Shown here: piece after piece, positions 1-64,000 of the stretch
Numbering within the stretch: the stretch's first letter is position 1
How the letters are laid out: each line of letters opens with the position of its first letter
IMG/VR virus record: IMGVR_UViG_3300010396_000045
Coordinates: 1 to 64,000 of that record
Source: a virus
Length of the DNA stretch: 64,000 bases
Direction: 5' to 3' (one strand)
The notes under the pieces: model-generated
What the model saw: the letters and a program-made list of their open reading frames with translations, nothing else
Databases searched by the model: none
Told to the model about the DNA's origin: nothing
Program-made: the position numbers and the translations under genes

Positions 1-1
1 G

Positions 2-283
2 GTACAAACGCAGGTCTCCCCCATAATAGCGCAAGCCTCTCAGCCTGCGCTCTCACTGCCGAATCTTACGGACCCATCAGACCTTGCAGCCGAGATCGCC
101 GCTACGCAGCAGCAGATTCAGCAGACCGAAAACGCGCTGGCATCGCTGCCTGCCGTAATAACGCAGTCCCGGTCTCAGGCGACGACATCAGCTCAGGAGC
201 TAACTGCACCCCAGCAATCGCCTCCCGCGCCAACAAGCAATAAGCGCCACGAGGACGATGACAACGACGCTGATGACCAATGA
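2..283 (+). CDS. Partial hypothetical protein (5' end outside window), Gln-rich coiled coil with acidic tail
   Basis: Open frame from position 2 (VQTQVSP...AEIAATQQQIQQTENALA...EDDDNDADDQ*); stop overlaps the next start as ATGA at 280-283. Confidence 0.6.
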   Translation, partial: VQTQVSPIIAQASQPALSLPNLTDPSDLAAEIAATQQQIQQTENALASLPAVITQSRSQATTSAQELTAPQQSPPAPTSNKRHEDDDNDADDQ

Positions 284-2067
284 AGATAGCCTGTCTGATC
301 GGAGTTACAGCCTACGCCTGGGTCGCAGCATCCAGCGCATTGCTGCTCCTCCTCCTGGGGCATCTCGAGGCGTTTACCTTCCCTTACGCCCAGTGGTTCT
401 GGCTGGCACCATACTACGCTGAGCTAGGACATTGGGGATCAGCGTTCGTCATCGGTTCCGGCCTAGCCCCAGCCATCGTCCCTATTATCCCACTAGCGGG
501 TAGCGCCAATAGGCAACCGAAGCAGCGAATGCTGACGAATCGTTGGCTGCAACCGACAAAGCGACCACAGATAGAACGAGGCGTGACGGACAATCACGGT
601 CACGCCGCCGAAATGGACGACAAGGAAGCGCTACAGAAGTTCCACTCTACGCCTCATCCGGAATACGGAGGAAAGGTAATCGGACGGCTCCCAAGCGACG
701 GCACGACGCTATACGACTGGATGGACACCGGACATACCGGCATGACGCTGGAGTTCAGCGGCAGCGGTACCGGGAAGACCTCCGCTCTGATTACCCAAAT
801 ATGTCGCTTTGAGGGTCCGAAGGTAATTAGTGACCCGTCAGGCGAGATAGCCTCAATGGTCTGGCGCAGACAGGTCGAATATGAGGGCGAGGAGAACGTC
901 CATATCGTCTCCCCCGATCCGGAGCCAAAGGACCAATACGGACACCCTGAGCCTTGGGCGCATCTAGTGCGACGCTACAACCCCATAAGCTGGATAGACC
1001 CGTCAAAGCGTATGGCAACGACAGCGGTAAGAGCCATCGCACGCTCATTCTTCGAGGAAGAGGCGGAAAGCTCCAAGGGGGGCGATAACGAATATTTCCG
1101 CAAAGCCGCACGCTCCCTAATAACGGCCATCCTAGGCGACATTATATGGAACAACGATCCTAATGCGCCACCAAAGAACCTGACCGAGATGCGGGTGATC
1201 TTGTCGCTCGGGCCAGACGCATTGCAGGACCACCTAGAGCGTCTCCGCACATCGTCCCCCTGCCACACGACACGTCTGGTAATCGGCCCAATGCTCAACT
1301 CCCTCCGAGAGTCCGGCAAAACGTTCTCCTCAGTCTGGGACGAAGCTAACCAGGCGACGATGTGGCTAACGGATCCGGACCTCGCAGCGATGGTATCCGG
1401 CAGCGACTTCGATGCGCACGCCATATGCGAGCCGACGCCAAAGTCCATAATCTTCCACCTCCCGCTGGACCTACAGCAGAGCGACCCAGCCGTAGCGCGC
1501 GTGCTCTTTGGCTCGTTCGTCTCGGCCAAGATTGCGAGCAAGACTACGAACTGGGCGCTGTTCCTACCAGACGAGCCGTGGGCCTTCGGACGGGCGAAAT
1601 GGATGGAGACCGGCATTGCCGCCGGACGCAAGCATGGCGTGGCCATGCACTTCCCTTGGCTAGACGTAGGCACGCTAGAGCGCATATGGGGCGGCTCCGC
1701 TGCGCGTAGCTTCTGGTTCTCGAGCGCTCGCGCTGTGATATTCTCGAGGGTGAATGACCCTAAGGTAGCTCGCGAAATATCGGACGTCTGTGGAACCTAC
1801 GGTGTACTAGCCCGTAGCGAGGGAACCAACAAAGGGGTCCAGGGCGGCACAGGGTTCGGACGCGTCTCTCGAGGAAGCAACGTCAGCATCCACGAGATTA
1901 AGCGTCACGTCCGTATGCCGCATGAACTGGTCCAAGACCCTGAGCGCGACGACCAGCTTGCAATTGGCTTCGGCAAGCCTCTGCCGCTGAAGCGCGCAGT
2001 CTGGATGGGCTATCCAGACCTACGACGCGAGATCGAACCAAGCCCGTATGACAGGAGAGTAGCATGA
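280..2067 (+). CDS. virD4: Type IV coupling protein, VirD4/TraG-like ATPase
   Basis: N-terminal TM segments, HGHA motif, Walker A GSGTGKT, VISDPSGE, YNP, Walker B-like LFLPDE, AAGRKHGV; lies near a relaxase. Confidence 0.88.
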   Translation: MKIACLIGVTAYAWVAASSALLLLLLGHLEAFTFPYAQWFWLAPYYAELGHWGSAFVIGSGLAPAIVPIIPLAGSANRQPKQRMLTNRWLQPTKRPQIERGVTDNHGHAAEMDDKEALQKFHSTPHPEYGGKVIGRLPSDGTTLYDWMDTGHTGMTLEFSGSGTGKTSALITQICRFEGPKVISDPSGEIASMVWRRQVEYEGEENVHIVSPDPEPKDQYGHPEPWAHLVRRYNPISWIDPSKRMATTAVRAIARSFFEEEAESSKGGDNEYFRKAARSLITAILGDIIWNNDPNAPPKNLTEMRVILSLGPDALQDHLERLRTSSPCHTTRLVIGPMLNSLRESGKTFSSVWDEANQATMWLTDPDLAAMVSGSDFDAHAICEPTPKSIIFHLPLDLQQSDPAVARVLFGSFVSAKIASKTTNWALFLPDEPWAFGRAKWMETGIAAGRKHGVAMHFPWLDVGTLERIWGGSAARSFWFSSARAVIFSRVNDPKVAREISDVCGTYGVLARSEGTNKGVQGGTGFGRVSRGSNVSIHEIKRHVRMPHELVQDPERDDQLAIGFGKPLPLKRAVWMGYPDLRREIEPSPYDRRVA

Positions 2068-2606
2068 GTATCGCAAGTTGGATCTACGACCATGCACCAG
2101 AACGCGTCCGAGACTGGATGGAACAGCGCGCGCAAGATAGGGAGGCCAGCGAGCAGTACGAAGCTTATCTGGATCGTCAGGGGCCATCAATTGATCAGGA
2201 GGCCGCCTCCGTCTTCGGCGACAGGCGAAAATACAATATCGAGCACGGAATACCGCTTACTCCATCGCAGCAAGAAGAGCAGCGCAAGGTAGATCGGATC
2301 TTCGAGCGAGAAGGTGATGACCGCGATTACGCAGCCCTCAGCCAACAGAGAACACCCAAAGAAACTAGAGCGGCTGAATGGGCGGAAGCAGATGAATATC
2401 ATGACCCAGACCGCCTAGTAGCAGACTGGTTAAAGCCTGCTGCTGAGCGAGTGGAGCTAGGGATTGAGACGCCACGTCCAGACCTCAGCCAGCAACAGCA
2501 GCAGACGCGAGACTACGTCAAGGAAATGGTCGATCGGCTGGAGGAAATAGAGCGAGAGCATCCGAAAGAGCGCAGGCAGGAGCGGGGGGAGGAGAGAGAG
2601 CGATGA
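2064..2606 (+). CDS. Hypothetical charged protein coupled to the coupling protein
   Basis: ATGA overlap; Glu/Arg-rich tail ERRQERGEERER resembles C-terminal T4SS substrate signals. Confidence 0.6.
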   Translation: MSIASWIYDHAPERVRDWMEQRAQDREASEQYEAYLDRQGPSIDQEAASVFGDRRKYNIEHGIPLTPSQQEEQRKVDRIFEREGDDRDYAALSQQRTPKETRAAEWAEADEYHDPDRLVADWLKPAAERVELGIETPRPDLSQQQQQTRDYVKEMVDRLEEIEREHPKERRQERGEERER

Positions 2607-2836
2607 GCAGGGGGATAGCTGCCGTCCAGAGAGGGCGGATTCAATCTAATCCGGGAGTGACGGCCAGCGGTTCTTCTTGGACTATAGGGAATGTGGAAGC
2701 GCCGTCCTATATGCGGGCGAAAGAGATAAGCCCCCACAGACCGTAATTCTCGATCTTGCAGTAAGCGTCCAGGACAAGCTGGAAGTAGCTAAACAGTGGG
2801 CGCTCGCATATCCGGAGCGGCCACCTGAGATATGAC

Positions 2837-3247
2837 CTACTGCTGGGAAACGACTGGCGCTGACACGGCGGGCGCCAGCGTAATCCTCTCGTCAGGCGGA
2901 TATGCAAAATTGGCCCCGCTCGCCGCGTCGACCACCACCCCAATCAACCCGCCAGCCACGATGTTCCCAAAGGTCGTCCCCTGGAACTTCGGAGACTCAG
3001 TCACATTGGCTGCCTGATACCCCGCATGTTCACAGTGGATCGCTAAATCATCCTTGCTCTTGTCCAGATGCAGACTCCCCGGCGTCGGATTTACCTGGCC
3101 GACCCGAGCCCCATGTCGGTTCACGACACAGTCAGCCCCAGGAGGGTCCGTCGAGATCGTAATCGACTGACTGGTGCCCTCGAAGATCGTCGCGCACCCA
3201 GGCAGAAACAGGACCGCGCACAAGGCGCCCAAGAGTGACTTTCCCAT
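2837..3247 (-). CDS. Lipoprotein with PEGA-like domain
   Basis: Lipobox LPGC, then ATIFEGTSQSITISTDPPGADC and GNIVAGGLIGVVVDAASGA. Confidence 0.75.
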   Translation of the reverse strand: MGKSLLGALCAVLFLPGCATIFEGTSQSITISTDPPGADCVVNRHGARVGQVNPTPGSLHLDKSKDDLAIHCEHAGYQAANVTESPKFQGTTFGNIVAGGLIGVVVDAASGANFAYPPDERITLAPAVSAPVVSQQ

Positions 3248-3413
3248 GGGACGCCCATACCGCCCCGAGAGTTACGGCGCGGTAACAGGACCCAATCAGT
3301 AGGAACTGACCGCTATACATTCTGCATACCTCTAGGCTGTAGTGAGCGGGCCGGATCGGTGTTCGACGCACAGAGACCGGCCCTAACCATGACGAACGAA
3401 TGGACCGCTCATT

Positions 3414-3665
3414 ATGGCCTCGAAGACAGTTATAGGTATTTACCCCACTGGACACGAGCCTCTGGAACTGTGTTCTTCTGATCCCCATCGGCTGATAGCG
3501 CGCCCCGAGGACGAGTTGCAGGAGATTCGAGCAGAGCTTGTGGCTGTACGCCGGCTTTTGCTGCGGATTGTGCCCAAAAGCCATGATCCAGCGTCCGACC
3601 ACATAGAGCTTGATAATTTTGATTATCACGCTGCAACTCGGGACTTCGTAAACGCGGCTATCTGA
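3414..3665 (+). CDS. Small hypothetical protein
   Basis: 83-aa ORF filling an intergenic gap; no motif recognised. Confidence 0.3.
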   Translation: MASKTVIGIYPTGHEPLELCSSDPHRLIARPEDELQEIRAELVAVRRLLLRIVPKSHDPASDHIELDNFDYHAATRDFVNAAI

Positions 3666-3739
3666 AATCCACCTAGTTACGAACCTAACGCCCGCCGATA
3701 TGCGCGTTGCAGCCTTGAGCGCTCAGTGATTACAACGCA

Positions 3740-6700
3740 CTAGCGCTCGTGGCCCTTATCGCGATCCTGCTCAGGTTCCGGCTGTTCCTGCCTGTCCAGC
3801 GCCGCTTCCGCCCGCTCGATAGCCGCCGCCACGTCATCGGACGCCTTGTCATGCAGCGCTTCGTGGTCAAACCGTGGATCGATGCCATGCAGGATATGGT
3901 GATGGTCAAGCGGCGGAGCGGAAGCCCGCGCCTCCTCAAGCCTCTGGAGATAGGCGAGCTGGATCATGTCCTCGTACATCCCCTCGTAGCCCTCACCCGA
4001 AACCAACTTCGTTGCCCACTGGTCTAAGCGCTTGTCTCCTTCCCGATGGGCGACCTCCGATACGGCCTCCTGCTGGCTCCTAGTGGCCTCTACAACGGCC
4101 TGGACGATAGGAGCCGCCTGACGCTCCTCGACCTTCCTGGGGCGGCGTAGGCGCTTCGTGGGCCTATCCCAGACCGCTTCCTTCGCAGCTATCGTCCCTC
4201 GCCGCAGACCATTCGCCATCCGAGCGAAGTCCACCCCGAGCTGCTTGACCTCCTGGCGGGCCAGATTCCGCGCCATATTGGCGATGACAAACTGCTCTAC
4301 TTTCGCTCTGGCCGTAATCTGGTTCCGAGCGTCTCCCAACGGCCTCCGGTCCTTGATTTCCTGAAGCTCAGCGCCCTGGCTGGTGACTATCCACGACCGC
4401 ACGCGATGCCTGGACGCGGCTACATAGCCCTTGAGGGCGTTCACCGCCTGGGAGCCGGACGGATACAGCGCCAAATGCTCAGTGACCGTATCACCCTGCC
4501 TAGCGTCGATCGTCATAGCGTCCCCATAGGTCAGTCGGATCCGGTCGCCTGTTGCGTCTGGCTTCTTGAACTGCTCCCAAGGAACAGAAGCGACATGCCC
4601 CTTGGCGGTAAGTAGGACTAGGCCGGTCTCCTGAATCGAAATTATCTCTGCTACCGAGCCATTGTCGCCAACGCGCCCGGGCCGTCGCGCGCCCGAGTAT
4701 GTGCCATAGACCCGGTTGAACATCCTCACCCGGTCACCAATGGCAATGGGCAAATCATATTCGGCGCCGTGCTGGTCGACGGCAGGCAGGGTCCTAGCGT
4801 CTCCGCGCACCTCTCCCCTCGCCTGCCTGCGTTCCCTAATCGCCGCGCCAACTGCTAGAACGTCAGCGTTGGTCGGCACACTGATCCCGAACCGATAACG
4901 CGGGTCGTCCTTATTTTCCCTGGTCCGCTCGTCCCATAGGTCAACAGCCTGCTTGATCGCGTCCTTGTAGTCGCCTGGCACAATCAGCAGTGTTCCATCG
5001 CCACGCTTCTGCTCGAGAGCCTCGGCAACCGTGTCCTCGTTGCCTGATCTGAATTTCAGTGTCAGCTCAGCTTCGTGCTTCCCTTGTCGGACTGTCTCCA
5101 GAAGTTCCGGAAGGTTCTGCCCCATCACATGCTCAAACAGTCGTATCGTATTGCCGGCCTGGATTGGGTTTGTCTGAAGAGAGTCGCCTAACCCCACAAG
5201 CTGGAAGCCGTGTTGCTTCTGAAGGTGGGCAATATCAAGCATCATGCCCGTACCGACCTGGGACATCTCATCAAAAATTACGACCGTGCGAGCATCCGGC
5301 GTAATATGCCCCTTGCGGACGCCAGAAATAAACGCCTGCGCGGCATATGTTTTCTGGATACCGGCATCCTCTAGCGCATGCGCCTGACGCCACGGAACGG
5401 TTATCCCGATGGTCGTGCGCTGATCCTTATGCCAAGCATCGACAAGCGGAGAAAGTAGAGTCGTTTTCCCTACTCCTGCTGCGCCAATTCCAACCGATGC
5501 GCGCCCGCTTGTCCCGAGAAGGAGAGCCATTCGCTCCTGAGCAGGCGAAAGCTCTATGCCAGTTTCACGTGCAACAAACGCTATAGAATTCCGGATCGTA
5601 TATTCGCTAAGAACAGAACTCTTATCCTGCGCGGCCTCTTGCAGGAGGCCGATAGCCTCACGCTCCCGAGCAAGGTGCTTCTCTGTCGTAAAGCGATGGA
5701 ATAGCTGGTCCTGCCCTTCAGTCTTGGTCTTCCCCCAGATCAGAGTCGTAGTCTCTCCACCCTGCTCTACTCCCTCAGTCCGATACGCCTGCGTGATCGC
5801 AAGAATATCGCGCTCCGGATCTTTGGGATTTATGCCGTGGTCAATGAGACCTTCAGCAGCAGCAATCTGCGCAACCTGTCCGTCAAAAACCGAGAGCCTA
5901 TCAAGGGATTCCGCGAGTCTCGGCAAAGACGCCTCATAGCCAGCCTTAATGCGATGCCGCCAACTTGCGAGGAACCGTTCACGCCCAGGCCTTAGAACGC
6001 TGCGGTGTTTATATCCGGCGTCCTCTGCTTGCTTTTTCCAGCTCTCTACATCAGCCTTCTGATCGTCAGGCTTGGACATTCTGCGAATTTCAATAGCTCG
6101 ATCAAGCAGAGTGACCTTGGCCTTTGGAGAGAGCGTATCCCAGTCCATTCCAATACGCTCGGCATATTTCTTCGCCGCCTCGTTGCCATTAACCGTGGCT
6201 TTGGAAAATAGCTCAACTGCCCATCGCGGAACGCTGTGGATTTCAGACATTCCCGTCCGCTTATCAAGGCCGGCTTCGACGCCATGTTCCCGTAGCTTCT
6301 GAGCAAGAAGAGCCTGATAAACCTTCCCTATCTTTTTAACTTGTCCGTTCAGGCGCTTCGTATCAATCGCGCCGACATGCTCTACTTGCCCATCCTTGAA
6401 CACCGCGACGACGTTCGGCGATACAACATGCGTATGGATCTGCATGTCCCCATCAAGGCTAGATTCCTTGAGGATAGTATCATTGCCTGAAGCTATCTGA
6501 GCGACTGGTCGAGCAGTGTAGTCCTCGAACTTCCACCAGAACATATGCCCTTTGTCGGCACCCTTACGACCAGCTTGTCCGCGCCGCGCCCAGCCTATAC
6601 GGCTCTCCAGGTAGGGCAATGCATGGTCAACCGCCCAACGGTGAGCGCCGAGGATTTTGTCCTTCTCCTCCTGGGTCTCAGCTAGAGCCCAAGCAATCGA

Positions 6701-7042
6701 GACCGACTTCGGAGCACTGAGCGTGAAGTCGTAATAGGTTATCTTCCCCTTGTTCTCGGTGCCCCTCTGGTACTGCTTGCCCGGTATCCGGTCACCATCC
6801 GTCCGCCAGCCAGCAATGACGTTCGCTAGCTCGCGTGTAGTCACAGGACGGTCGGTATCGGCGCCTAGCAACTCTCCCATCTCGGGATCCTGCTTGGCTG
6901 CTCCGGGTATATTCGCGCCGTAGTATCCGGCCGCCCGATCAGATAGCGCGATCTCCTCGTCCATGCCCTGGCGCGTGTAGTACTTCGCCATCTCCGACGC
7001 GGCGAAGCCGGACTCCGGAGCCCCCGCAGCAAAGGTCAGCAT
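3740..7042 (-). CDS. mobF: MOBF (TrwC-like) relaxase with C-terminal SF1/RecD-like helicase
   Basis: N-terminal YY...YY tyrosines, YDFTLSAPKSVS motif, HUH motif DMQIHTHVV, Walker A GAAGVGKTT, VIFDEMSQ, GDSLQ, YVAASRHR. Confidence 0.95.
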   Translation of the reverse strand: MLTFAAGAPESGFAASEMAKYYTRQGMDEEIALSDRAAGYYGANIPGAAKQDPEMGELLGADTDRPVTTRELANVIAGWRTDGDRIPGKQYQRGTENKGKITYYDFTLSAPKSVSIAWALAETQEEKDKILGAHRWAVDHALPYLESRIGWARRGQAGRKGADKGHMFWWKFEDYTARPVAQIASGNDTILKESSLDGDMQIHTHVVSPNVVAVFKDGQVEHVGAIDTKRLNGQVKKIGKVYQALLAQKLREHGVEAGLDKRTGMSEIHSVPRWAVELFSKATVNGNEAAKKYAERIGMDWDTLSPKAKVTLLDRAIEIRRMSKPDDQKADVESWKKQAEDAGYKHRSVLRPGRERFLASWRHRIKAGYEASLPRLAESLDRLSVFDGQVAQIAAAEGLIDHGINPKDPERDILAITQAYRTEGVEQGGETTTLIWGKTKTEGQDQLFHRFTTEKHLAREREAIGLLQEAAQDKSSVLSEYTIRNSIAFVARETGIELSPAQERMALLLGTSGRASVGIGAAGVGKTTLLSPLVDAWHKDQRTTIGITVPWRQAHALEDAGIQKTYAAQAFISGVRKGHITPDARTVVIFDEMSQVGTGMMLDIAHLQKQHGFQLVGLGDSLQTNPIQAGNTIRLFEHVMGQNLPELLETVRQGKHEAELTLKFRSGNEDTVAEALEQKRGDGTLLIVPGDYKDAIKQAVDLWDERTRENKDDPRYRFGISVPTNADVLAVGAAIRERRQARGEVRGDARTLPAVDQHGAEYDLPIAIGDRVRMFNRVYGTYSGARRPGRVGDNGSVAEIISIQETGLVLLTAKGHVASVPWEQFKKPDATGDRIRLTYGDAMTIDARQGDTVTEHLALYPSGSQAVNALKGYVAASRHRVRSWIVTSQGAELQEIKDRRPLGDARNQITARAKVEQFVIANMARNLARQEVKQLGVDFARMANGLRRGTIAAKEAVWDRPTKRLRRPRKVEERQAAPIVQAVVEATRSQQEAVSEVAHREGDKRLDQWATKLVSGEGYEGMYEDMIQLAYLQRLEEARASAPPLDHHHILHGIDPRFDHEALHDKASDDVAAAIERAEAALDRQEQPEPEQDRDKGHER

Positions 7043-7045
7043 AGC

Positions 7046-7318
7046 TTACCCAGGCCGGCGACGGAGTTCCGCTGTCAGTCCGTCGAGAGCCCGGGTCTGG
7101 CGGTCGATCGACGCGCGCATCTCCCGCAGCTCCTCGATCAGAGGACTAGGGCCGTCCTCGTCAGGATCCTCGCAGCAGGCCGCGTGGATGTCCTCCAGCA
7201 TCGGCGTATGGAGGTCCAGGCGTTCGATAATCGCTTCCGCGAGCTGCCCCAGCCCCTCGACGTCCAGGTCGGGCTCGCCGGCCATTGACCGTATAATTTC
7301 TCCAGTGGGTCTCGGCAT
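7046..7318 (-). CDS. Small protein upstream of the relaxase, candidate relaxosome accessory factor
   Basis: ATG at 7318 preceded by a GGAGGTG RBS; ends 3 nt before the relaxase start; lies between oriT and relaxase. Confidence 0.6.
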   Translation of the reverse strand: MPRPTGEIIRSMAGEPDLDVEGLGQLAEAIIERLDLHTPMLEDIHAACCEDPDEDGPSPLIEELREMRASIDRQTRALDGLTAELRRRPG

Positions 7319-7379
7319 TGGACACCTCCGCAGTTGTCCGGAGCAGACTATTAAATCATTCCGCAGACAAACCACAAGG

Positions 7380-7447
7380 GCGCACCGATAGGTGCAATGG
7401 TCTGAGTGACAAATCACCGCTCGGGTGAGACTCGCCTTCTGTCACTC
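7380..7447 (+). other. Predicted origin of transfer (oriT), nic site at about 7403/7404
   Basis: GCGCACCGATAGGTGCAATGGTCT closely resembles the R388 nic region GCGCACCGAAAGGTGCGTATTGTCT (recalled); further inverted repeat GAGTGACA 7404-7411 / TGTCACTC 7440-7447; sits between divergent relaxase and Stb-like operons. Confidence 0.75.
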
Positions 7448-7548
7448 CTCCGCGCCCCATCCACGCGTGTTCTGGGAGCCACACCTCAGGTAGAAGTGCT
7501 CGCATTATGCTTGCCTAGCGCTCGGGCGGGGTGGTAAGGCGCGGGAAG

Positions 7549-7968
7549 ATGGCACCCAGGATCGACACGCTACAGGCGGCTGTGAGGAGGGCGGGGTTCG
7601 ATACCCGGCGCTCGGACTTATGGCGCTACATGCGGGAGAAGCGGTCGTGGTTCGCGCAGATGCGCAGTGAGGGGGCGACCTGGCCGGCGATAGGGGCGGC
7701 TGTGAGGGAGCTTGGGATAAAGGACCGGGACGGGAAGCTGCCAACCGATGAGACGGTGCGGCAGACCTGGGCCAAGATCGAAAAGGAGCCGAGGCGGGTG
7801 GTGCTCAGGAAAGCGCACCAACCTCGTCCAGCGCTTCCAGAGGAGGTGCCCGAAGTGACGCCTGAGCGAAGCGGAGGCGGCACGGTTGCGGATTTTTCGG
7901 CTGAGCCGGAGCAGCCGAGACGGAAATTCCGGCGCGGGGCGACATTCCGGGGAACGGAGGAGGAATAG
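7549..7968 (+). CDS. StbA/TraK-like DNA-binding protein
   Basis: RSDLWRYMREKRSWF...ATWPAIGAAVRELGI...ETVRQTW helical domain; first gene after oriT; call based mainly on position. Confidence 0.5.
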   Translation: MAPRIDTLQAAVRRAGFDTRRSDLWRYMREKRSWFAQMRSEGATWPAIGAAVRELGIKDRDGKLPTDETVRQTWAKIEKEPRRVVLRKAHQPRPALPEEVPEVTPERSGGGTVADFSAEPEQPRRKFRRGATFRGTEEE

Positions 7969-8871
7969 ATGGCAAAGCGTGATGAGGCTGTGTCGGAGGT
8001 CGTGCCTCTGCGGCGGGCGAGGCGGACACTGGAAGGCGTGCCCGAGGTCTCGTTCTCAGACGGTCGGCCGCAGGTACGCGCGGTAGAGCCGGAGCGGGTT
8101 GCTGCGGTTGATCTGTCCGACAAGCAGAAGGTCTGGCTGATGCTGGGCGACGGCGGGACCGGGAAGACGACTGAGGTCCGGTTCTTGGTGGGTAGGATGG
8201 TCGAGCAGGGACGGGGAGGGGCGCTGCTTGCTGCTCTGGATCCGGGACTGCGGAGCTTGGCTTCGTGGTTCAGCGGGGTCGAGGAGCCTCCTTCGTCCGA
8301 GGCGTCTCAGGCTGCCCGATGGCTGCGGGAGCTGTTCGAGGCGCTGATGGAGGAGCCTGGGCCTGCGGTGCTGGACTTTGGCGGTGGCGGTCATGTGGCG
8401 CTTAGCCGGGTCGTAGAGGCTTCTGAACCGGGTAGCGTGCACACGATGCTTGAGGGGAGGGGGCTTGGCCTTGTGGCCTGCTATACGCTGTCTCCGCGTA
8501 TCGATGACTTGGCGGTGTTGCAGCACTTCGAGGCGGCGAAGTTCCAGCCTGAGGCGACATTGCTGCTGCTGAATACGGGGAAGGCCGATCCTACGCAGGA
8601 TGCGGAGGAGGCGTTTGAAGCGGTTCGGCGTCACTCGGCTTATCGGCGGGCGGTCGACCGGGGAGCGGTGCCGGTGTGGATGCCGACGCTTGAGGCCGAC
8701 GTGATGCAGGAGATTGAGGCCAAGCGTCTGTCGTTCGTTATGGCGCGGGACGGTCAGATTCCGCCTCGTGCCGCGTTTCCTCCGGTTGGTGGGTTCAAGC
8801 GGTCGATGGTAACGCGCTGGCTGGCTCGGATGGAGGAAGCGCATCGTCCGGTGGCGACGTGGCTGCCCTGA
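7969..8871 (+). CDS. StbB/ParA-like P-loop ATPase
   Basis: GDGGTGKTT, LAALDP, AVLDFGGG motifs; follows the StbA-like gene. Confidence 0.7.
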   Translation: MAKRDEAVSEVVPLRRARRTLEGVPEVSFSDGRPQVRAVEPERVAAVDLSDKQKVWLMLGDGGTGKTTEVRFLVGRMVEQGRGGALLAALDPGLRSLASWFSGVEEPPSSEASQAARWLRELFEALMEEPGPAVLDFGGGGHVALSRVVEASEPGSVHTMLEGRGLGLVACYTLSPRIDDLAVLQHFEAAKFQPEATLLLLNTGKADPTQDAEEAFEAVRRHSAYRRAVDRGAVPVWMPTLEADVMQEIEAKRLSFVMARDGQIPPRAAFPPVGGFKRSMVTRWLARMEEAHRPVATWLP

Positions 8872-9230
8872 CAAAACCGAACGATGACTTTCGGGCTCGG
8901 GCCGACCGAGACATCCAGAGAGCTGGGCTGACGGATGACCCATACGGCCCGCTGTACCGAAACCAAGTAGAGATCCACGAGGAGCAGAAAGAGCTAGTCG
9001 CGGCTGTTCGCTCTCTAGTCCAGCAGAAGCCTCCGCCTCTTACGCGCGGACAGATACGCTCCGCGATTACGCCAGAGGTTTTACGTGAGATGGCGCGATG
9101 GGGCGTTGCCTTCTTGCTTGCTGGTATTGTGTGCGGTGCATCCGCTGGATGGTTCGCAGGCGCGTGGCATTACGACGGTCGCTGTCGATCGGTGTATTCA
9201 GCGGATACGTGCGACAAGATAACGAGGTAG
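8859..9230 (+). CDS. Hypothetical membrane protein
   Basis: Single TM segment WGVAFLLAGIVCGASAGWFAG; operon continuity. Confidence 0.6.
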   Translation: MAALTKPNDDFRARADRDIQRAGLTDDPYGPLYRNQVEIHEEQKELVAAVRSLVQQKPPPLTRGQIRSAITPEVLREMARWGVAFLLAGIVCGASAGWFAGAWHYDGRCRSVYSADTCDKITR

Positions 9231-9231
9231 C

Positions 9232-9618
9232 ATGACGAAGCTAGTATGGGATAAGGCCCGACCCGAGCGCCTTCCTGTTTTCGAGACACGATCGCAGCGG
9301 CATGCTGGATACGACGCTGACAGAATGCTGAACCAGCAAGAGACCAGGAAGCACTTCTACCGCGACGTTCCGAAGCTAGGACACGTTGCAGTCTCTCGGC
9401 ATGCTCAGTCCCAGATGATTGCCGCCGGTATTACTCAGGAAGCGTTCGACAAGACGCTCTTGACGCCAGCCAAGCCGGATATATCAGATGGAGCGGATAT
9501 TCTTTGGCGTGAGCGCGACGGGCTTCGCATCGTGATCCTCGTTAATCCGACGCCCAATACCGGCGCTAAGCTGGTGAAGACGGTCTTTCGTGTGAAGGCT
9601 CAGGCCAAGGCAAAGTGA
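9232..9618 (+). CDS. DUF4258-like (RelE/BrnT-fold) protein
   Basis: VSRHAQSQMIAAGITQEAFDKTL...LRIVIL...LVKTVF pattern. Confidence 0.5.
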   Translation: MTKLVWDKARPERLPVFETRSQRHAGYDADRMLNQQETRKHFYRDVPKLGHVAVSRHAQSQMIAAGITQEAFDKTLLTPAKPDISDGADILWRERDGLRIVILVNPTPNTGAKLVKTVFRVKAQAKAK

Positions 9619-9710
9619 CCATGCCGAATTATACTGGTGTGAATTCCCTCATAGCGTTGGCAGATAAATACCTTACATCGCTGGAGGAATTACTAAGGGG
9701 CGCCAGGCAT

Positions 9711-10688
9711 ATGACTAAATACAATTTCCAGCAGATCTCTGTGCAGGGCGATACCGGCGGTACTGTCGCGAGCGGGATTAACGACGAGGGCCAGATATCC
9801 GGCTGGTCGGTTCCGGGCGGATATAATATCTACCCGCATTCGTTCGTTGATACGAACGGCAGCATGGTGCCTTTGACCTCGAGTAGTCCCGTATTTATGT
9901 CAGGTCAGGCCGCAGCAGCGGGGATCAACAACGAAGGCCAGATATCCGGCACGCAGGGCAGCTCGCCGGTTGGCATCAGAGCGTTCCTTTGGGCCCCGGA
10001 CAAAACCGCACAGACCTTCAGCAGCGTTCCTACCGCTACCTACGGCACATTGTCGCACGGAGGCGGCGTTAACGACCTCGGCCAGGTTGTCGGATCGAAC
10101 GACGCCTTCAACGGGTTTAACGGGCACAACTCCTTCCTGTGGCAGGCCGGGAAGATGTCCTTCCTGCAATACCCCGGCGCTACGTTTACCGACGCTCGAG
10201 GTATTAGCGACGACGGAACGATTGTGGGCTACTACAGCGCTGCCAGGCTGCCCAACGGGTCTTCTGCTCCTAATCATCCATTCGTTGATACCAACGGGCA
10301 CATGACGGCAATCATGGTGCCAGGAGCTGTGTCGGCGGAGGCCAACGCTATATCGCCGGACGGACGGCAGATCGTCGGGACGTACCAGGATTCGGCTGGG
10401 CACAATCACGGCTGGATTGACAGGGCAGGGCGCATACAGACTCTCGATATGCCGGGGGCCACTGATACGTCGCTCCTAGGCCTGAACGACTTCAAGCAGA
10501 TCGTCGGCTCGTATGTGACAGCCGGCGATCCGGTGCAGCATGGGTTTGTTGCTACTCCGGATACAGAAGACCTACATGGAGGTCCGCAAGCGCTACCGGG
10601 GATAGTTCGGCAGCATACCGGGCTGTCGCAGGGGGCGCTGTTCTACGATCCGAGCCATCCGGTTATGTCGGGGATGGTGACGTCCTGA
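9711..10688 (+). CDS. HAF-repeat extracellular beta-propeller protein
   Basis: Repeats of A.GIN..GQI.G....H.F (ASGINDEGQISG, GGVNDLGQVVG, ARGISDDGTIVG, GLNDFKQIVG); start could extend to 9615. Confidence 0.85.
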   Translation: MTKYNFQQISVQGDTGGTVASGINDEGQISGWSVPGGYNIYPHSFVDTNGSMVPLTSSSPVFMSGQAAAAGINNEGQISGTQGSSPVGIRAFLWAPDKTAQTFSSVPTATYGTLSHGGGVNDLGQVVGSNDAFNGFNGHNSFLWQAGKMSFLQYPGATFTDARGISDDGTIVGYYSAARLPNGSSAPNHPFVDTNGHMTAIMVPGAVSAEANAISPDGRQIVGTYQDSAGHNHGWIDRAGRIQTLDMPGATDTSLLGLNDFKQIVGSYVTAGDPVQHGFVATPDTEDLHGGPQALPGIVRQHTGLSQGALFYDPSHPVMSGMVTS

Positions 10689-10702
10689 CGGTGGTTTCGG
10701 GT

Positions 10703-11005
10703 TTAGGCATGTTTCCTCCAAACCAGATAACCGTTGGCAACGAGTATTCCCCACATAGCAAGGAACTCTGGCAGCGTAGCGATCTTGGCAACGCACCAGA
10801 TTGCGCCGATGAATACCGGCGTTATGACAGCGCTATAAAGCGCGGCTCGCGCGATACTACGGACCCATATGTCAGCGTCTGCCCGAAGTCGCTCCGTCAC
10901 CCGGATGCGAGTCGCGGGGTAAGGTTCACATAGCCAGCAGGTTCCGCCCGACCCGCCCCAATTGCCGCCACACCGAGGGCAGACTGTGGTGTCTTTCTCA
11001 CTCAT
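10703..11005 (-). CDS. Small membrane protein with N-terminal CxxC...CxxC
   Basis: CPRC...CWLC followed by two hydrophobic segments. Confidence 0.55.
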   Translation of the reverse strand: MSEKDTTVCPRCGGNWGGSGGTCWLCEPYPATRIRVTERLRADADIWVRSIARAALYSAVITPVFIGAIWCVAKIATLPEFLAMWGILVANGYLVWRKHA

Positions 11006-11243
11006 CTGATTTCCTTTTCGCTTGGTTCTCTAGAGCCTTGGCGAGCCTCTTGGCGTAGCCAGCCGGCGTCATTCCTATCTGGCGAGCCGCTACAGCCTTC
11101 GGGAGATGCTGGGCGGCCAGGATCTGTTCGTCTGTGAATTGGGACTGACGCCCCTTCCAGCCGCGCTCTCGGGCAGCTCTCAGGCCAGCCATAGTGCGCT
11201 CGTGGGCGATGGCGCGCTCGAACTCAGCGAACACAGCTAGCAT
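10998..11243 (-). CDS. Serine recombinase C-terminal fragment (helix E plus HTH, no catalytic domain)
   Basis: MLAVFAEFERAIAHERTMAGLRAARERG matches resolvase helix E, followed by an HTH; no YxRVS catalytic motif. Confidence 0.75.
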   Translation of the reverse strand: MLAVFAEFERAIAHERTMAGLRAARERGWKGRQSQFTDEQILAAQHLPKAVAARQIGMTPAGYAKRLAKALENQAKRKSDE

Positions 11244-11701
11244 CAGGAATTATCCTCCAAGCGCAGATCAGCCGCCTTGCGGTATTCGTCAATCTCCTGA
11301 AGCAGCGCCGGATTGTCCTGTAGGTAGGCATTCGCCTCGGCGACAATCTCATCCAGGTTGTCGGCGCGGACGATCGGCTGGAAGTAGGAGGCGAGACCAT
11401 CGGGCAGCTCACGGCTTGCGCTCTGCATGGCGCGTTCCACGGCGTCCACGAGACGCGCCAGGGGCAGATCATAGACCTCCCTGGACCAGTCGCAGCTAAG
11501 CCCTTTCAGCAGGTTATGCGCCGTCTGCTCGACCCGCAGCGCCGCACGATTGCCCATCTCCCATGCCACCTCGAAGTCGTGCACTATGCCGGTAGCAAGG
11601 TTGTGCTCCGACCGGCGCCGGGAGACGCTGGTCGTCCAGCCTAACTTCCGCAGACCATCGGCCCGCAGAAAGATGTAGACGAAGCCATTCCTGCGGTTCA
11701 T
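11243..11701 (-). CDS. GIY-YIG superfamily (T5orf172-like) protein
   Basis: GFVYIF...RKLGWTTSVSRRRSEHN...VEQTAHNLL...SREVY. Confidence 0.7.
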   Translation of the reverse strand: MNRRNGFVYIFLRADGLRKLGWTTSVSRRRSEHNLATGIVHDFEVAWEMGNRAALRVEQTAHNLLKGLSCDWSREVYDLPLARLVDAVERAMQSASRELPDGLASYFQPIVRADNLDEIVAEANAYLQDNPALLQEIDEYRKAADLRLEDNS

Positions 11702-11901
11702 CGGTCGCGTCCAATCAGCCGGTAGGATACCACCCGCTCTACACCAAGAGCCGCCAGCATCTTGCCTGCTGGCTCTCGCTTCCCCGCGAGAACATCAGAC
11801 ACATATACTGCCGACATGTTGTTTGACCTCGCCCAGGCTGTTTGCCCCCCGGCTCGGTCGCACTCCCGCCTGAGGCGGGCTAGGAGTTGTTCCCTTGTCA
11901 T
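11698..11901 (-). CDS. Cro-like HTH regulator
   Basis: AGGQTAWARSNNMSAVYVSDVLAGKREP. Confidence 0.75.
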   Translation of the reverse strand: MTREQLLARLRRECDRAGGQTAWARSNNMSAVYVSDVLAGKREPAGKMLAALGVERVVSYRLIGRDR

Positions 11902-11907
11902 GCAAAC

Positions 11908-11954
11908 AATTTAGCGAATTAGCTATTGACTGTCAAGCCGCGGCACAGTATTCT
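11908..11954. promoter_or_regulatory. Back-to-back sigma70-like promoters sharing a palindromic -35 region
   Basis: TTGACTGTCAA at 11926-11936 gives TTGACT-17-TATTCT on + and TTGACA-17-TAAATT on -, between divergent genes. Confidence 0.6.
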
Positions 11955-11990
11955 GTCAACAGTTAATGAAACCACACCCCGGAGTAGAAC

Positions 11991-12206
11991 ATGGACGAAG
12001 TCAGCGACGTAGATGTGATGGAAGCCAATGGCTCGGGAATGGACGCTTACGCAGACAGCAAAAGCATCCACGACAACCCCTACCAGCATCCAGACCTGCG
12101 TTCGGCTTGGCACCAGGGCTGGATGTCAGCGCAGCTTCATGATGATGAGGTTGAGATACGCTGCTACGTGCCAGAGGCAGACGGACGCCTCCTCTACACC
12201 CGATAA
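11991..12206 (+). CDS. Small hypothetical protein (NPY...AWxxGW motif)
   Basis: Preceded by the shared leader CCCCGGAGTAGAAC; contains DNPYQHPDLRSAWHQGW. Confidence 0.65.
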   Translation: MDEVSDVDVMEANGSGMDAYADSKSIHDNPYQHPDLRSAWHQGWMSAQLHDDEVEIRCYVPEADGRLLYTR

Positions 12207-12226
12207 ACTTCACCCCGGAGCGGAAC

Positions 12227-12421
12227 ATGACAGACCAAGATCGTGCGGTCAGGATTAGAGCGAAGGCCGATGAACTATGCTCGCTATTGAATGATGCCGC
12301 CGAGGTTGGTCTGCACATCAAGGTCAACATCATACCCTATGTCCACAATCACTCTACGGCGGGCAATGTCGGGAGCGGCTTCAAGGCCCTCGTCTTGGTC
12401 CACCGCGAGACACACATCTAA
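12227..12421 (+). CDS. Small hypothetical protein
   Basis: Preceded by the shared leader CCCCGGAGCGGAAC. Confidence 0.6.
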   Translation: MTDQDRAVRIRAKADELCSLLNDAAEVGLHIKVNIIPYVHNHSTAGNVGSGFKALVLVHRETHI

Positions 12422-12574
12422 ACCCCAGTTAGATGAAACCTCATGGCCGTTCTTCGGAACCACATTGGCGAACGTGGCAGGCACCGCACCCGACGCATGG
12501 TGAGTCGCGGATATCCCAAATATCGGGCCAGCCTGTGGCCATGGGGCAGAGTGAACTAAACTCCGGAGCGGAAC

Positions 12575-12760
12575 ATGACCTACGAAGTCATAGGCTACGC
12601 AGACGAAGCGGCTTTCAACGCTGTCCAGTTCGTTGAGATTGACGACGGACTGCTGAATAAGCGCGAGGCTCTAAATCTCGGCCGCTCTGCTCTCGTTGAG
12701 TTCCCGATCGTCAAGGTGCAGTCCGACGACCGAGAGTTCATCGAAATCCTACGGCGTTGA
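12575..12760 (+). CDS. Small hypothetical protein
   Basis: Preceded by the shared leader CTCCGGAGCGGAAC. Confidence 0.6.
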   Translation: MTYEVIGYADEAAFNAVQFVEIDDGLLNKREALNLGRSALVEFPIVKVQSDDREFIEILRR

Positions 12761-12961
12761 GCGATATGAATGACAAGCCATCATGGTATCCCCTCCACGT
12801 TTCGGGCCGCAACAGGCTGCGTGTGGAGGATAGGGCTGGTTGCCTGTTCGCGTTGACCCAGACAATTGAGCAGGCGGCTCTGATAGTTCTGACCATGAAC
12901 TCCGCCGTCAGGCGGGACTTCGAGAGTGCTACTTAACCCCGATTGAGGAACGCTTTCTCCC

Positions 12962-13273
12962 ATGGGCCGCACGAGACGCACCGATGATGATAAGAAGCTC
13001 ATGGCCTTAATGGGCCAGCGCCTCCTCTGGGTTCGGGAAGCGCTCGGCTTGAACCAGACCGACATGGCTAGGCGCGTAGGTTTGACCCAAACAGCCTGGT
13101 CCTTATATGAATTGGGCAAACGCTGGCCCGACCAGTTCGAGTTGCCGAGGATCCTAGCTAAGCTAGGGATTACCCATGAGTATCTAATGGGTGGCGACTT
13201 ATCCGGCCTGGATCGGGATGTGGCTATTCGGATAGCGGCCCATCACCCTGAGATAATCCTACGGAAGAAATGA
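12962..13273 (+). CDS. XRE-family HTH regulator
   Basis: GQRLLWVREALGLNQTDMARRVGLTQTAWSLYELGKRWP. Confidence 0.9.
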   Translation: MGRTRRTDDDKKLMALMGQRLLWVREALGLNQTDMARRVGLTQTAWSLYELGKRWPDQFELPRILAKLGITHEYLMGGDLSGLDRDVAIRIAAHHPEIILRKK

Positions 13274-13491
13274 ACAGAACTTCACTTTCCTCTTGTACCA
13301 ATGCAGCATAATGGTATAGTATATACGAAGGCCAAATCGAGGAGGACATCCCGATGGAATACGAAGACCAAGAGACCAACGAAGGCGGAGCGGAGAACAC
13401 CTACGCTTTCATCGCTATTCTGATCTGCTCAGTAGCTCTAGCGCTTACCGTACTGCACCCGTAACGCATACCTATCGAGGAGAATATCCCG

Positions 13492-13671
13492 ATGCGTCCG
13501 ACGAACTTCTACACTGTCACCTTCGTGAACCTGAACGGGGAGACACTGCTCTCTCGGTTCTTCGATACTCTGAGCGCAGCAAGAGCATGGCGCAGACACC
13601 TCCTGGCTAAGCCATACGTCCTCGATGCTTCGATCTATCGCGGTGGCGTTGGCGGTATGCCGGTTGTATAG
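13492..13671 (+). CDS. Small hypothetical protein (59 aa, not in the ORF track)
   Basis: GAGGAG RBS; MRPTNFYTVTFVNLNGETLLSRFFDTLSAARAWRR...VV*. Confidence 0.55.
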   Translation: MRPTNFYTVTFVNLNGETLLSRFFDTLSAARAWRRHLLAKPYVLDASIYRGGVGGMPVV

Positions 13672-13680
13672 GAGGTAGCG

Positions 13681-13908
13681 ATGAGAACAATAAGCCCCAC
13701 AGACCGCCAATCCGGCAACATGCTCCATTTCTTCCGTGAAGCCTTCGATAGAGCACATGAGGAAGGACGAACAAAAGACGCGGGAGACGCCCTGGAACTC
13801 TATTACCTGCTGATCGACGCAAGGCATGAGCCCGACCTAGAGCAGGACGAAGTCTGGATCTCTGGAGCGCCTCGCTTCGCTCCTCCGGAAGCGCGAGAGG
13901 AGGCGTAA
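13681..13908 (+). CDS. Small hypothetical protein
   Basis: AGGAGGT RBS; abuts gcrA. Confidence 0.6.
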   Translation: MRTISPTDRQSGNMLHFFREAFDRAHEEGRTKDAGDALELYYLLIDARHEPDLEQDEVWISGAPRFAPPEAREEA

Positions 13909-13909
13909 G

Positions 13910-14410
13910 ATGGACTGGGCAGAAGAGACCGTCCAGAAGCTCCGCGAGCTGTGGAACACAGGACTATCGACGGCGCAGATAGGATTGCGCCTCGGCGTCT
14001 CGAAGAACGCTGTGGTCGGCAAAGCGCATCGTCTAGACCTACCGGCTCGTCAGTCACCGATCATACGCGACGGACAGCAGCGCGAAAAGCCCACCAGAGT
14101 GCCACGCGCCAAGCCGTATACGCTGCCGCTCCTCTCCTGCCTCAACGGCTCTACGCCCGCTCCAGAGCCGCGCAATCCCTATGTCCCAAGGATCAGGCAT
14201 CCGGAGGCTCCGATGGCTCGTCCTACGCCTGCCCATAGCGTTCGGGTCGGCCCAGTCTGCGAATGCCGCTGGCCTATCGGGGATCCGAAAGACCGGCAGA
14301 ACTTCCGGTTCTGCGATGCGCCGAGTGAGCCGGGGAAATCTTACTGCGAGACGCACCGCCGCATCGCCTACGTCGTAATCCGCGATAGAAGAGAGGACCA
14401 GGCAGCATGA
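13910..14410 (+). CDS. gcrA: GcrA cell-cycle regulator homologue
   Basis: MDW....QKLRELWNTGLSTAQIGLRLGVSKNAVVGKAHRLDL and C-terminal CRWPIGDP...FRFC.....GKSYCETH...AY. Confidence 0.95.
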   Translation: MDWAEETVQKLRELWNTGLSTAQIGLRLGVSKNAVVGKAHRLDLPARQSPIIRDGQQREKPTRVPRAKPYTLPLLSCLNGSTPAPEPRNPYVPRIRHPEAPMARPTPAHSVRVGPVCECRWPIGDPKDRQNFRFCDAPSEPGKSYCETHRRIAYVVIRDRREDQAA

Positions 14411-14631
14411 CCGAACATCCACCATACAGCATCACCGGCAACGTCAACGGTACAGAGCGGATCTGGGCGTTCGATAAGCTGGATGCGGTCATGAAGCTAT
14501 GGGACAAGATAGCGCGCGACCGCATCGTCCCTGGCACTAAGGATGCCATCACGGATCTGAGGCTATTCTATGGAGGCGACAAGCCTGTCGTCGCTCTTGG
14601 CATGCCGTACGGCGGACTATCTGTGCCATAA
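14407..14631 (+). CDS. Small hypothetical protein
   Basis: ATGA overlap with gcrA. Confidence 0.55.
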   Translation: MTEHPPYSITGNVNGTERIWAFDKLDAVMKLWDKIARDRIVPGTKDAITDLRLFYGGDKPVVALGMPYGGLSVP

Positions 14632-14649
14632 GTTAAAAGGAGGGGGAAA

Positions 14650-14835
14650 ATGATACCTGACATCGGACTGATGATTGCTGCCTACACGATAACCCGACTG
14701 ACCGCGATGCTTGGCCAGCCTACCTCACAAACCAACGTCATAGCAAAGATAAGCGCCGTTGCCGCAGTAGTCGCGACATGCATAGCTATGTTCGACCTCA
14801 TAGGCAAAAGCGCTTCATTCCCAATGCCAGGATAA
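14650..14835 (+). CDS. Small two-TM membrane protein
   Basis: AGGAGG RBS; two hydrophobic segments. Confidence 0.55.
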   Translation: MIPDIGLMIAAYTITRLTAMLGQPTSQTNVIAKISAVAAVVATCIAMFDLIGKSASFPMPG

Positions 14836-14840
14836 CCCAT

Positions 14841-15029
14841 ATGCCACGCAAGACAGAATCCGAGACGATCGATATAGCTGGCCACGTCCAGCGCGAGACC
14901 GAGAAGGCGTATCTGTTCTACGACGGCATCCGCGACGCATGGCTCCCGAAGAGCCAGGTTTCATGGGACGCCGACAAGGGGGTTATGATCGTGCCGGAGT
15001 GGCTGGCGAAGGAACGAGAGCTAGTCTGA
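14841..15029 (+). CDS. Small phage hypothetical protein
   Basis: RETEKAYLF...WLPKSQV...VPEWLAKERELV pattern seen in small phage proteins. Confidence 0.65.
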   Translation: MPRKTESETIDIAGHVQRETEKAYLFYDGIRDAWLPKSQVSWDADKGVMIVPEWLAKERELV

Positions 15030-15042
15030 GGCCTAGAAACGC

Positions 15043-15072
15043 AAAAAGGCTCCGAGCCGAAGCCCGGAGCCT
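15043..15072 (-). terminator. Intrinsic terminator where early and late transcription converge
   Basis: AGGCTCCGAGC-CGAA-GCCCGGAGCCT stem with an A5 run on the left (U-tract on minus strand). Confidence 0.65.
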
Positions 15073-15450
15073 AGTCTGTCTATAAACATAGATTGAGGTG
15101 AGTGCTATGGATGAATATGATTACAAACAATTCGAGGCAGCGGCAGAGCTATATATTCGATCATCGGCTCATCTATCGATGAGCGAGGCAGCTAAGCATA
15201 AGGCGGCACAAGAATTGCAGGACGTCTATCTGAAGCTGTGGGTGCTACGGCGAAACGGATTTCGTGTTGACTAAATCCCCCTCTCACCCGAAGAGACTGA
15301 GAATGATCCGAATAAAGTTCCACCCAGCAGCGCAATTGACGGCCTGGACAGTATTCGTCCTCGTCTTCGGCTGCGCTATTGGATATTACTCCGGATGGAA
15401 CGATGCGCTTAGCAGCGCGTGCCGTCTTGTATGGCACTAAAGTCTCACAC

Positions 15451-15783
15451 CTAAGCGCCGGCATCGGGCACGAAACAATACATGATGCTCTCCGGCTGGA
15501 CTGGACTGGCGCACAGGACCGAATGGCCGGTCGGGTTGTCGTCTCTATGCAGCACGATCCTATCCGGCACAGAGATGAACACCTCGCCGAACTTTACCCA
15601 CCAGTGGCCGTCCTGCGTCTTGGCAACGACAGCGCGGCAGTCTCCCATGCCGCAGCAGGACTGGCCTATCTCGTCGTGTAGGTCGTGGAACCACTTCGCA
15701 ACGCTGCTGTTCGGATCAGTCCCAGGAGGAGGCTCGGCGAGTGCTGGAAACGATAGGAGGAGGAAAACTATGATAGGTTTCAT
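15451..15783 (-). CDS. Secreted Cys-rich hypothetical protein
   Basis: Signal peptide; SCCGMGDCR...NPTG...CFVP motifs. Confidence 0.7.
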   Translation of the reverse strand: MKPIIVFLLLSFPALAEPPPGTDPNSSVAKWFHDLHDEIGQSCCGMGDCRAVVAKTQDGHWWVKFGEVFISVPDRIVLHRDDNPTGHSVLCASPVQPESIMYCFVPDAGA

Positions 15784-15918
15784 TGCTGGAGTGATTCTTG
15801 GCTATGGAGCAATATGGATCATGGGATGGAATGGCGTAGCTAGCCCCGGATTGTCTCTGTTCACTATCGGCGCAGTTCTAGGATATGGAGCAGCGTTAAT
15901 CGTCAATAGGAAAGCTAT

Positions 15919-17721
15919 CTATCCCAGGACCAAAATGCGCCCATCGTAGCTCGGAAGCAGTATCTTTCCTGGGATCTGAGTATGCAGATTAAATTTCGAG
16001 TGGCAGTAGTAAATTCCCCAATCCAGGCTATCCCAAATCTTTATCAGCCTAGCGTCGCCTGAACCAGGAGCGCCGTCGATCCAGTTCGCGCCATAGCCGA
16101 CAAACCTTCCCTGCACCACGCGTCGGTTCGCATCATCATCTAATGGCATCGACGACCATAGGATCCCCGTATTCGTCCCCTGGCCACTACTCGATATACC
16201 TAGAAACCCACCAGGCATTCCCGATATCTTGCCTCCAGATGCAATCTCATTGCCGCAAGCCAGATAGGTCATGGTCGCATCGGCATTGAGCTTGAACGCT
16301 CTGACGGGAGAGTTCTCTCCTTGCGTAAAGAGCATCCAGCCGTGGTCAGGAGAGCGGTAGAATACCGGCGTGCTATGCTGGTGTTTGGTCATCCCCATAT
16401 AGCCGCCCGGGATCGTCATCGGGTTAGCGACGCTGTTGAAGCCGCCAAGGTAGTCCGTGAAGTTATATGGCGGAGCCAGTAGCTTCGCGAAGTTGCCGTC
16501 CGTCTTGCCAGGAGCGAAGTCTGCGTTCTGCGTCTTGCCCATGTCCGCCATGTTGACGGTATAGGCAATGCCGTCCTTGCCAGCTCCTATGATAGCGGAG
16601 AAGTCGTAGCCGGTCAGCGACGATGGAATGAGCAGAGGACCACCTGAGCCGAGGTCTTCGTCCTTCACCGTGTTGGCGTTCGTCGGGGCCATCCCGCTCA
16701 TATCCATGCCGGCCATATCGTTCATCGCGTTCGTCGGCCACAGATGCTCATTGGGCGGCGTAAGGCCCATCTTAGTGCCTGGGAACGCAGGCAGTGTCGG
16801 ATCCAGTCCGTCCCGCCCGGTATCGCTGTATGGCGACCACCAATCCACACACTCCAGCTTGCCGTCCGCACCGCTTGATGGCGGCGTATAGCGGAGCTTG
16901 AAGAAGCACTCCCCGAAGTCCGTAGGAGGCTGGAAGCCCCCGTTGCCGGTCATGCCGTAGATGTAGCCGTCCGGATCCATCGATAGGCCTTGTCCTCCCT
17001 GCCAGATCCCGGCTGCGGGGTATTTCGTGCCGGTGACCCACGTCGCGGAGATAGTCGGCGTGCGCGTGACGTCGACGGCTACGACCCATCCCTGGTTGGT
17101 CGATGCGCTCTCGTAGAATGAACCGAACGCAATGAAGACGGTCGTATGGCCGTTGCGTGTATCGAGGAGCAGGCCTGGCCGTTGCTTCCGTGGCGTGCTG
17201 CCGAGCGTGAAGTTCTGGTAGGTCGCGCCATTGAGAGGCAGGGGAGGGAAGCGATAGTTCCCGCTCGCGAGGTCCAGGCCGTGAAGCTGGTACTGGCCGT
17301 TTGCTATAGCTCCGTCGTGACAGTTCAGCGCTACGCAATAGAGTGTAGACGTGGCAAGGTCGATTACCGGCGTTGAGAGTATTCCCCACCAATAATTTAT
17401 GCCCCACATGTCGTATTGCTTTGTCACCAAACCCGGACGAGCAATATGCTGCTTCCAAAGGAGCTGGCAGGTATCCGTATCGAAGGCGTAGACGTTGTTG
17501 CTCATGTCGCAGACATAGGCGACCGAGTGAACCTGCTCGTCCAGCATCATAATGAACGGCACGAACAGGACTTGCCCCTCCGTCCCGCGCGGGTCGTCTA
17601 GCTGGAACTCGCCGAGCACGCGGATCCCGTTCTTCTGCACCCATATACTGGTCAGCTTCGTCTCGTCGAAGCAGGCACCGTCGCGTAGGTTCGAGTAGCT
17701 CCGAGTGGTTACGGCTCCCAT
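15919..17721 (-). CDS. PQQ-like beta-propeller protein
   Basis: NNVYAFD...LLWK, GILSTPVID, QRPGLLL, GIWQGGQG, YGMTGNG, DEDLGSGGP, GAGKDG. Confidence 0.8.
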   Translation of the reverse strand: MGAVTTRSYSNLRDGACFDETKLTSIWVQKNGIRVLGEFQLDDPRGTEGQVLFVPFIMMLDEQVHSVAYVCDMSNNVYAFDTDTCQLLWKQHIARPGLVTKQYDMWGINYWWGILSTPVIDLATSTLYCVALNCHDGAIANGQYQLHGLDLASGNYRFPPLPLNGATYQNFTLGSTPRKQRPGLLLDTRNGHTTVFIAFGSFYESASTNQGWVVAVDVTRTPTISATWVTGTKYPAAGIWQGGQGLSMDPDGYIYGMTGNGGFQPPTDFGECFFKLRYTPPSSGADGKLECVDWWSPYSDTGRDGLDPTLPAFPGTKMGLTPPNEHLWPTNAMNDMAGMDMSGMAPTNANTVKDEDLGSGGPLLIPSSLTGYDFSAIIGAGKDGIAYTVNMADMGKTQNADFAPGKTDGNFAKLLAPPYNFTDYLGGFNSVANPMTIPGGYMGMTKHQHSTPVFYRSPDHGWMLFTQGENSPVRAFKLNADATMTYLACGNEIASGGKISGMPGGFLGISSSGQGTNTGILWSSMPLDDDANRRVVQGRFVGYGANWIDGAPGSGDARLIKIWDSLDWGIYYCHSKFNLHTQIPGKILLPSYDGRILVLG

Positions 17722-17884
17722 TATGCGCTCCGCTCAGGACGGAACGTCATCAGGAGCGCCCAGGCGAGAAAAAGGACGGCATACGCCAAGGGCTTCTCTA
17801 GCGTCTGTAGGTCGTACACCCTATCCAGTTCGACCGCGAACGATGCTCCGGCCAGATACGGAATAATCCGTGCACAGACCGCTC

Positions 17885-18232
17885 TCATGCCTCGCTCCCG
17901 CCGAACGTAGGAGTAGGCTTGGGGTGATCCGCAAGGACGCGCCAGCCGGCGTCCGCAGCCTCCTGGGCCGTCATCTCAATGCCGCCGTAGCCATGGTAGA
18001 AAGCGCGCATCGGTGAGCCGCCAACATTGTCCGCGAGCAGCTTAATGATTTCGTCCTGAAGCGCGGTTATGCCCGCCTGGGTAAGCACTGGAGGGCGGTT
18101 GCGCAGGTATATCGCCTCTGCCGATGGCATCGCGTTTTCCCAGTACACGGTAAAGGTAGCGCGGAGATAGAAAGGGCTATCCCCAGGCAGTAACTCCTTC
18201 TGCCCCGGGCAGATAGCGGCGTGGTCGGTCAT
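17885..18232 (-). CDS. Hypothetical protein
   Basis: AGGAGG RBS directly after the amylase stop. Confidence 0.55.
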   Translation of the reverse strand: MTDHAAICPGQKELLPGDSPFYLRATFTVYWENAMPSAEAIYLRNRPPVLTQAGITALQDEIIKLLADNVGGSPMRAFYHGYGGIEMTAQEAADAGWRVLADHPKPTPTFGGSEA

Positions 18233-18240
18233 AAAGCCTC

Positions 18241-20007
18241 CTAGCTTCCAAATTCAGAGACATCGAGCGTCTGTGGTGCCGTATATTCGGCGTGTATCGT
18301 GAACGGCATCGTCGGCGCTGCTCCGGTAAGCATCTGCGCGTAGACGCTGTGCCAGCCGCGCTCCTTCGTCCTGCCGTAGACGTGCGTGCTCTTGCCGCTC
18401 ACAAGCGTCAGGCCGTCTGGCGACGTAATGCGCTGCTCGCACGCGAAGCCCTCGAGCGTGCCAGGCTCCATCAGCACCGAGATGTACGTGCCGGCCTCGG
18501 CCCAGACGCGCCCGACGTAATGCGACGCAGAGGTGAGGGGACCAATATCGAGGTCGTCCGCACCATCGAAATCCTGGAGCGTAGAGCGCCCAGGAGGCGG
18601 CTGATGAACCGCACCCTCCATAGACGCAGGCCCCCAGATGCCGAAGCCAACGCCGTTCGCAGCGGGCGGCACGCCGAAGGTCACGCGACCGTTGCTGTCC
18701 GTCCAGCAGTCCTGCGCGTTGTGCCCCGTAAAGTCGTGCAGCCGAACGCCGGGGCCGAAATGCGTCTGGACATTCACCGTATGCCAGCCGGGATAGAAAT
18801 AATCGTTGGACAGCGCCACAACGCACCCAGGCGCGGCGCCCCAGCCCATACGCTCGAACACATAGACCCGAGCGTTGTTCGTCAGGCGAGGGACGGTACT
18901 CCCGCCGGCTAGCATCTGCGCGCACCAGATGAGGTTGTTGATCCCGTCCTCAAGCCCGTAGCAGTCCGGCTCCTTGAGGTAGTCGCGGATATAAACGCAC
19001 GGCAGGCCTTCGCTCATGAGCATAAGCGCGTAGCCGAGCAGCTTGTTGAAGACGATGGTCGCGAATCCGTTCGTGTCGCTGTCCATGCTCTCGACGAAGG
19101 TGACCGCCTTCATCGGGTTAGTCTGGTACATCGCCTCCCAGTTATTCTTTAGACGGCTCATATCGAATGAGCTGTCATTGCACATAATCATTGCCTGATT
19201 GTAGTGAAATCCGAAATCGAAGGAACTCGCAAGGCCATCTACCTGGGATACCCACCAGTTGGTATCGTTCGGATTTCCGCTCGCGTATTCGCCGAAAAAG
19301 AACTTGCCCCGCATAGCGCCATAGGTCATCCAAGCCTTGGCAAACTGAATGGCTAACCCCTTAGTATCGTCGATTCTCGCGCCATTAGCTCCTGTCGTAC
19401 GGAACAACCAGTCTCCAGCTTCAAGAAGACCGTTCCATACATAGCCCTTGGGGACTGAATTGACCGGAGCTAGCGGATTCCCAAAGGCAAAGTTATTCGC
19501 TGGGTCGGGGACCGGATCGACATGCACATATGGGGGGATCGTGTCGCCAGGAGCAGAAGGGCTAAAGCATCCAGGGTCCTTCGGAAACCTACCGTTAGTC
19601 TTGCCCGTAGCGGAGACATATCGGTAGACGCCGTTTTTGCCACCCATACGTTGGTGCGGAACATAATCGAGCAGAACATTCAGACCATTGGCCTTGCAGA
19701 TCGCAATAGCACGGCGTAACAGATCGCCTGTGCCGAACCTTGTCGGCTTAGTGCCCTGTTGGTTTAGCGTCCCAATATCATAGTCCGAAAAGACACCATA
19801 CCCGTCGTCCCCCTTCCCGGCTCCCCCTTGGCACTTAAGGGGATTTGGAAACAGCACGTCGGTTATGCCGGTGCGCGACCACCCTCGAGCCCATGACCCG
19901 ATACGGTCTAGCCACCAGTAAGGGGATGAATTATCATCGTAAGGAGCCGGGACGGCTAAGGACGGGCCGCGCCTAAAATTGGCCCAGAGCATGACACGAC
20001 CGCTCAT
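18241..20007 (-). CDS. Alpha-amylase family (GH13) glycoside hydrolase
   Basis: GYGVFSDYDIG, TRFGT, LDYVPHQ, GARIDDTKG (nucleophile Asp), FGEY (Glu), AVTFVESMDSD (Asp), EGLPCVY. Confidence 0.9.
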   Translation of the reverse strand: MSGRVMLWANFRRGPSLAVPAPYDDNSSPYWWLDRIGSWARGWSRTGITDVLFPNPLKCQGGAGKGDDGYGVFSDYDIGTLNQQGTKPTRFGTGDLLRRAIAICKANGLNVLLDYVPHQRMGGKNGVYRYVSATGKTNGRFPKDPGCFSPSAPGDTIPPYVHVDPVPDPANNFAFGNPLAPVNSVPKGYVWNGLLEAGDWLFRTTGANGARIDDTKGLAIQFAKAWMTYGAMRGKFFFGEYASGNPNDTNWWVSQVDGLASSFDFGFHYNQAMIMCNDSSFDMSRLKNNWEAMYQTNPMKAVTFVESMDSDTNGFATIVFNKLLGYALMLMSEGLPCVYIRDYLKEPDCYGLEDGINNLIWCAQMLAGGSTVPRLTNNARVYVFERMGWGAAPGCVVALSNDYFYPGWHTVNVQTHFGPGVRLHDFTGHNAQDCWTDSNGRVTFGVPPAANGVGFGIWGPASMEGAVHQPPPGRSTLQDFDGADDLDIGPLTSASHYVGRVWAEAGTYISVLMEPGTLEGFACEQRITSPDGLTLVSGKSTHVYGRTKERGWHSVYAQMLTGAAPTMPFTIHAEYTAPQTLDVSEFGS

Positions 20008-20020
20008 TTAATGCTTCTCC

Positions 20021-20641
20021 TTAGCTCCGGTGTCGCACCGGAGTTCTAATAGCCCGCTCGACATCCCAACCCAATTTGCGCACGCGGCTGTAGATAGTTC
20101 CTTCAGCCTCTCCCATGCGTCGGATCTCATCCGCGAGAATAGTCCCAGACTTGGTTCTTATATTAGACCGGGCATTACGGACCTGTTCCTGCTGAGAAGC
20201 CCACCGACAGTTCTCTGGCTCGTAATTCCCATTATGGTCGATGCGCTCAATAGTTGGCTTCCCAGGTAGCCTGGGACCCATATCTGCATAGAAATTAGCG
20301 AAGTCCTTCCAACGGTCACAGACGACTATTCCTCGGCCTCCATAATGCCGATAATCCTCGCCTTTGGGGTTATTGCACCGATTATTCATAGCGCACCACG
20401 AAGCATATTCCGGGGAATCAGCCATCCCGTGCTTTCTGTTCCGGTCACCTAGCTGCTTCTTGTGGACGCACCCGCATGAGGTGGTATCGCCGTTCTTAAG
20501 ACTCATCGCCTGGATTGACTTCTCATTCCCACAATCGCATTTGACGAACCATTTTGTGCGCCCTGCTGGGGTTTTCTGTGGGTCGAGAGATAAAACGACC
20601 AGCCTACCGAACCGCCTACCCTTCAAGTCCTCTAAAGCCAT
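20021..20641 (-). CDS. Free-standing HNH homing endonuclease
   Basis: [13 protein letters not shown]...[35 protein letters not shown]. Confidence 0.9.
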
Positions 20642-20700
20642 CCCGCACCGCTCCGCTGTGGTGCGCCATCATAGCTATGCAGAACGCATACTTCCAGCGT

Positions 20701-21156
20701 TTACGGCGTGATAGGCAGCGGTATCGGCGGCACATACGTCCCCGATGCGATCCTGGTCAGCAGGTTGATAAAGCCCAGGACATCGCCTTGGGCGTCTAGA
20801 AATAGTGCGGAGCATCCCAGCTTGACGGAGTTCGGGATCGACGCGAGCGCCCCGCCTGGTGTGCTGAAGCCCTTGTAGATATCGCGAGCGTGCTGGAAGG
20901 CGTCGAAGGCACCGATAGGCACGACCGGCTGGCCGTGGTTCTGCTGTAGGGTGATGACCCAGTTCGCCAGCACCGGATAGCAGGCAACGGCCAGAGTGTC
21001 GTTGTGAGCTGCGGCGTCCGCAGCGGCAGCGTTGAGATCAGCGATATTGATGGCAGCTAATTTCGCCAGCGCGTTATTCAGGTTAGTGTTCGTCTGCTGC
21101 TGTTGCTGAGCCGTACAGCCCGCGAGCAGAGCCACGGCTAGGTATGCAATACGCAT
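20701..21156 (-). CDS. Lipoprotein
   Basis: Lipobox LAGC after a short hydrophobic leader. Confidence 0.7.
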   Translation of the reverse strand: MRIAYLAVALLAGCTAQQQQQTNTNLNNALAKLAAINIADLNAAAADAAAHNDTLAVACYPVLANWVITLQQNHGQPVVPIGAFDAFQHARDIYKGFSTPGGALASIPNSVKLGCSALFLDAQGDVLGFINLLTRIASGTYVPPIPLPITP

Positions 21157-21188
21157 AGCGCCTTATAGGCATGCTCCACGCTCAGCGC

Positions 21189-21219
21189 AAAAAGAAAAAG
21201 CCCCAGGCGAACCTGGGGC
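21189..21219 (-). terminator. Intrinsic terminator
   Basis: GCCCCAGG-CGAA-CCTGGGGC perfect stem with AAAAAGAAAAA on the left. Confidence 0.8.
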
Positions 21220-21280
21220 AAGTGAGAGATGCGATTGGACGAGGCACCTATCGCGCTATCCGGTGCGCGCCGCAAGAGTC

Positions 21281-21658
21281 TCAACGGAACGGACTCGTCC
21301 GCAAATGAGCGGCGTTCGATACGCCAAAACCTACGGACCCGGCTGTATGCTTGTCCGTCACGTAGACCGTGTGATGACCCGGGCTAAGGCCGGGATGCTG
21401 GAAATAGAACGAACGCAAAGTCACGCCGGAGTTGAAGGGGAACGGCATATAGACCGCCCCCGTCTCCGGAGGCGACCAGTGCAGCGCGATGGAGCCGCGC
21501 GAGGGGGTGGTTCCGTAGATGCTGCTGACCTTGCCGGGATGTGGTGGATCGTCCGCGTAATACAGCGTGGGCTTATAGGAATAGCCCGAGAGCGACCCGC
21601 TGATGCGGAAGGTCTGGCCGGAGTGCGGATACCCCGGCTTATTGACGATGATCGTCAC
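21281..21658 (-). CDS. Hypothetical Ig-like protein
   Basis: GGGAGG RBS; ISGSLSGYSYKPTLYY...LSPGHHTVYV resembles the C-terminus of the 44074-45585 protein (VSGSLPGFTSVPTLQY...LAAGQHVLYV). Confidence 0.6.
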   Translation of the reverse strand: MTIIVNKPGYPHSGQTFRISGSLSGYSYKPTLYYADDPPHPGKVSSIYGTTPSRGSIALHWSPPETGAVYMPFPFNSGVTLRSFYFQHPGLSPGHHTVYVTDKHTAGSVGFGVSNAAHLRTSPFR

Positions 21659-21670
21659 AGCATCCTCCCG

Positions 21671-22543
21671 TTATGACTTCGGCGCCTCGACCAGCCGGAT
21701 TGTCCAGAAGTCTGACGCGAGGTTGGCGTTCGTCAGGTACAGATACGGCATGGTGAAGTTGCCGTTGTCGCCCCACTCGGTTCCCCAGCTATTGCGGCAG
21801 CGGAATACGCCGGCCTTGTCGTCGTGGCCGTAGACGATAACGCAGTGCCCGCCGAGGAGTTGCTCGCTCGGCTGCGGCATGGGGACTTTGCCGTCCTGCG
21901 CGACCTGTGCGGACTCGAATGACTCGTAGACCGAGAAGCCGATGACGAACGGATATCCGGAGGCGAGGCAGGACTTCATGATCGACAGGTTCTGAGAGAC
22001 GCGGAAATACTGGAGAGCTTGGTTATTCAGCGCGTCCTTGTAAGCCTGCCTCGGCGGCTTGTCGGCGAACTTGTCGATGTTGTATGGCCAGTCGGATTCG
22101 GGAGGGGCGCCCAGCTTCGCAACAGCCTTGATGCCATCTCGGATTTCCGCTCCGGCATCCTGGTCTACGGTGCCCTCGATGACCCTCTCTGCGTAGTAGA
22201 TAAACAGGCGAGAGGGAGTGAAGTTAGGCGTCAGGCCTTGCTTCATACGCTCGAACTGGAGCGCCGTGCCGATACCATGCGCGGTGCAGCTCCCGAGCTG
22301 CCCCTGGTCCAAAACCGGTGGGTTATGCTGCGCGAACACGTTCGACTCAGCCGGTAGCGTGGTCGGCGTCACCAGTCGGAGATACTGGTCCCTGACATCC
22401 GGAAGGTCTTTGCGCCAGCCATACTTGTGGATCTTGCGCTTATGCAGGTCATGGAAGCCGGCGTGGCCACTCATGCTAATGTCTCCTGGGTTGGATATAT
22501 GTGCTTGGAAAGCTAGTCGAGGCCGAGCAGAACTCGCGCCCAC
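21671..22543 (-). CDS. Papain-like C1 cysteine peptidase
   Basis: DQGQLGSCTA (Gln, Cys), PSRLFIYY, GGHC (His), RNSWG (Asn); true start may be near 22474. Confidence 0.92.
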   Translation of the reverse strand: MGASSARPRLAFQAHISNPGDISMSGHAGFHDLHKRKIHKYGWRKDLPDVRDQYLRLVTPTTLPAESNVFAQHNPPVLDQGQLGSCTAHGIGTALQFERMKQGLTPNFTPSRLFIYYAERVIEGTVDQDAGAEIRDGIKAVAKLGAPPESDWPYNIDKFADKPPRQAYKDALNNQALQYFRVSQNLSIMKSCLASGYPFVIGFSVYESFESAQVAQDGKVPMPQPSEQLLGGHCVIVYGHDDKAGVFRCRNSWGTEWGDNGNFTMPYLYLTNANLASDFWTIRLVEAPKS

Positions 22544-22738
22544 ATCAGCAGCGCCGTATGGGATGGGGCGTCACCAGCGGGGCCGAAGTCTGAGGAGAAA
22601 GAAACGGTCCACACGCCGCCGATATTGTTCGCCTCTATCCCAAGGCTCGCGATGGCCTGCGTAACGCCCATGTAGCGGACCCGATCGGCGATAACCTCGG
22701 GAACGCGGCTGCAATACGGACTGTCGTTTAGCATGCGA

Positions 22739-25700
22739 TCATCCCCACCAAATGGCGCGGCCAGCATTATGAGTGGCATCATTGGGCGGTAACGTATCGC
22801 CAGCCCATGGGGGCCAGTAGACAAGGCGGTCGTCTGCGACGAAGAAGACCTCGCGCGAAATACCTTGCGTAAATATCCTTATCTGGCCTCTAGCTAAGAG
22901 AGGCGGAAGAACACCCAATCCAGCGATGGGCATGCCTGCCCCTTGGAAAAGAGCAGCGCTCCCGGAGAACGAGATAGCTGCTGCCCCTGTTGCGAATTGC
23001 TCTGCACCAAGGACACCCCTGCTAGACAGGTCCCAAGAGATGTTAGCTGAGACCGGGACTGAGAAACCGACAGAGCCAACAGCCGAAACGGTAAATGCGG
23101 CGCGACCAACAGCGCTTTGTTGGGTAACGCCTGCCCCTGAAGCCGAAAAGACAATCGACGAAGAGGCTGTCGCGTTATCAGATTGCCCTAGAGAGGATAC
23201 ACAAGCGATATCGACATATGCGATCCCATGCGCGGCTGTCGATATAGCCCCAGACGCTGATACCTGAAGGACTGTAGCCTGCCCGGACGCTCCGAGAGGA
23301 GAGCTAGCTAAACCCAGCGCCGATAGGCTGGGGAGCTGAATCCTGGCAAAGCAAACTGACCCCTGGCCGGCAAATCCAAAACCTGAAAGCGCCAGGATCG
23401 TATTAGTCCCCAGACACCAGTCCGGAGACGTAGCGACGCACGCTAGCGGGATTACTGTCGCGGCGCCGGATGCCGCATTATGCTGGTCTATCCGACCGAC
23501 AGCACTAATCGATAGGACCGAGTCAGAGCCGCTGGCGTTTGTGCCAGATGAGAGAGTTCCAGCGGCTGAGAGAGAGGCGAAGCTAGTAGAGCTAGACGCT
23601 AGGTCGGCCTGATTAACGTGGCCAGTAGAAGAGAAGGCTAAGGTCGCCAGGCCATTGGCGACATCGACCTGGCCGGCCTGTCCTACCGCCGCGAGCTGAA
23701 GAAGGTTGGCTGCGCCTGATGCCTGACCAACCTGCTGCTGCATACTGGCCGAGCAACTCAGGTCGAAGAAGGTGACGTAAGGCCCAGGCTCGTTGCTTTG
23801 CTGAGCTACAACCTGCAAGGCTGGCAGGTCTTTTAGGGCAATGTCCCCCTGCTGCTCGCCCCAAGCGAAGTAGTAGTCGAATGGAGGATTTGGCGTGAGC
23901 GGTCGCCATGCCGCGATGGTCTGCCGCAACTGGTCCGGCGTCGGGACCTCGAACGGCGCTCCCCAGTTTCCAAGACCGAACGCCTGATAGCTCGGGACAA
24001 TCGCTTCAGGCGGAATGCCAGCAGCTACAGCGGCATTGAAGTTTAGAGCCAGGATCGAAGTATCGAACCCGCCGTTCAGGTCATCCCGGACTGGATAGCC
24101 GTCAATGCCGTAGTAGTCTATGTCCGTATTCGACGGGAGATAGCCCGTGAAGCCATTATACTGGTCATATGCCGGGGCATAGCTACTGCCCAGGTTAGCG
24201 ATCCAGATGAATGTCTTGGTGCCAGGGAAATTCGTATGGATATAGTCGGCCTGCGCCTTAAGATTCGCAGGGTCGTAAAACGTTCCCCATGTCCCGGACG
24301 GATCCGGGTCTGCGGTATCAGCAAGGTAGAAAGCGAAGATCGAATCAATGTACGGCGCGCACGCCGTCATCATGTTAGTGAATGTGGTATCGACACCGTT
24401 CGGGTTGCCGACATATACCAGCGCCTTAACGCCGGTCGGCAGGAACGGAAGAAGACCAGCGCTGGCTACATCGGCAAGAGTGAAGCCTAATGTCTGGAGA
24501 TTGGGGTCGAAGTTGCTCGGCCAGTTAGCATTCGGAGCAAAGTGCCAGGGAGTCTGGGGGCCTATCGGCGTTCGCAGGAACGCAGAAATGCTCAGCACAC
24601 AAGAGCCGACCATTCCGAACTGAATGGTAGCGACTCCGGTTGCAGGGTTCTGACCTACTTGTCCCGCTGCACCGACAGCAGACAGAGTAAGTAGCGAGGC
24701 CTTTCCGTATGACCAGTCGGAGATCGTCGCGGACGAGGTGAGGGCCTCGATTGTCCCCGCCGCTTGGGCGTGGTTCGACTGACCTAGCGATACAGCGCTT
24801 GAGAGCGCGTCTATCGTACCAGAGGCAACGGCGCTATTGAACTGCTGCGCTGTTCCTACCGCAGATAATGCGGAGATGGTATCAGTAGCGGATGCTTGGT
24901 CGTTTTGCCCGAGTTGGCCGCTGGCCCCCGTCAGCAGCGGTAAGGTAGCTTGACCAGTAGCGTTTGTGCCAGACGCCGCATGACCTACGGCCGATATGGC
25001 GAACGCGGTCTGAATCCCGGATGCTAGGGCCTGTTGCCCTGCAGTGCCCGAAGAAGCGTAGCTCAGCGTTGCTCGGCCGTAGCACCACAGGCTTACCGTT
25101 CCATTGCCTGTGATCGGCGCAACTGTCGCTACGCACGAGGCGGCGTTGGACTGGCCGATCTGCGCCGTAGCAGAGAGCTGAAAAAAGGTCGCGGTGCTTG
25201 AGCCGCGATCATATTGTCTAGCCTGACCAACAACAGTCAGCGGAAGGAACGTCGCAGCGCCGTAGGCCCAGTCGCTAATAGACGCGACAGAGCTAAGCGG
25301 GAGGAATGATGCAGTGGCCTGGGCGTTGTCGGACTGAAGCGCTGTTCCGGTACAGCTTAGTGCGAGGGTTCCCGAGCCTGTTGCTGAATTACTAGTCGGA
25401 GCTGCCGGAACTGCAACATCTACACCGGCTAGTACATCAGCCAGGGATGATGAGGTATGATCTGTCCAGACTACTGATGATGCACTGGGCGCATATGCCG
25501 CCGTCCCAGCAACGTGTGTAGCATCATGGTAGAGATTGGTGGAGCCAGTCGTATTAAGATACGGGCTGGTATAGGTATTTGTGTTGTTCGCCGATGTGCA
25601 GAACGAGATATTGCCGCTTGCGCCAGTCAGCGTGATCGTATGCGAAGTGCTTGCAGCCGGCTTTGCCGAATTGAAGTTCTGGAACGCATTCGCGATCGTA

Positions 25701-26038
25701 TCCGTCGCAGTGCCCGTGAAGGACAGCGCATCCAGAATGCAAGTCAGGCTGCCGGTCCAGGAGGCTCTTAGTGTCTTGGCCCCCGGTGTCGGATTAAGCA
25801 GACCGAAGATCCAGATCCAGCCGCTGGTTATGTTGACAGAACCAACCAAGGTCATCGCCTGGTTGGTTCCGCCGTTGTCCCAGGTCAGCGTCAGACCGGA
25901 TAGGTTGTTATTCGAGTTGACGACCGCGAGAAGCGCCGTAGCGCTGCTGCCAACCGTCAGAGTCGTTAAGCTTGCAGATGTGGTCGCGGTCCCGACAATA
26001 GTCGGAGCCGTAGCGGAGGCATCAACCGCAACTGCCAT
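22739..26038 (-). CDS. Large Ala/Ser/Thr-repeat virion fibre-like protein with an embedded glycoside-hydrolase-like domain
   Basis: Many A.G.AT...L.A.G repeats flank a globular region (FAFYLAD...DP, DIDYYGIDGYP, IVPSYQAFG, YFAWG). Confidence 0.65.
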   Translation of the reverse strand: MAVAVDASATAPTIVGTATTSASLTTLTVGSSATALLAVVNSNNNLSGLTLTWDNGGTNQAMTLVGSVNITSGWIWIFGLLNPTPGAKTLRASWTGSLTCILDALSFTGTATDTIANAFQNFNSAKPAASTSHTITLTGASGNISFCTSANNTNTYTSPYLNTTGSTNLYHDATHVAGTAAYAPSASSVVWTDHTSSSLADVLAGVDVAVPAAPTSNSATGSGTLALSCTGTALQSDNAQATASFLPLSSVASISDWAYGAATFLPLTVVGQARQYDRGSSTATFFQLSATAQIGQSNAASCVATVAPITGNGTVSLWCYGRATLSYASSGTAGQQALASGIQTAFAISAVGHAASGTNATGQATLPLLTGASGQLGQNDQASATDTISALSAVGTAQQFNSAVASGTIDALSSAVSLGQSNHAQAAGTIEALTSSATISDWSYGKASLLTLSAVGAAGQVGQNPATGVATIQFGMVGSCVLSISAFLRTPIGPQTPWHFAPNANWPSNFDPNLQTLGFTLADVASAGLLPFLPTGVKALVYVGNPNGVDTTFTNMMTACAPYIDSIFAFYLADTADPDPSGTWGTFYDPANLKAQADYIHTNFPGTKTFIWIANLGSSYAPAYDQYNGFTGYLPSNTDIDYYGIDGYPVRDDLNGGFDTSILALNFNAAVAAGIPPEAIVPSYQAFGLGNWGAPFEVPTPDQLRQTIAAWRPLTPNPPFDYYFAWGEQQGDIALKDLPALQVVAQQSNEPGPYVTFFDLSCSASMQQQVGQASGAANLLQLAAVGQAGQVDVANGLATLAFSSTGHVNQADLASSSTSFASLSAAGTLSSGTNASGSDSVLSISAVGRIDQHNAASGAATVIPLACVATSPDWCLGTNTILALSGFGFAGQGSVCFARIQLPSLSALGLASSPLGASGQATVLQVSASGAISTAAHGIAYVDIACVSSLGQSDNATASSSIVFSASGAGVTQQSAVGRAAFTVSAVGSVGFSVPVSANISWDLSSRGVLGAEQFATGAAAISFSGSAALFQGAGMPIAGLGVLPPLLARGQIRIFTQGISREVFFVADDRLVYWPPWAGDTLPPNDATHNAGRAIWWG

Positions 26039-26064
26039 CAGTCATCCTAGTCTCGCTATAGGCC

Positions 26065-26442
26065 TTACCGAATAGTGCAGGGTATGATGAAGCTTCTAGT
26101 AAGTGTCTGAAGGTCAGATGACTGAATCGTAACGCTGACCATATATTCGTTGCCAACGCTCCCGCCACCTAAACGCACCGCTACTCGGGTCCAGTCCTCA
26201 TTGATGGCCGGCGTTCCAAGGCTATACAAATCAGATGGGGCACCATCGTTCCTTATGACGGAAACAGATGGGGTCGAGTTCTGAGAAATGGTGTCACAGT
26301 CTATTGCAGCCAGAGGACCGGAGAAGTCACATGCAACGACCGTCTCGTCTCCAGGCGCTATACCGTCCTTGAGCCTCTTCAGAGTACGGGCATCAGCTCC
26401 CAGAGGGACAGACCCGGGAAGCCAGGTGATGGATCCGCTCAT
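26065..26442 (-). CDS. Phage fibre-adaptor-like protein
   Basis: ACDFS...DTIS...VRLGGGSVGNEYMVSVTIQSS..QTLTRSF; lies between two repeat fibre genes. Confidence 0.55.
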   Translation of the reverse strand: MSGSITWLPGSVPLGADARTLKRLKDGIAPGDETVVACDFSGPLAAIDCDTISQNSTPSVSVIRNDGAPSDLYSLGTPAINEDWTRVAVRLGGGSVGNEYMVSVTIQSSDLQTLTRSFIIPCTIR

Positions 26443-26445
26443 GGC

Positions 26446-29400
26446 TCAGTCGGCCCAGAAAATTACCTGGTCTCCCTGTTCATAGCCGATTGGCGTAATC
26501 CATAGCTTTGCATGTGCAGCGACGATCTGCTCCAACTCGACCAACACGGCTGCCTCGACTTCGCTCATCATCTCTCCGCTGGCACTGAAGCTGATTGTCC
26601 CCGACCCGCTCGTGATATTCGGGTGTAGGAAAGCCGCGCCCGAAGCCGTGATCTGGAAGAACGATGCCAATGCCTGAGCCGGCACGACGGTATTCAGCAT
26701 CGTTCCAGAAGCAGTCATCGGCAGGAACGAACCGATGCCAGACATTGCGCGTCCGAGTACCGCCACGCCTGATCCGGTGACGATAGGAATCGTAGCGGTG
26801 CCGGAAGCTGACATGCTCTGGTTGGCTACGACGGAGGCAGTTATCCGGGGGAGAGATGCCGATCCGCTTGCAGCGACAACCTGCCCCATCCTGACAGACG
26901 CCGCCACCGCGAACGTAGCAGCTCCAGATGCCGCCAGGACGAACGACGCGGTCCCCGAGGCGCTCATACCGAGGAGCGTCGCGATAGCCCGCACAGGGCT
27001 TCCTACGGCGGCGGTAGCGGCAGCCGATAGAGCAGGAGCCGTAGCCGCAGCAGACGCCCTGTCGAAGCCCTGAGCGGCTCCTAAGGCCGATAGCGAAGGG
27101 ATCGTCGCCAAGCCTGTAGCCGCGTCGACCTGGCCGAGAGCCCCGGATGCCGACAGTCGCTCCAGTGATGCGGTCCCACTCGCCATGTCCTGCTGGACAG
27201 CCGTAGCAGCCGCTCGCATCGCCGGTATCGCAGCTAGACCGGAGGCCGAGACGATCTGCTGCGCCTGACCCGAGGATGAGAGAACAAAGGCGCTGGCCGA
27301 CTCTGACCAGAATATCTGTTGCAAGGCCTGCGCCGCGCAGGAGAGAGAGGGTAGCGTCGCGAGACCTGTCCCGAATGTCTGGCTTGTGATGTTCGGCTGG
27401 AAGACGTCAGCAGCCAGTAGGAGACCTGAGCCATCAGCGGCTAGGGAGATAAATGCGCCGTGGAACTCCTGGGAGAATTCCGCCGAGAATTCCGAAGAAC
27501 CGTCGAGCAACAATACCGGTAGGACTGGCTTGGGAACGGCCAGCACTTCAATAGTTGCAACCCCGGACATGAGGTTGAACGGACTGATTAGTCCGGCAAC
27601 AGATAAAGGAAAGAAGCCAATGACCGCACTACAGGAAGAGCCGATAGCGGCACTCACGGATAGCGTCGGAACCGTCGCCAGCCCGGAGGCTAGATCGCGC
27701 TGAACTGCCGATGCTACGCAACGTATAGCGAGGAATGTCGATCCAGATGCGCTGGCATTCGTCGAACTGGTCAGAGGCGCTACAGTGATGAACCAGTCGA
27801 TATTAGCAGCGCCTACAAACAGCAAATTCGGAATTGCTGTCGCCACGCATGAGAGCGTCAGGACATTGACCGTAGCGCCGAGTTGATCGGCGATTCCTAC
27901 AGCCCTAAGGTCAAGAACATCCGCAAGGCCGGTCGCGTTCTGCACCGAGGCTCGGCCACTCGCAGAGATCGTGAAGAACGATGCTGTAGCTGACGCTGGT
28001 TCAGTAAGTGCGGCGCTGGCGCTAGTTGAGAAGCCTATAGTGCAAACGGTGGAGGCCTGATCCTGACCAATGGCCGACGCAGCAGCCAGCATAAACATAG
28101 CGCGACCACTTCCCGTCGCGCCATTGGTATTGAGCGCCGTGCCGGCTGCCCGGAGCACTGCAAAAGTAGTAGATCCATTTGCGGAGTCGGTATTCGGCGT
28201 CAGCGATGCCTGACCAGCGCACCGCAAGACTTCAAGCGAAGGCGTCGCGCTCGTCGCGATAGAGTATTCCCAGGCCCCTGGATCCCAACCGATACGGGTA
28301 TGGCCGGCGATATCATCAGAGGCTGGTACGTCCGTTGAGTCCGCTACACCAGCGACGATCAACGCTGACCCGGTTTTCAGCTTCCAGTCAGAGACGGAAT
28401 TTACGAACTGGGCTGAAGTCGTAAGCCCTAGCTTATTCCCCCCATTGTCCGTCGCGTCCGTCCCAAGGCTGCTTGCATCCGTGCCGCAATGGTCGAACGG
28501 AAGAGCTACGGATGACGGATCAACATAGACGATCGGGTTGTAGCCGAAGATGGCGCAGTTTCGGACGTAGCAATTGCTTACGAGGCAAGAGAATGCCGCG
28601 CCGTTTGTGGGTGAGGGGTTGGCAGCTATAATAGTGCTGTTTACAACCTTGCTGGAACTCCCACTATCCCAAATGCCGATCGTTATGCCGTAGCCGCCGG
28701 ATCCCTGACGATCCACGATTAAGGTATTGGTGATTATCGTGGTGCTGCCGAGATCAAGAATGCTCCCGCCAGCCGGCGAATATCCATCAAAAATACAATG
28801 ATTTAGAGTAAGACTACCAGGAGCGCGGGCCGCGATAATGGAAGAGCCGCTTGTTGATATTGGGTCCTGAAACTGCAATCCGTCGAAGATTACGTTCGGA
28901 TCGGAAACCGTGATGTAGTTCGTATCTCCTTCTGTGCTCGGGAGCACGAAGCGGACGCCGTTGCTTGAGTTGAAAGCGAGCGCTTGGGTAGAAGAGGAAG
29001 CCAGAAAGTCGCGGAAGCTCTCTCCAGGAGCGGCCTTCAGCGTGATCGTATTCGTTGAGGTAGTCGTATGGCCGGAGAGGTGGAAATACTCTACCCCAGC
29101 CGTTGTCGAGATAGCCCCGCAGTCCCAAATCTGGCCGACGACAGGCTGTGTCAACGTGCCGGGAATGCCAGACGCCCAACTGGCGACGGTTACATAATCG
29201 ACGGACGCGAGGAACTTCCACGTAGCCGCCCCGTCAGTAATTGAGGAGCCTGTGCCGCTTGGGCCACCGGAGCTAGCGGATGTGCCGCTCTTCGTGCATT
29301 GGTACGCATTGCCGCCGTTTGAGCGCCGGTTTCCGACCGTATAACTGGTCGACGGCGCCCAGGCGGTTAGTCCAACAAAGATATTACTGGTCGTCGTCAT
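26446..29400 (-). CDS. Fibre-like protein: CBM5/12-like N-terminus, beta-helix, Ala-rich repeats
   Basis: AWAPSTSYTVG...NGGNAYQC...ITDGAATW; beta-helix ending WKLKTGSALIVAG...DPGAWEY; ASGLATIPSLSA repeats. Confidence 0.65.
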   Translation of the reverse strand: MTTTSNIFVGLTAWAPSTSYTVGNRRSNGGNAYQCTKSGTSASSGGPSGTGSSITDGAATWKFLASVDYVTVASWASGIPGTLTQPVVGQIWDCGAISTTAGVEYFHLSGHTTTSTNTITLKAAPGESFRDFLASSSTQALAFNSSNGVRFVLPSTEGDTNYITVSDPNVIFDGLQFQDPISTSGSSIIAARAPGSLTLNHCIFDGYSPAGGSILDLGSTTIITNTLIVDRQGSGGYGITIGIWDSGSSSKVVNSTIIAANPSPTNGAAFSCLVSNCYVRNCAIFGYNPIVYVDPSSVALPFDHCGTDASSLGTDATDNGGNKLGLTTSAQFVNSVSDWKLKTGSALIVAGVADSTDVPASDDIAGHTRIGWDPGAWEYSIATSATPSLEVLRCAGQASLTPNTDSANGSTTFAVLRAAGTALNTNGATGSGRAMFMLAAASAIGQDQASTVCTIGFSTSASAALTEPASATASFFTISASGRASVQNATGLADVLDLRAVGIADQLGATVNVLTLSCVATAIPNLLFVGAANIDWFITVAPLTSSTNASASGSTFLAIRCVASAVQRDLASGLATVPTLSVSAAIGSSCSAVIGFFPLSVAGLISPFNLMSGVATIEVLAVPKPVLPVLLLDGSSEFSAEFSQEFHGAFISLAADGSGLLLAADVFQPNITSQTFGTGLATLPSLSCAAQALQQIFWSESASAFVLSSSGQAQQIVSASGLAAIPAMRAAATAVQQDMASGTASLERLSASGALGQVDAATGLATIPSLSALGAAQGFDRASAAATAPALSAAATAAVGSPVRAIATLLGMSASGTASFVLAASGAATFAVAASVRMGQVVAASGSASLPRITASVVANQSMSASGTATIPIVTGSGVAVLGRAMSGIGSFLPMTASGTMLNTVVPAQALASFFQITASGAAFLHPNITSGSGTISFSASGEMMSEVEAAVLVELEQIVAAHAKLWITPIGYEQGDQVIFWAD

Positions 29401-31021
29401 TCAGGAACCGGATAAGGTCTCCGCGCACTCGTTGTATGACATCGCCCCAGTCACCAGCGACGCGCTGTCGGAATATCCGCATGGCGGGGTACCACTCGGT
29501 ATTCTCGTCGTGCCACTCGCCCTCTTCAGGCCAACGCCAGCGCCAGCATGAATCGAAGCGCGACAGCATCCACGTCGGCTTGTCCAACGCCGCAGCTAAG
29601 TGACAAACGGCGCTGTCGATCGTAATCACGAGGTCCAGTTGCTCAATGACAGCCGCCGTATCAAGGATGTCGTAGTCCTCCCCGATAGGCTGCATAATCC
29701 TCTCATCATCGACCCGATGATTCGACTGTTGCAGCGAGACAAACTGGAAGCGGTCGGAAAGCGCCAACAGCGGCTCCAGGAGAGGGAAGGGGACGCTTCG
29801 CCGCCTATCAATGGCGTAGGCCATCAGATGGTCCGGACGGCTTGCTCCGGCCCATACAAGCCCCATACGCAGCCTTCCGTCTCGCGCACCGATAGACCGC
29901 TCTTGAACAAGAGCATCCGGAGCAGGCAGAAAATACCGCTGGTTCGGGATATTGTCCGTCCGCTGGTCAAGGATCGCGGGTGCATCCAGCATCGGCAGAA
30001 CGACGTCGCACCGCATGACGTGCTCTTTTTCCGACTCCATATGTCGGCCTGCAATGACATCGTAGTCGCCGTCCATAATAAGCCGCCGCGCCATGCGCTC
30101 CATCGAGCGCGGCACGCCGATAGTCAGCTTGGAGACGTATTTCCGCAGGATAGGCGCATACCGAATGAACTGGATGCAGTCGCCCAAACCCTGCTCATGG
30201 ATCAGAACCAGATGCTTATCGCGTAGCTCGTCCAACGTCTGGGCAACCGGCAGGCCCAGGTCGGCGATCTTGGACTCAGCCTTGCTCTGGACAGTGTCGC
30301 GTAGCCGATACATATGCCACGCCTCGGGCCAGTTGCCGTTGCCCAGGAGGATGAAGGACTTGTTGTAGAGCGTCCCCTTCCGTTGTGGATCGCGGACCTT
30401 GTGCTCCAGCATCCACAGCGCCTCGTCGCGCCGGCCTAGCTCCATCAGGACGGTAGCGTGGTTGTTGACCACATCCTCGTACCATCCGCCGTTGGCGAAC
30501 TCTTCCACATGCTCGTAGCATGCCAGCGCCTCGTCATACCGCCCTAGCATATGCAGCGCGAAGCCTTTGCTCATCTCGGCGTGCAAGAACTCCGGATGCT
30601 TCTCCAGGCACTCGTCGAACGCCCGAACCCCGTCTTCATACGCAAGCGTGTGGCAGAGGTTGATACCGCGCTGGTACAGAAGCTCACGGTTGTCGGGGAA
30701 CGCCTCCAGCCCATTGACGACGAACGCCATCGAGTGGACGTACATCTTCTCGTCGCAGTAGGTCTTGGCGCAGTTGATAAACCACTCGACCCGAGGCTTC
30801 GTCAGCGACAACGACGCGCAGGCAAAGTCATATCCCTGGTCGTAGTTTTTCAGCTTAGGTAGCGCAATGCCGCAAATGTGGATCGCATCGAACGCCAGGC
30901 TGTCCTGGAGAATACGAGCGCCTAGCTCAGCCGCCTTGTGGTAGTCCTCCCGCCCGTAGGCGTCGAACATCTCCTCCCGGCGCTTGAGGAAGTCCGGATG
31001 GACGTCAAAGTCGATACCCAT
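29384..31021 (-). CDS. TPR-repeat glycosyltransferase (GT9-like)
   Basis: TPRs (LGRYDEALACYE), EQGLGDCIQFIRY, GLVWAG, FVSLQ, DTAAVIEQLDLVITIDSAVCHLAAAL, CWRW. Confidence 0.9.
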   Translation of the reverse strand: MGIDFDVHPDFLKRREEMFDAYGREDYHKAAELGARILQDSLAFDAIHICGIALPKLKNYDQGYDFACASLSLTKPRVEWFINCAKTYCDEKMYVHSMAFVVNGLEAFPDNRELLYQRGINLCHTLAYEDGVRAFDECLEKHPEFLHAEMSKGFALHMLGRYDEALACYEHVEEFANGGWYEDVVNNHATVLMELGRRDEALWMLEHKVRDPQRKGTLYNKSFILLGNGNWPEAWHMYRLRDTVQSKAESKIADLGLPVAQTLDELRDKHLVLIHEQGLGDCIQFIRYAPILRKYVSKLTIGVPRSMERMARRLIMDGDYDVIAGRHMESEKEHVMRCDVVLPMLDAPAILDQRTDNIPNQRYFLPAPDALVQERSIGARDGRLRMGLVWAGASRPDHLMAYAIDRRRSVPFPLLEPLLALSDRFQFVSLQQSNHRVDDERIMQPIGEDYDILDTAAVIEQLDLVITIDSAVCHLAAALDKPTWMLSRFDSCWRWRWPEEGEWHDENTEWYPAMRIFRQRVAGDWGDVIQRVRGDLIRFLNDDDQ

Positions 31022-32436
31022 CAGTAAACCTCCGGCACCGCAAGAAAGTCGTTGCCGAAGTCTCGGATCAAGTATCCCAGGCTTATTAGCTTCTGCTGGA
31101 GGATAGGCTTATCGACCTTGCCGTATTCGATGAGCATCATCGGACGGTGCAGGCCGATCGTCTTGGCCGCGCCGTCCAGGACTTGCATTTCCATCCCCTC
31201 AACGTCGACCTTGATTAAATCGACGCGGCGGAAGGTCCACATATCCAAGGGGACAAGGGAAACGCGCTCAACCTTGTCCGGATCGTTCCCGCGCTCCTGG
31301 CTCAGCGGCTCACGCTGCCTCTCCCCAAACTCGATAGAGCCGAAGCTACATGGCTTGGTGTAGTCGAACTGCGGAACATCGATCGTGCCGTGGTGGTCAC
31401 CGACTGCCGCATGGATGCAGTAGACGTTGGTCCAGCCGTTCAGCGCTACGGACCCAGCCAGCATGTTGAATATCAACCGCTGTGGCTCGAACGCATAAAC
31501 CGCGCTGCAATAGGGCCGGAGGGCGAAGGAAAACGTCCCGACGTTCGCGCCGATATCGACGAAGACCGCTCCCGGTCGCTTTTCGATCAGCGAGATAAGG
31601 TAGTCGATCTCATACCACTGCTGGGCAATCCCTCCAGAGCGCAGAGGCGGCGTCTGGTTCGTATCGCAGGACGGCAGGATCATGTCGCCATAGCGGGTCC
31701 GCGCGACCTCAGAGACGAGGTTCTCCGGGGGCGGCTCCTCAGGCTTAGCCTCAGGCTCTACATTGCCTACCGCGACCGTCGCCCGCACCGAGAACGGCTG
31801 ACGGTTCATGAGATTGATCGAGAAGCGCCGCCGCCCGCCTGGCACAAAGCCATGCATCACGGCGTAGTTGGACCGCGTGAACTCCCCCAGTTCCTTTTCT
31901 AAGTCCGGAGGAAGGATCGCAATGACGTCGTGCGCTATATCGCAGATCCGACCAGCCTCGCGCGCCATAGCCTTGATCCGGCTGATTTCCGGATAGGCCT
32001 TCGGATCGTGTGGCTGCGGAGGAATAAAGCACGTCGCGTCGTCGATCAGGATGGCGTGCCGATGCGGAGAGCAGAGGATCAGCATCAGCTCTTCAATAAT
32101 CGGGCAGTCGTCCGGCCCGTTGCCGAACAGCCCAGCCGCGTTATGCGCGTCCAGCCAGAACAGCGCAGGCCCATCGAGACGAGCAACAACGCGAGGCAAG
32201 ATGGTCCGTGAGTCGCCCAGCCTGTAGGTGATGTTCTCCAGACCGTCGCAGCGGTTCATGGCCTTCTGGAGAAAGTCCTCGTCGATATCGAGGGTATCGA
32301 CCTCCTCGAAGTGCAACGCAGCCCATTGGGTAGACTCACCCTGATAGGTGCCTGTCTCGACAAGGCGCTTAATTCCGATACGGTCGCGCAGCTTTAGCGC
32401 GAACTCCGCAATCGGCGGATCGCTCAAGTGTCCCAT
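31021..32436 (-). CDS. Two-domain SAM methyltransferase with C-terminal FkbM domain
   Basis: N-domain LVETGTYQGEST...FWLDAH...ILIDD; C-domain FVDIGANVG, AFEPQ, IKVDVEGME. Confidence 0.9.
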   Translation of the reverse strand: MGHLSDPPIAEFALKLRDRIGIKRLVETGTYQGESTQWAALHFEEVDTLDIDEDFLQKAMNRCDGLENITYRLGDSRTILPRVVARLDGPALFWLDAHNAAGLFGNGPDDCPIIEELMLILCSPHRHAILIDDATCFIPPQPHDPKAYPEISRIKAMAREAGRICDIAHDVIAILPPDLEKELGEFTRSNYAVMHGFVPGGRRRFSINLMNRQPFSVRATVAVGNVEPEAKPEEPPPENLVSEVARTRYGDMILPSCDTNQTPPLRSGGIAQQWYEIDYLISLIEKRPGAVFVDIGANVGTFSFALRPYCSAVYAFEPQRLIFNMLAGSVALNGWTNVYCIHAAVGDHHGTIDVPQFDYTKPCSFGSIEFGERQREPLSQERGNDPDKVERVSLVPLDMWTFRRVDLIKVDVEGMEMQVLDGAAKTIGLHRPMMLIEYGKVDKPILQQKLISLGYLIRDFGNDFLAVPEVY

Positions 32437-32564
32437 GATGATTAGTTTCCCAGCTAATCCCAGCAGTACATGCGCAACGCCCCTCTGGCCGCTGGGAGAG
32501 CCAGAGGGGACGCGCTAACCAGAGGGGCGGAGGTGCCGGGGTGGGCACACCTCTGGTAGCTCAG

Positions 32565-33086
32565 TTAGCCTTGGTTCTGTTGGTTCTGCTGTTCCTGCCG
32601 CTCGCGCTCGAGACGCTCGTTCTCCTCGCGCTGCCGACGAGCTTCCTCAGTCTCCTGCGCGTGCTCGCCTTCCGCTGCGGGCGCGTCATGGACAACCTCA
32701 GGGTTCGGAGCGTTGTCAGCCGCCGCAAAGCGCGGGTCTTCGTCCACGCCCTCGTTCATCGCACGCTCCAGCCGCTCCTTGTCGGTCGGCGGACGGTTCG
32801 CAGCCCAGGAGGCGTTCATCTGCGGGTTGGCGTAGACGGGCTGGTTAGCGTCTACGGCCTGCTTCAGGCCTTCCCCGGGCATCACAGGCATCTGTGGGCC
32901 TGCAATGGCAGGGTCGGGAGTGAACGGCGTCTCGGGCATCGCAGCCGCTGCTGAGCCGTGTAGGACCTGGGGATGGCCCTCTGGCTGCGTGCCGGGGATG
33001 ATGGTCCCGTCCGCATTGCGCAGGCCATGGGGATGCCCAGGCGAGTTCGGCGCTGCCGGCGCCGGACGGTCGGCTTCGTCGGTCAT
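32565..33086 (-). CDS. Low-complexity Pro/Ala/Glu-rich hypothetical protein
   Basis: AGGAG RBS; 173-aa ORF in late-strand orientation. Confidence 0.6.
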   Translation of the reverse strand: MTDEADRPAPAAPNSPGHPHGLRNADGTIIPGTQPEGHPQVLHGSAAAAMPETPFTPDPAIAGPQMPVMPGEGLKQAVDANQPVYANPQMNASWAANRPPTDKERLERAMNEGVDEDPRFAAADNAPNPEVVHDAPAAEGEHAQETEEARRQREENERLERERQEQQNQQNQG

Positions 33087-33248
33087 GTTTTCTAGAACTC
33101 CTTGCGTCGAAATGACCTCGCCACGACAGCGGCTATCGACGCGCTAGCGCCGCTGTAGGGATGGAAAATAAATCGAGGAACTATGCATTTTGCACTGGAC
33201 AATCAGCGCGGAACGTCGCATATTGCGACATAGAGAGGGAGAGGCGAG

Positions 33249-33527
33249 ATGGCTAAGTTCCTGTTCTTCGCAGACCTACCGAACGGCGAGATGGCCATGA
33301 CAGTTGATCGTGCTGACTATGACATGGGCGACGGCAAAATGCCGCGCATCTGGACCGAAGCTACTGGATGGGTCCGCTGCACTCGCGTAGTCCAGAGGAA
33401 GTCCAATCCCTCTATGCATAAGTGCGATACTCGCTGCATGTTCGCGCAAGGGCGCACTATGAACTGCGAATGCGCCTGCGGCGGAAAGAACCATGGTAAA
33501 GGCAATATCGTATGCGAGGCGGCATGA
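33249..33527 (+). CDS. Cys-rich putative Zn-binding phage protein
   Basis: HKCDTRC...CECACGGKNHG; purine-rich RBS; palindrome GTCGCA-TAT-TGCGAC upstream at 33215-33229. Confidence 0.7.
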   Translation: MAKFLFFADLPNGEMAMTVDRADYDMGDGKMPRIWTEATGWVRCTRVVQRKSNPSMHKCDTRCMFAQGRTMNCECACGGKNHGKGNIVCEAA

Positions 33528-33651
33528 TGCGCCGCCGCATGCACTATCCACTTCGCGTCATGCTGATGATGCGAACAGTCTTCCGCCAGAGACTAAGACT
33601 ACTACCGTTGCGTCTTGTTCTATTGACGAGATTGGATGAGAGAAAGCGCAA

Positions 33652-33861
33652 GTGACGGGAGCCGAGCTAGTAGCCGCCCTAGACACGATAGGGTGGTCTA
33701 ACCGTAAGCTGGCAAAGCGTCTGAGATGCGACGAAATCCGCATTCGTAGATGGATACAGGACGTATCACAGGTCCCTCCGAGCGTCGCTAAGTGGCTCTC
33801 TACGCTAGCCGCATTCCACGAACGCCACCCGGCTCCTACAGATTGGAGAGTGAGGAAATGA
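33652..33861 (+). CDS. Small HTH regulator
   Basis: LDTIGWSNRKLAKRLRCDEIRIRRW.....VPPSVAKWL. Confidence 0.75.
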   Translation: MTGAELVAALDTIGWSNRKLAKRLRCDEIRIRRWIQDVSQVPPSVAKWLSTLAAFHERHPAPTDWRVRK

Positions 33862-34070
33862 CGATACACACAGATGCGTTGATGCCGTATCTGCATGGAA
33901 CAGTGGTTTTCCTTCTTGTTCTGCTGTTCAGCGGGATTTGTGCCCCACCGATCCTCGATGCATTCACGAGAGGAAGGCTGGTCACCGGAGGTGTCTTTAG
34001 CCTGATTTACGGCGGGGGCGTCTTCCTCATCGCCGGCGTTTCGACCGGCTACGTGCAGTTCGCGCACTGA
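33858..34070 (+). CDS. Small two-TM membrane protein
   Basis: GAGTGAGGAAATG leader; two hydrophobic segments. Confidence 0.6.
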   Translation: MTIHTDALMPYLHGTVVFLLVLLFSGICAPPILDAFTRGRLVTGGVFSLIYGGGVFLIAGVSTGYVQFAH

Positions 34071-34087
34071 GGAGTGAGGAAAATAGG

Positions 34088-34288
34088 ATGCTCAGTAACA
34101 AAGACGATATGACGCTGATCCAGGAACTTATCGAGGCCGATCTCCGGACGCGGTTTGCCATGCGGATACGATGCCGCGCGCAGGGACACGACTATGAAAA
34201 ACATGGCAGCATGTCCGCAGAGGGGACGCTTACTCGCGTCGATCTGGTCTGCAAGTGGTGCGGCGAAAATAAACTAAACGCGGAGTGA
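34088..34288 (+). CDS. Small Zn-ribbon-like protein
   Basis: CRAQGHDY...CKWCG. Confidence 0.6.
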   Translation: MLSNKDDMTLIQELIEADLRTRFAMRIRCRAQGHDYEKHGSMSAEGTLTRVDLVCKWCGENKLNAE

Positions 34289-34292
34289 GGAA

Positions 34293-34577
34293 ATGAAACG
34301 CACCCTGCTAGCCTCATGCGTCCTGCTAAGCGGATGCTACGTCGATCCCAACACCGGACTCGTCTACTCAACGCCGCAGTACCAATACCAGTCGGTCGCC
34401 GTCTATCACTACCAAGTCCCGCCACCCAATCCATACTACCAGGCGCGGCAGGACCAGCCCTACTATCAGGAATGGCGACAGTCCGCCGAGGAGCAATACA
34501 ACCAGTGCGTCGCTAGGGACCAGGAGCGCCGAATGTATCAGCAACCGCTAGAGGACTGCGGAGGGTATTTCCGATGA
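34293..34577 (+). CDS. Small Tyr/Gln-rich lipoprotein
   Basis: Lipobox LSGC; GAGTGAGGAAATG leader. Confidence 0.65.
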   Translation: MKRTLLASCVLLSGCYVDPNTGLVYSTPQYQYQSVAVYHYQVPPPNPYYQARQDQPYYQEWRQSAEEQYNQCVARDQERRMYQQPLEDCGGYFR

Positions 34578-34828
34578 CGGACAGTAATGACCAGTCCAAA
34601 CATCGCTGGTGGGATAGTGAAAGGCAAGAGTGGGCATATCCGGAAGACGACAAAGCCCGCCTGGACCTCTACTTCTGGCAACGAACGAGTGACCTGGAGC
34701 GCGAGAAGTCGCACCTGCTAGAAGTGATCGCCTCGGCCCACGAAGTAATACGCCATGACAATGACCTCGCCAGCGCAGAGACAATGCTGCGAGAATGCCT
34801 TGAGAAATTCGGCATTACTCCACGCTAG
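34574..34828 (+). CDS. Small hypothetical protein
   Basis: ATGA overlap with the upstream gene. Confidence 0.55.
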   Translation: MTDSNDQSKHRWWDSERQEWAYPEDDKARLDLYFWQRTSDLEREKSHLLEVIASAHEVIRHDNDLASAETMLRECLEKFGITPR

Positions 34829-35111
34829 GTTTGCATCTCGCATAGCCATGAGGTATCCATCCCGCGCGGAGGAAACCCATGGCAAAGCTGCTGGAGGAGA
34901 CGAAAGTCGTCCTCATCGTAGGCGCTCCGGCGCTGCTCGCATCGCTCGGCGTAATTCTGCTCCTGAAGGCCACATGCGGGTTACTGTGGAACTCTAGCTG
35001 CCAAGTCCGAATGGTAGGCGTCCATCACCTCGACGAGCCTATCCAGATAGCCCGGACGCATGTGCCACCAGAGCTTATCACGCCGGTAGTGCTCGGGACG
35101 TACAGAGGACC

Positions 35112-35333
35112 CTAGGCGAACAGCCTATCCCATTTCTCCCTGTCCCGCTTCCACGTCGCGCGTAGGTTCGCGATCTCGGCCTCATTCGTATGCCCCGAGC
35201 ACGAGAGCCCAGTGTTCCCGGTCTCTAGCTTCATGTCCGGATGGCCGTAGGCGACCAGCTCTACGCGAGCGCGACCGCACTTTACGCAAAAGCCGTTCTC
35301 GAACTCGTGGTCCATTATTGTTTCGCGCGGCAT
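35112..35333 (-). CDS. Small hypothetical protein
   Basis: HEF...FCVKCG motif. Confidence 0.5.
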   Translation of the reverse strand: MPRETIMDHEFENGFCVKCGRARVELVAYGHPDMKLETGNTGLSCSGHTNEAEIANLRATWKRDREKWDRLFA

Positions 35334-35437
35334 TGTCGCTTTGCAATTTGCATAGAGGGAGGGTATAAAACGGGAACAGCGCGTCGGATCAGGACACGCT
35401 GCCCCTGACCATTACGACTAGAAAGGACAAGAGCCGA

Positions 35438-36208
35438 ATGGCTGAGAAGACTATAGCACGCCCAATGCGTGGAGATAGATGCGCCCGCAATCCGCTGCGG
35501 GACCTTTATCCGGTAGAATACCAAGCCTGGGTGCAGCTTAGACAGAGATGCTACAATCCAGATAACGAAAGCTACTCGAATTATGGCGCAAGAGGCATCC
35601 GCGTCGAGGCTATATGGGATACCTTCGAGGGCTTTATGGCCACCATGGGGCCTAAGCCATCCCCAGACCTTAGCGTCGAGCGGCCAGACAATGATGGGAA
35701 TTACGGCGCTCAATGCTACTGGGGAACCCCAGATGAGCAGAACAACAACAATCGGCACAATCACCCGATAACCTATGACGGACGAACACAGAACCTAGAG
35801 CAATGGTCTCAGGAAATCGGGCTTGACCATACGGCGCTTCTGAAGCGGCTTAGACTGAAGTGGACTATAGGTCAGGCGCTAGGGTTCGAGCCTCCTCCAT
35901 TCAATCCCAAGGCCCACAATGGGACTACCGTGTCCGAAAAGTTGGCTTGTGGCGTCAACCGGACGACTTACCAAATGCGAATCGCTTCGGGATGGACCGA
36001 CGAAGCCGCGAGGCAGAATGTCGATGGGCGCAAGCACAAGCAGAACAAGCATCCGAAGTATATCTACGTCAGCCATCCGGCTCTTGGCGAAGGAGAGTTC
36101 ACCATTCAGCAGGCCGCTTTGATCGTAGGAAAGAAACCCAACACGGTGACTGTAGCAATAACCCGCAGAGGGAAGACGCCTCTGCAAGCTCTTGGACTGG
36201 AGAAGTAG
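35438..36208 (+). CDS. Free-standing HNH homing endonuclease with repeated C-terminal DNA-binding modules
   Basis: EYQAW..LRQRC.NP....Y.NYGARGI.V, SVERPDNDGNY...CYWGT..EQNNN, ITYDGRTQNLEQW. Confidence 0.88.
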   Translation: MAEKTIARPMRGDRCARNPLRDLYPVEYQAWVQLRQRCYNPDNESYSNYGARGIRVEAIWDTFEGFMATMGPKPSPDLSVERPDNDGNYGAQCYWGTPDEQNNNNRHNHPITYDGRTQNLEQWSQEIGLDHTALLKRLRLKWTIGQALGFEPPPFNPKAHNGTTVSEKLACGVNRTTYQMRIASGWTDEAARQNVDGRKHKQNKHPKYIYVSHPALGEGEFTIQQAALIVGKKPNTVTVAITRRGKTPLQALGLEK

Positions 36209-36235
36209 GGGGCTCCGCTCCCCCCAAACTCATTA

Positions 36236-37175
36236 CTAAGACGCAGTGGTTTGAAGCACAAATGACGTCCAAAAATCTTGACACTGTCTCGCTAGGACAG
36301 CATGCATCCGATAAGAGATGCCTTTCGCTTTCGCCGAAAGTTGAGACTACATCATCACCCCTTTGCGGGGGCCGGGCGCTTCGGAGCCGCTCGGCTCCTA
36401 CTCCCTTGCGGGATAGTCGTTGAAGGTTCCGACGATCTGTCGGCTTCCCTGCTGATTGCCCAATCCGACCACTTTTCAAACCGTGACGCCTGCCATTCCT
36501 GGCTTCGCTGTGGTAGGTCGGCTCTAAGGGGATTCGAGCAATTCACCCAGTTATTCAAAGTAGATTGCTCTACTAGGCAACGCGTGCTAGCAACTGTGCT
36601 TCGTTGTCGTTGCTAACGTCCATTGTGACCTGGACTGTCGTCGTGATAGACGTGCTGCCTATGACGATATCGGCGCTCGACGTCCCCACGCTAAAGTCAG
36701 CGAGCGTGGCATTCTGCCCGCTAGTAGCCGAGTAGTACGACCACTGGCAGGAGTTGTCCGCGACGGCGTTAGAAGTGCCGCTCGGACCACCAGAGGCCGC
36801 AGCGGTGCCAGCCTTCGTCAGCACGTAGAAATTAGCGCTGTTGCTGACGATGGTAAACAGGTTGGCGTAGGTCGCGTTAGCGGTCCACGCTGCGCTGTTC
36901 AGGGTAGCGCGGGCGAAGGTGACGGTTCCGTTTGCGCCTGGCGTTACGCTTGTGGCGACGAACGAAGCGGTAGCGGCGTCATTCGGGCTAGAGAAGGCTG
37001 GAGCGCCGAAGGCGGTAGCGGAGAAGACGAAGGTTGCGAGGGCGGTGTTGGTGCCCGCAAGCGCCGTCTCCGGGGTGGCTGGCTGGGGGTTGTTGTACAT
37101 CACCAACCGGCCGTTGTTGAAAAGTGGGAGGATCTGATTGAGCCCCCACGAAGCGCTGTTCACAGCGAAGTTCAC
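36236..37175 (-). CDS. Intron-split probable virion fibre subunit with CBM-like insert (exons 37175-36622 and 36269-36236; 195 aa spliced)
   Basis: GTG start with AGGAG RBS; splicing gives ...STSITTTVQVT-M-TSFVLQTTAS*; CBM-like insert AWTANATY...AASGGPSGT...DNSCQW. Confidence 0.75.
36270..36621 (-). ncRNA. Group I self-splicing intron (IA-like, no internal ORF, 352 nt)
   Basis: Minus-strand core in order: P GGGTGAATTGCTCGAA (36548-36533), Q GGCAATCAGCAGGG (36460-36447), R CCTTCAACGACTA (36426-36414), two hairpins before P3' CGCCCGG, P8 CCCC-GCAAA-GGGG, S GATGATGTAGTCT (36356-36344); 5' exon ends in U, intron ends in G. Confidence 0.88.
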
Positions 37176-37366
37176 GTTAAAAGCTCCTAGTAAATGAGAG
37201 GAAAGGGAGGTCTCTCATCACTCGGCGGCGCACGCACGAAGGGGCGTAGTTGCGGCGCGTCTTTATGCTCCGCGTCGCTTTGTGGGAGGGGCATAGCGGG
37301 CGCGTGAGGCTTGATTGGCCTTAGCGTCGCGACTGCTCTGACCCGTATGTGGAGGAAGCCGAGCAC

Positions 37367-38437
37367 CTAGACGTACTGCCCGCCTGTTGCCGTTGTGCCT
37401 GCTGTAGAGCCTGGGAAGAAGGTGGTCGACTGGCCGCTAGAGATGATGCCGTTTGAGGTCGCACTGTATCTCGGGCCGTTGGCTGTCCCGCTGAACGTCA
37501 TCGTATTGTTGGCGCCTACAGCGACTAGGCCTGCGGCTTGGGCTGCTGCGAAGCCGCCGGAGAAGGTCGGAGTGCCTATGATCGTTGCCACCGAGCCAGG
37601 TTGTCCGGTCTGGATAGAGCCTGCTGCTGCAAGATAGTGGGAGCTAGCGGCGCCGGTTATCGTGTAACTGGAGTTTACGGTTATGTAGCCCCCGGACTGC
37701 GCCCACATATGGAATGAGGCAGCAGTACCGAAGCTCATCGCTCCGTTTATGGTGATCGCTCCGCCGCTGCCCGTTACGATGCAGGGAGCAGGGGTTATGC
37801 CGCCGATGGTTCCGGACGCCGCCAGCGAGAATCCAGAGACCGTGATCGATGCCCCAGACAGAACCTGGATAGGGACCTTGTTGCTCGTGGTGATGAGACA
37901 ACTGGCGGGGGTCAGGGTGTTTCCTACGAACGAGACTGTGTTCCCTGCTCCGAGACCGAGAATGACTCCATTGCATGTCATGCCAGTCTGGTAGGTGCCG
38001 TTCGCTACGCTGACGGTGACGTTGAAGCCGTTCAGGTCGAGCTGCGTGACGATATAGTTCCATGCCTTTTGCAGAGTGGCGAACGGAGCGGATGCTGATA
38101 GGCCTGTGTTCGAGTCGCTGCCCGTAGGAGAGACGAACAGGCTCATATTGCCCAGCAGCTTTGTCCGCCAGACGCCCTGCATGGCGGCGACGAAGTTCGC
38201 CTCTAGGGTAGCTATGGTCCCGTCGTCGAGCGCGTCCTTTCCTGAGAAGTCGCAGATGAACTGCGCTATCATCGAGGAGACTATGCTGGACTGACGAAGA
38301 ACCTTATTGACCTGGTTCGACTGCGCGATGCCGGTCTGGAACCCGGTTGGTAGAGCGGTCATAGCGAGATACTGAGACTGGCTCAGCACGTTCGCTCCAG
38401 CGGCGCTCGCAAAGCTCTTGAAGTCATTAGTAGCCAA
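37367..38437 (-). CDS. Tail fibre protein
   Basis: N-terminus ATNDFKSFA...ANVLSQ..Y...GFQTGIA.S.QVNKVLRQSS typical of myovirus fibres; FVSPTGSDSNTGLS...PFATLQKA; ends TGGQYV. Confidence 0.85.
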   Translation of the reverse strand: MATNDFKSFASAAGANVLSQSQYLAMTALPTGFQTGIAQSNQVNKVLRQSSIVSSMIAQFICDFSGKDALDDGTIATLEANFVAAMQGVWRTKLLGNMSLFVSPTGSDSNTGLSASAPFATLQKAWNYIVTQLDLNGFNVTVSVANGTYQTGMTCNGVILGLGAGNTVSFVGNTLTPASCLITTSNKVPIQVLSGASITVSGFSLAASGTIGGITPAPCIVTGSGGAITINGAMSFGTAASFHMWAQSGGYITVNSSYTITGAASSHYLAAAGSIQTGQPGSVATIIGTPTFSGGFAAAQAAGLVAVGANNTMTFSGTANGPRYSATSNGIISSGQSTTFFPGSTAGTTATGGQYV

Positions 38438-38459
38438 AGTGAACGCCCCCTAGATAGGG

Positions 38460-40886
38460 TTATATCGATATGATCGTGATGCTCGGATCCGGGAAATTGA
38501 GCGATGAGGTCACGCCGGCATTCACTGGGATAGTGGTCCGCGTGCCATCCTGAGTAGTTGCGCTTGTCATCTGCCATACGTTTGCTGTGCTGTTTCCAGA
38601 GCTATTCACAGGCCAATGGCTAAGAGCTACGGTCTTGCCGTTCTGCGCTCCCTGGCCGGCGTTGACGATCATAAGACCGAAATGGCCGGTCGACGGCGTA
38701 CATGCCATCGTTAATAGGTTCGCCGCGTTCGTTGGCACGTTCCAGCGTGATCCGGTGACTGTACGTATTTGCTGTCCGTTAGCATAACCCGCTGGAGTAA
38801 TCGGATTGCCAGCGACATCACTCAGGAAGCCGGCAGGCCCTTGCAATGCGGAGTCCCACTTCCCCCAGTAGCAGGTTACAGGAGACGAATTTGCCGACGT
38901 AATCTTCTGGATCGCATCCCAGACGGCACCTCTGTAGTCCCCCTGTGCAATATCCTGCACTGACGAGTCCATATTACCGGCGGGATAATATGCACTCGGC
39001 TGATACGCGACCTGCGTAGCTGCCGTGCGAATGCCGCCGGCAAAATAGTCGGCGAATGTTGTCTGCAATTGAGACATAGGCACGCCGCCCGGAGTCGGCG
39101 ATCCCTCAAAGAAATTGTCCCATTGGAACACGTCCATGCCAGGCACAGCGCTGGAAAACCCGGACCACCCACCATTGACGTTACCCGCGAAATCGGAAAC
39201 CGGACCGATTACGATATATGTGCCGCCCCCCGGAAGAGAGACATTCTTGCAGTTTGCAATGATCTGATTGTAATAACCGGCAGAGTCGTCTGTGTTGGCC
39301 GGTTCATTCTGCCCGCAGAATCCGATAACAGGCAGCCTCTTTCCGTTGGGCATCGTCTGGTTCTGAAAGAACAGGGCCATGTTGTGTATCATCTGGCCGT
39401 ATAGAGTCTGGTTAGTGATGTTGAGATCTCGCCAGTTCAAATTGAGAACGATAGCGGAGACCCCCAGCGGATCGACCTTGTAGAAATTATTTATGAGGTT
39501 CGCATATGCTGCTTGATTTACGTTGGGGAACGTTCCCCATAACTCTGGCGGAGGTGTCAATTCCATCCACAGGCCGGGGCACACTGTCGCCATCTTGGTC
39601 TGATATTCAGTTGACGTCAGTAGAGCGAATGGATTCCCGTTGGCTACGGAGAACGAGCCGACTAGGCTACCGTCATTGGCAAATGCCCCATCGGCTACCC
39701 CATAGAGCCGAGGTGAGATAATCATCTGCCCTCGGCCAGAGTTCTGGTTCGTTGTTCCCGGAGTCGGGTAGAAGTAGCTGGACGAAAAGTCGGCCGTCAT
39801 GAACGAACTAAAGGCAGCAGGACCAGGACCGCCGGACGATGCCTGAGAGACGATGGTAAACGGCGAAGGACCAAAGGGAGAGTTCGACGCGCTCGATTGC
39901 GTCGCGGTTAGACCGATCGAATAGTTGCCAGCCGTCAGGTTGCTCGCAGAGGTTATCAGGCTGCTGCCTGATAGCGAAAAGCTGGAGGAATTCGCCCCGC
40001 TCAGCGATACTGAGCCACTGAACGTCCCGCTGCTTACCGTGACAGATACAGCGCCTACCGTCGTCCCAGAAGGCGCGGTAGAGGACACGGTGTTGTTGGA
40101 TAGCGATATGCCGGTGATCGTCAGCGGCACGCCGCTCGGAGAGGCGCAGGCGACCCACCCGGTAATCGGGGAAGTCGTGGTCGGCCCAGTCCACGAGAGA
40201 GAGCCAGACGTGATCGTCCCGGTCGGCGTAAGACTGTACCAGTTATTGCTTACGTCAAGTTGCCAGACCGTTGATCCGATCAGATAGATAGCTTGGGCAT
40301 GGGATATAGTATCTGTCTGGCCGTTCACTACGGGATTGCCGCTGCCATTGAGCGACCAGACGTTGGCCTTTGTATCCGTAAATGACCCACTACCCGGCGT
40401 TGCCGTGGGATACGACGTCGTCCCAGCCCATTGCCACCAGCCAGGCGTTCCGAATGAATTCCCGTTGCTCTCCTCGTGGTAGACGATATGGCTCTGATAG
40501 AAGACCTGGAGGACGCCAGACGTCGTCGCGTCCGTCGTGCCATTGTGGATTACCTGCCCGCCCTGGCCTGTGATGGTCCATGTATCGAACGGTCCGCCTG
40601 TCGGCGCGGCCTGCCCAGGCGTCTGAGACGAATAGATCGTCTGGCTTGATGAAGTGACGCTGGAGAGGTTCGCGGACTCCTGGGTAACAGACCCCGTTTG
40701 GAAAGGCCCCGCTATTGCAGGCGAGGACTGAAGCCCAGTGATGGTGTCGACCGCAATTACTCGAACCCAGTAGTTCACCCCCACAGACAGGCCCGTTATA
40801 GAAAAGCTGGCAACCGAGGATGTGCCAGCTTGTGTCCAAGGTCCGGTCGCGGATGTTCCGTACGAAATTAGGTAGCTATAGCTCAT
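38460..40886 (-). CDS. Modular tail appendage protein (partial FN3, Trp-rich modules, cadherin-like domain, putative glycoside hydrolase barrel)
   Basis: SITGLSVGVNYWVRVIAVD; ISLSNNTV....PSGTTVG; GQNEP acid/base-like motif; C-terminal beta-sandwich. Confidence 0.6.
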   Translation of the reverse strand: MSYSYLISYGTSATGPWTQAGTSSVASFSITGLSVGVNYWVRVIAVDTITGLQSSPAIAGPFQTGSVTQESANLSSVTSSSQTIYSSQTPGQAAPTGGPFDTWTITGQGGQVIHNGTTDATTSGVLQVFYQSHIVYHEESNGNSFGTPGWWQWAGTTSYPTATPGSGSFTDTKANVWSLNGSGNPVVNGQTDTISHAQAIYLIGSTVWQLDVSNNWYSLTPTGTITSGSLSWTGPTTTSPITGWVACASPSGVPLTITGISLSNNTVSSTAPSGTTVGAVSVTVSSGTFSGSVSLSGANSSSFSLSGSSLITSASNLTAGNYSIGLTATQSSASNSPFGPSPFTIVSQASSGGPGPAAFSSFMTADFSSSYFYPTPGTTNQNSGRGQMIISPRLYGVADGAFANDGSLVGSFSVANGNPFALLTSTEYQTKMATVCPGLWMELTPPPELWGTFPNVNQAAYANLINNFYKVDPLGVSAIVLNLNWRDLNITNQTLYGQMIHNMALFFQNQTMPNGKRLPVIGFCGQNEPANTDDSAGYYNQIIANCKNVSLPGGGTYIVIGPVSDFAGNVNGGWSGFSSAVPGMDVFQWDNFFEGSPTPGGVPMSQLQTTFADYFAGGIRTAATQVAYQPSAYYPAGNMDSSVQDIAQGDYRGAVWDAIQKITSANSSPVTCYWGKWDSALQGPAGFLSDVAGNPITPAGYANGQQIRTVTGSRWNVPTNAANLLTMACTPSTGHFGLMIVNAGQGAQNGKTVALSHWPVNSSGNSTANVWQMTSATTQDGTRTTIPVNAGVTSSLNFPDPSITIISI

Positions 40887-40923
40887 CCAGCAATCCTTGA
40901 AGTCTTTTTAGACAGGATGGCCT

Positions 40924-43900
40924 TTAAGGCTTGGTCGCGTACACCCTGTAGTAGTCAAGCGACGCATAGGCCGGAAGGCTGCCGTCTGATGGCGTTCCAT
41001 CGCCGGCATTATAGTCGGCGCCATTGGTGTAGATGTAAGTTCCCATGGGTTGGGTCTTCCAGTCGCCGCCTGGCGTTGCATGGGATGTGCCCACCTGGAC
41101 TCCATTTATAAAGCAGCGGATAAAGTCTGATTGCCAGTCGAGCCCATAAATGTTCGGTCGGCTAATATCGAGAGTGGTTGTCGAATAAAGTGTTATACCT
41201 CCTGTCTGGAAGCCTGCACCACTCCCCTGATTCCCGTCATCAACCATCTGGAACCAGACATGCGATACGCCGCTGGTGTCGGTCCAAAGATAGATATTGA
41301 GTTCAACGCTCCAACCGTCCTGCACGCCCGGGAAGTGGTTCTCGATATCGAATCCGAACATGAAGCCGTTCACCTTCGGAACGGACACCGAGAATTCGTG
41401 GTAGCCGTAAACCCGGTAGCATCCTCCCGGCGTGTTGAAGTTGTTGATGATTGTGCCGAGCAGGTGTTCGGTAATTCCCAACCCACCCGGATTGACCATC
41501 ACACCAAGGCGCAACGCGCCGCTAACCAAGCTATAGAGCGAGGAGGCAGACGGCGTGGCGATCGGGTTAACCCACCAAGTAGATACGCCCGTCGTGGATC
41601 CGCCCGGAGACCCAGGAACGCTGAATTCCCACATATCTCCAGACTGCCACACCTGGTGCGACATCCAGGATCCCGAGCTAAACTCGTCATCGAAAATTGC
41701 TGAGATTGGAGTAGAGCCGGGGAAGGCGTTCCACACCTTGACATATTCAAACTGAGCGGTAACCGGCAGTGATCCGGGGCTACTTATCACACCATAGAAA
41801 CTGGTAGGGTCGGCATCTCCCATATAAATTAAAGGATAGAGAGGGACGCCGTAGCCGGATGGCGTCGGCCATGAGCCCTGGGCTACCCTATCGATGTAGA
41901 AAGTCGTCGTCGTCGGCGTTACCAGGACGCCGTACTGGTGGAATTGGGAACAGTCTACGGTCCCGACTCCTACCGCATTATATGTGTAGACGTTCTGAAG
42001 AACCTGAGAAGAAGCAGCGTCCCACAAGGCGAAACCGCCGGCCTGGAACGAAGTCTGGTTCGTGTTTATCTGAATGACGTCGATTTGGTTCGCACCTTGA
42101 GTGGAGTAGAGAATAAACCCGGCTCCCGTACCAGTAAGAGGCTGGACCGCCATCTTGACTTCAAAGTATCCATATGTCTGCGAGAATGTTAAAGCGGTCT
42201 GCAACTGAGCGGAGATATAAGGGAGGTTATTGACCGCCGATAGGTACTGAGACGGAGTATTATCGACTCTTAGGTTCAGAACACCGTTAGATACTGTATA
42301 TATGCTTGTAATAGGCGTCGCGGGGTTGAATGGGTTTAGCACCCACATATCACTCCCCGGGTTGCCCGCATTTAGCGGAGCGTAATCCTCTGCTGGTTGC
42401 CACGTTTGTCCCGCAGCGGGAGCATAGATATTGTACATATTCAGAGAAGTGAACTCATCGGAGAATGTCGGATTATTCGGATCCGACCCGCCAAGGATGC
42501 GGGGATCACCGCTTGTGGATGTCCATACTCCGTTGTTCCAGAAGGACCACGATAGCCCCGAACCAGAAGGAGGCGCTGCGCCTGGTCCTACCCACGTTGA
42601 GCCGTTCCAGAAGTACCAGTTACCAGACCCCTGGTCCTGCGCGTAGATCGTGTCCGTCTGAGGGACGTAGGTAAGCGCTCCCGTCCCGCCTCCTCCCGGA
42701 ACAGCGGTGCCGTTCTCTAGGACATTTCCGCTGGCGTCGATCGTCCACACATTGCCGTGGATGTCCGTAATGGACCCGACCCCGGGCGTGATGGTGGCGA
42801 TCGTTACCAGTGTCGCCTGATAGACTGCGCTCTGGTAGTAGAGCAGTTCGATAACGTTTGAAGGACTCTGGACCGATATGCCATTACGGTCGATCTCAAA
42901 GCCCCCGCCCACGCCTGCCATCGACCAGTGAGCGCCAGCCGCATCGACAATCTGCCAAGTGCTGTTGTTGACGAACGTCCCGGAAGGAGACTGGCCGAGC
43001 GTTATATCTGTGCGAGGATCCTTCGTCGCCGATACCCAGGCCGACCCGTTCCAGGAGAACCACGCATTCGCGTTCGTCTTACGGTAGACCGTGCTATTCC
43101 AGAATAGGAGTTCGACGGTCCCTGTCGTGCCGGAATCAGAAACACCTCCATGAACAACCTGGCCGGCTGAATTGATCTGCCAGGAGGTTCCCTGAGTGCC
43201 GATGATCGTCGCGACTGTATCGGTTACATCTGTCTGCTGCGGAGACGCTGTAATCGCCGGATCGCCGCTATATGGGATCCAATTTCCACCGAGCGCATCG
43301 CCGCCGTAATAGCTCCACGTAGGCGCCGTCGTAGCAGGACCGCTCGCGACTGGACCGTTCCAGGAAAGCGCTCCAGAGGTAATCGTCCCGGTAGGCGTTA
43401 GGCTATACCAAGATCCGGCTTGGTCCTCTTGCCACACCGTCCCGTTGACCAACTCCAGGAGCTGCGCGTGAGAGACCGTATCGATATTACCGTTCACCAC
43501 CGGATTCCCGGAGGCGTTCAGCGACCACGCATTGCCGAAACTGTCGGTAAACGAGCCGCTCCCTGGCGTAGCCTTCGGCGTTGTCGTCCCGGCCAGCATC
43601 CAGACATTGTGGTTCCAGTAGACAATCTGCTGGACGCTGCTGGTGTTCTGGAGGACCGTGCCATTGCGCGATACCTGCACGCCGCTCGCTGTCCCGCTGG
43701 CATAGAGAGACCACGCGTTGAGGCTTGCGTCGTATAGCGCGGAGGGAATGGCCCAGGAGACGCCTAGAGACGAACCGGACGCCACTGAGATGATAGGACC
43801 GACAGATGGGACAGTCGTTGCCGAGGAACTGTTGACCCGTGTGTTCTGCGCGGACTCAATGATAGAGCTGGCACTCGTTATGACCGGCCCAACAACGCTC

Positions 43901-44073
43901 GGGGCCGACTTAATACCAAGGACGGTATCCTGAGCCGTGATCCGGAAGAAAAAGCCTGTGCTGCTGGAAAGCCCGCTGACGATGTCGGTCGTAGCGGAGA
44001 ACGGCGAGCCGGAGACTGTCGTCCAAGGACCGGATGAAGCGAGAGCCTCTTCTACGATGTAGTTAACGCCCAT
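40924..44073 (-). CDS. Modular tail appendage protein with two GH16-like domains
   Basis: TFSDEF...NGVLNL...FSQTYGYFEVKM...FHQYGV...YIDR...EYVKVW, then a second copy IFDDEF...YGYHEF...YGLDW...DYYRVY. Confidence 0.75.
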   Translation of the reverse strand: MGVNYIVEEALASSGPWTTVSGSPFSATTDIVSGLSSSTGFFFRITAQDTVLGIKSAPSVVGPVITSASSIIESAQNTRVNSSSATTVPSVGPIISVASGSSLGVSWAIPSALYDASLNAWSLYASGTASGVQVSRNGTVLQNTSSVQQIVYWNHNVWMLAGTTTPKATPGSGSFTDSFGNAWSLNASGNPVVNGNIDTVSHAQLLELVNGTVWQEDQAGSWYSLTPTGTITSGALSWNGPVASGPATTAPTWSYYGGDALGGNWIPYSGDPAITASPQQTDVTDTVATIIGTQGTSWQINSAGQVVHGGVSDSGTTGTVELLFWNSTVYRKTNANAWFSWNGSAWVSATKDPRTDITLGQSPSGTFVNNSTWQIVDAAGAHWSMAGVGGGFEIDRNGISVQSPSNVIELLYYQSAVYQATLVTIATITPGVGSITDIHGNVWTIDASGNVLENGTAVPGGGGTGALTYVPQTDTIYAQDQGSGNWYFWNGSTWVGPGAAPPSGSGLSWSFWNNGVWTSTSGDPRILGGSDPNNPTFSDEFTSLNMYNIYAPAAGQTWQPAEDYAPLNAGNPGSDMWVLNPFNPATPITSIYTVSNGVLNLRVDNTPSQYLSAVNNLPYISAQLQTALTFSQTYGYFEVKMAVQPLTGTGAGFILYSTQGANQIDVIQINTNQTSFQAGGFALWDAASSQVLQNVYTYNAVGVGTVDCSQFHQYGVLVTPTTTTFYIDRVAQGSWPTPSGYGVPLYPLIYMGDADPTSFYGVISSPGSLPVTAQFEYVKVWNAFPGSTPISAIFDDEFSSGSWMSHQVWQSGDMWEFSVPGSPGGSTTGVSTWWVNPIATPSASSLYSLVSGALRLGVMVNPGGLGITEHLLGTIINNFNTPGGCYRVYGYHEFSVSVPKVNGFMFGFDIENHFPGVQDGWSVELNIYLWTDTSGVSHVWFQMVDDGNQGSGAGFQTGGITLYSTTTLDISRPNIYGLDWQSDFIRCFINGVQVGTSHATPGGDWKTQPMGTYIYTNGADYNAGDGTPSDGSLPAYASLDYYRVYATKP

Positions 44074-45585
44074 CTAGCTCACCGTAAACGCTACGGAGCC
44101 GACGACGGCGCCATTCGCCACGACGTAGAGGACATGCTGACCAGCCGCGAGCGACGGGAGCGTAAATCCGAACGACGTCTGAGTGACGATAGCTCCGGAA
44201 GGTAGGCTGCTGAGAGCAACGGGCTGGTCAGCATTCCATCCGAGTTGGACCGCCGAGGAGGTGGCAATCTCAGTAATTCCGCCGACCGCTGGCAGCGTCG
44301 GATCTACCACGTATTGCAATGTTGGCACCGAGGTAAACCCAGGCAGCGAGCCGGAGACCGGGATGCTTGACGTGTGCGATGCTCCGGAAATCGGGTTGAT
44401 AATCACCTGAGGCGTTGTGGTGACCGTTGCAACGCCCGCCGCACGGAGCGTCATGACGGTAGCAATGCCTACCGTCCGAGATGTCCCGACAGAACCGACA
44501 GCGGTCAGCGGCAGGATCGTAGCCAAACCTGCTGCATTGGACGCGGCCTGTATGCCGAAGCCAACAGCACTCAGGCCACCGAACGTCGCGCGCCCGATAG
44601 CCGATATACCGCCCGCCGTGCTGCTGGTCGTGACGACGATCGGCGATGATACCGGGCCAGGACCGGACGGGTTTACCGCATAGACCTCGAAGGCATACTG
44701 AGTACCGGGGAGGAGGCCGGAAACGGTCGCAACCGTGTTCGGCGTCGGCGAGCCAGCGGCTTGATATATGCCAGTCGTGCCGTCTCCCAGGACGAACTGG
44801 ACCTGGTAGGTATATGGGCCGATGCCAGTCTGTGGAGCGATCCACGACAGCGTCACCGAGGACGACGTCACAGAGACTATACCAAGGCTCCTGACAAGGC
44901 CCGGTCCCTGGCCGAGCGCCCCGCCCCATGCGCCCTTGTCCCAGCCGGCGATCGTGGCGTTGTCTACGTCGAAGCCGAACAGAGCAACGCTGTTGATCGA
45001 CGTGATTTCGTAGTTGACGCCTACGCCTTCGGGGTTGATCGGGAGATATCCCCCCTCCAGAAGAGCGGTAATCAGCGGACTGGGGACGACGCCGGATATC
45101 CCGACCGTCATCGTCATATCCTGGTTGTCCTGGATAGTGACGATAGACGCCGGGTTGTTCAGCAGAAGTCCGAGGGCCTCGGCAGCCTCGGCTATGGAGC
45201 CATCCCAGCTATTGAGGATGACCTTGGCCTTGAGCAGAGCGCGGTAGGTATCATCGTCTAGCCGCGTCAGGCCATCGGTCGGATCGAATGGCCCCTTCCA
45301 GACGCCCTGGTCGAAGCCAAGCCCTACCGTGTCGAACGAAAAATAGAGGTTCGCAATCGGCTGCTCGACGAAGCGCGTGCGCCCGATCCATTGGCCTACT
45401 GCGTCAAGCTGGACGCCGATAGCCGTGTCCAGGTCAAAGGTCGTCAGAAGTGAGCGTAGGAGCGCCTGGGAGTCGAGAAACGGCTGGATAAGCGCCGTTA
45501 CGTAAGCGACGAACTTTGGTTGATTGGCGTGTTCGGACGTAATCCGCGCCAGGTAGCTCGCGAGCGTCGGAACACTTGAGGCCAT
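44074..45585 (-). CDS. Baseplate wedge protein (DUF2612-like) extended with FN3 and Ala-rich repeats
   Basis: ITSEHANQPKF, FDLDTAIGVQLDAVGQWIG, LDDDTYRALLKAK..NSWDG, DNQDMTM; FN3 SVTLSW...VSGLLPGTQYAFEVYAVN. Confidence 0.88.
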   Translation of the reverse strand: MASSVPTLASYLARITSEHANQPKFVAYVTALIQPFLDSQALLRSLLTTFDLDTAIGVQLDAVGQWIGRTRFVEQPIANLYFSFDTVGLGFDQGVWKGPFDPTDGLTRLDDDTYRALLKAKVILNSWDGSIAEAAEALGLLLNNPASIVTIQDNQDMTMTVGISGVVPSPLITALLEGGYLPINPEGVGVNYEITSINSVALFGFDVDNATIAGWDKGAWGGALGQGPGLVRSLGIVSVTSSSVTLSWIAPQTGIGPYTYQVQFVLGDGTTGIYQAAGSPTPNTVATVSGLLPGTQYAFEVYAVNPSGPGPVSSPIVVTTSSTAGGISAIGRATFGGLSAVGFGIQAASNAAGLATILPLTAVGSVGTSRTVGIATVMTLRAAGVATVTTTPQVIINPISGASHTSSIPVSGSLPGFTSVPTLQYVVDPTLPAVGGITEIATSSAVQLGWNADQPVALSSLPSGAIVTQTSFGFTLPSLAAGQHVLYVVANGAVVGSVAFTVS

Positions 45586-45586
45586 A

Positions 45587-46768
45587 TCATGGTATGCTCA
45601 AAGAAACAGTTGCCGATGAAGCCTGCGCTGCCTCGTTGAAGGCTATGGGCACGTCGGCGGAAGCCGGCGCACCGCCGCCACGAGACATGAGAAGCGAAGT
45701 CAGGTTGAACGTCGTGTTGTCCGTCCCGGCGATCGAAAGCGCCGCCCAGATAACGTGGGTCAGGTAGACGTTCGTCCCGATGGGAACCGAGTTGATATAA
45801 TTGACTACGGCAGCAACGATCTCGTTACCTACCGTGCTCGTAAAGCCCTGCAACGCAGTCAAGTGGATGACGACCGTGATCTGAACGTCTGTCACCACGA
45901 AGAAGTTGTATGTGTGCGGGATGTTATATGCGTCCAGGACGATTTCGCTCGTCGTCCCGTAGGTTCCGGCTCCTGGCGTCTTATGGGCCGCAATAGCGTT
46001 CGCTATCTGCTGCGTATCGCCGCCCTCGACGACGAAGGACACCGAGTGAGAGGGTATCCCGTTGCTGTCCGTCAGAGACGTGTCGTTCTCGTAGACCCGA
46101 AGCCGGGTAACGCCGTTGACCGCAAAGACAGCGCCCGTCATGCCATCGATGGCCGTCACGCTCGGGAGCATGGTCGAGACCGTCTGGCGCGCCCTAAGAG
46201 CGGGATCGGACTCCAACGGAGCGCCGGCCAGAGCGGACTGTAGAAACGATGCCGACTGCCAGCCAAGGATAGGCGTTGCGATCGTCACTGGACCGGCAGG
46301 CGACGTTATAGCGCCTGCTACGGAGGCTGTAGCGGTTACAGTCGCTTGGCCCGTCGTATCAATGACAGTGACTGTCGGAAGCGTCCATTGGTTGCCGCTG
46401 CCGTCCCGGACTATGCCGTCGAGGATCACCGTCCCGGCCACACCAATGCACTGACAAAGTGCCGTGCTATTAGTCGGCAATTCTCGCGCTAGGCCATTGA
46501 TCTTGACGACGCTGCTAAGGCCTACGCCGACTGCGGTAGACGGCGAGTAGCTATTGTAGACAGCCGTAGCCATCGAGTTCGTGTCGTAGATAGCCTGGGC
46601 GAAGATGCCGAGGAGCTGACCGTCCTGCCCGTCGCTACCAAGATAAACGTCCGAGCCGAATATCCCCTGCACCTTGCCCTGCAAGTATGAGAGGATGTCC
46701 GTGAAGGCCGGACTGTGGATACCAGTATCATCCACATAGCAGGCGGTCGGGCTAGTCGTTCCGCTCAT
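45587..46768 (-). CDS. Baseplate J-like protein
   Basis: DGQLLGIFA, YNSYSPSTAVGVGLSSVVKINGL, ESDPALRARQ, VYENDT...GIPSHS...VEGG, KTPG.GTYG. Confidence 0.92.
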   Translation of the reverse strand: MSGTTSPTACYVDDTGIHSPAFTDILSYLQGKVQGIFGSDVYLGSDGQDGQLLGIFAQAIYDTNSMATAVYNSYSPSTAVGVGLSSVVKINGLARELPTNSTALCQCIGVAGTVILDGIVRDGSGNQWTLPTVTVIDTTGQATVTATASVAGAITSPAGPVTIATPILGWQSASFLQSALAGAPLESDPALRARQTVSTMLPSVTAIDGMTGAVFAVNGVTRLRVYENDTSLTDSNGIPSHSVSFVVEGGDTQQIANAIAAHKTPGAGTYGTTSEIVLDAYNIPHTYNFFVVTDVQITVVIHLTALQGFTSTVGNEIVAAVVNYINSVPIGTNVYLTHVIWAALSIAGTDNTTFNLTSLLMSRGGGAPASADVPIAFNEAAQASSATVSLSIP

Positions 46769-46771
46769 CCG

Positions 46772-49312
46772 TCACCCGACTTCGCCTGAGGTTATGACGA
46801 TCACGGCGTCCCATTGGTCGGTATTAGTGGGGTGAGTGAATTCAACGTCTATGCAACTATTCGCATTATCCCGCGCGATAGTGGCTCCTATCCCCGTTGT
46901 CGTCCCGACCGACCTAGTTCCATCCGGGTTTACGGTAGTAGTCACACCATCTAAGAGCGTGCTGGTAGACGTATGGGCAATAATATGTGGGCCGACACTT
47001 CCGCCGCCCCACATAGCCGCCCAACTGCTTCCCGGCGTTGTCTTGTCTGTGGCGACGAGCATAGCGGTGAAACCGTAAGCCCCATTGAGCGGCACGTTCA
47101 TGCAGTTCGCAGAACCCGCCGCATTGCCGTCCGATGTTAGCCTGATAGCGCCACCCGATGTGGTTCCCTTGCCGCGCAGGACGATCTTTCCCGTCTGGGC
47201 GTCGCCTTGTGTAGCAAAGTCCCCGCTTCCCCATACATCCGCTCCTATGCGACCATTGTCGCTAGTGAAGCCGCCACCAGCCCGACTATATTGGGTTCCG
47301 GTAATCTTATTACTCTGCCCCCCTCCTATGAAGGAGAAGCTAGAATTAACTGTCGAGTTGTTCTCTCCGCCGATGATAACGGAGGCGGTCCCGTTCGTTA
47401 CGCTCGTATTTAGCCCACCGATAGCGACCTCAAACGCGCCTGTGGCAGCACCGCCGCACAGTCCCATGATGATACTGTTTTGCCCCGGAGCGGCAGGGGA
47501 AAGATTGGTGCAGAATGATGAGCTATACCCACTCAGGTTAATGCCGCCATTATAAGTAGGAGGCGTTATGAATGGATATGGGTTGCCTATGAATGTATAA
47601 GAAGCGCTGGTCACACCTGGCGCGAAGTACGGCTCTGATACCCCGTTAATCGAGTCCACGCCGTCTATCTGGATATTATGCGGGGCACGAGGGACGACAA
47701 CCGTCCATGTATCTCCGGCACTGGCTGAGCCGGACCATGGGAACACCATGTCAGTAAATGAGAGGACGCCACTCGATACCGTTACCCCGGTCTGGCTGTT
47801 CCCCCCAGACGGAGCGGTTATATCAAAGGTGGTGGCATTCTCCGCTGTAACCGTATAAGTGCCGGTAACAGCTTTGGCGGTTATACCATAATCAAACTTG
47901 CAAGTGGTGCCGCTTGCCACAGAGCCATTGTCATATCCGGGCTCTACGGCAACTCCCGTGTCAGTGCTCAGACGCGCTATTGGCACGTAGTTGGGAACGC
48001 CGGAAATCGGGCCTCCGCAGGTGAACTGCATGTTCACACCCAGACCTGCAGTGGAGGCGAAGTAGATGTGTCGCCCGTCACCCTGTGCATTGGTCGTCAA
48101 TGTGATCGGCGTATCCGCGCCGCTACCCGCGTTGCCCGCTCCTGGAGTCAGGGTCGCCCCGGCCCTATAACCGAAAACGCTAATTGCCGTCCCGGCATGG
48201 TAAACCTGCTGGTTGGAATTAGCCAAGTTGCTTGACGTCCGGTTCCCGTTGGGCATTAGGTAGTTCGAGGGGGCGAACACGACCGGAGACCCAGTTCCTC
48301 CCGGCTGGCGCGTCGCCTCTAGGTCATAGATGAGGTTCGTGTCGCTGTTCCCAAAGACGATCCCATCCCCGTTCTGATACCATGCGCTTAAGTAATGCAC
48401 ACGGTTATAAGAGATGTTGTAGCTTGAGCTACTGTCTCCATTGAACAAGATCCCTGTCGGGGAATAGGCGCTGTTGGTCGAACGCGAGATGATCCATATG
48501 TCGTTGCTCTGCGTTCCAGGGGCGTCTGTCAGAGTTGGCTGGGTTGTCAGCAGCGCTCCGACCACTCTAGGTTCAGCAACACCAATCCTGATCTGGCTAT
48601 CCGATACGCTAGAGAACTTTGCACATATGTCGGCGAGAGACGCGCAGTCGAACACGATGTCGGTCACATCGGCAGAATACAGGGTCATTGTTCCGGACGG
48701 TTCAACGTCCAGCATAGTCCCATCAGCGGCTCCGATCCAAAGAAGCCGGGTCACTGACTGCCACCTGTTAAACTGGGTATTGTCTCGCTTATCGCCAATC
48801 CCCGCACCCTGAAGGTGGACGCCACGAGTATTCTGGGTGATCGTCGTCGCTAAGCCGAATAGGCCAGTCGGTATCATCACTGTGCGACCACCAAGCGCGA
48901 CAGCCTGGGCAATCGCCGCGTTGATGCACGGTCCTACGTCGTGCGTCGAATCCCAGGTACAAGAGCCATAGTCCACGGCCTGGATTACATCGTTTGCCCG
49001 GTCGGATGGAGACCTGGCTGTGCCGCCTCCAGTTGCGGTAAAGGTAGTGGACCCAAGACTTGTCGGCGATAGCGGGGTATATCCTAGAGACGATGTTATG
49101 ACGCTAGGCTGGAAACCAGGAGAACCACCGACTGCCCCGTTGATTGTTGGGGTATTAAGAGTCCCACTGTTTACATCTGTCTTGCTAGAGAAGTAGCCCT
49201 GCCAATCTGTGACCGACGGGATCTGGCCCTTCGTAAAGGAGGGAGCACTCTGCGCAAAAGCAGAGCCAGCCGTCAGTACGGCCCCGAACAGGGTAGCGAC
49301 GAGCACTTTCAT
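46772..49312 (-). CDS. Tailspike/depolymerase-like beta-helix protein
   Basis: VIQAVDYG...DVGPCINAAI...GGRTVMIPTG pectate-lyase-3-like start; later IIGGENN/IGGGQSN repeats; hydrophobic leader. Confidence 0.7.
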   Translation of the reverse strand: MKVLVATLFGAVLTAGSAFAQSAPSFTKGQIPSVTDWQGYFSSKTDVNSGTLNTPTINGAVGGSPGFQPSVITSSLGYTPLSPTSLGSTTFTATGGGTARSPSDRANDVIQAVDYGSCTWDSTHDVGPCINAAIAQAVALGGRTVMIPTGLFGLATTITQNTRGVHLQGAGIGDKRDNTQFNRWQSVTRLLWIGAADGTMLDVEPSGTMTLYSADVTDIVFDCASLADICAKFSSVSDSQIRIGVAEPRVVGALLTTQPTLTDAPGTQSNDIWIISRSTNSAYSPTGILFNGDSSSSYNISYNRVHYLSAWYQNGDGIVFGNSDTNLIYDLEATRQPGGTGSPVVFAPSNYLMPNGNRTSSNLANSNQQVYHAGTAISVFGYRAGATLTPGAGNAGSGADTPITLTTNAQGDGRHIYFASTAGLGVNMQFTCGGPISGVPNYVPIARLSTDTGVAVEPGYDNGSVASGTTCKFDYGITAKAVTGTYTVTAENATTFDITAPSGGNSQTGVTVSSGVLSFTDMVFPWSGSASAGDTWTVVVPRAPHNIQIDGVDSINGVSEPYFAPGVTSASYTFIGNPYPFITPPTYNGGINLSGYSSSFCTNLSPAAPGQNSIIMGLCGGAATGAFEVAIGGLNTSVTNGTASVIIGGENNSTVNSSFSFIGGGQSNKITGTQYSRAGGGFTSDNGRIGADVWGSGDFATQGDAQTGKIVLRGKGTTSGGAIRLTSDGNAAGSANCMNVPLNGAYGFTAMLVATDKTTPGSSWAAMWGGGSVGPHIIAHTSTSTLLDGVTTTVNPDGTRSVGTTTGIGATIARDNANSCIDVEFTHPTNTDQWDAVIVITSGEVG

Positions 49313-49803
49313 CCGAGGAAGTCCACCCCTATTCGCCCTGTGCCAATTGCAAAGTCTGTAGAAGGACTTGTCGGAGCGGTTCCGGTACCTGGAGGTGTGG
49401 GAGTTACCGTCTGCGCTCCGCCACCCGTCTGTGCAATGCCAGCGATCGGCAATAGCACATCAGAGACTGGCACTACTCCGTAGATCGTATCGAGAGACAC
49501 CGAGACGTTGAACGTCCGCGTGGCACGGTCGAGGCTGCTGCTATAGCTCAGGATGACGTTTACGCCAGGAGTCGTCAGGATCCGGTTGCGGATGACAGCG
49601 TCCCGCGTTGCCTGCGTATTACGCCCCAGGACGCCCGTAGGCCACGCGGTCCCGTCCGTAGTATCAAGGAACCACTCCCCACTCCATAGGGATAATCTCG
49701 TCTTTACAGCCTGCGCAACGGCGTCCGGCGTGTTGACGTAGAACGCGGAGATACCGCCGCCGAGGCTATAGTCTCCGCTTGCGTCGAGGGCTCTGTAGCG
49801 CAC
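49309..49803 (-). CDS. Baseplate wedge/sheath initiator (gp25/Mu gp46-like)
   Basis: RYRALDASGDY, AVAQAVKTRLSLWSGEWFLDTTDG, RILTTPGV, DTIYG. Confidence 0.88.
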   Translation of the reverse strand: MRYRALDASGDYSLGGGISAFYVNTPDAVAQAVKTRLSLWSGEWFLDTTDGTAWPTGVLGRNTQATRDAVIRNRILTTPGVNVILSYSSSLDRATRTFNVSVSLDTIYGVVPVSDVLLPIAGIAQTGGGAQTVTPTPPGTGTAPTSPSTDFAIGTGRIGVDFLG

Positions 49804-50140
49804 TCTTGCGTCGCTCCTGGATGTGGAGGAGTTCCTCCTCGGTCAGATCCTCGATCCGCTGCATTTGATTCGACGCTCTAGCGGTCGCTGCGATCAACTC
49901 ATCAAGCTTGAGCTGCATAGCAAGAGTGTCGCGGTTCTGGCTGTGCTGGAGGAGGAAGACCATAAGGAAGGTGATGATCGTCGTGACCGTGTTGGCGATA
50001 AGCTGCCAGGTGTCAGAAAAGTCGAATAGCTGCCCGGTAGCGAGCCACGCTATGACAAGTATAACCGCCGAGACGAAAGCGTAGGCATGGCCGCATTGCA
50101 CGGCCATCCACCGCGCTAGCCGTGCAAACTGCTCGTTCAT
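49766..50140 (-). CDS. Low-affinity iron permease (Fet4-like) family protein
   Basis: FSDTWQLIANTVTTIITFLMVFLLQHSQNRDTLAMQLKLDELI. Confidence 0.88.
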   Translation of the reverse strand: MNEQFARLARWMAVQCGHAYAFVSAVILVIAWLATGQLFDFSDTWQLIANTVTTIITFLMVFLLQHSQNRDTLAMQLKLDELIAATARASNQMQRIEDLTEEELLHIQERRKSALQSPRRKRRL

Positions 50141-50142
50141 TC

Positions 50143-50952
50143 CTAAGTCCCTGGAGTTGGTGGGACTGTCTGGGCGGCAGCCGGAACACCAGCTACGCCG
50201 TGCCTGTGAGTAGACAGCCCCACCTGGTCTGCCGTCCCAAAGCCGCCCGTTACCGTCCCGGTGATCTGCAAGTTGCCGTTGATCTTCACCAGAGGACAGT
50301 TAATCGTCATCAGGCTCGCGCTGTTGACAGTCACGGTAGGCGCAGTGACCGTAGCCGAATTGTTGGCCGTCACGGTCACGCTAGAAGCGCCGGTAATGTT
50401 GACGACGTTGTTCTGCGCGTCCGCCTCTATCGTTATCCCCTTGACGACCAGCCTGACCTTCTCGTTGTCGTTATCGACCTCGGCATAGATCGACCCGTCG
50501 CTCGTCCGGAGCTGCGCCGTCGTCGTCGAGAGGTTGCTGATCTTTGTGGCTTGAGACCAAGGCCCAGGTATCGCGAAGCCGTCCGACAAATCGTGCATTC
50601 GCAATTCTCGCTGCGTTTGCACTCCGCCTTGCTGCCACCAGTTGTCGATGCACCGGGAGCTGAAAACGATCAGGCATTCGTCCCCCTGCTGCACCGGAAA
50701 CGTCAGCGCATATTGCCCGCCCCGAGGAAAGATAACCGGGACGTCGGGAATGACAGGCATGACCTTCCATTCCTTCGTCTGGTCTGGCCCCGTATAGAGC
50801 GCGTGTAGCGCAGGCTGGACCTGTGCCGTTATCGTATCCGCATCGTAGCTGGTGATGATGCCGGGTAACGCGGTCCAAATGCCGGATTGTCTGCTCTGAA
50901 TAGCACTTTTAACCGCGCTCTGGGGGTTTTCGTAGCGTTCTCGGTCTTGCAT
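50143..50952 (-). CDS. Baseplate spike (Gp138/gpV-like)
   Basis: IWTALPGII, DVPVIFPRGG, GDECLIVFSSRCIDNWW, RMHDLSDGFAIPG, C-terminal HRH. Confidence 0.92.
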   Translation of the reverse strand: MQDRERYENPQSAVKSAIQSRQSGIWTALPGIITSYDADTITAQVQPALHALYTGPDQTKEWKVMPVIPDVPVIFPRGGQYALTFPVQQGDECLIVFSSRCIDNWWQQGGVQTQRELRMHDLSDGFAIPGPWSQATKISNLSTTTAQLRTSDGSIYAEVDNDNEKVRLVVKGITIEADAQNNVVNITGASSVTVTANNSATVTAPTVTVNSASLMTINCPLVKINGNLQITGTVTGGFGTADQVGLSTHRHGVAGVPAAAQTVPPTPGT

Positions 50953-52055
50953 TATAGAGGTGTCGTCCCCGGCGAAGGTCCTAACACAGCCGATGCAGAT
51001 AGAGGCGGAGGGGGAGGAACGTTGAGGTTAGCTTGCGGCGTGTTAGCCGTGGGATCTACCGATAACGCCGTAAGCCTAGTGTACCACTCGCCGCCTCGCG
51101 TATCACCGACGTGGCTCGCGTAGATCACGACATAGTCTCCGTCGCTATTCAGCGGAGGAACCCATGCTCCCTGGTTCCCAAAGGCAGCATTAGGAGAAGC
51201 CGCCCGTTGGTTTATCGTCGCATTAGCTGCCGCAAGGCGTAGCTGCGCAATCTCACTATTATTGAAGCGAACCCGCGCTCCCCAAACGACACTTGGGTTC
51301 AACAAGCACATCGCCTGTATTCCCGTTTCAGTCTGTTCCGGAGTTCCTATCTGGCCTGTGGCCGAATTTATGATTACTGCCTCTCCAGGACGGACAGAAA
51401 ACTTTGGGAGAACCTGGAGCTGGTTTTGATAAATGTTCCAAGTGCACGAATAGGAGTCAGCAAAATCGTCAAGATAATCGCGTGTTAGCCCATGCATTAC
51501 CTTACCACGAGGAGCCGGCTGGGCCTGCAAGCCATCGGGAGGGCCGCCATATGTTGCCTGCCACGGAGAAAGTGAATCGGCACAGTGTTGAAGAACATCC
51601 TCGCTCGTATAGCCTTTTGCTAGGCTCTTGGAGAGGAATCCGAAATTATGGGCCATATCTCCGTCAGCCGCAAAGATGTCGATGTATGTATCTACATTGG
51701 ACTCTTTGCCGGTACGGAGTTGATAGATGTAGCCCTGGAATAGTTGACCAAAGTTCTGCTGGTAGCCGGCCTTCAACACGACCTGCGCCGAAGTCTTCCT
51801 AGGAACTCCGACTATCGTCGCACCGTTCTGGCTTGCTAGACCTACAATCCTTTCCGTAGTGTTGGAACTCAGGTTATAAACTCTTGCATGTAGAGACGCG
51901 GGGGTATCTCTCGTCCAATAGTTGACAGTGAAACGAATCCTCAAGACATTCGGCTGGTCAGGACCCGCTAGCTCGATACCATTACCTTGCATGTCAGCAA
52001 CGACGAGGGAGCATGCTCGCAGCCACTGAGCAGCGCTACTTACTGTCTGGCTCAC
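50952..52055 (-). CDS. Baseplate hub protein
   Basis: QWLRACSLVV, RVYNLS, LKAGY...GQLFQG, AADGD, PRGKV, TGQIGTPEQT, GDTRGGEWY. Confidence 0.88.
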   Translation of the reverse strand: MSQTVSSAAQWLRACSLVVADMQGNGIELAGPDQPNVLRIRFTVNYWTRDTPASLHARVYNLSSNTTERIVGLASQNGATIVGVPRKTSAQVVLKAGYQQNFGQLFQGYIYQLRTGKESNVDTYIDIFAADGDMAHNFGFLSKSLAKGYTSEDVLQHCADSLSPWQATYGGPPDGLQAQPAPRGKVMHGLTRDYLDDFADSYSCTWNIYQNQLQVLPKFSVRPGEAVIINSATGQIGTPEQTETGIQAMCLLNPSVVWGARVRFNNSEIAQLRLAAANATINQRAASPNAAFGNQGAWVPPLNSDGDYVVIYASHVGDTRGGEWYTRLTALSVDPTANTPQANLNVPPPPPLSASAVLGPSPGTTPL

Positions 52056-52085
52056 TTGCTTCTTGCCGCCGTAAAGCTATATAAT
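52056..52085 (+). promoter_or_regulatory. Sigma70-like promoter for pentamer array 1
   Basis: TTGCTT (52056-52061), 18 nt spacer, TATAAT (52080-52085), just upstream of the 5' hairpin. Confidence 0.6.
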
Positions 52086-52091
52086 GAGGCA

Positions 52092-52230
52092 CGCTCCCCA
52101 GAGCGCATGGCTTGGTGTAGTCCGGTCAGGCGATGTATGGCGCGGTGGGGCTTGGAAGGGCAGTGTCAGGTATGGCACGGCTGGGTAAGGCAAGGAGAGC
52201 GGGGCTTAGGCTCCGCTCTATTTCTTTCTG
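52092..52230 (+). ncRNA. Candidate guide RNA 1: 5' hairpin, 17 GGY-NN pentamers (52109-52193), terminator hairpin
   Basis: GGCTT GGTGT AGTCC GGTCA GGCGA TGTAT GGCGC GGTGG GGCTT GGAAG GGCAG TGTCA GGTAT GGCAC GGCTG GGTAA GGCAA (13/17 exact GGY); flanked by CGCTC-CCCA-GAGCG and AGAGCGGGGC-TTAG-GCTCCGCTCT plus a U-rich tail. Confidence 0.8.
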
Positions 52231-52418
52231 TCCAGCCCGATCATCATGAGCCGACGAACTGCTTCTGGCCGGGTCGGCAAATCATCCTGAACTCGCCGCC
52301 AGTCATCCAACCGTACTAGCTGCGACCGCTCTAGCCGTACGTTGACCGCCTCGCTATCTACGCTTGGCCTGCCAATTTTCTTTGCCGATTTCTTAGCGCC
52401 GGATATTGACATGCCCAA
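52218..52418 (-). CDS. Ribbon-helix-helix regulator
   Basis: GRPSVDSEAVNVRL....LVRLDDWR......PTRPEAVRRL. Confidence 0.85.
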   Translation of the reverse strand: MGMSISGAKKSAKKIGRPSVDSEAVNVRLERSQLVRLDDWRRVQDDLPTRPEAVRRLMMIGLDRKK

Positions 52419-52445
52419 TACATAGCGCTATGCAATCTGCATAGC
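52406..52445 (+). promoter_or_regulatory. Promoter/operator between the RHH gene and the HNH-RAMP operon
   Basis: TTGACA at 52406-52411; perfect inverted repeat GCTATGCA-ATC-TGCATAGC at 52427-52445 over the expected -10. Confidence 0.6.
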
Positions 52446-52461
52446 AACACGGAATACATGA

Positions 52462-52887
52462 ATGCCGTGCCAGGGTCTAATCGGCGACTACTCATGCTCT
52501 GGCTGGCGCTCACTTGCTCAGCATATCCGAGAGCGCGACGGCAACCGATGCCGGGGCTGTAACCGGGGGCAGGAGACCATCGCGCTTGAGGTTCACCATC
52601 GGACCTACGGGACTCCGGGCCGCCCATGCGGAGCGTGTTATCTGACTGCCGTAGAAGACGACGACCTAGTTACCCTCTGCATTGAGTGCCACGAAGCGGT
52701 GACGAACGTGCGCCGGAAAGTGCGCTACGCCACCAGAAGCATAGAGATCGATACGATTGACCCTCCTGTGGCCGTAGTAGAGCCAGTCAGGAGGGTTCTG
52801 ATCGTTCCCGTCGAACTGGTTCCTCCTCCGGTAGCCGCCGGAGTCGTAGTCAGGCCTAAGAAGTTCAATCCATTCAGCGAAGGTTAA
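52462..52887 (+). CDS. Zn-finger HNH nuclease with Pro/Val-rich tail
   Basis: WRSLAQHIRERDGNRCRGC, LEVHHRTY, DLVTLCIECHE; ends 2 nt before the RAMP-like gene. Confidence 0.85.
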   Translation: MPCQGLIGDYSCSGWRSLAQHIRERDGNRCRGCNRGQETIALEVHHRTYGTPGRPCGACYLTAVEDDDLVTLCIECHEAVTNVRRKVRYATRSIEIDTIDPPVAVVEPVRRVLIVPVELVPPPVAAGVVVRPKKFNPFSEG

Positions 52888-52889
52888 GT

Positions 52890-53480
52890 ATGCACAAAAT
52901 ACTCAAGACACGTCTAATCTCTGTTGCGCCATTTATCATGCACAACGGTCAGACTGCCGATCCCCTAAACAAGTTCGCCAAGGCGATGAAGGAAATCAGC
53001 GGCAAGCGGAAGAAGACCGAGGCGGACTTCATTGAACTGGCCCGCATCGAGTACTTCGCCGGCCTTTACATCGATAAGGATGGCCCAATCATCCCATCCG
53101 TAATGCTAGAAGCTATGATTACGAAAGGCGCGGCAAAGGCCAAGAACAGTAAGCTAGCCGAGGCCGGAGTTATCGTCGACCAGCACGGTTACCTAGAATA
53201 CGACGGTCCTCGGACCCCGGAGGAACTTGTCGCTGACGATCGGTTCCGGCTGACAGTTCCTGTCCGCATCGGCCAACAGAAGGTCATCAGGACGCGCCCA
53301 ATCTTCCGGCAATGGGCGGCTGACATCGAGATCAAATACCTGGATGATATCATTAACGAACGCGACCTGCTTACCGCACTGCGGGCAGCGGGCACGTATG
53401 TCGGCATCGGTGACTGGCGCCCGCGCAACGGACGCTTCGCTCTCGCTGCCGATATGGCAGCCTTGAAAGAGGCGGCCTAG
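52890..53480 (+). CDS. Stand-alone Cas7/RAMP-like protein, candidate RNA-guided effector
   Basis: RAMP-like first strand TRLISVAPFIMHN, IIPSVMLEAMI helix, VIRTRPIF..W, C-terminal Gly-rich loop AGTYVGIGDWRPRNGRF; pentamer array begins at the base after the stop. Confidence 0.75.
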   Translation: MHKILKTRLISVAPFIMHNGQTADPLNKFAKAMKEISGKRKKTEADFIELARIEYFAGLYIDKDGPIIPSVMLEAMITKGAAKAKNSKLAEAGVIVDQHGYLEYDGPRTPEELVADDRFRLTVPVRIGQQKVIRTRPIFRQWAADIEIKYLDDIINERDLLTALRAAGTYVGIGDWRPRNGRFALAADMAALKEAA

Positions 53481-53605
53481 GGCTTGGTCAGGTCAGGCTC
53501 GGTATGGCTCGGCAGGGCAAGGCATAGTTGGGCAGTGTCCGGTCAGGCTTGGTATGGCTTGGTGAGGGCTTTCATAGCGGGGAGGAGGCGATACGTCGCC
53601 TTCTC
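53481..53605 (+). ncRNA. Candidate guide RNA 2: 17 GGY-NN pentamers (53481-53565) plus UACG-loop hairpin
   Basis: GGCTT GGTCA GGTCA GGCTC GGTAT GGCTC GGCAG GGCAA GGCAT AGTTG GGCAG TGTCC GGTCA GGCTT GGTAT GGCTT GGTGA (15/17 exact GGY); GAGGAGGCGA-TACG-TCGCCTTCTC at 53582-53605. Confidence 0.8.
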
Positions 53606-53607
53606 TT

Positions 53608-53701
53608 CGGTGCGAAAGTACCGCATGGTCGAGTACGGCCTGGTCAGGTGAGGCTGGCTATGGCGCGGTCTAGTCAGGTCCGGCGATGTTGGGTATGGCA
53701 G
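53608..53701 (+). ncRNA. Candidate guide RNA 3: GAAA-loop hairpin plus 15 GGY-NN pentamers (53627-53701)
   Basis: CGGTGC-GAAA-GTACCG CAT then GGTCG AGTAC GGCCT GGTCA GGTGA GGCTG GCTAT GGCGC GGTCT AGTCA GGTCC GGCGA TGTTG GGTAT GGCAG (11/15 exact GGY). Confidence 0.78.
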
Positions 53702-53713
53702 GGAAACTACTTT

Positions 53714-54100
53714 ATGATACGAGTACTGACCGTCACGGCAGCAATCCTATTAGCAGGATCTCTAGCTAATGCGGATGAGATCCGCTGGTTCGCGGGGCGC
53801 TATGTCAACGTTATGGATGGCTATGCCTATAGCGATCCCGACTCAATGATCGAGTGCTCTATAGATAGAGACTGGACAAAACCTCCGCTACCCCAGTTCC
53901 GGCATAAGCCGGCCCATGGCTCTTGTCAGCATGTCCTTCGTTCCGCAGCCAATCCTGGCTTCGTCCCATTTAGGGACGGATGGTTTATCAATACCGAGCC
54001 ACCATACGCAGGTATTATAGGTATGCAGTGCGGCGCGACTGTCGGCCAGAAGGATGGGGGATTCTGGTGTGACTGGCCCCCTTATGGAACCACAAAATAA
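53714..54100 (+). CDS. Secreted hypothetical protein
   Basis: Signal peptide MIRVLTVTAAILLAGSLANA begins at ATG 53714; the longer track call (53528) only reads through the arrays. Confidence 0.6.
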   Translation: MIRVLTVTAAILLAGSLANADEIRWFAGRYVNVMDGYAYSDPDSMIECSIDRDWTKPPLPQFRHKPAHGSCQHVLRSAANPGFVPFRDGWFINTEPPYAGIIGMQCGATVGQKDGGFWCDWPPYGTTK

Positions 54101-54465
54101 AGGTGCCCAGTCGTTCCAAGACCTGAGAAGTCCGGAACGCCGTCCGGATCACCGTCGACCTGGACCATAAGCGCTCCCCCGATGCCGAGGTATTCGTACT
54201 GGTAGAGTAGGTCGATGCCTGGGATTAGTGGCAACCCGGCGGCAATCGAGTTGCCAGTCGTATCACTGATATCCAGAAGCCAGCCGTCCAGCACGTTAGT
54301 GTCGAAAACCACATTCTGGCTAAGCGTATCTGCACCGATGGGTGCGCCAGATATTCCAGCGTTGGCCTCATGGTAGGTCAGCCTCATCGTATAGGTTACG
54401 CCCGCAAGCTGGATAGAGAATTCCTGCGCTTGGGCGATAAGCGGGATCTCGTACCATGTAGCCAT
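54082..54465 (-). CDS. Baseplate plug-like protein
   Basis: YEIPL...QEFSIQLAG..Y, WLLDISD..G....GLPLIPGIDLL.QY.YLGIGG, LG..GHLYF. Confidence 0.8.
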   Translation of the reverse strand: MATWYEIPLIAQAQEFSIQLAGVTYTMRLTYHEANAGISGAPIGADTLSQNVVFDTNVLDGWLLDISDTTGNSIAAGLPLIPGIDLLYQYEYLGIGGALMVQVDGDPDGVPDFSGLGTTGHLYFVVP

Positions 54466-55070
54466 CAGGCCGCGATCCTCGTAATCACGTTCCCCGTCTG
54501 AAGCGTGTCGCTGAACGTCGACGCCTGCTGCTGCGGCTGAACCGCACCACGCTGCGCTACCGCCGCCGTAGTCTGGGGAGAGGACTGCGCCGAAGCAGGG
54601 GTGATCTGCGCCGCCTCCGTGGAGACGATGATAACCTCTCGGCAGACCATGACGGCCTGGAGCGCGTATTCCGAGGCGCTGTTCGTCGTGATCCCTAGGC
54701 TGATGACCAGCATGTTGAGGTAGAGGCTCTTGCCGGTCGTGATCGATATCAGCGACGGAGGAGGCCCCTGAAGCGCCAGGAGCTGCTGGTAGACGTCCTG
54801 AACCCGCGTCTCGTAATAACCGCTATTGGACCAGGACCAGCGAAGCGTGACCTCGCGCGGCTTCTTGTATGCGTGGTCGGCAATGACGGTCCCGATCTCT
54901 ACGGGGTGTTCCGTAACCTGGACGTCGTCCCGGCTGGTTTCCTCAATCACGCAATCAGGTAGGATAATGCCCCATGGCCCGCTGATCCCCCGAGGCCTCC
55001 GAAGGAGGAGAACGTCCGTGACCTCTAAGAATGTAGCGGCAGCAGAGAGCGCCGTGAGAGCGCCACTCAT
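54465..55070 (-). CDS. Baseplate organisation/tube initiator protein
   Basis: VTEHPVEIG..IADHAYKKP, YQQLLALQ, TGKSLYLNMLV, CREVIIV. Confidence 0.85.
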   Translation of the reverse strand: MSGALTALSAAATFLEVTDVLLLRRPRGISGPWGIILPDCVIEETSRDDVQVTEHPVEIGTVIADHAYKKPREVTLRWSWSNSGYYETRVQDVYQQLLALQGPPPSLISITTGKSLYLNMLVISLGITTNSASEYALQAVMVCREVIIVSTEAAQITPASAQSSPQTTAAVAQRGAVQPQQQASTFSDTLQTGNVITRIAA

Positions 55071-57328
55071 TGGAACGCACCTTGCTGGTTGCGCTGAAGG
55101 TCTGCCCAGTGCCGGCGGTTATATTCGTCCCACGCGCGACCTACCGCGTTCGGATCAGCAGATGTGTTGATGGTGACGTTGTTGTTCTGCGTGATCGAAT
55201 TTCCGGCCTGGAAAGAGTCGCCTTGCAGCCTAGGGTCGGCTCCTAGAGCCTTGGCGTAGCTTAGACGCTTTCCTAGAGACCTATCGTCAGCGCCAGGACG
55301 TTCGTTGAAATTATAGTCCGCGACCGTCGCGCCTAAAATATCCTTCGTCTGGCTCAGCATGAAGCCGGCCTTCGCCTCGCTATGCTCCTGTTCCCACTTC
55401 GCGAAGTCGAGCTGCTCGTGCATCGAAGCCGACGTTAGCGGCTTACCGTATAACGACTGGAATGTAGCCTGCCGCTGCTGGTCCCACTGCCGCAAGCCGG
55501 CATGGCCCGAAGCATTGACGACGGTCGTGCTTAGACCGCTCTCGGCCATCATGTTCGAGACCATGCCGATAGCCTGGTGCATCGGCACGCCCTTGGACAT
55601 GAGGTATTTGACCGCCTCAATCGCCTTCGGATCGGTGATGCTCTTTACCGCGTCCTCGCCGCCAGACGCGCCGCCTCCGAATAAATGACCGACGATCCCT
55701 GCGCCTAATCCAGTAGCCCAGGAGCCAAAGCCTCCGGTCCCGCCTTCGCTCATTCCCTCAAGCGTGTCGTTCAGCTTGGCCATCTGAGTCGATAGCTGTT
55801 TGACGTTCGTCGGCAGCTCCGCCCCCTCGGCGACGGAGACGGGATTCAGATAGCTCAGGACGTGGCCCAGGCGCTCCAGGAGCGAGGGACCGCCGCTCCC
55901 CTTGTCTAGTAGCAGTTCCGGGTTGGTCGGCCCCTCACGCGCCCCAGGAGGCGCCGCGCGGAAGCCTGGGCGGCTGCGTGGATCTCCTATCTCGTCCTGC
56001 CCAGGACCGGCCATCTCGCCCTGGCCTATCGTCATCCCGGCGTAGACGCCGCCAGCTACTCCAGCGAGAGGGCCGAGGAAGCGTGCTGCCGCACCCGCTC
56101 CGCGCAAGATAGTACCTACAAGCCCCGTCAAACCCGCAGCAAAGCCAGTGCCAGTCGCTGCTACCGTTGCGCCCGCTGATACCGCCGCACGAGCGATGGC
56201 AGCAAACCCAGTTACGAACGAGACGACAAAGCGCCCGACGAAATAAGCCTCTAGCGCATGGAGTGGGGTAATCCAGCCGTTCGTCGCCTCGGCCAGCTTT
56301 CCCATGAGTTCTAGGAGCTTGCTAAGGCCGCTCTCGATCTCGCCCCACGGCAGGAAGCTCTTTCCGGTCTCCTGGAAGCGCTTGTAGTCCTCGAATAACT
56401 GAGACAGCAGCCCGATCAGGAGCGCTATCTTGCTCGTCTCGGGGAATATGAACGCCGCCATGATGGCAGCTATCGCCGTGACGATCTGCTGCTGGTCGGC
56501 AGGTAATCGCTCGAACCACCCGACGACCTTTCCGATCATCTCTACCGCGCCGCCGAACGCGGAACTGATGTGCTGGCCTATCCGGTCTAGAGTGCTGATG
56601 ATCTGGTCTGAATGGCTATCCAGCCAGCTAGTCATCGTCTGGAGAGCTGCCGTCATCCTTTGCAGGATCGGCAAGCCCTGATGACCCATTATATCATTTA
56701 AGCGTAGCTGGAAGCTCTGCCACGCTCGCTCAAAGAGCGTCGATTGCCTAGCGAACTCGTCTGGATCGAAATGGAATAGGCGGCGCGCGAAGTTGAACTC
56801 TTGGACGCCTTCTCCGACCTGGCCACCTCTGGTCAGAATCGCATTGAAGAAATCGGCACCGAGAAACTTCTCAAACTGCTGTCGGATAATGAACTGTTGG
56901 CCGGCTGACTCACGAGCGAAGCGCTCGCCGAAGTGCTGGAGCTGCTGGGTTAAGGAGCCAGGACCGGCATACTCTGTAAAGACTTGCGCCCACCCAGGCT
57001 GGGTGCGCATCATATGCGCGAGGTTAGACAGAGCCGTCATGGTCTGCTGGGGAGCTAGACCTAGCTTCTGCCAAGCGAACGTCAGCGCATCGATGTTGTT
57101 GACGGTATCATTTACCGTCATAGCTAGATACTGCATCTGCGAAGCGCTGCTCGCCATGTTGGCGACAGCCGCAGTTACAGCACCAGCAGCGCCTGCAATT
57201 CCGGCGCCAAGGCCGATAACGGCATTGGACATACTGGTGATGGCATCGAGGAATCGTCGTTGCGAACTCTCATCGACCCTATATCCAAGAGTCGCTAAAA
57301 ATTCTTTGATTACGACGGTATCAGCCAC
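55067..57328 (-). CDS. Tape measure protein with C-terminal phage lysozyme-2-like domain
   Basis: IKEFLATLGYRVD start, long helical body, AIGMVSNMMAESGL...GLRQW...EQLDF...ERP. Confidence 0.88.
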   Translation of the reverse strand: MADTVVIKEFLATLGYRVDESSQRRFLDAITSMSNAVIGLGAGIAGAAGAVTAAVANMASSASQMQYLAMTVNDTVNNIDALTFAWQKLGLAPQQTMTALSNLAHMMRTQPGWAQVFTEYAGPGSLTQQLQHFGERFARESAGQQFIIRQQFEKFLGADFFNAILTRGGQVGEGVQEFNFARRLFHFDPDEFARQSTLFERAWQSFQLRLNDIMGHQGLPILQRMTAALQTMTSWLDSHSDQIISTLDRIGQHISSAFGGAVEMIGKVVGWFERLPADQQQIVTAIAAIMAAFIFPETSKIALLIGLLSQLFEDYKRFQETGKSFLPWGEIESGLSKLLELMGKLAEATNGWITPLHALEAYFVGRFVVSFVTGFAAIARAAVSAGATVAATGTGFAAGLTGLVGTILRGAGAAARFLGPLAGVAGGVYAGMTIGQGEMAGPGQDEIGDPRSRPGFRAAPPGAREGPTNPELLLDKGSGGPSLLERLGHVLSYLNPVSVAEGAELPTNVKQLSTQMAKLNDTLEGMSEGGTGGFGSWATGLGAGIVGHLFGGGASGGEDAVKSITDPKAIEAVKYLMSKGVPMHQAIGMVSNMMAESGLSTTVVNASGHAGLRQWDQQRQATFQSLYGKPLTSASMHEQLDFAKWEQEHSEAKAGFMLSQTKDILGATVADYNFNERPGADDRSLGKRLSYAKALGADPRLQGDSFQAGNSITQNNNVTINTSADPNAVGRAWDEYNRRHWADLQRNQQGAFQ

Positions 57329-57330
57329 GG

Positions 57331-57582
57331 ATGGACGATTTTCCTGTTGCTACAATTGGCGGCATCAGAGAGGATATTCCGATGTCTGAGAAACCTGTTG
57401 AAGATCAGCTATCCGCAATAGCATCAGAGTTGGTCTGGGATCTCGTAGACCGCTTGGGAGAGATAGGAGACCTAAGCGGCATCCCCGCCGGCGCCTGGGA
57501 CGACTTTGAGAAATGGGCAGTATCGGAGACACTGCGCGTGCTAAAGCTGGCTCGCGAACTGCCTAATGCCTCGGAGCGTTAA
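57331..57582 (+). CDS. Small antisense hypothetical protein
   Basis: Acidic ORF filling the gap between chaperone and tape measure; possible internal GAGGA RBS. Confidence 0.4.
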   Translation: MDDFPVATIGGIREDIPMSEKPVEDQLSAIASELVWDLVDRLGEIGDLSGIPAGAWDDFEKWAVSETLRVLKLARELPNASER

Positions 57583-57814
57583 CCTGTTGGACTCTTCTCT
57601 CGTTCTCGCTGCGGACAGAGAGCGCGTCGTTCATTAGGGAAATGTCGTAGAGGTCGACCGCCCCGTTCTTCAGGCTCTCGTAGCTACACAGCCCCTCAAC
57701 AACCGGCGTCATTAGGTAGTCCAGCCCGTCCTCTAGCTGGACATATTCCCTTGGCTCGCGCCAGTTGTCGGGGAGGGTTGGAGTGTAGCTGAGAGAGGGG
57801 CGCGCATAAAATTC
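57563..57814 (-). CDS. Second tail chaperone frame, probably reached by -1 frameshift
   Basis: Open -1 frame ...LEDGLDYLMTPVVEGLCSYESLKNGAVDLYDISLMNDALSVRSENERR...*; slippery-like GAATTTT at 57814-57808. Confidence 0.7.
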   Translation of the reverse strand, partial: EFYARPSLSYTPTLPDNWREPREYVQLEDGLDYLMTPVVEGLCSYESLKNGAVDLYDISLMNDALSVRSENERRVQQVNAPRH

Positions 57815-58221
57815 GACAGGTTCTCCTGGATCACCTGGAATGTGATCTGCAACAGCGCCATGCCGTCAATGTCCTCGAACTGCATACGCTTCGCCGCAGC
57901 GTTCCAGACCGGCGTCCAGCCCGTCCCCTGGTTGCGTGATACGACCGAGAGGCAGGTAGAGGATATGAAGTCCACGTCCTCCGACTTCATCTCCGCTAGG
58001 CCTTCGATAACCGGCAGCATCATCTCGGCCATATCGACCATGGGACGATCATCGCCATTGGCCCGAGCCTGCGCTTCGGCCTGCAAGCGCTGCCGCATCT
58101 CTGGTGTGGGGGTAAGTGACACCAGGAGAGGAGCTAGCTTGCGGGCTACGTGTAGCTGCGAAAATGCATCAAGCTTTCTGACTAGTCGGTACTGCTTTCC
58201 GTCGACCTCGAATTCCGTCAC
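57733..58221 (-). CDS. Tail assembly chaperone
   Basis: KLDAFSQLHVARKLAP, CLSVVSR, MQFEDID...LLQIT..VIQENLSNF; between tube and tape measure. Confidence 0.88.
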   Translation of the reverse strand: MTEFEVDGKQYRLVRKLDAFSQLHVARKLAPLLVSLTPTPEMRQRLQAEAQARANGDDRPMVDMAEMMLPVIEGLAEMKSEDVDFISSTCLSVVSRNQGTGWTPVWNAAAKRMQFEDIDGMALLQITFQVIQENLSNFMRAPLSATLQPSPTTGASQGNMSS

Positions 58222-58685
58222 GACAGCACCGTGCTACCCGCGCCTAGCGTCTCGAAGATGTATCCGGCGTTGAACTGCCACTCGATCACGTTGGCGTCCT
58301 TCGCGTAGGTGTTCGCTGGCTGCCGTCTGAACGCACAGAACATGCAGGTAATCGCGTCCCCGCGCGAGAAGTCGGTGATGACGATCGTGTTGCGGCCCCA
58401 GTTCGCAGAGCTACTGGACTGGAACGCATACATCGCCGAGAGCAGCGCATTATACGCTGAGACCTTGAGGAGCCGAACAGTTACAGTGCCGCCCTGGCCC
58501 GCATGCAGGCTATGCATAGGCTCGCCGCCTGCGCCGATCTGTAGAGTGTCCTTGTCCTCGCTTAGCTCAAGCGAGATGCCGCCTTCAGCAGCGCCAGCTT
58601 CGTTAGCTAGCGAGAAGGCGCCGCCGGGACCAACAATCGTTGCCCCTACATCGACGAAAGAATATGCGCTGAAGCCGACAGGCAT
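58218..58685 (-). CDS. Tail tube protein (DUF3277-like)
   Basis: YSFVDVGATIVGPGG, GAAEGGI, IGAGGEPMHSLHA, TVRLLKVS..NALLS. Confidence 0.88.
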   Translation of the reverse strand: MPVGFSAYSFVDVGATIVGPGGAFSLANEAGAAEGGISLELSEDKDTLQIGAGGEPMHSLHAGQGGTVTVRLLKVSAYNALLSAMYAFQSSSSANWGRNTIVITDFSRGDAITCMFCAFRRQPANTYAKDANVIEWQFNAGYIFETLGAGSTVLS

Positions 58686-58745
58686 GGCTCTTTTCTACCT
58701 TTTAGAGTTGAACCGGGCGCAAGTCCCGTTTAAGTAAACCGTTAG

Positions 58746-59687
58746 ATGAGCACGCCCCGATTTAAGACTGATCCAGACAATCATCCTCGTCCGATGCCAG
58801 GAGCCTATCTGGTAAGGAACCTAATCAACGGAAAATGCTATGTCGGAATCAGTCAAAAGGTCAGTCGTCGGAGGGCAGAACACACCAGAGGCGACGGAAC
58901 AGCGCCTCTCCTGACCAAAGCTATTCGCAAGTACGGCGTAGAGAACTTCGAGTTTGTCCCGCTATTCTACTCAATGACAGGAACTCTGTTTCTCCCAGAG
59001 CTGGAAGCAACTCTCATTGCTGCCTATGACGCTCTGGTGCCTAACGGATACAACGTTCAGGCGTCGTCTGGAGCAGTCGGTCCTTACGGCCCTGCGTTCG
59101 GCGAAATACTCCGCCTAGCCTTTGCAAAGCCAGAAACTAAGGCGCGCAAGAGTGCCGCCGCTAAGAGTCGAGATCCTATTCTAATGAAGAAGTTCTGGGA
59201 AGCCGCGCAGGCCCCAGAAGTCAAGGCCAGAGCCATCGCGACAATGACAGCCACCAGGAGGAGACCGGAAGTCCGTCTAGCTCAGTCTATTCGGGTGAAA
59301 GCTATGAATGCTGACCCGGAGTTCGTCGCTAATCGAACGCAGAAGGCAGTTCTGACGAAGTCAGATCCCGCATGGAAAGCCAGGGTAGCCCCGAGCTATT
59401 CGGAGGCACAAAACCGTCCCGATGTGAAAGCTAAGAAGTCCGTAGCGATACAGGCTGCCTTAGCGACCCCGGAAGCTAAGGCCAACAGATTAGGGAGATT
59501 CTGGATAACGGACGGAACGGTCGAGTTAAAGGTTGCTAAAGGCAGCACGATTCCCGATGGATGGACCCGTGGTCGGAATAGCAAGTTCAAGGAGGCTCAT
59601 TCTCCCGATGCTATGGGGAAAATAGCAAGGAACCCCAGACCCCCTCGTCGCGGATATAAGTTACGCCGGATCAACGGTTCACATTGA
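58746..59687 (+). CDS. Free-standing GIY-YIG homing endonuclease with NUMOD-like repeats
   Basis: GAYLVRNLINGKCYVGIS, LTKAIRKYGVENF, PNGYN; repeats PETKARKS/PEVKAR/PDVKAKKS; WITDG...IPDGWTRGR. Confidence 0.9.
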   Translation: MSTPRFKTDPDNHPRPMPGAYLVRNLINGKCYVGISQKVSRRRAEHTRGDGTAPLLTKAIRKYGVENFEFVPLFYSMTGTLFLPELEATLIAAYDALVPNGYNVQASSGAVGPYGPAFGEILRLAFAKPETKARKSAAAKSRDPILMKKFWEAAQAPEVKARAIATMTATRRRPEVRLAQSIRVKAMNADPEFVANRTQKAVLTKSDPAWKARVAPSYSEAQNRPDVKAKKSVAIQAALATPEAKANRLGRFWITDGTVELKVAKGSTIPDGWTRGRNSKFKEAHSPDAMGKIARNPRPPRRGYKLRRINGSH

Positions 59688-61188
59688 TAATGACATTGGC
59701 TTGGTGCACGGCGCCGGCCAATTTTACAGCAGCCTGGATCGTTGGTGCGATACGCGCCGCTCGCTGATCCTCGCTCTGTGAGTTTACGTCCGGGGCGTAG
59801 CAATAATATCCCTTATCCAGATACTGTTGCGGCTTTAGCTGTCCGAAGACTGAACTGCTGTTCCACTGCCCAGGTGCGATGAGGCCATTGTTCAGCCCGT
59901 CGATCATCGCCGCCTCGACGCCGGTCAGCAGGATATGCATGCCCGGGTTGGTCAATGGGATCTTCGTATTCGCGGTGAAGAGGATATTGAACAACCGCGT
60001 CTGGGTGTTGTTCTGAAGCCAGTCGAGGCCTTGGCGCTCGTCGATGAAGAAGCCGCCGCTCATCACGCCTTGCTGGATGATGGGCGTAAAGCCCGCTACA
60101 CCGTTCGCGTAGTTGACGTAGACATTGACGTTCTTGTTCGTCAGCGCCTGCGCCTGGGTCTCGGATAGCGTCTCTGCCACCACGCCAGGCTCTTGCTTGA
60201 ACTTGCCGGTAATGACCGAGTTCTGCGCCGTAAAGTCTACCGTCGCGAACCGGCCTAGCAGCGAGAAGACTGCGTAGGCAGACGAGGAGCTGTACTGAAC
60301 CAGCGTGTGCTGTAGGTCGAGGCTCTGGAGGACAGAGCCAAGGTCGCCAGTCTGCGTAGGATCCGCTACCGCCGCTTCCTGGGTCGTGATGCCGTAGATC
60401 CGCGACGGGTTCTCGGCCTCAATGACCGTTGCAACCGCTTCGTGCTGGCTGTCGGTGATATCCGAGGAATTGACCGGAGCGAAGCCGCACGCATACCAGG
60501 AGTTAGAGGCAGCAGCGAGCGCGGAGACGGCTACAACCGGCGTCTCGGCAGCAATGCCCGCCACCGGAGCAGAAGCCCCAGCGGCTTGCGACAGCCCGCT
60601 AGTGGTAGAGATATCCGTCCCACTCCCTGCTGTCGTGGCGTAGCTGACCGCGCCGCTCGTGCCAGTCGTAATGCCGCGCACTTTCAGGCGAGAGTAGGGA
60701 GCGTCCCACTGGCAAACAGTGCCCGCAGGCAGACCAGCCTGGATGATGCTCGCTACGCCGTTCATGTTGGTAGCGGTCGAGAAGTTTAGCCCCGTCACCG
60801 TATGCGGAGTGCCGTCGATGCTGATCGTAAAGCTACCGGACGTGATAGCGTTCCACGTCGACATGCTCTGGTTTGTCGTCGATAGCGCCGCGCCGTAGAG
60901 CCAGCCATGCGTTGCCGACTGCGCCCATCTGCCGATGTAGCAAAGGCTCGGCTGGGGCGTCTGAGCAAAGAATAGCGCCGCTGCTTGTGCCTCGGGGTTA
61001 GTCGTCCCGAAGTCAGCCTGGACTTGCGTCAGCGTGCTGTACTGGCGGAAGCGCTCGGATACGTTGATGATGCCCTCGGTCGGGCCGATGATCATAACGG
61101 TGCCGAAGTTCCGTTGCGCTAGGGGCAGCGGGCTAAGGCTGACCTGGACCGACACCACATCCGAAACAGACAAACCCGAGCCTGACAT
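59671..61188 (-). CDS. Tail sheath protein (DUF3383-like)
   Basis: LSVSDVVSVQV, ERFRQY...V.ADFG...PE, FAQTPQP, KFKQEPG, GLDWLQN, GYYCY, RAARIAP.IQ.AVKLAGAVH. Confidence 0.93.
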   Translation of the reverse strand: MSGSGLSVSDVVSVQVSLSPLPLAQRNFGTVMIIGPTEGIINVSERFRQYSTLTQVQADFGTTNPEAQAAALFFAQTPQPSLCYIGRWAQSATHGWLYGAALSTTNQSMSTWNAITSGSFTISIDGTPHTVTGLNFSTATNMNGVASIIQAGLPAGTVCQWDAPYSRLKVRGITTGTSGAVSYATTAGSGTDISTTSGLSQAAGASAPVAGIAAETPVVAVSALAAASNSWYACGFAPVNSSDITDSQHEAVATVIEAENPSRIYGITTQEAAVADPTQTGDLGSVLQSLDLQHTLVQYSSSSAYAVFSLLGRFATVDFTAQNSVITGKFKQEPGVVAETLSETQAQALTNKNVNVYVNYANGVAGFTPIIQQGVMSGGFFIDERQGLDWLQNNTQTRLFNILFTANTKIPLTNPGMHILLTGVEAAMIDGLNNGLIAPGQWNSSSVFGQLKPQQYLDKGYYCYAPDVNSQSEDQRAARIAPTIQAAVKLAGAVHQANVIINVNR

Positions 61189-61191
61189 CGG

Positions 61192-61761
61192 CTAGTTCTC
61201 CTGAGAGGCGGTTATTGTGCAATGAAGTCCGGTGTCAGTAATGAAGCTGACCGAGACCTGGGCGATGGCCGGAATAGAATCGTATGTCCGGTCAATAAAG
61301 CGGACGAACGACATCGGAATGTCCGAACGCGAGACGTACTGGCTGTTTATCAGCTCCCCGAGATGCGTCGTCTCATCGACGCTGCGGAGCTTCAGACCTT
61401 GCGCGGATAGCGTCTCGTGGTTCTGCGGGATGTAGATGCCGTCCCGTAGGAGTGCAGCATACCAAGCCGACTGAGGACCGTAGAACGTCGCTAGAGCGTC
61501 TACTCGCTCATAGCGATGCAGGGAGCCGGAGGTATCGTCGTCCTGAGTCCATATCGGGTAGTCGTACGGCGTGTAGCCGGTGATGCCGATCGCGCACCAG
61601 GTCGTAGTGACTGACGGCTGCGTCGGAGGCTGCGGTTGCCAGCGCGGTCTAATCAGGTTTCCGGCTAGACCCGTCACGCCCGCGATCATCGCTTGCAGTA
61701 TGCCGGCGAGCGCGTCGTCGTTTGGCGGCGGGCTTCCACTTGCGAGAACGTAACCACTCAT
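61192..61761 (-). CDS. Neck/tail terminator protein
   Basis: GVTGL.GNLIRPRWQP.PP.QP....WCAIG, TFYGP, LRDG. Confidence 0.85.
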   Translation of the reverse strand: MSGYVLASGSPPPNDDALAGILQAMIAGVTGLAGNLIRPRWQPQPPTQPSVTTTWCAIGITGYTPYDYPIWTQDDDTSGSLHRYERVDALATFYGPQSAWYAALLRDGIYIPQNHETLSAQGLKLRSVDETTHLGELINSQYVSRSDIPMSFVRFIDRTYDSIPAIAQVSVSFITDTGLHCTITASQEN

Positions 61762-61844
61762 GCTTGGCCCGATCGTAAGCAGCGCTACCTAGGACAACGA
61801 CGAAGAACAGGAGGAAGGCGACGCCTATGGCCACGACGTGCCAG

Positions 61845-62225
61845 TTAGGGGCCATCCGGGACCATGTCGACGAGCTGGCAGATAGCGCTCACGAAACCCT
61901 GGCCAAAGTTCGACCAGTCGGCGACGTGCTTTACGCGGTAGTTCTTCTGCTGCCACACGATCTGATCCGGCGCCGTAGTCGCCGTCAGAGGAAACAGCCG
62001 AAACGGAGTGACTACCGTGACGAATACGCCAGTTCGTTCTGCCTCTGGTAGCTGCTCGAGGTCGCGGCCAGGTGTCGGCTGCACACATCCAGTAGAATAA
62101 TAATAGCCAGGCGTATCGACCGTTAGGCCTTGCACGTTGACGGACCGTTGGCTCCGAATGACCGTGATGTCGTCCATAAACAACGGATCGAACAGGACGT
62201 CGGAAACTACATCGAGGAGAGCCAT
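61845..62225 (-). CDS. Head-closure protein
   Basis: LLDV.SDVLFDPLFMD, VQP....LEQLPEAER, PDQIVW...YRV....DWSNFGQGF. Confidence 0.85.
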   Translation of the reverse strand: MALLDVVSDVLFDPLFMDDITVIRSQRSVNVQGLTVDTPGYYYSTGCVQPTPGRDLEQLPEAERTGVFVTVVTPFRLFPLTATTAPDQIVWQQKNYRVKHVADWSNFGQGFVSAICQLVDMVPDGP

Positions 62226-62336
62226 CTGAGTCCTTTTTCGCTTGACCCGGTTTCAGACGCTTCTCTAGGTAATGCGCGAAACCTCACGCACTCTGTCTGT
62301 AGACGAGCGTCGAACCTGTATCAGGCGGCGCTCGTT

Positions 62337-62810
62337 CTATTTTGCGGCTACCGTGCTGCAAGCCATCGAGTAAGCCGATCCCCAGCGCGTATCGTCCGGT
62401 TTCCCAGGCCTCCAGCATCTGGAATAGTAGTCCCATGATCTAGTGGCATCGCCGATAGCCGGGAGAGGCGCTGCATCCGACCACAGCAGCAGGCGCGCGA
62501 ATACGCAGGCCATCTGGTCGTTGTATTGAATAACCGTATATGCCGGGAAGCCAGCCAGATCCATTGTTGCCGACGCCATCGCAACGATAGGAGCCGCTCT
62601 CGGATCGTTTAGGACCGCCGCCACACCACCTGGCTCAAACTGCCAATAGCCACGAGCAGGACCGTCATTTGCTTGAATGCGCGCCGCCCAGTTCGTTTCC
62701 TGACCCGCTATAGCCATCAGCATGACGCGCGCTGCATCGGAGACCATGTAGCCGGGGAGGAGCTGAAGACCCGGCTCTACGACGCGGAGAAGGAAGAGGC
62801 GAGGGGACAC
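62337..62810 (-). CDS. Lysozyme-like muramidase, putative endolysin
   Basis: LMAIAGQET, GPARGYWQFE, FARLLLW.D..PLP, WDYY.R.WRPGKP. Confidence 0.75.
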   Translation of the reverse strand: MSPRLFLLRVVEPGLQLLPGYMVSDAARVMLMAIAGQETNWAARIQANDGPARGYWQFEPGGVAAVLNDPRAAPIVAMASATMDLAGFPAYTVIQYNDQMACVFARLLLWSDAAPLPAIGDATRSWDYYSRCWRPGKPDDTRWGSAYSMACSTVAAK

Positions 62811-63310
62811 TAACTGGTGCTGCCCTTCTTTCGCAGAACGTAGGTCACAGAATTGAGCATCTGAGCCGTATCAACTAATGGGCGGTCAGATCCCTTGCGC
62901 GCGATAGTAGACGGCGCATTCGGAGCGAACTTCGGATCGCCGCCCGCCACTATATTCGCCTTGACCTTGTTTTGAGCCGTCAGCCCGAGCGCGTTCAGCA
63001 CTTGATCGGACTCAGCAGCCTTGCCGTCGAACCGTAGCTCTGCCGCCTTCTTCAGCATCGCAGCGGCTTCGTCTCGCATCCGATTGACCGGAGGTCCAAG
63101 CCAGGGGCGGGCAGGGATGTTGTGCGCGGGGCTACCAAACTCGTGTATATAGCCAAGAGCGGCGTTGTTTATCGGGTCACCTTGACGCGGACTTTTTGCG
63201 GCCGGGATGCCGACGAGGACTTGCGTTGACGCGATGTCCTGCACCTTCCGCATCATCTCTTCCATGCGGTCTAGGTTCAGAATTACCCCGTTCTCTACAT
63301 CCGGCATCAA
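62810..63310 (-). CDS. Neck/virion morphogenesis protein
   Basis: VLVGIP, NNAALGYIHEFGSP.HNIPARP, PNAPSTIARKGSDRPLVDT.QM..SVTY. Confidence 0.88.
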   Translation of the reverse strand: MMPDVENGVILNLDRMEEMMRKVQDIASTQVLVGIPAAKSPRQGDPINNAALGYIHEFGSPAHNIPARPWLGPPVNRMRDEAAAMLKKAAELRFDGKAAESDQVLNALGLTAQNKVKANIVAGGDPKFAPNAPSTIARKGSDRPLVDTAQMLNSVTYVLRKKGSTS

Positions 63311-63551
63311 TGCCCTCTCGCCGCTTAGCCCCGTCTAACCGCGCATCAATTGTCGCCGATAATTCGCGGACGAATTGGTTGCCCTCTCCTTGCGCTCTAT
63401 CGAAACTCTCGCAAGGCCTATCTAGAATGATAGCGTCTGCATCTTTGTTCGGATGGTGGAGTATAGGCCACCAATAGCCATCCTTATGGATTACTGAGGC
63501 AACGAGATGGATCTTGACTTCAAACCAGGCACGCACCTGAAAGCTCGACAT
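63177..63551 (-). CDS. Hypothetical protein
   Basis: GAGGA RBS after the connector gene; 3' part overlaps the neck gene. Confidence 0.4.
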   Translation of the reverse strand: MSSFQVRAWFEVKIHLVASVIHKDGYWWPILHHPNKDADAIILDRPCESFDRAQGEGNQFVRELSATIDARLDGAKRREGIDAGCRERGNSEPRPHGRDDAEGAGHRVNASPRRHPGRKKSASR

Positions 63552-63558
63552 ATAATCC

Positions 63559-64000
63559 TCAAATGCTGCCGATAAATCCCGGCCCGACCGTTCCCCGAAT
63601 AAGATCAGCCTCGCTCACGTTCGCCGCATCCGTCCCGACTACCTGGACCGGACCAGTACCGACCATACGCGCCAGACGGAGGAGCTGGATGCCGTAGATC
63701 GTCAAATTCAGGTCGCCGCCGCCTTCGATCAGGCCGATGCTTGTGTTGTAGCTGACGGAGACGCCGTTGACGGCCTTGCTGGCTACCATGCCGAAGCCAA
63801 AGCCAGGAACTCCGCCTCTCTGCGCCTGGAGCTGCGCCATCTGGCTAAGCGCTAGTTCGTGCGCGACAAATAGGCCAACCGCCTTGGCGTGGTATTGCCG
63901 CCAGCGCCACGGATTGAGGCTCGCATTCGCTACGTCAAGCCACGGCTGGACTTGCTCGTCCAGGTAGACCGAGGAGTCAGCGAACTCTCGGAACGATTGA
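63559..64000 (-). CDS. Head-tail connector (DUF4054-like), 5' end outside window
   Basis: Frame open to the window edge: FREFADSSVY...LFVAHELAL...VASKAVNGVSVSY...NLTIYG. Confidence 0.85.
   Translation of the reverse strand, partial: QSFREFADSSVYLDEQVQPWLDVANASLNPWRWRQYHAKAVGLFVAHELALSQMAQLQAQRGGVPGFGFGMVASKAVNGVSVSYNTSIGLIEGGGDLNLTIYGIQLLRLARMVGTGPVQVVGTDAANVSEADLIRGTVGPGFIGSI

Follow-up and report, generated by a model that had tools for sequence, protein, structure and literature searches.

A 64,000-nt stretch of viral DNA (hereafter the window), part of a 93.6-kb IMG/VR virus record that is 87% complete by CheckV, carries a small HNH gene directly upstream of a gene for Vipr, the RNA-binding protein of the VIPR systems. 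Conservation across related loci shows that this pairing is real and makes it probably functional, with the HNH protein a conserved partner of Vipr. We favour the reading that the HNH is the effector nuclease of a phage VIPR, co-expressed with Vipr and acting on DNA in the vrRNA R-loop, and on comparative grounds consider it the probable one. A locus of this kind is already published, in that predicted HNH accessory proteins are listed in the VIPR preprint (bioRxiv 10.64898/2026.04.26.720920); what goes beyond the preprint is a nuclease-type VIPR in a phage baseplate operon, and a guide that matches a rival allele of the neighbouring gene better than its own.

VIPR (Viral Interference Programmable Repeat) was first described in 2026 (bioRxiv 10.64898/2026.04.26.720920), with companion preprints on its structure (10.64898/2026.04.26.720927) and, as a follow-up, on its biology (10.64898/2026.10.15.759431). 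Vipr forms polymers along vrRNAs built from GGY/NN pentamers; their NN dinucleotides pair with dsDNA, skipping one target base per unit, and the characterised type II VIPR silences rival mobile elements (bioRxiv 10.64898/2026.04.26.720920). In that preprint, an HNH-domain Vap is named (fig. S21) among predicted HNH accessory proteins, and the nuclease types are proposed to destroy targets rather than repress them and to reside mainly in defence islands, not phages (bioRxiv 10.64898/2026.04.26.720920). How the accessory genes act and sense the filament 'remains unclear' (10.64898/2026.04.26.720927), and the VIPR literature contained no reported experiment on the HNH Vap, either on DNA cleavage or on Vipr binding.

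Genomic setting of the HNH–vipr cassette

The HNH–vipr cassette is a 2-kb plus-strand island between the plug and hub genes of a minus-strand tail/baseplate operon (Table 1), not a defence island of the sort that houses nuclease-type VIPR (types III and V). The original prediction had the HNH gene ending at 52887 and a RAMP-like gene starting at 52890, and the ORF coordinates agree, as does the junction text (TAAGTATG): two nucleotides (GT) separate the TAA stop of the HNH gene (52885–52887) from the vipr ATG, and an AAGG lies 7 nt 5′ of that ATG.

Table 1. Features of the HNH–vipr island, the surrounding tail/baseplate operon and other HNH genes in the window (positions are those of the window).
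Feature	Position	Strand	Description
HNH endonuclease gene	20021–20641	−	
HNH endonuclease gene	35438–36208	+	
Baseplate hub	50952–52055	−	Weak gp41-like match; further baseplate genes in same operon
Own-allele site in hub gene, homologous to vrRNA A match in relative	51274–51323		Plus strand, antisense to gene
TATAAT element	52080–52085		Perfect TATAAT, 24 nt 5′ of array A; weak −35 TTGCTT, 18-nt spacer
vrRNA array A	52109–52198	+	18 GGYNN units, 15 with GG in phase; upstream of genes
vrRNA A 3′ tail	52196–52229	+	10-bp G+C-rich hairpin then T-run, terminator-like; −25.5 kcal/mol, z −4.0
Arc/ribbon-helix-helix-like repressor	52218–52418	−	phrog_4738 transcriptional repressor, E 9.5e-6; divergent from HNH–vipr operon
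Imperfect palindrome	52406–52447		22 nt; between Arc-like repressor gene and HNH
HNH ORF	52462–52887	+	141 aa
vipr ORF	52890–53480	+	196 aa
vrRNA array B	53481–53570	+	18 units, 16 with GG; starts 1 nt past vipr stop
vrRNA B 3′ tail	53562–53640	+	Long hairpin; −42.7 kcal/mol, z −5.9, 0/200 shuffles as stable
vrRNA array C	53637–53706	+	14 units, 11 with GG
Small signal-peptide protein	53714–54100	+	In plug/hub slot
Pam3 gp18-like baseplate plug	54082–54465	−	Tail/baseplate operon
Dit-like protein	54465–55070	−	PF21821, E 5e-25
Tape measure protein	55067–57328	−	Tail/baseplate operon

The divergent Arc-like repressor gene and the palindrome beside it suggest that the nuclease operon is under repression. 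Homologues of this repressor were found in only six of 160 related loci, for which reason we rejected it as a core part and regard it as a sporadic neighbour. The plug/hub slot also holds a small signal-peptide protein gene, both in the window and in a close relative of this phage, L087 (positions 2129–2449, minus strand). The two secreted proteins are unrelated to each other, and the slot has the look of a hypervariable site for cargo (moron) genes.

The vipr product is a minimal RAMP

The 196-aa protein matches phrog_4652 (E = 3.5e-53) and no Pfam family, and its more than 500 homologues are all named hypothetical. The label 'RAMP-like' that it had been given from the sequence was nonetheless right: an AlphaFold model built on 39 homologues (pLDDT 93.9) found its only significant PDB fold matches in Csm3, Cmr4 and other Cas7 RAMP chains, and the family profile matched PDB chain 36pp_D, 'SUSP1 Vipr protein', over residues 4–188 (E = 2.1e-46). 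The functional residues H17, K33, R138, D177, W178 and R179 of the SUSP1 protein, with which it reads the GGY motif and holds the skipped base, align with H18, K34, R136, D175, W176 and R177 of ours, and all of these except K34 are invariant or nearly so in the 39 homologues. A Vipr is a minimal RAMP with an RRM core, a G-loop and a thumb; judged by homology and predicted fold, the product is a Vipr.

The original prediction, noting that some class 1 CRISPR effectors recruit HNH domains, had suggested a guided nuclease. The locus is a real RNA-guided DNA-recognition system, but it is a VIPR and not a class 1 CRISPR effector, as the 36pp_D match, the six functional residues and the flanking GGYNN arrays described below indicate. 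The CRISPR reading was rejected, as the locus has neither a CRISPR array nor cas genes: no CRISPR-type tandem repeat array was found within the 64-kb window, where the repeat period at this locus is 5 nt, and no neighbouring gene matched a Cas family.

The HNH protein has the features of a nuclease

The protein encoded upstream of vipr scored 17.3 bits against Pfam HNH, under the 21.4-bit cut-off. Other evidence upholds the original call of a compact Zn-finger HNH. In PHROG, the ORF matched phrog_119 (E = 4.6e-12) and eight other HNH families at E ≤ 0.005, and 13 of the 15 families listed for it are HNH. Among solved structures, the profile of the family matched the HNH domain of IscB (3e-8) and Cas5-HNH (7e-8), and the top structural match of the AlphaFold model (pLDDT 81) was again a Cas5-HNH Cascade (8yha_A, E = 1.8e-3). 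By profile and by model, then, the nearest solved HNH domains are those of RNA-guided nucleases (IscB and Cas5-HNH Cascade), a likeness that is not in itself proof of a shared role. PADLOC returned only weak matches to the ZorE HNH, and a tblastn search of 50,697 phage records gave no match to this protein at 1e-5.

In the AlphaFold model, residues 13–90 form the core, a beta-beta-alpha-metal fold with a CxxC...CxxC zinc site that includes a beta hairpin and a helix (74–90), and residues 91–141 are coil, without secondary structure. Across an alignment of 40 family members with a mean column identity of just 26%, W15, C30, H45, H46, Y49, C73, C76 and H77 are invariant and C33 is nearly so. The middle Asn of the HNH motif is replaced by Asp in most of these sequences, and the conserved part past the HNH core is a basic helix (T81, R85, R88). 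The catalytic His, the metal-binding His, the paired zinc cysteines and the fold of an HNH nuclease are thus all present.

The other two HNH genes of this phage (Table 1) are of a different sort, as the original prediction had it. The ORFs at 20021 and 35438 encode HNH endonucleases of phrog_374/3377 (E = 3e-63 and 3e-38), which at 205 and 256 aa are longer than the protein studied here and belong to other PHROG families.

HNH and Vipr are linked across a large clade

We searched the 80 IMG/VR loci nearest to the Vipr of the window with an HMM of the HNH family, and in 75 an HNH gene was adjacent to, upstream of and on the same strand as vipr. It was also adjacent and upstream in 66 of the 77 GTDB genome loci that had enough upstream DNA, so that the pair is present in 141 of 157 viral and genomic loci combined. 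The GTDB loci come mostly from Alphaproteobacteria (Methylobacterium, Azospirillum, Microvirga, Bradyrhizobium), with many MAGs of other phyla as well. Pairwise distances among Vipr and HNH sequences are strongly correlated (Mantel r = 0.894 over 63 unique loci, 0 of 2000 permutations as high), part of which is expected for any adjacent gene pair inherited together; the correlation nevertheless speaks against a homing endonuclease having invaded repeatedly and independently. The original prediction, which had made its case turn on co-occurrence of this HNH clade with the RAMP family, passes on both the counts and the co-divergence. More distant Viprs (35–42% identity), those of Mycobacterium phage LittleE, Gordonia phage Trine, Pseudomonas phage Medea1 and Escherichia phage wV8, are accompanied by a different small downstream gene and by no HNH; on sequence evidence, the HNH is specific to the Vipr clade of the window.

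These distributions bear on the possibility that the HNH is a free-standing, selfish homing endonuclease that recognises DNA by itself and is functionally unconnected with the RNA-guided complex. Phage genomes often carry HNH genes as mobile passengers, and this phage does have two others that are free-standing. Such a passenger, however, would be sporadically present and have an independent phylogeny, and neither was found: synteny is conserved across the clade, as in a vipr accessory gene, with the same HNH family in the same position and orientation in those 141 loci, over many phyla and co-diverging with Vipr. The protein is also small, with a core of about 80 aa and no separate DNA-binding module in either the alignment or the model. 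We regard a free-standing homing endonuclease as very improbable here. A complex prediction for Vipr and HNH, both entered as alignments, gave a score of 0.00, which counts neither for nor against binding.

The C-terminal tail is not a general docking peptide

The translation of the HNH gene ends ...VVRPKKFNPFSEG after a Pro/Val-rich stretch, just as first described. The original prediction went on to propose that this tail, ending KKFNPFSEG, docks the nuclease on the filament, and for this we found no support, because the Pro/Val tail is not conserved. The Pro/Val-rich stretch and the ...FNP... ending are kept only in the four nearest homologues (P0121–P0124), and the family alignment contains no conserved docking peptide at the HNH C-terminus. 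Residues 91–141 were therefore rejected as a specific docking peptide, being coil in the model and conserved only in those four, and the tail is not a good candidate for the means by which HNH is recruited.

Elsewhere in the family the tail is mostly an out-of-frame reading of vipr. Of 65 unique viral loci, 52 lack an HNH stop codon ahead of vipr, and the HNH ORF continues into vipr by 86–245 nt in the +2 frame (for example, 3682–4125 in L006 and 3694–4137 in L026, within the range L005–L084). The 'AQR..GRP.E' motif of these overlapping tails is the out-of-frame reading of the conserved HNGQTADP codons of Vipr. In low-G+C loci, the HNH stop precedes vipr and the tail end is Lys-rich. In the viral loci, the other alternative frame at the start of vipr reaches a stop at a median of 22 nt. 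In the window, the +2 frame over the vipr start is open for 143 nt (52892–53032), though the HNH ORF itself stops earlier. The overlap may encode a true C-terminus of the HNH, or it may follow from the conservation of Vipr codons where G+C is high.

One of 150 HNH-family representatives, P0240 (217 aa, cut at its end), continues from HNH in frame into Vipr, with residues about 116–217 corresponding to Vipr 16–114 (E = 5.7e-38). Either HNH and Vipr are naturally fused here or the overlap region was assembled with a frameshift, and we left the protein out as evidence because a single case could be such a frameshift. A search for longer homologues found no fused HNH–Vipr proteins, a result that weighs little.

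Three guide arrays flank the gene pair

In VIPR systems, vrRNA genes are tandem GGYNN (YNNGG) tracts of 9–16 or more units that lie beside vipr on its strand and lead into a structured 3′ tail. A period-5 GG scan of the 64-kb window detected exactly three GGYNN arrays, each of them on the plus strand and within the island (Table 1). Arrays A and B are followed by stable hairpins; past array C, no stable tail was detected, the sequence there folding like its shuffles (z −0.1). Same-strand arrays within 1.5 kb of a homologous vipr were found in 75 of 84 loci, at G+C contents of 39–68%, E. coli phage wV8 among them. The TATAAT element upstream of array A is a possible promoter of its own for vrRNA A, read outward from the start region of the hub gene.

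Many chromosomal HNH–vipr loci (within L125–L175, from Bradyrhizobium, Azospirillum, Nitrobacter, Pseudolabrys and others) have one array of about 10–12 units that starts 26–48 nt past vipr, which is probably the single-vrRNA architecture of the preprint.

The arrays bear in turn on a role for the HNH other than cutting target DNA, either trimming vrRNA precursors or acting as a non-cutting zinc-finger DNA-binding helper that boosts silencing, as the vap1 of type II does. An Rfam scan of the island gave only a chance-level match to RsmZ (E = 1.3), and Rfam hammerhead ribozymes were absent from 20 related loci of the HNH clade; multi-guide arrays lacking detected hammerheads would need some processing activity, and type II vap1, a predicted DNA-binding protein that enhances protection, offers a precedent for a helper. 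On the other hand, the catalytic His is invariant over deep divergence, in E. coli the vrRNAs of type II VIPR mature with no such nuclease, and the many HNH-bearing chromosomal loci with a single array should require little processing. We consider such a trimming or helper role unlikely.

A candidate target in the hub gene of a related phage

Decoded by the published rule, in which the NN bases pair and one base is skipped per unit, the arrays had no self-target above chance within the window, and the preprint likewise reports none above chance for its own systems (bioRxiv 10.64898/2026.04.26.720920). A candidate target came instead from the relative L087, which has the same gene order and shares the tape measure (86–90% amino acid identity), Dit (79%), plug (91%), hub (79%) and next gene (84%), with no VIPR cassette in its plug/hub slot. 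In the L087 hub gene, at 3230–3279 and about 730 bp from that slot, vrRNA A matches 26 of 34 guide bases (76%, which falls under the 80% NN threshold of the preprint; bioRxiv 10.64898/2026.04.26.720920), in antisense and with the skipped base on the wobble position. At the homologous site of its own hub allele, where the coordinates likewise put the skipped base on codon position 3, 20 of 34 bases match and 14 are mismatched. Shuffling the unit order of vrRNA A gave a maximum of 18.8 ± 0.9, with 23 the highest in 300 shuffles. Read as codons, the guide corresponds roughly to QVMCLLNPAISWGT, against QVMCLLNPAIAWGT in the relative and QAMCLLNPSVVWGA in the own allele. From this comparison with a single other allele (L087 and L095 being the same phage), vrRNA A appears to target the adjacent hub gene in its rival form while sparing the phage's own allele.

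A metagenome scan for further hub alleles returned only the L087 phage. For arrays B and C, no target was found in the fetched loci, and exact 10-unit patterns had zero matches in IMG/VR. Seeded comparison of 273 arrays, all against all, with the fetched loci turned up no convincing match. vrRNA A also matches, at 30 of 36 bases (83%), a 375-aa ORF (6640–6692, minus strand) on L086 (IMGVR_UViG_3300027833_000342), an unrelated low-G+C viral contig, with the skip at codon position 1 instead of the wobble position; this match may be due to chance, as it was found via an exact 9-unit seed.

A guide matching the rival allele of the gene next to the cassette raises the idea that a nuclease-armed VIPR acts as a programmable homing or marker-exclusion device. 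The HNH would cut the rival hub gene at the vrRNA A site during co-infection, and repair from the cassette-bearing genome would then copy the VIPR cassette and the linked hub allele into the rival. This would be a special case of the HNH serving as effector nuclease, not an alternative exclusive of it. The suggestion that the HNH mobilises its cassette could likewise be squared with a cassette-less relative and a guide match to the hub allele of that relative, and the best vrRNA A match in L087 does lie about 730 bp from the slot, with the own allele mismatched at 14 of 34 bases. However, the slot is not a clean insertion site: L087 carries an unrelated secreted-protein gene there, so that cargo replacement is indicated rather than clean insertion. 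The case also comes from one comparison genome and a 76% guide match, and homing is harder to reconcile with the HNH–vipr pairs that sit on bacterial chromosomes beside a single vrRNA. We think RNA-guided homing rather doubtful, although, if true, it would have no precedent among viruses as an RNA-guided homing endonuclease system and would contradict the preprint's view of nuclease-type VIPRs as host-defence derivatives.

A proposed effector nuclease for a phage VIPR

The reading that we prefer, with the HNH as effector nuclease, can be set out as follows. Vipr would polymerise on the GGYNN vrRNAs of arrays A, B and C, and the Vipr–vrRNA complex would use the NN dinucleotides to read dsDNA, skipping one base per unit, as in the SUSP1 and P. 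fulva VIPRs. The HNH, made from the same operon as Vipr, would most likely nick or cut DNA held in the Vipr–vrRNA R-loop, and such cutting would turn silencing into destruction of rival phage DNA. vrRNA A, finally, would direct the system to the baseplate-hub allele of a rival, with the own allele spared. Three of these elements are our inference: that the HNH is recruited to the filament, that cleavage depends on the guide, and what the biological target is. A cutting role would agree with the conserved catalytic residues and with the preprint's prediction for nuclease-bearing types; counting against it, type II VIPR acts through silencing and has no nuclease.

Only the nuclease-free type II VIPR has been studied experimentally so far. 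The locus described here is a compact four-part test case, with an HNH, a Vipr, three guides and a candidate natural target, and its HNH–Vipr pair is the dominant layout of a large clade. If the HNH does cut guide-specified DNA, two proteins adding up to roughly 340 aa would make a programmable nuclease that needs no PAM, and the system might also be a natural homing element guided by RNA.

Comparison with known systems

With the nuclease VIPRs of types III–V (bioRxiv 10.64898/2026.04.26.720920), the locus shares the Vipr RAMP, the GGY/NN vrRNAs and an adjacent small HNH gene. It differs from them in its setting, which is the baseplate operon of a phage and not a defence island, and in having three arrays, one upstream and two downstream, together with an Arc-like regulator. 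Type II VIPR, known from Escherichia phage SUSP1 and a Pseudomonas fulva prophage, has a homologous Vipr (34% identity to the wV8/SUSP1-type) with the six functional residues kept, and resembles our locus in its vrRNAs both up- and downstream, in being phage-encoded and in guides aimed at rival mobile elements. In contrast to our locus, type II carries vap1, a predicted DNA-binding protein, downstream of vipr, has no nuclease and silences transcription; LittleE, Trine, Medea1 and wV8 have this type II layout, with no HNH of the window type.

Outside VIPR, the type I-E and I-F HNH Cascades (Cas5-HNH, Cas8-HNH) are likewise RNA-guided RAMP filaments, in which the HNH domain cuts the bound DNA. 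There, however, the HNH is fused to a Cas subunit, whereas here it is a separate 141-aa protein, and our locus has no CRISPR array, no Cas1/2/3/8/11 and a guide period of 5 nt as opposed to 6 nt. The intronless homing of the T4 Seg/Mob endonucleases offers a different likeness: a nuclease cassette lodged between conserved phage genes, beside a gene whose allele in the rival has the predicted cut site and whose own allele is protected by polymorphism. Unlike Seg/Mob, whose distribution is sporadic, HNH and Vipr are conserved as a linked pair, and the specificity of such a system would come from the vrRNA and not from the protein.
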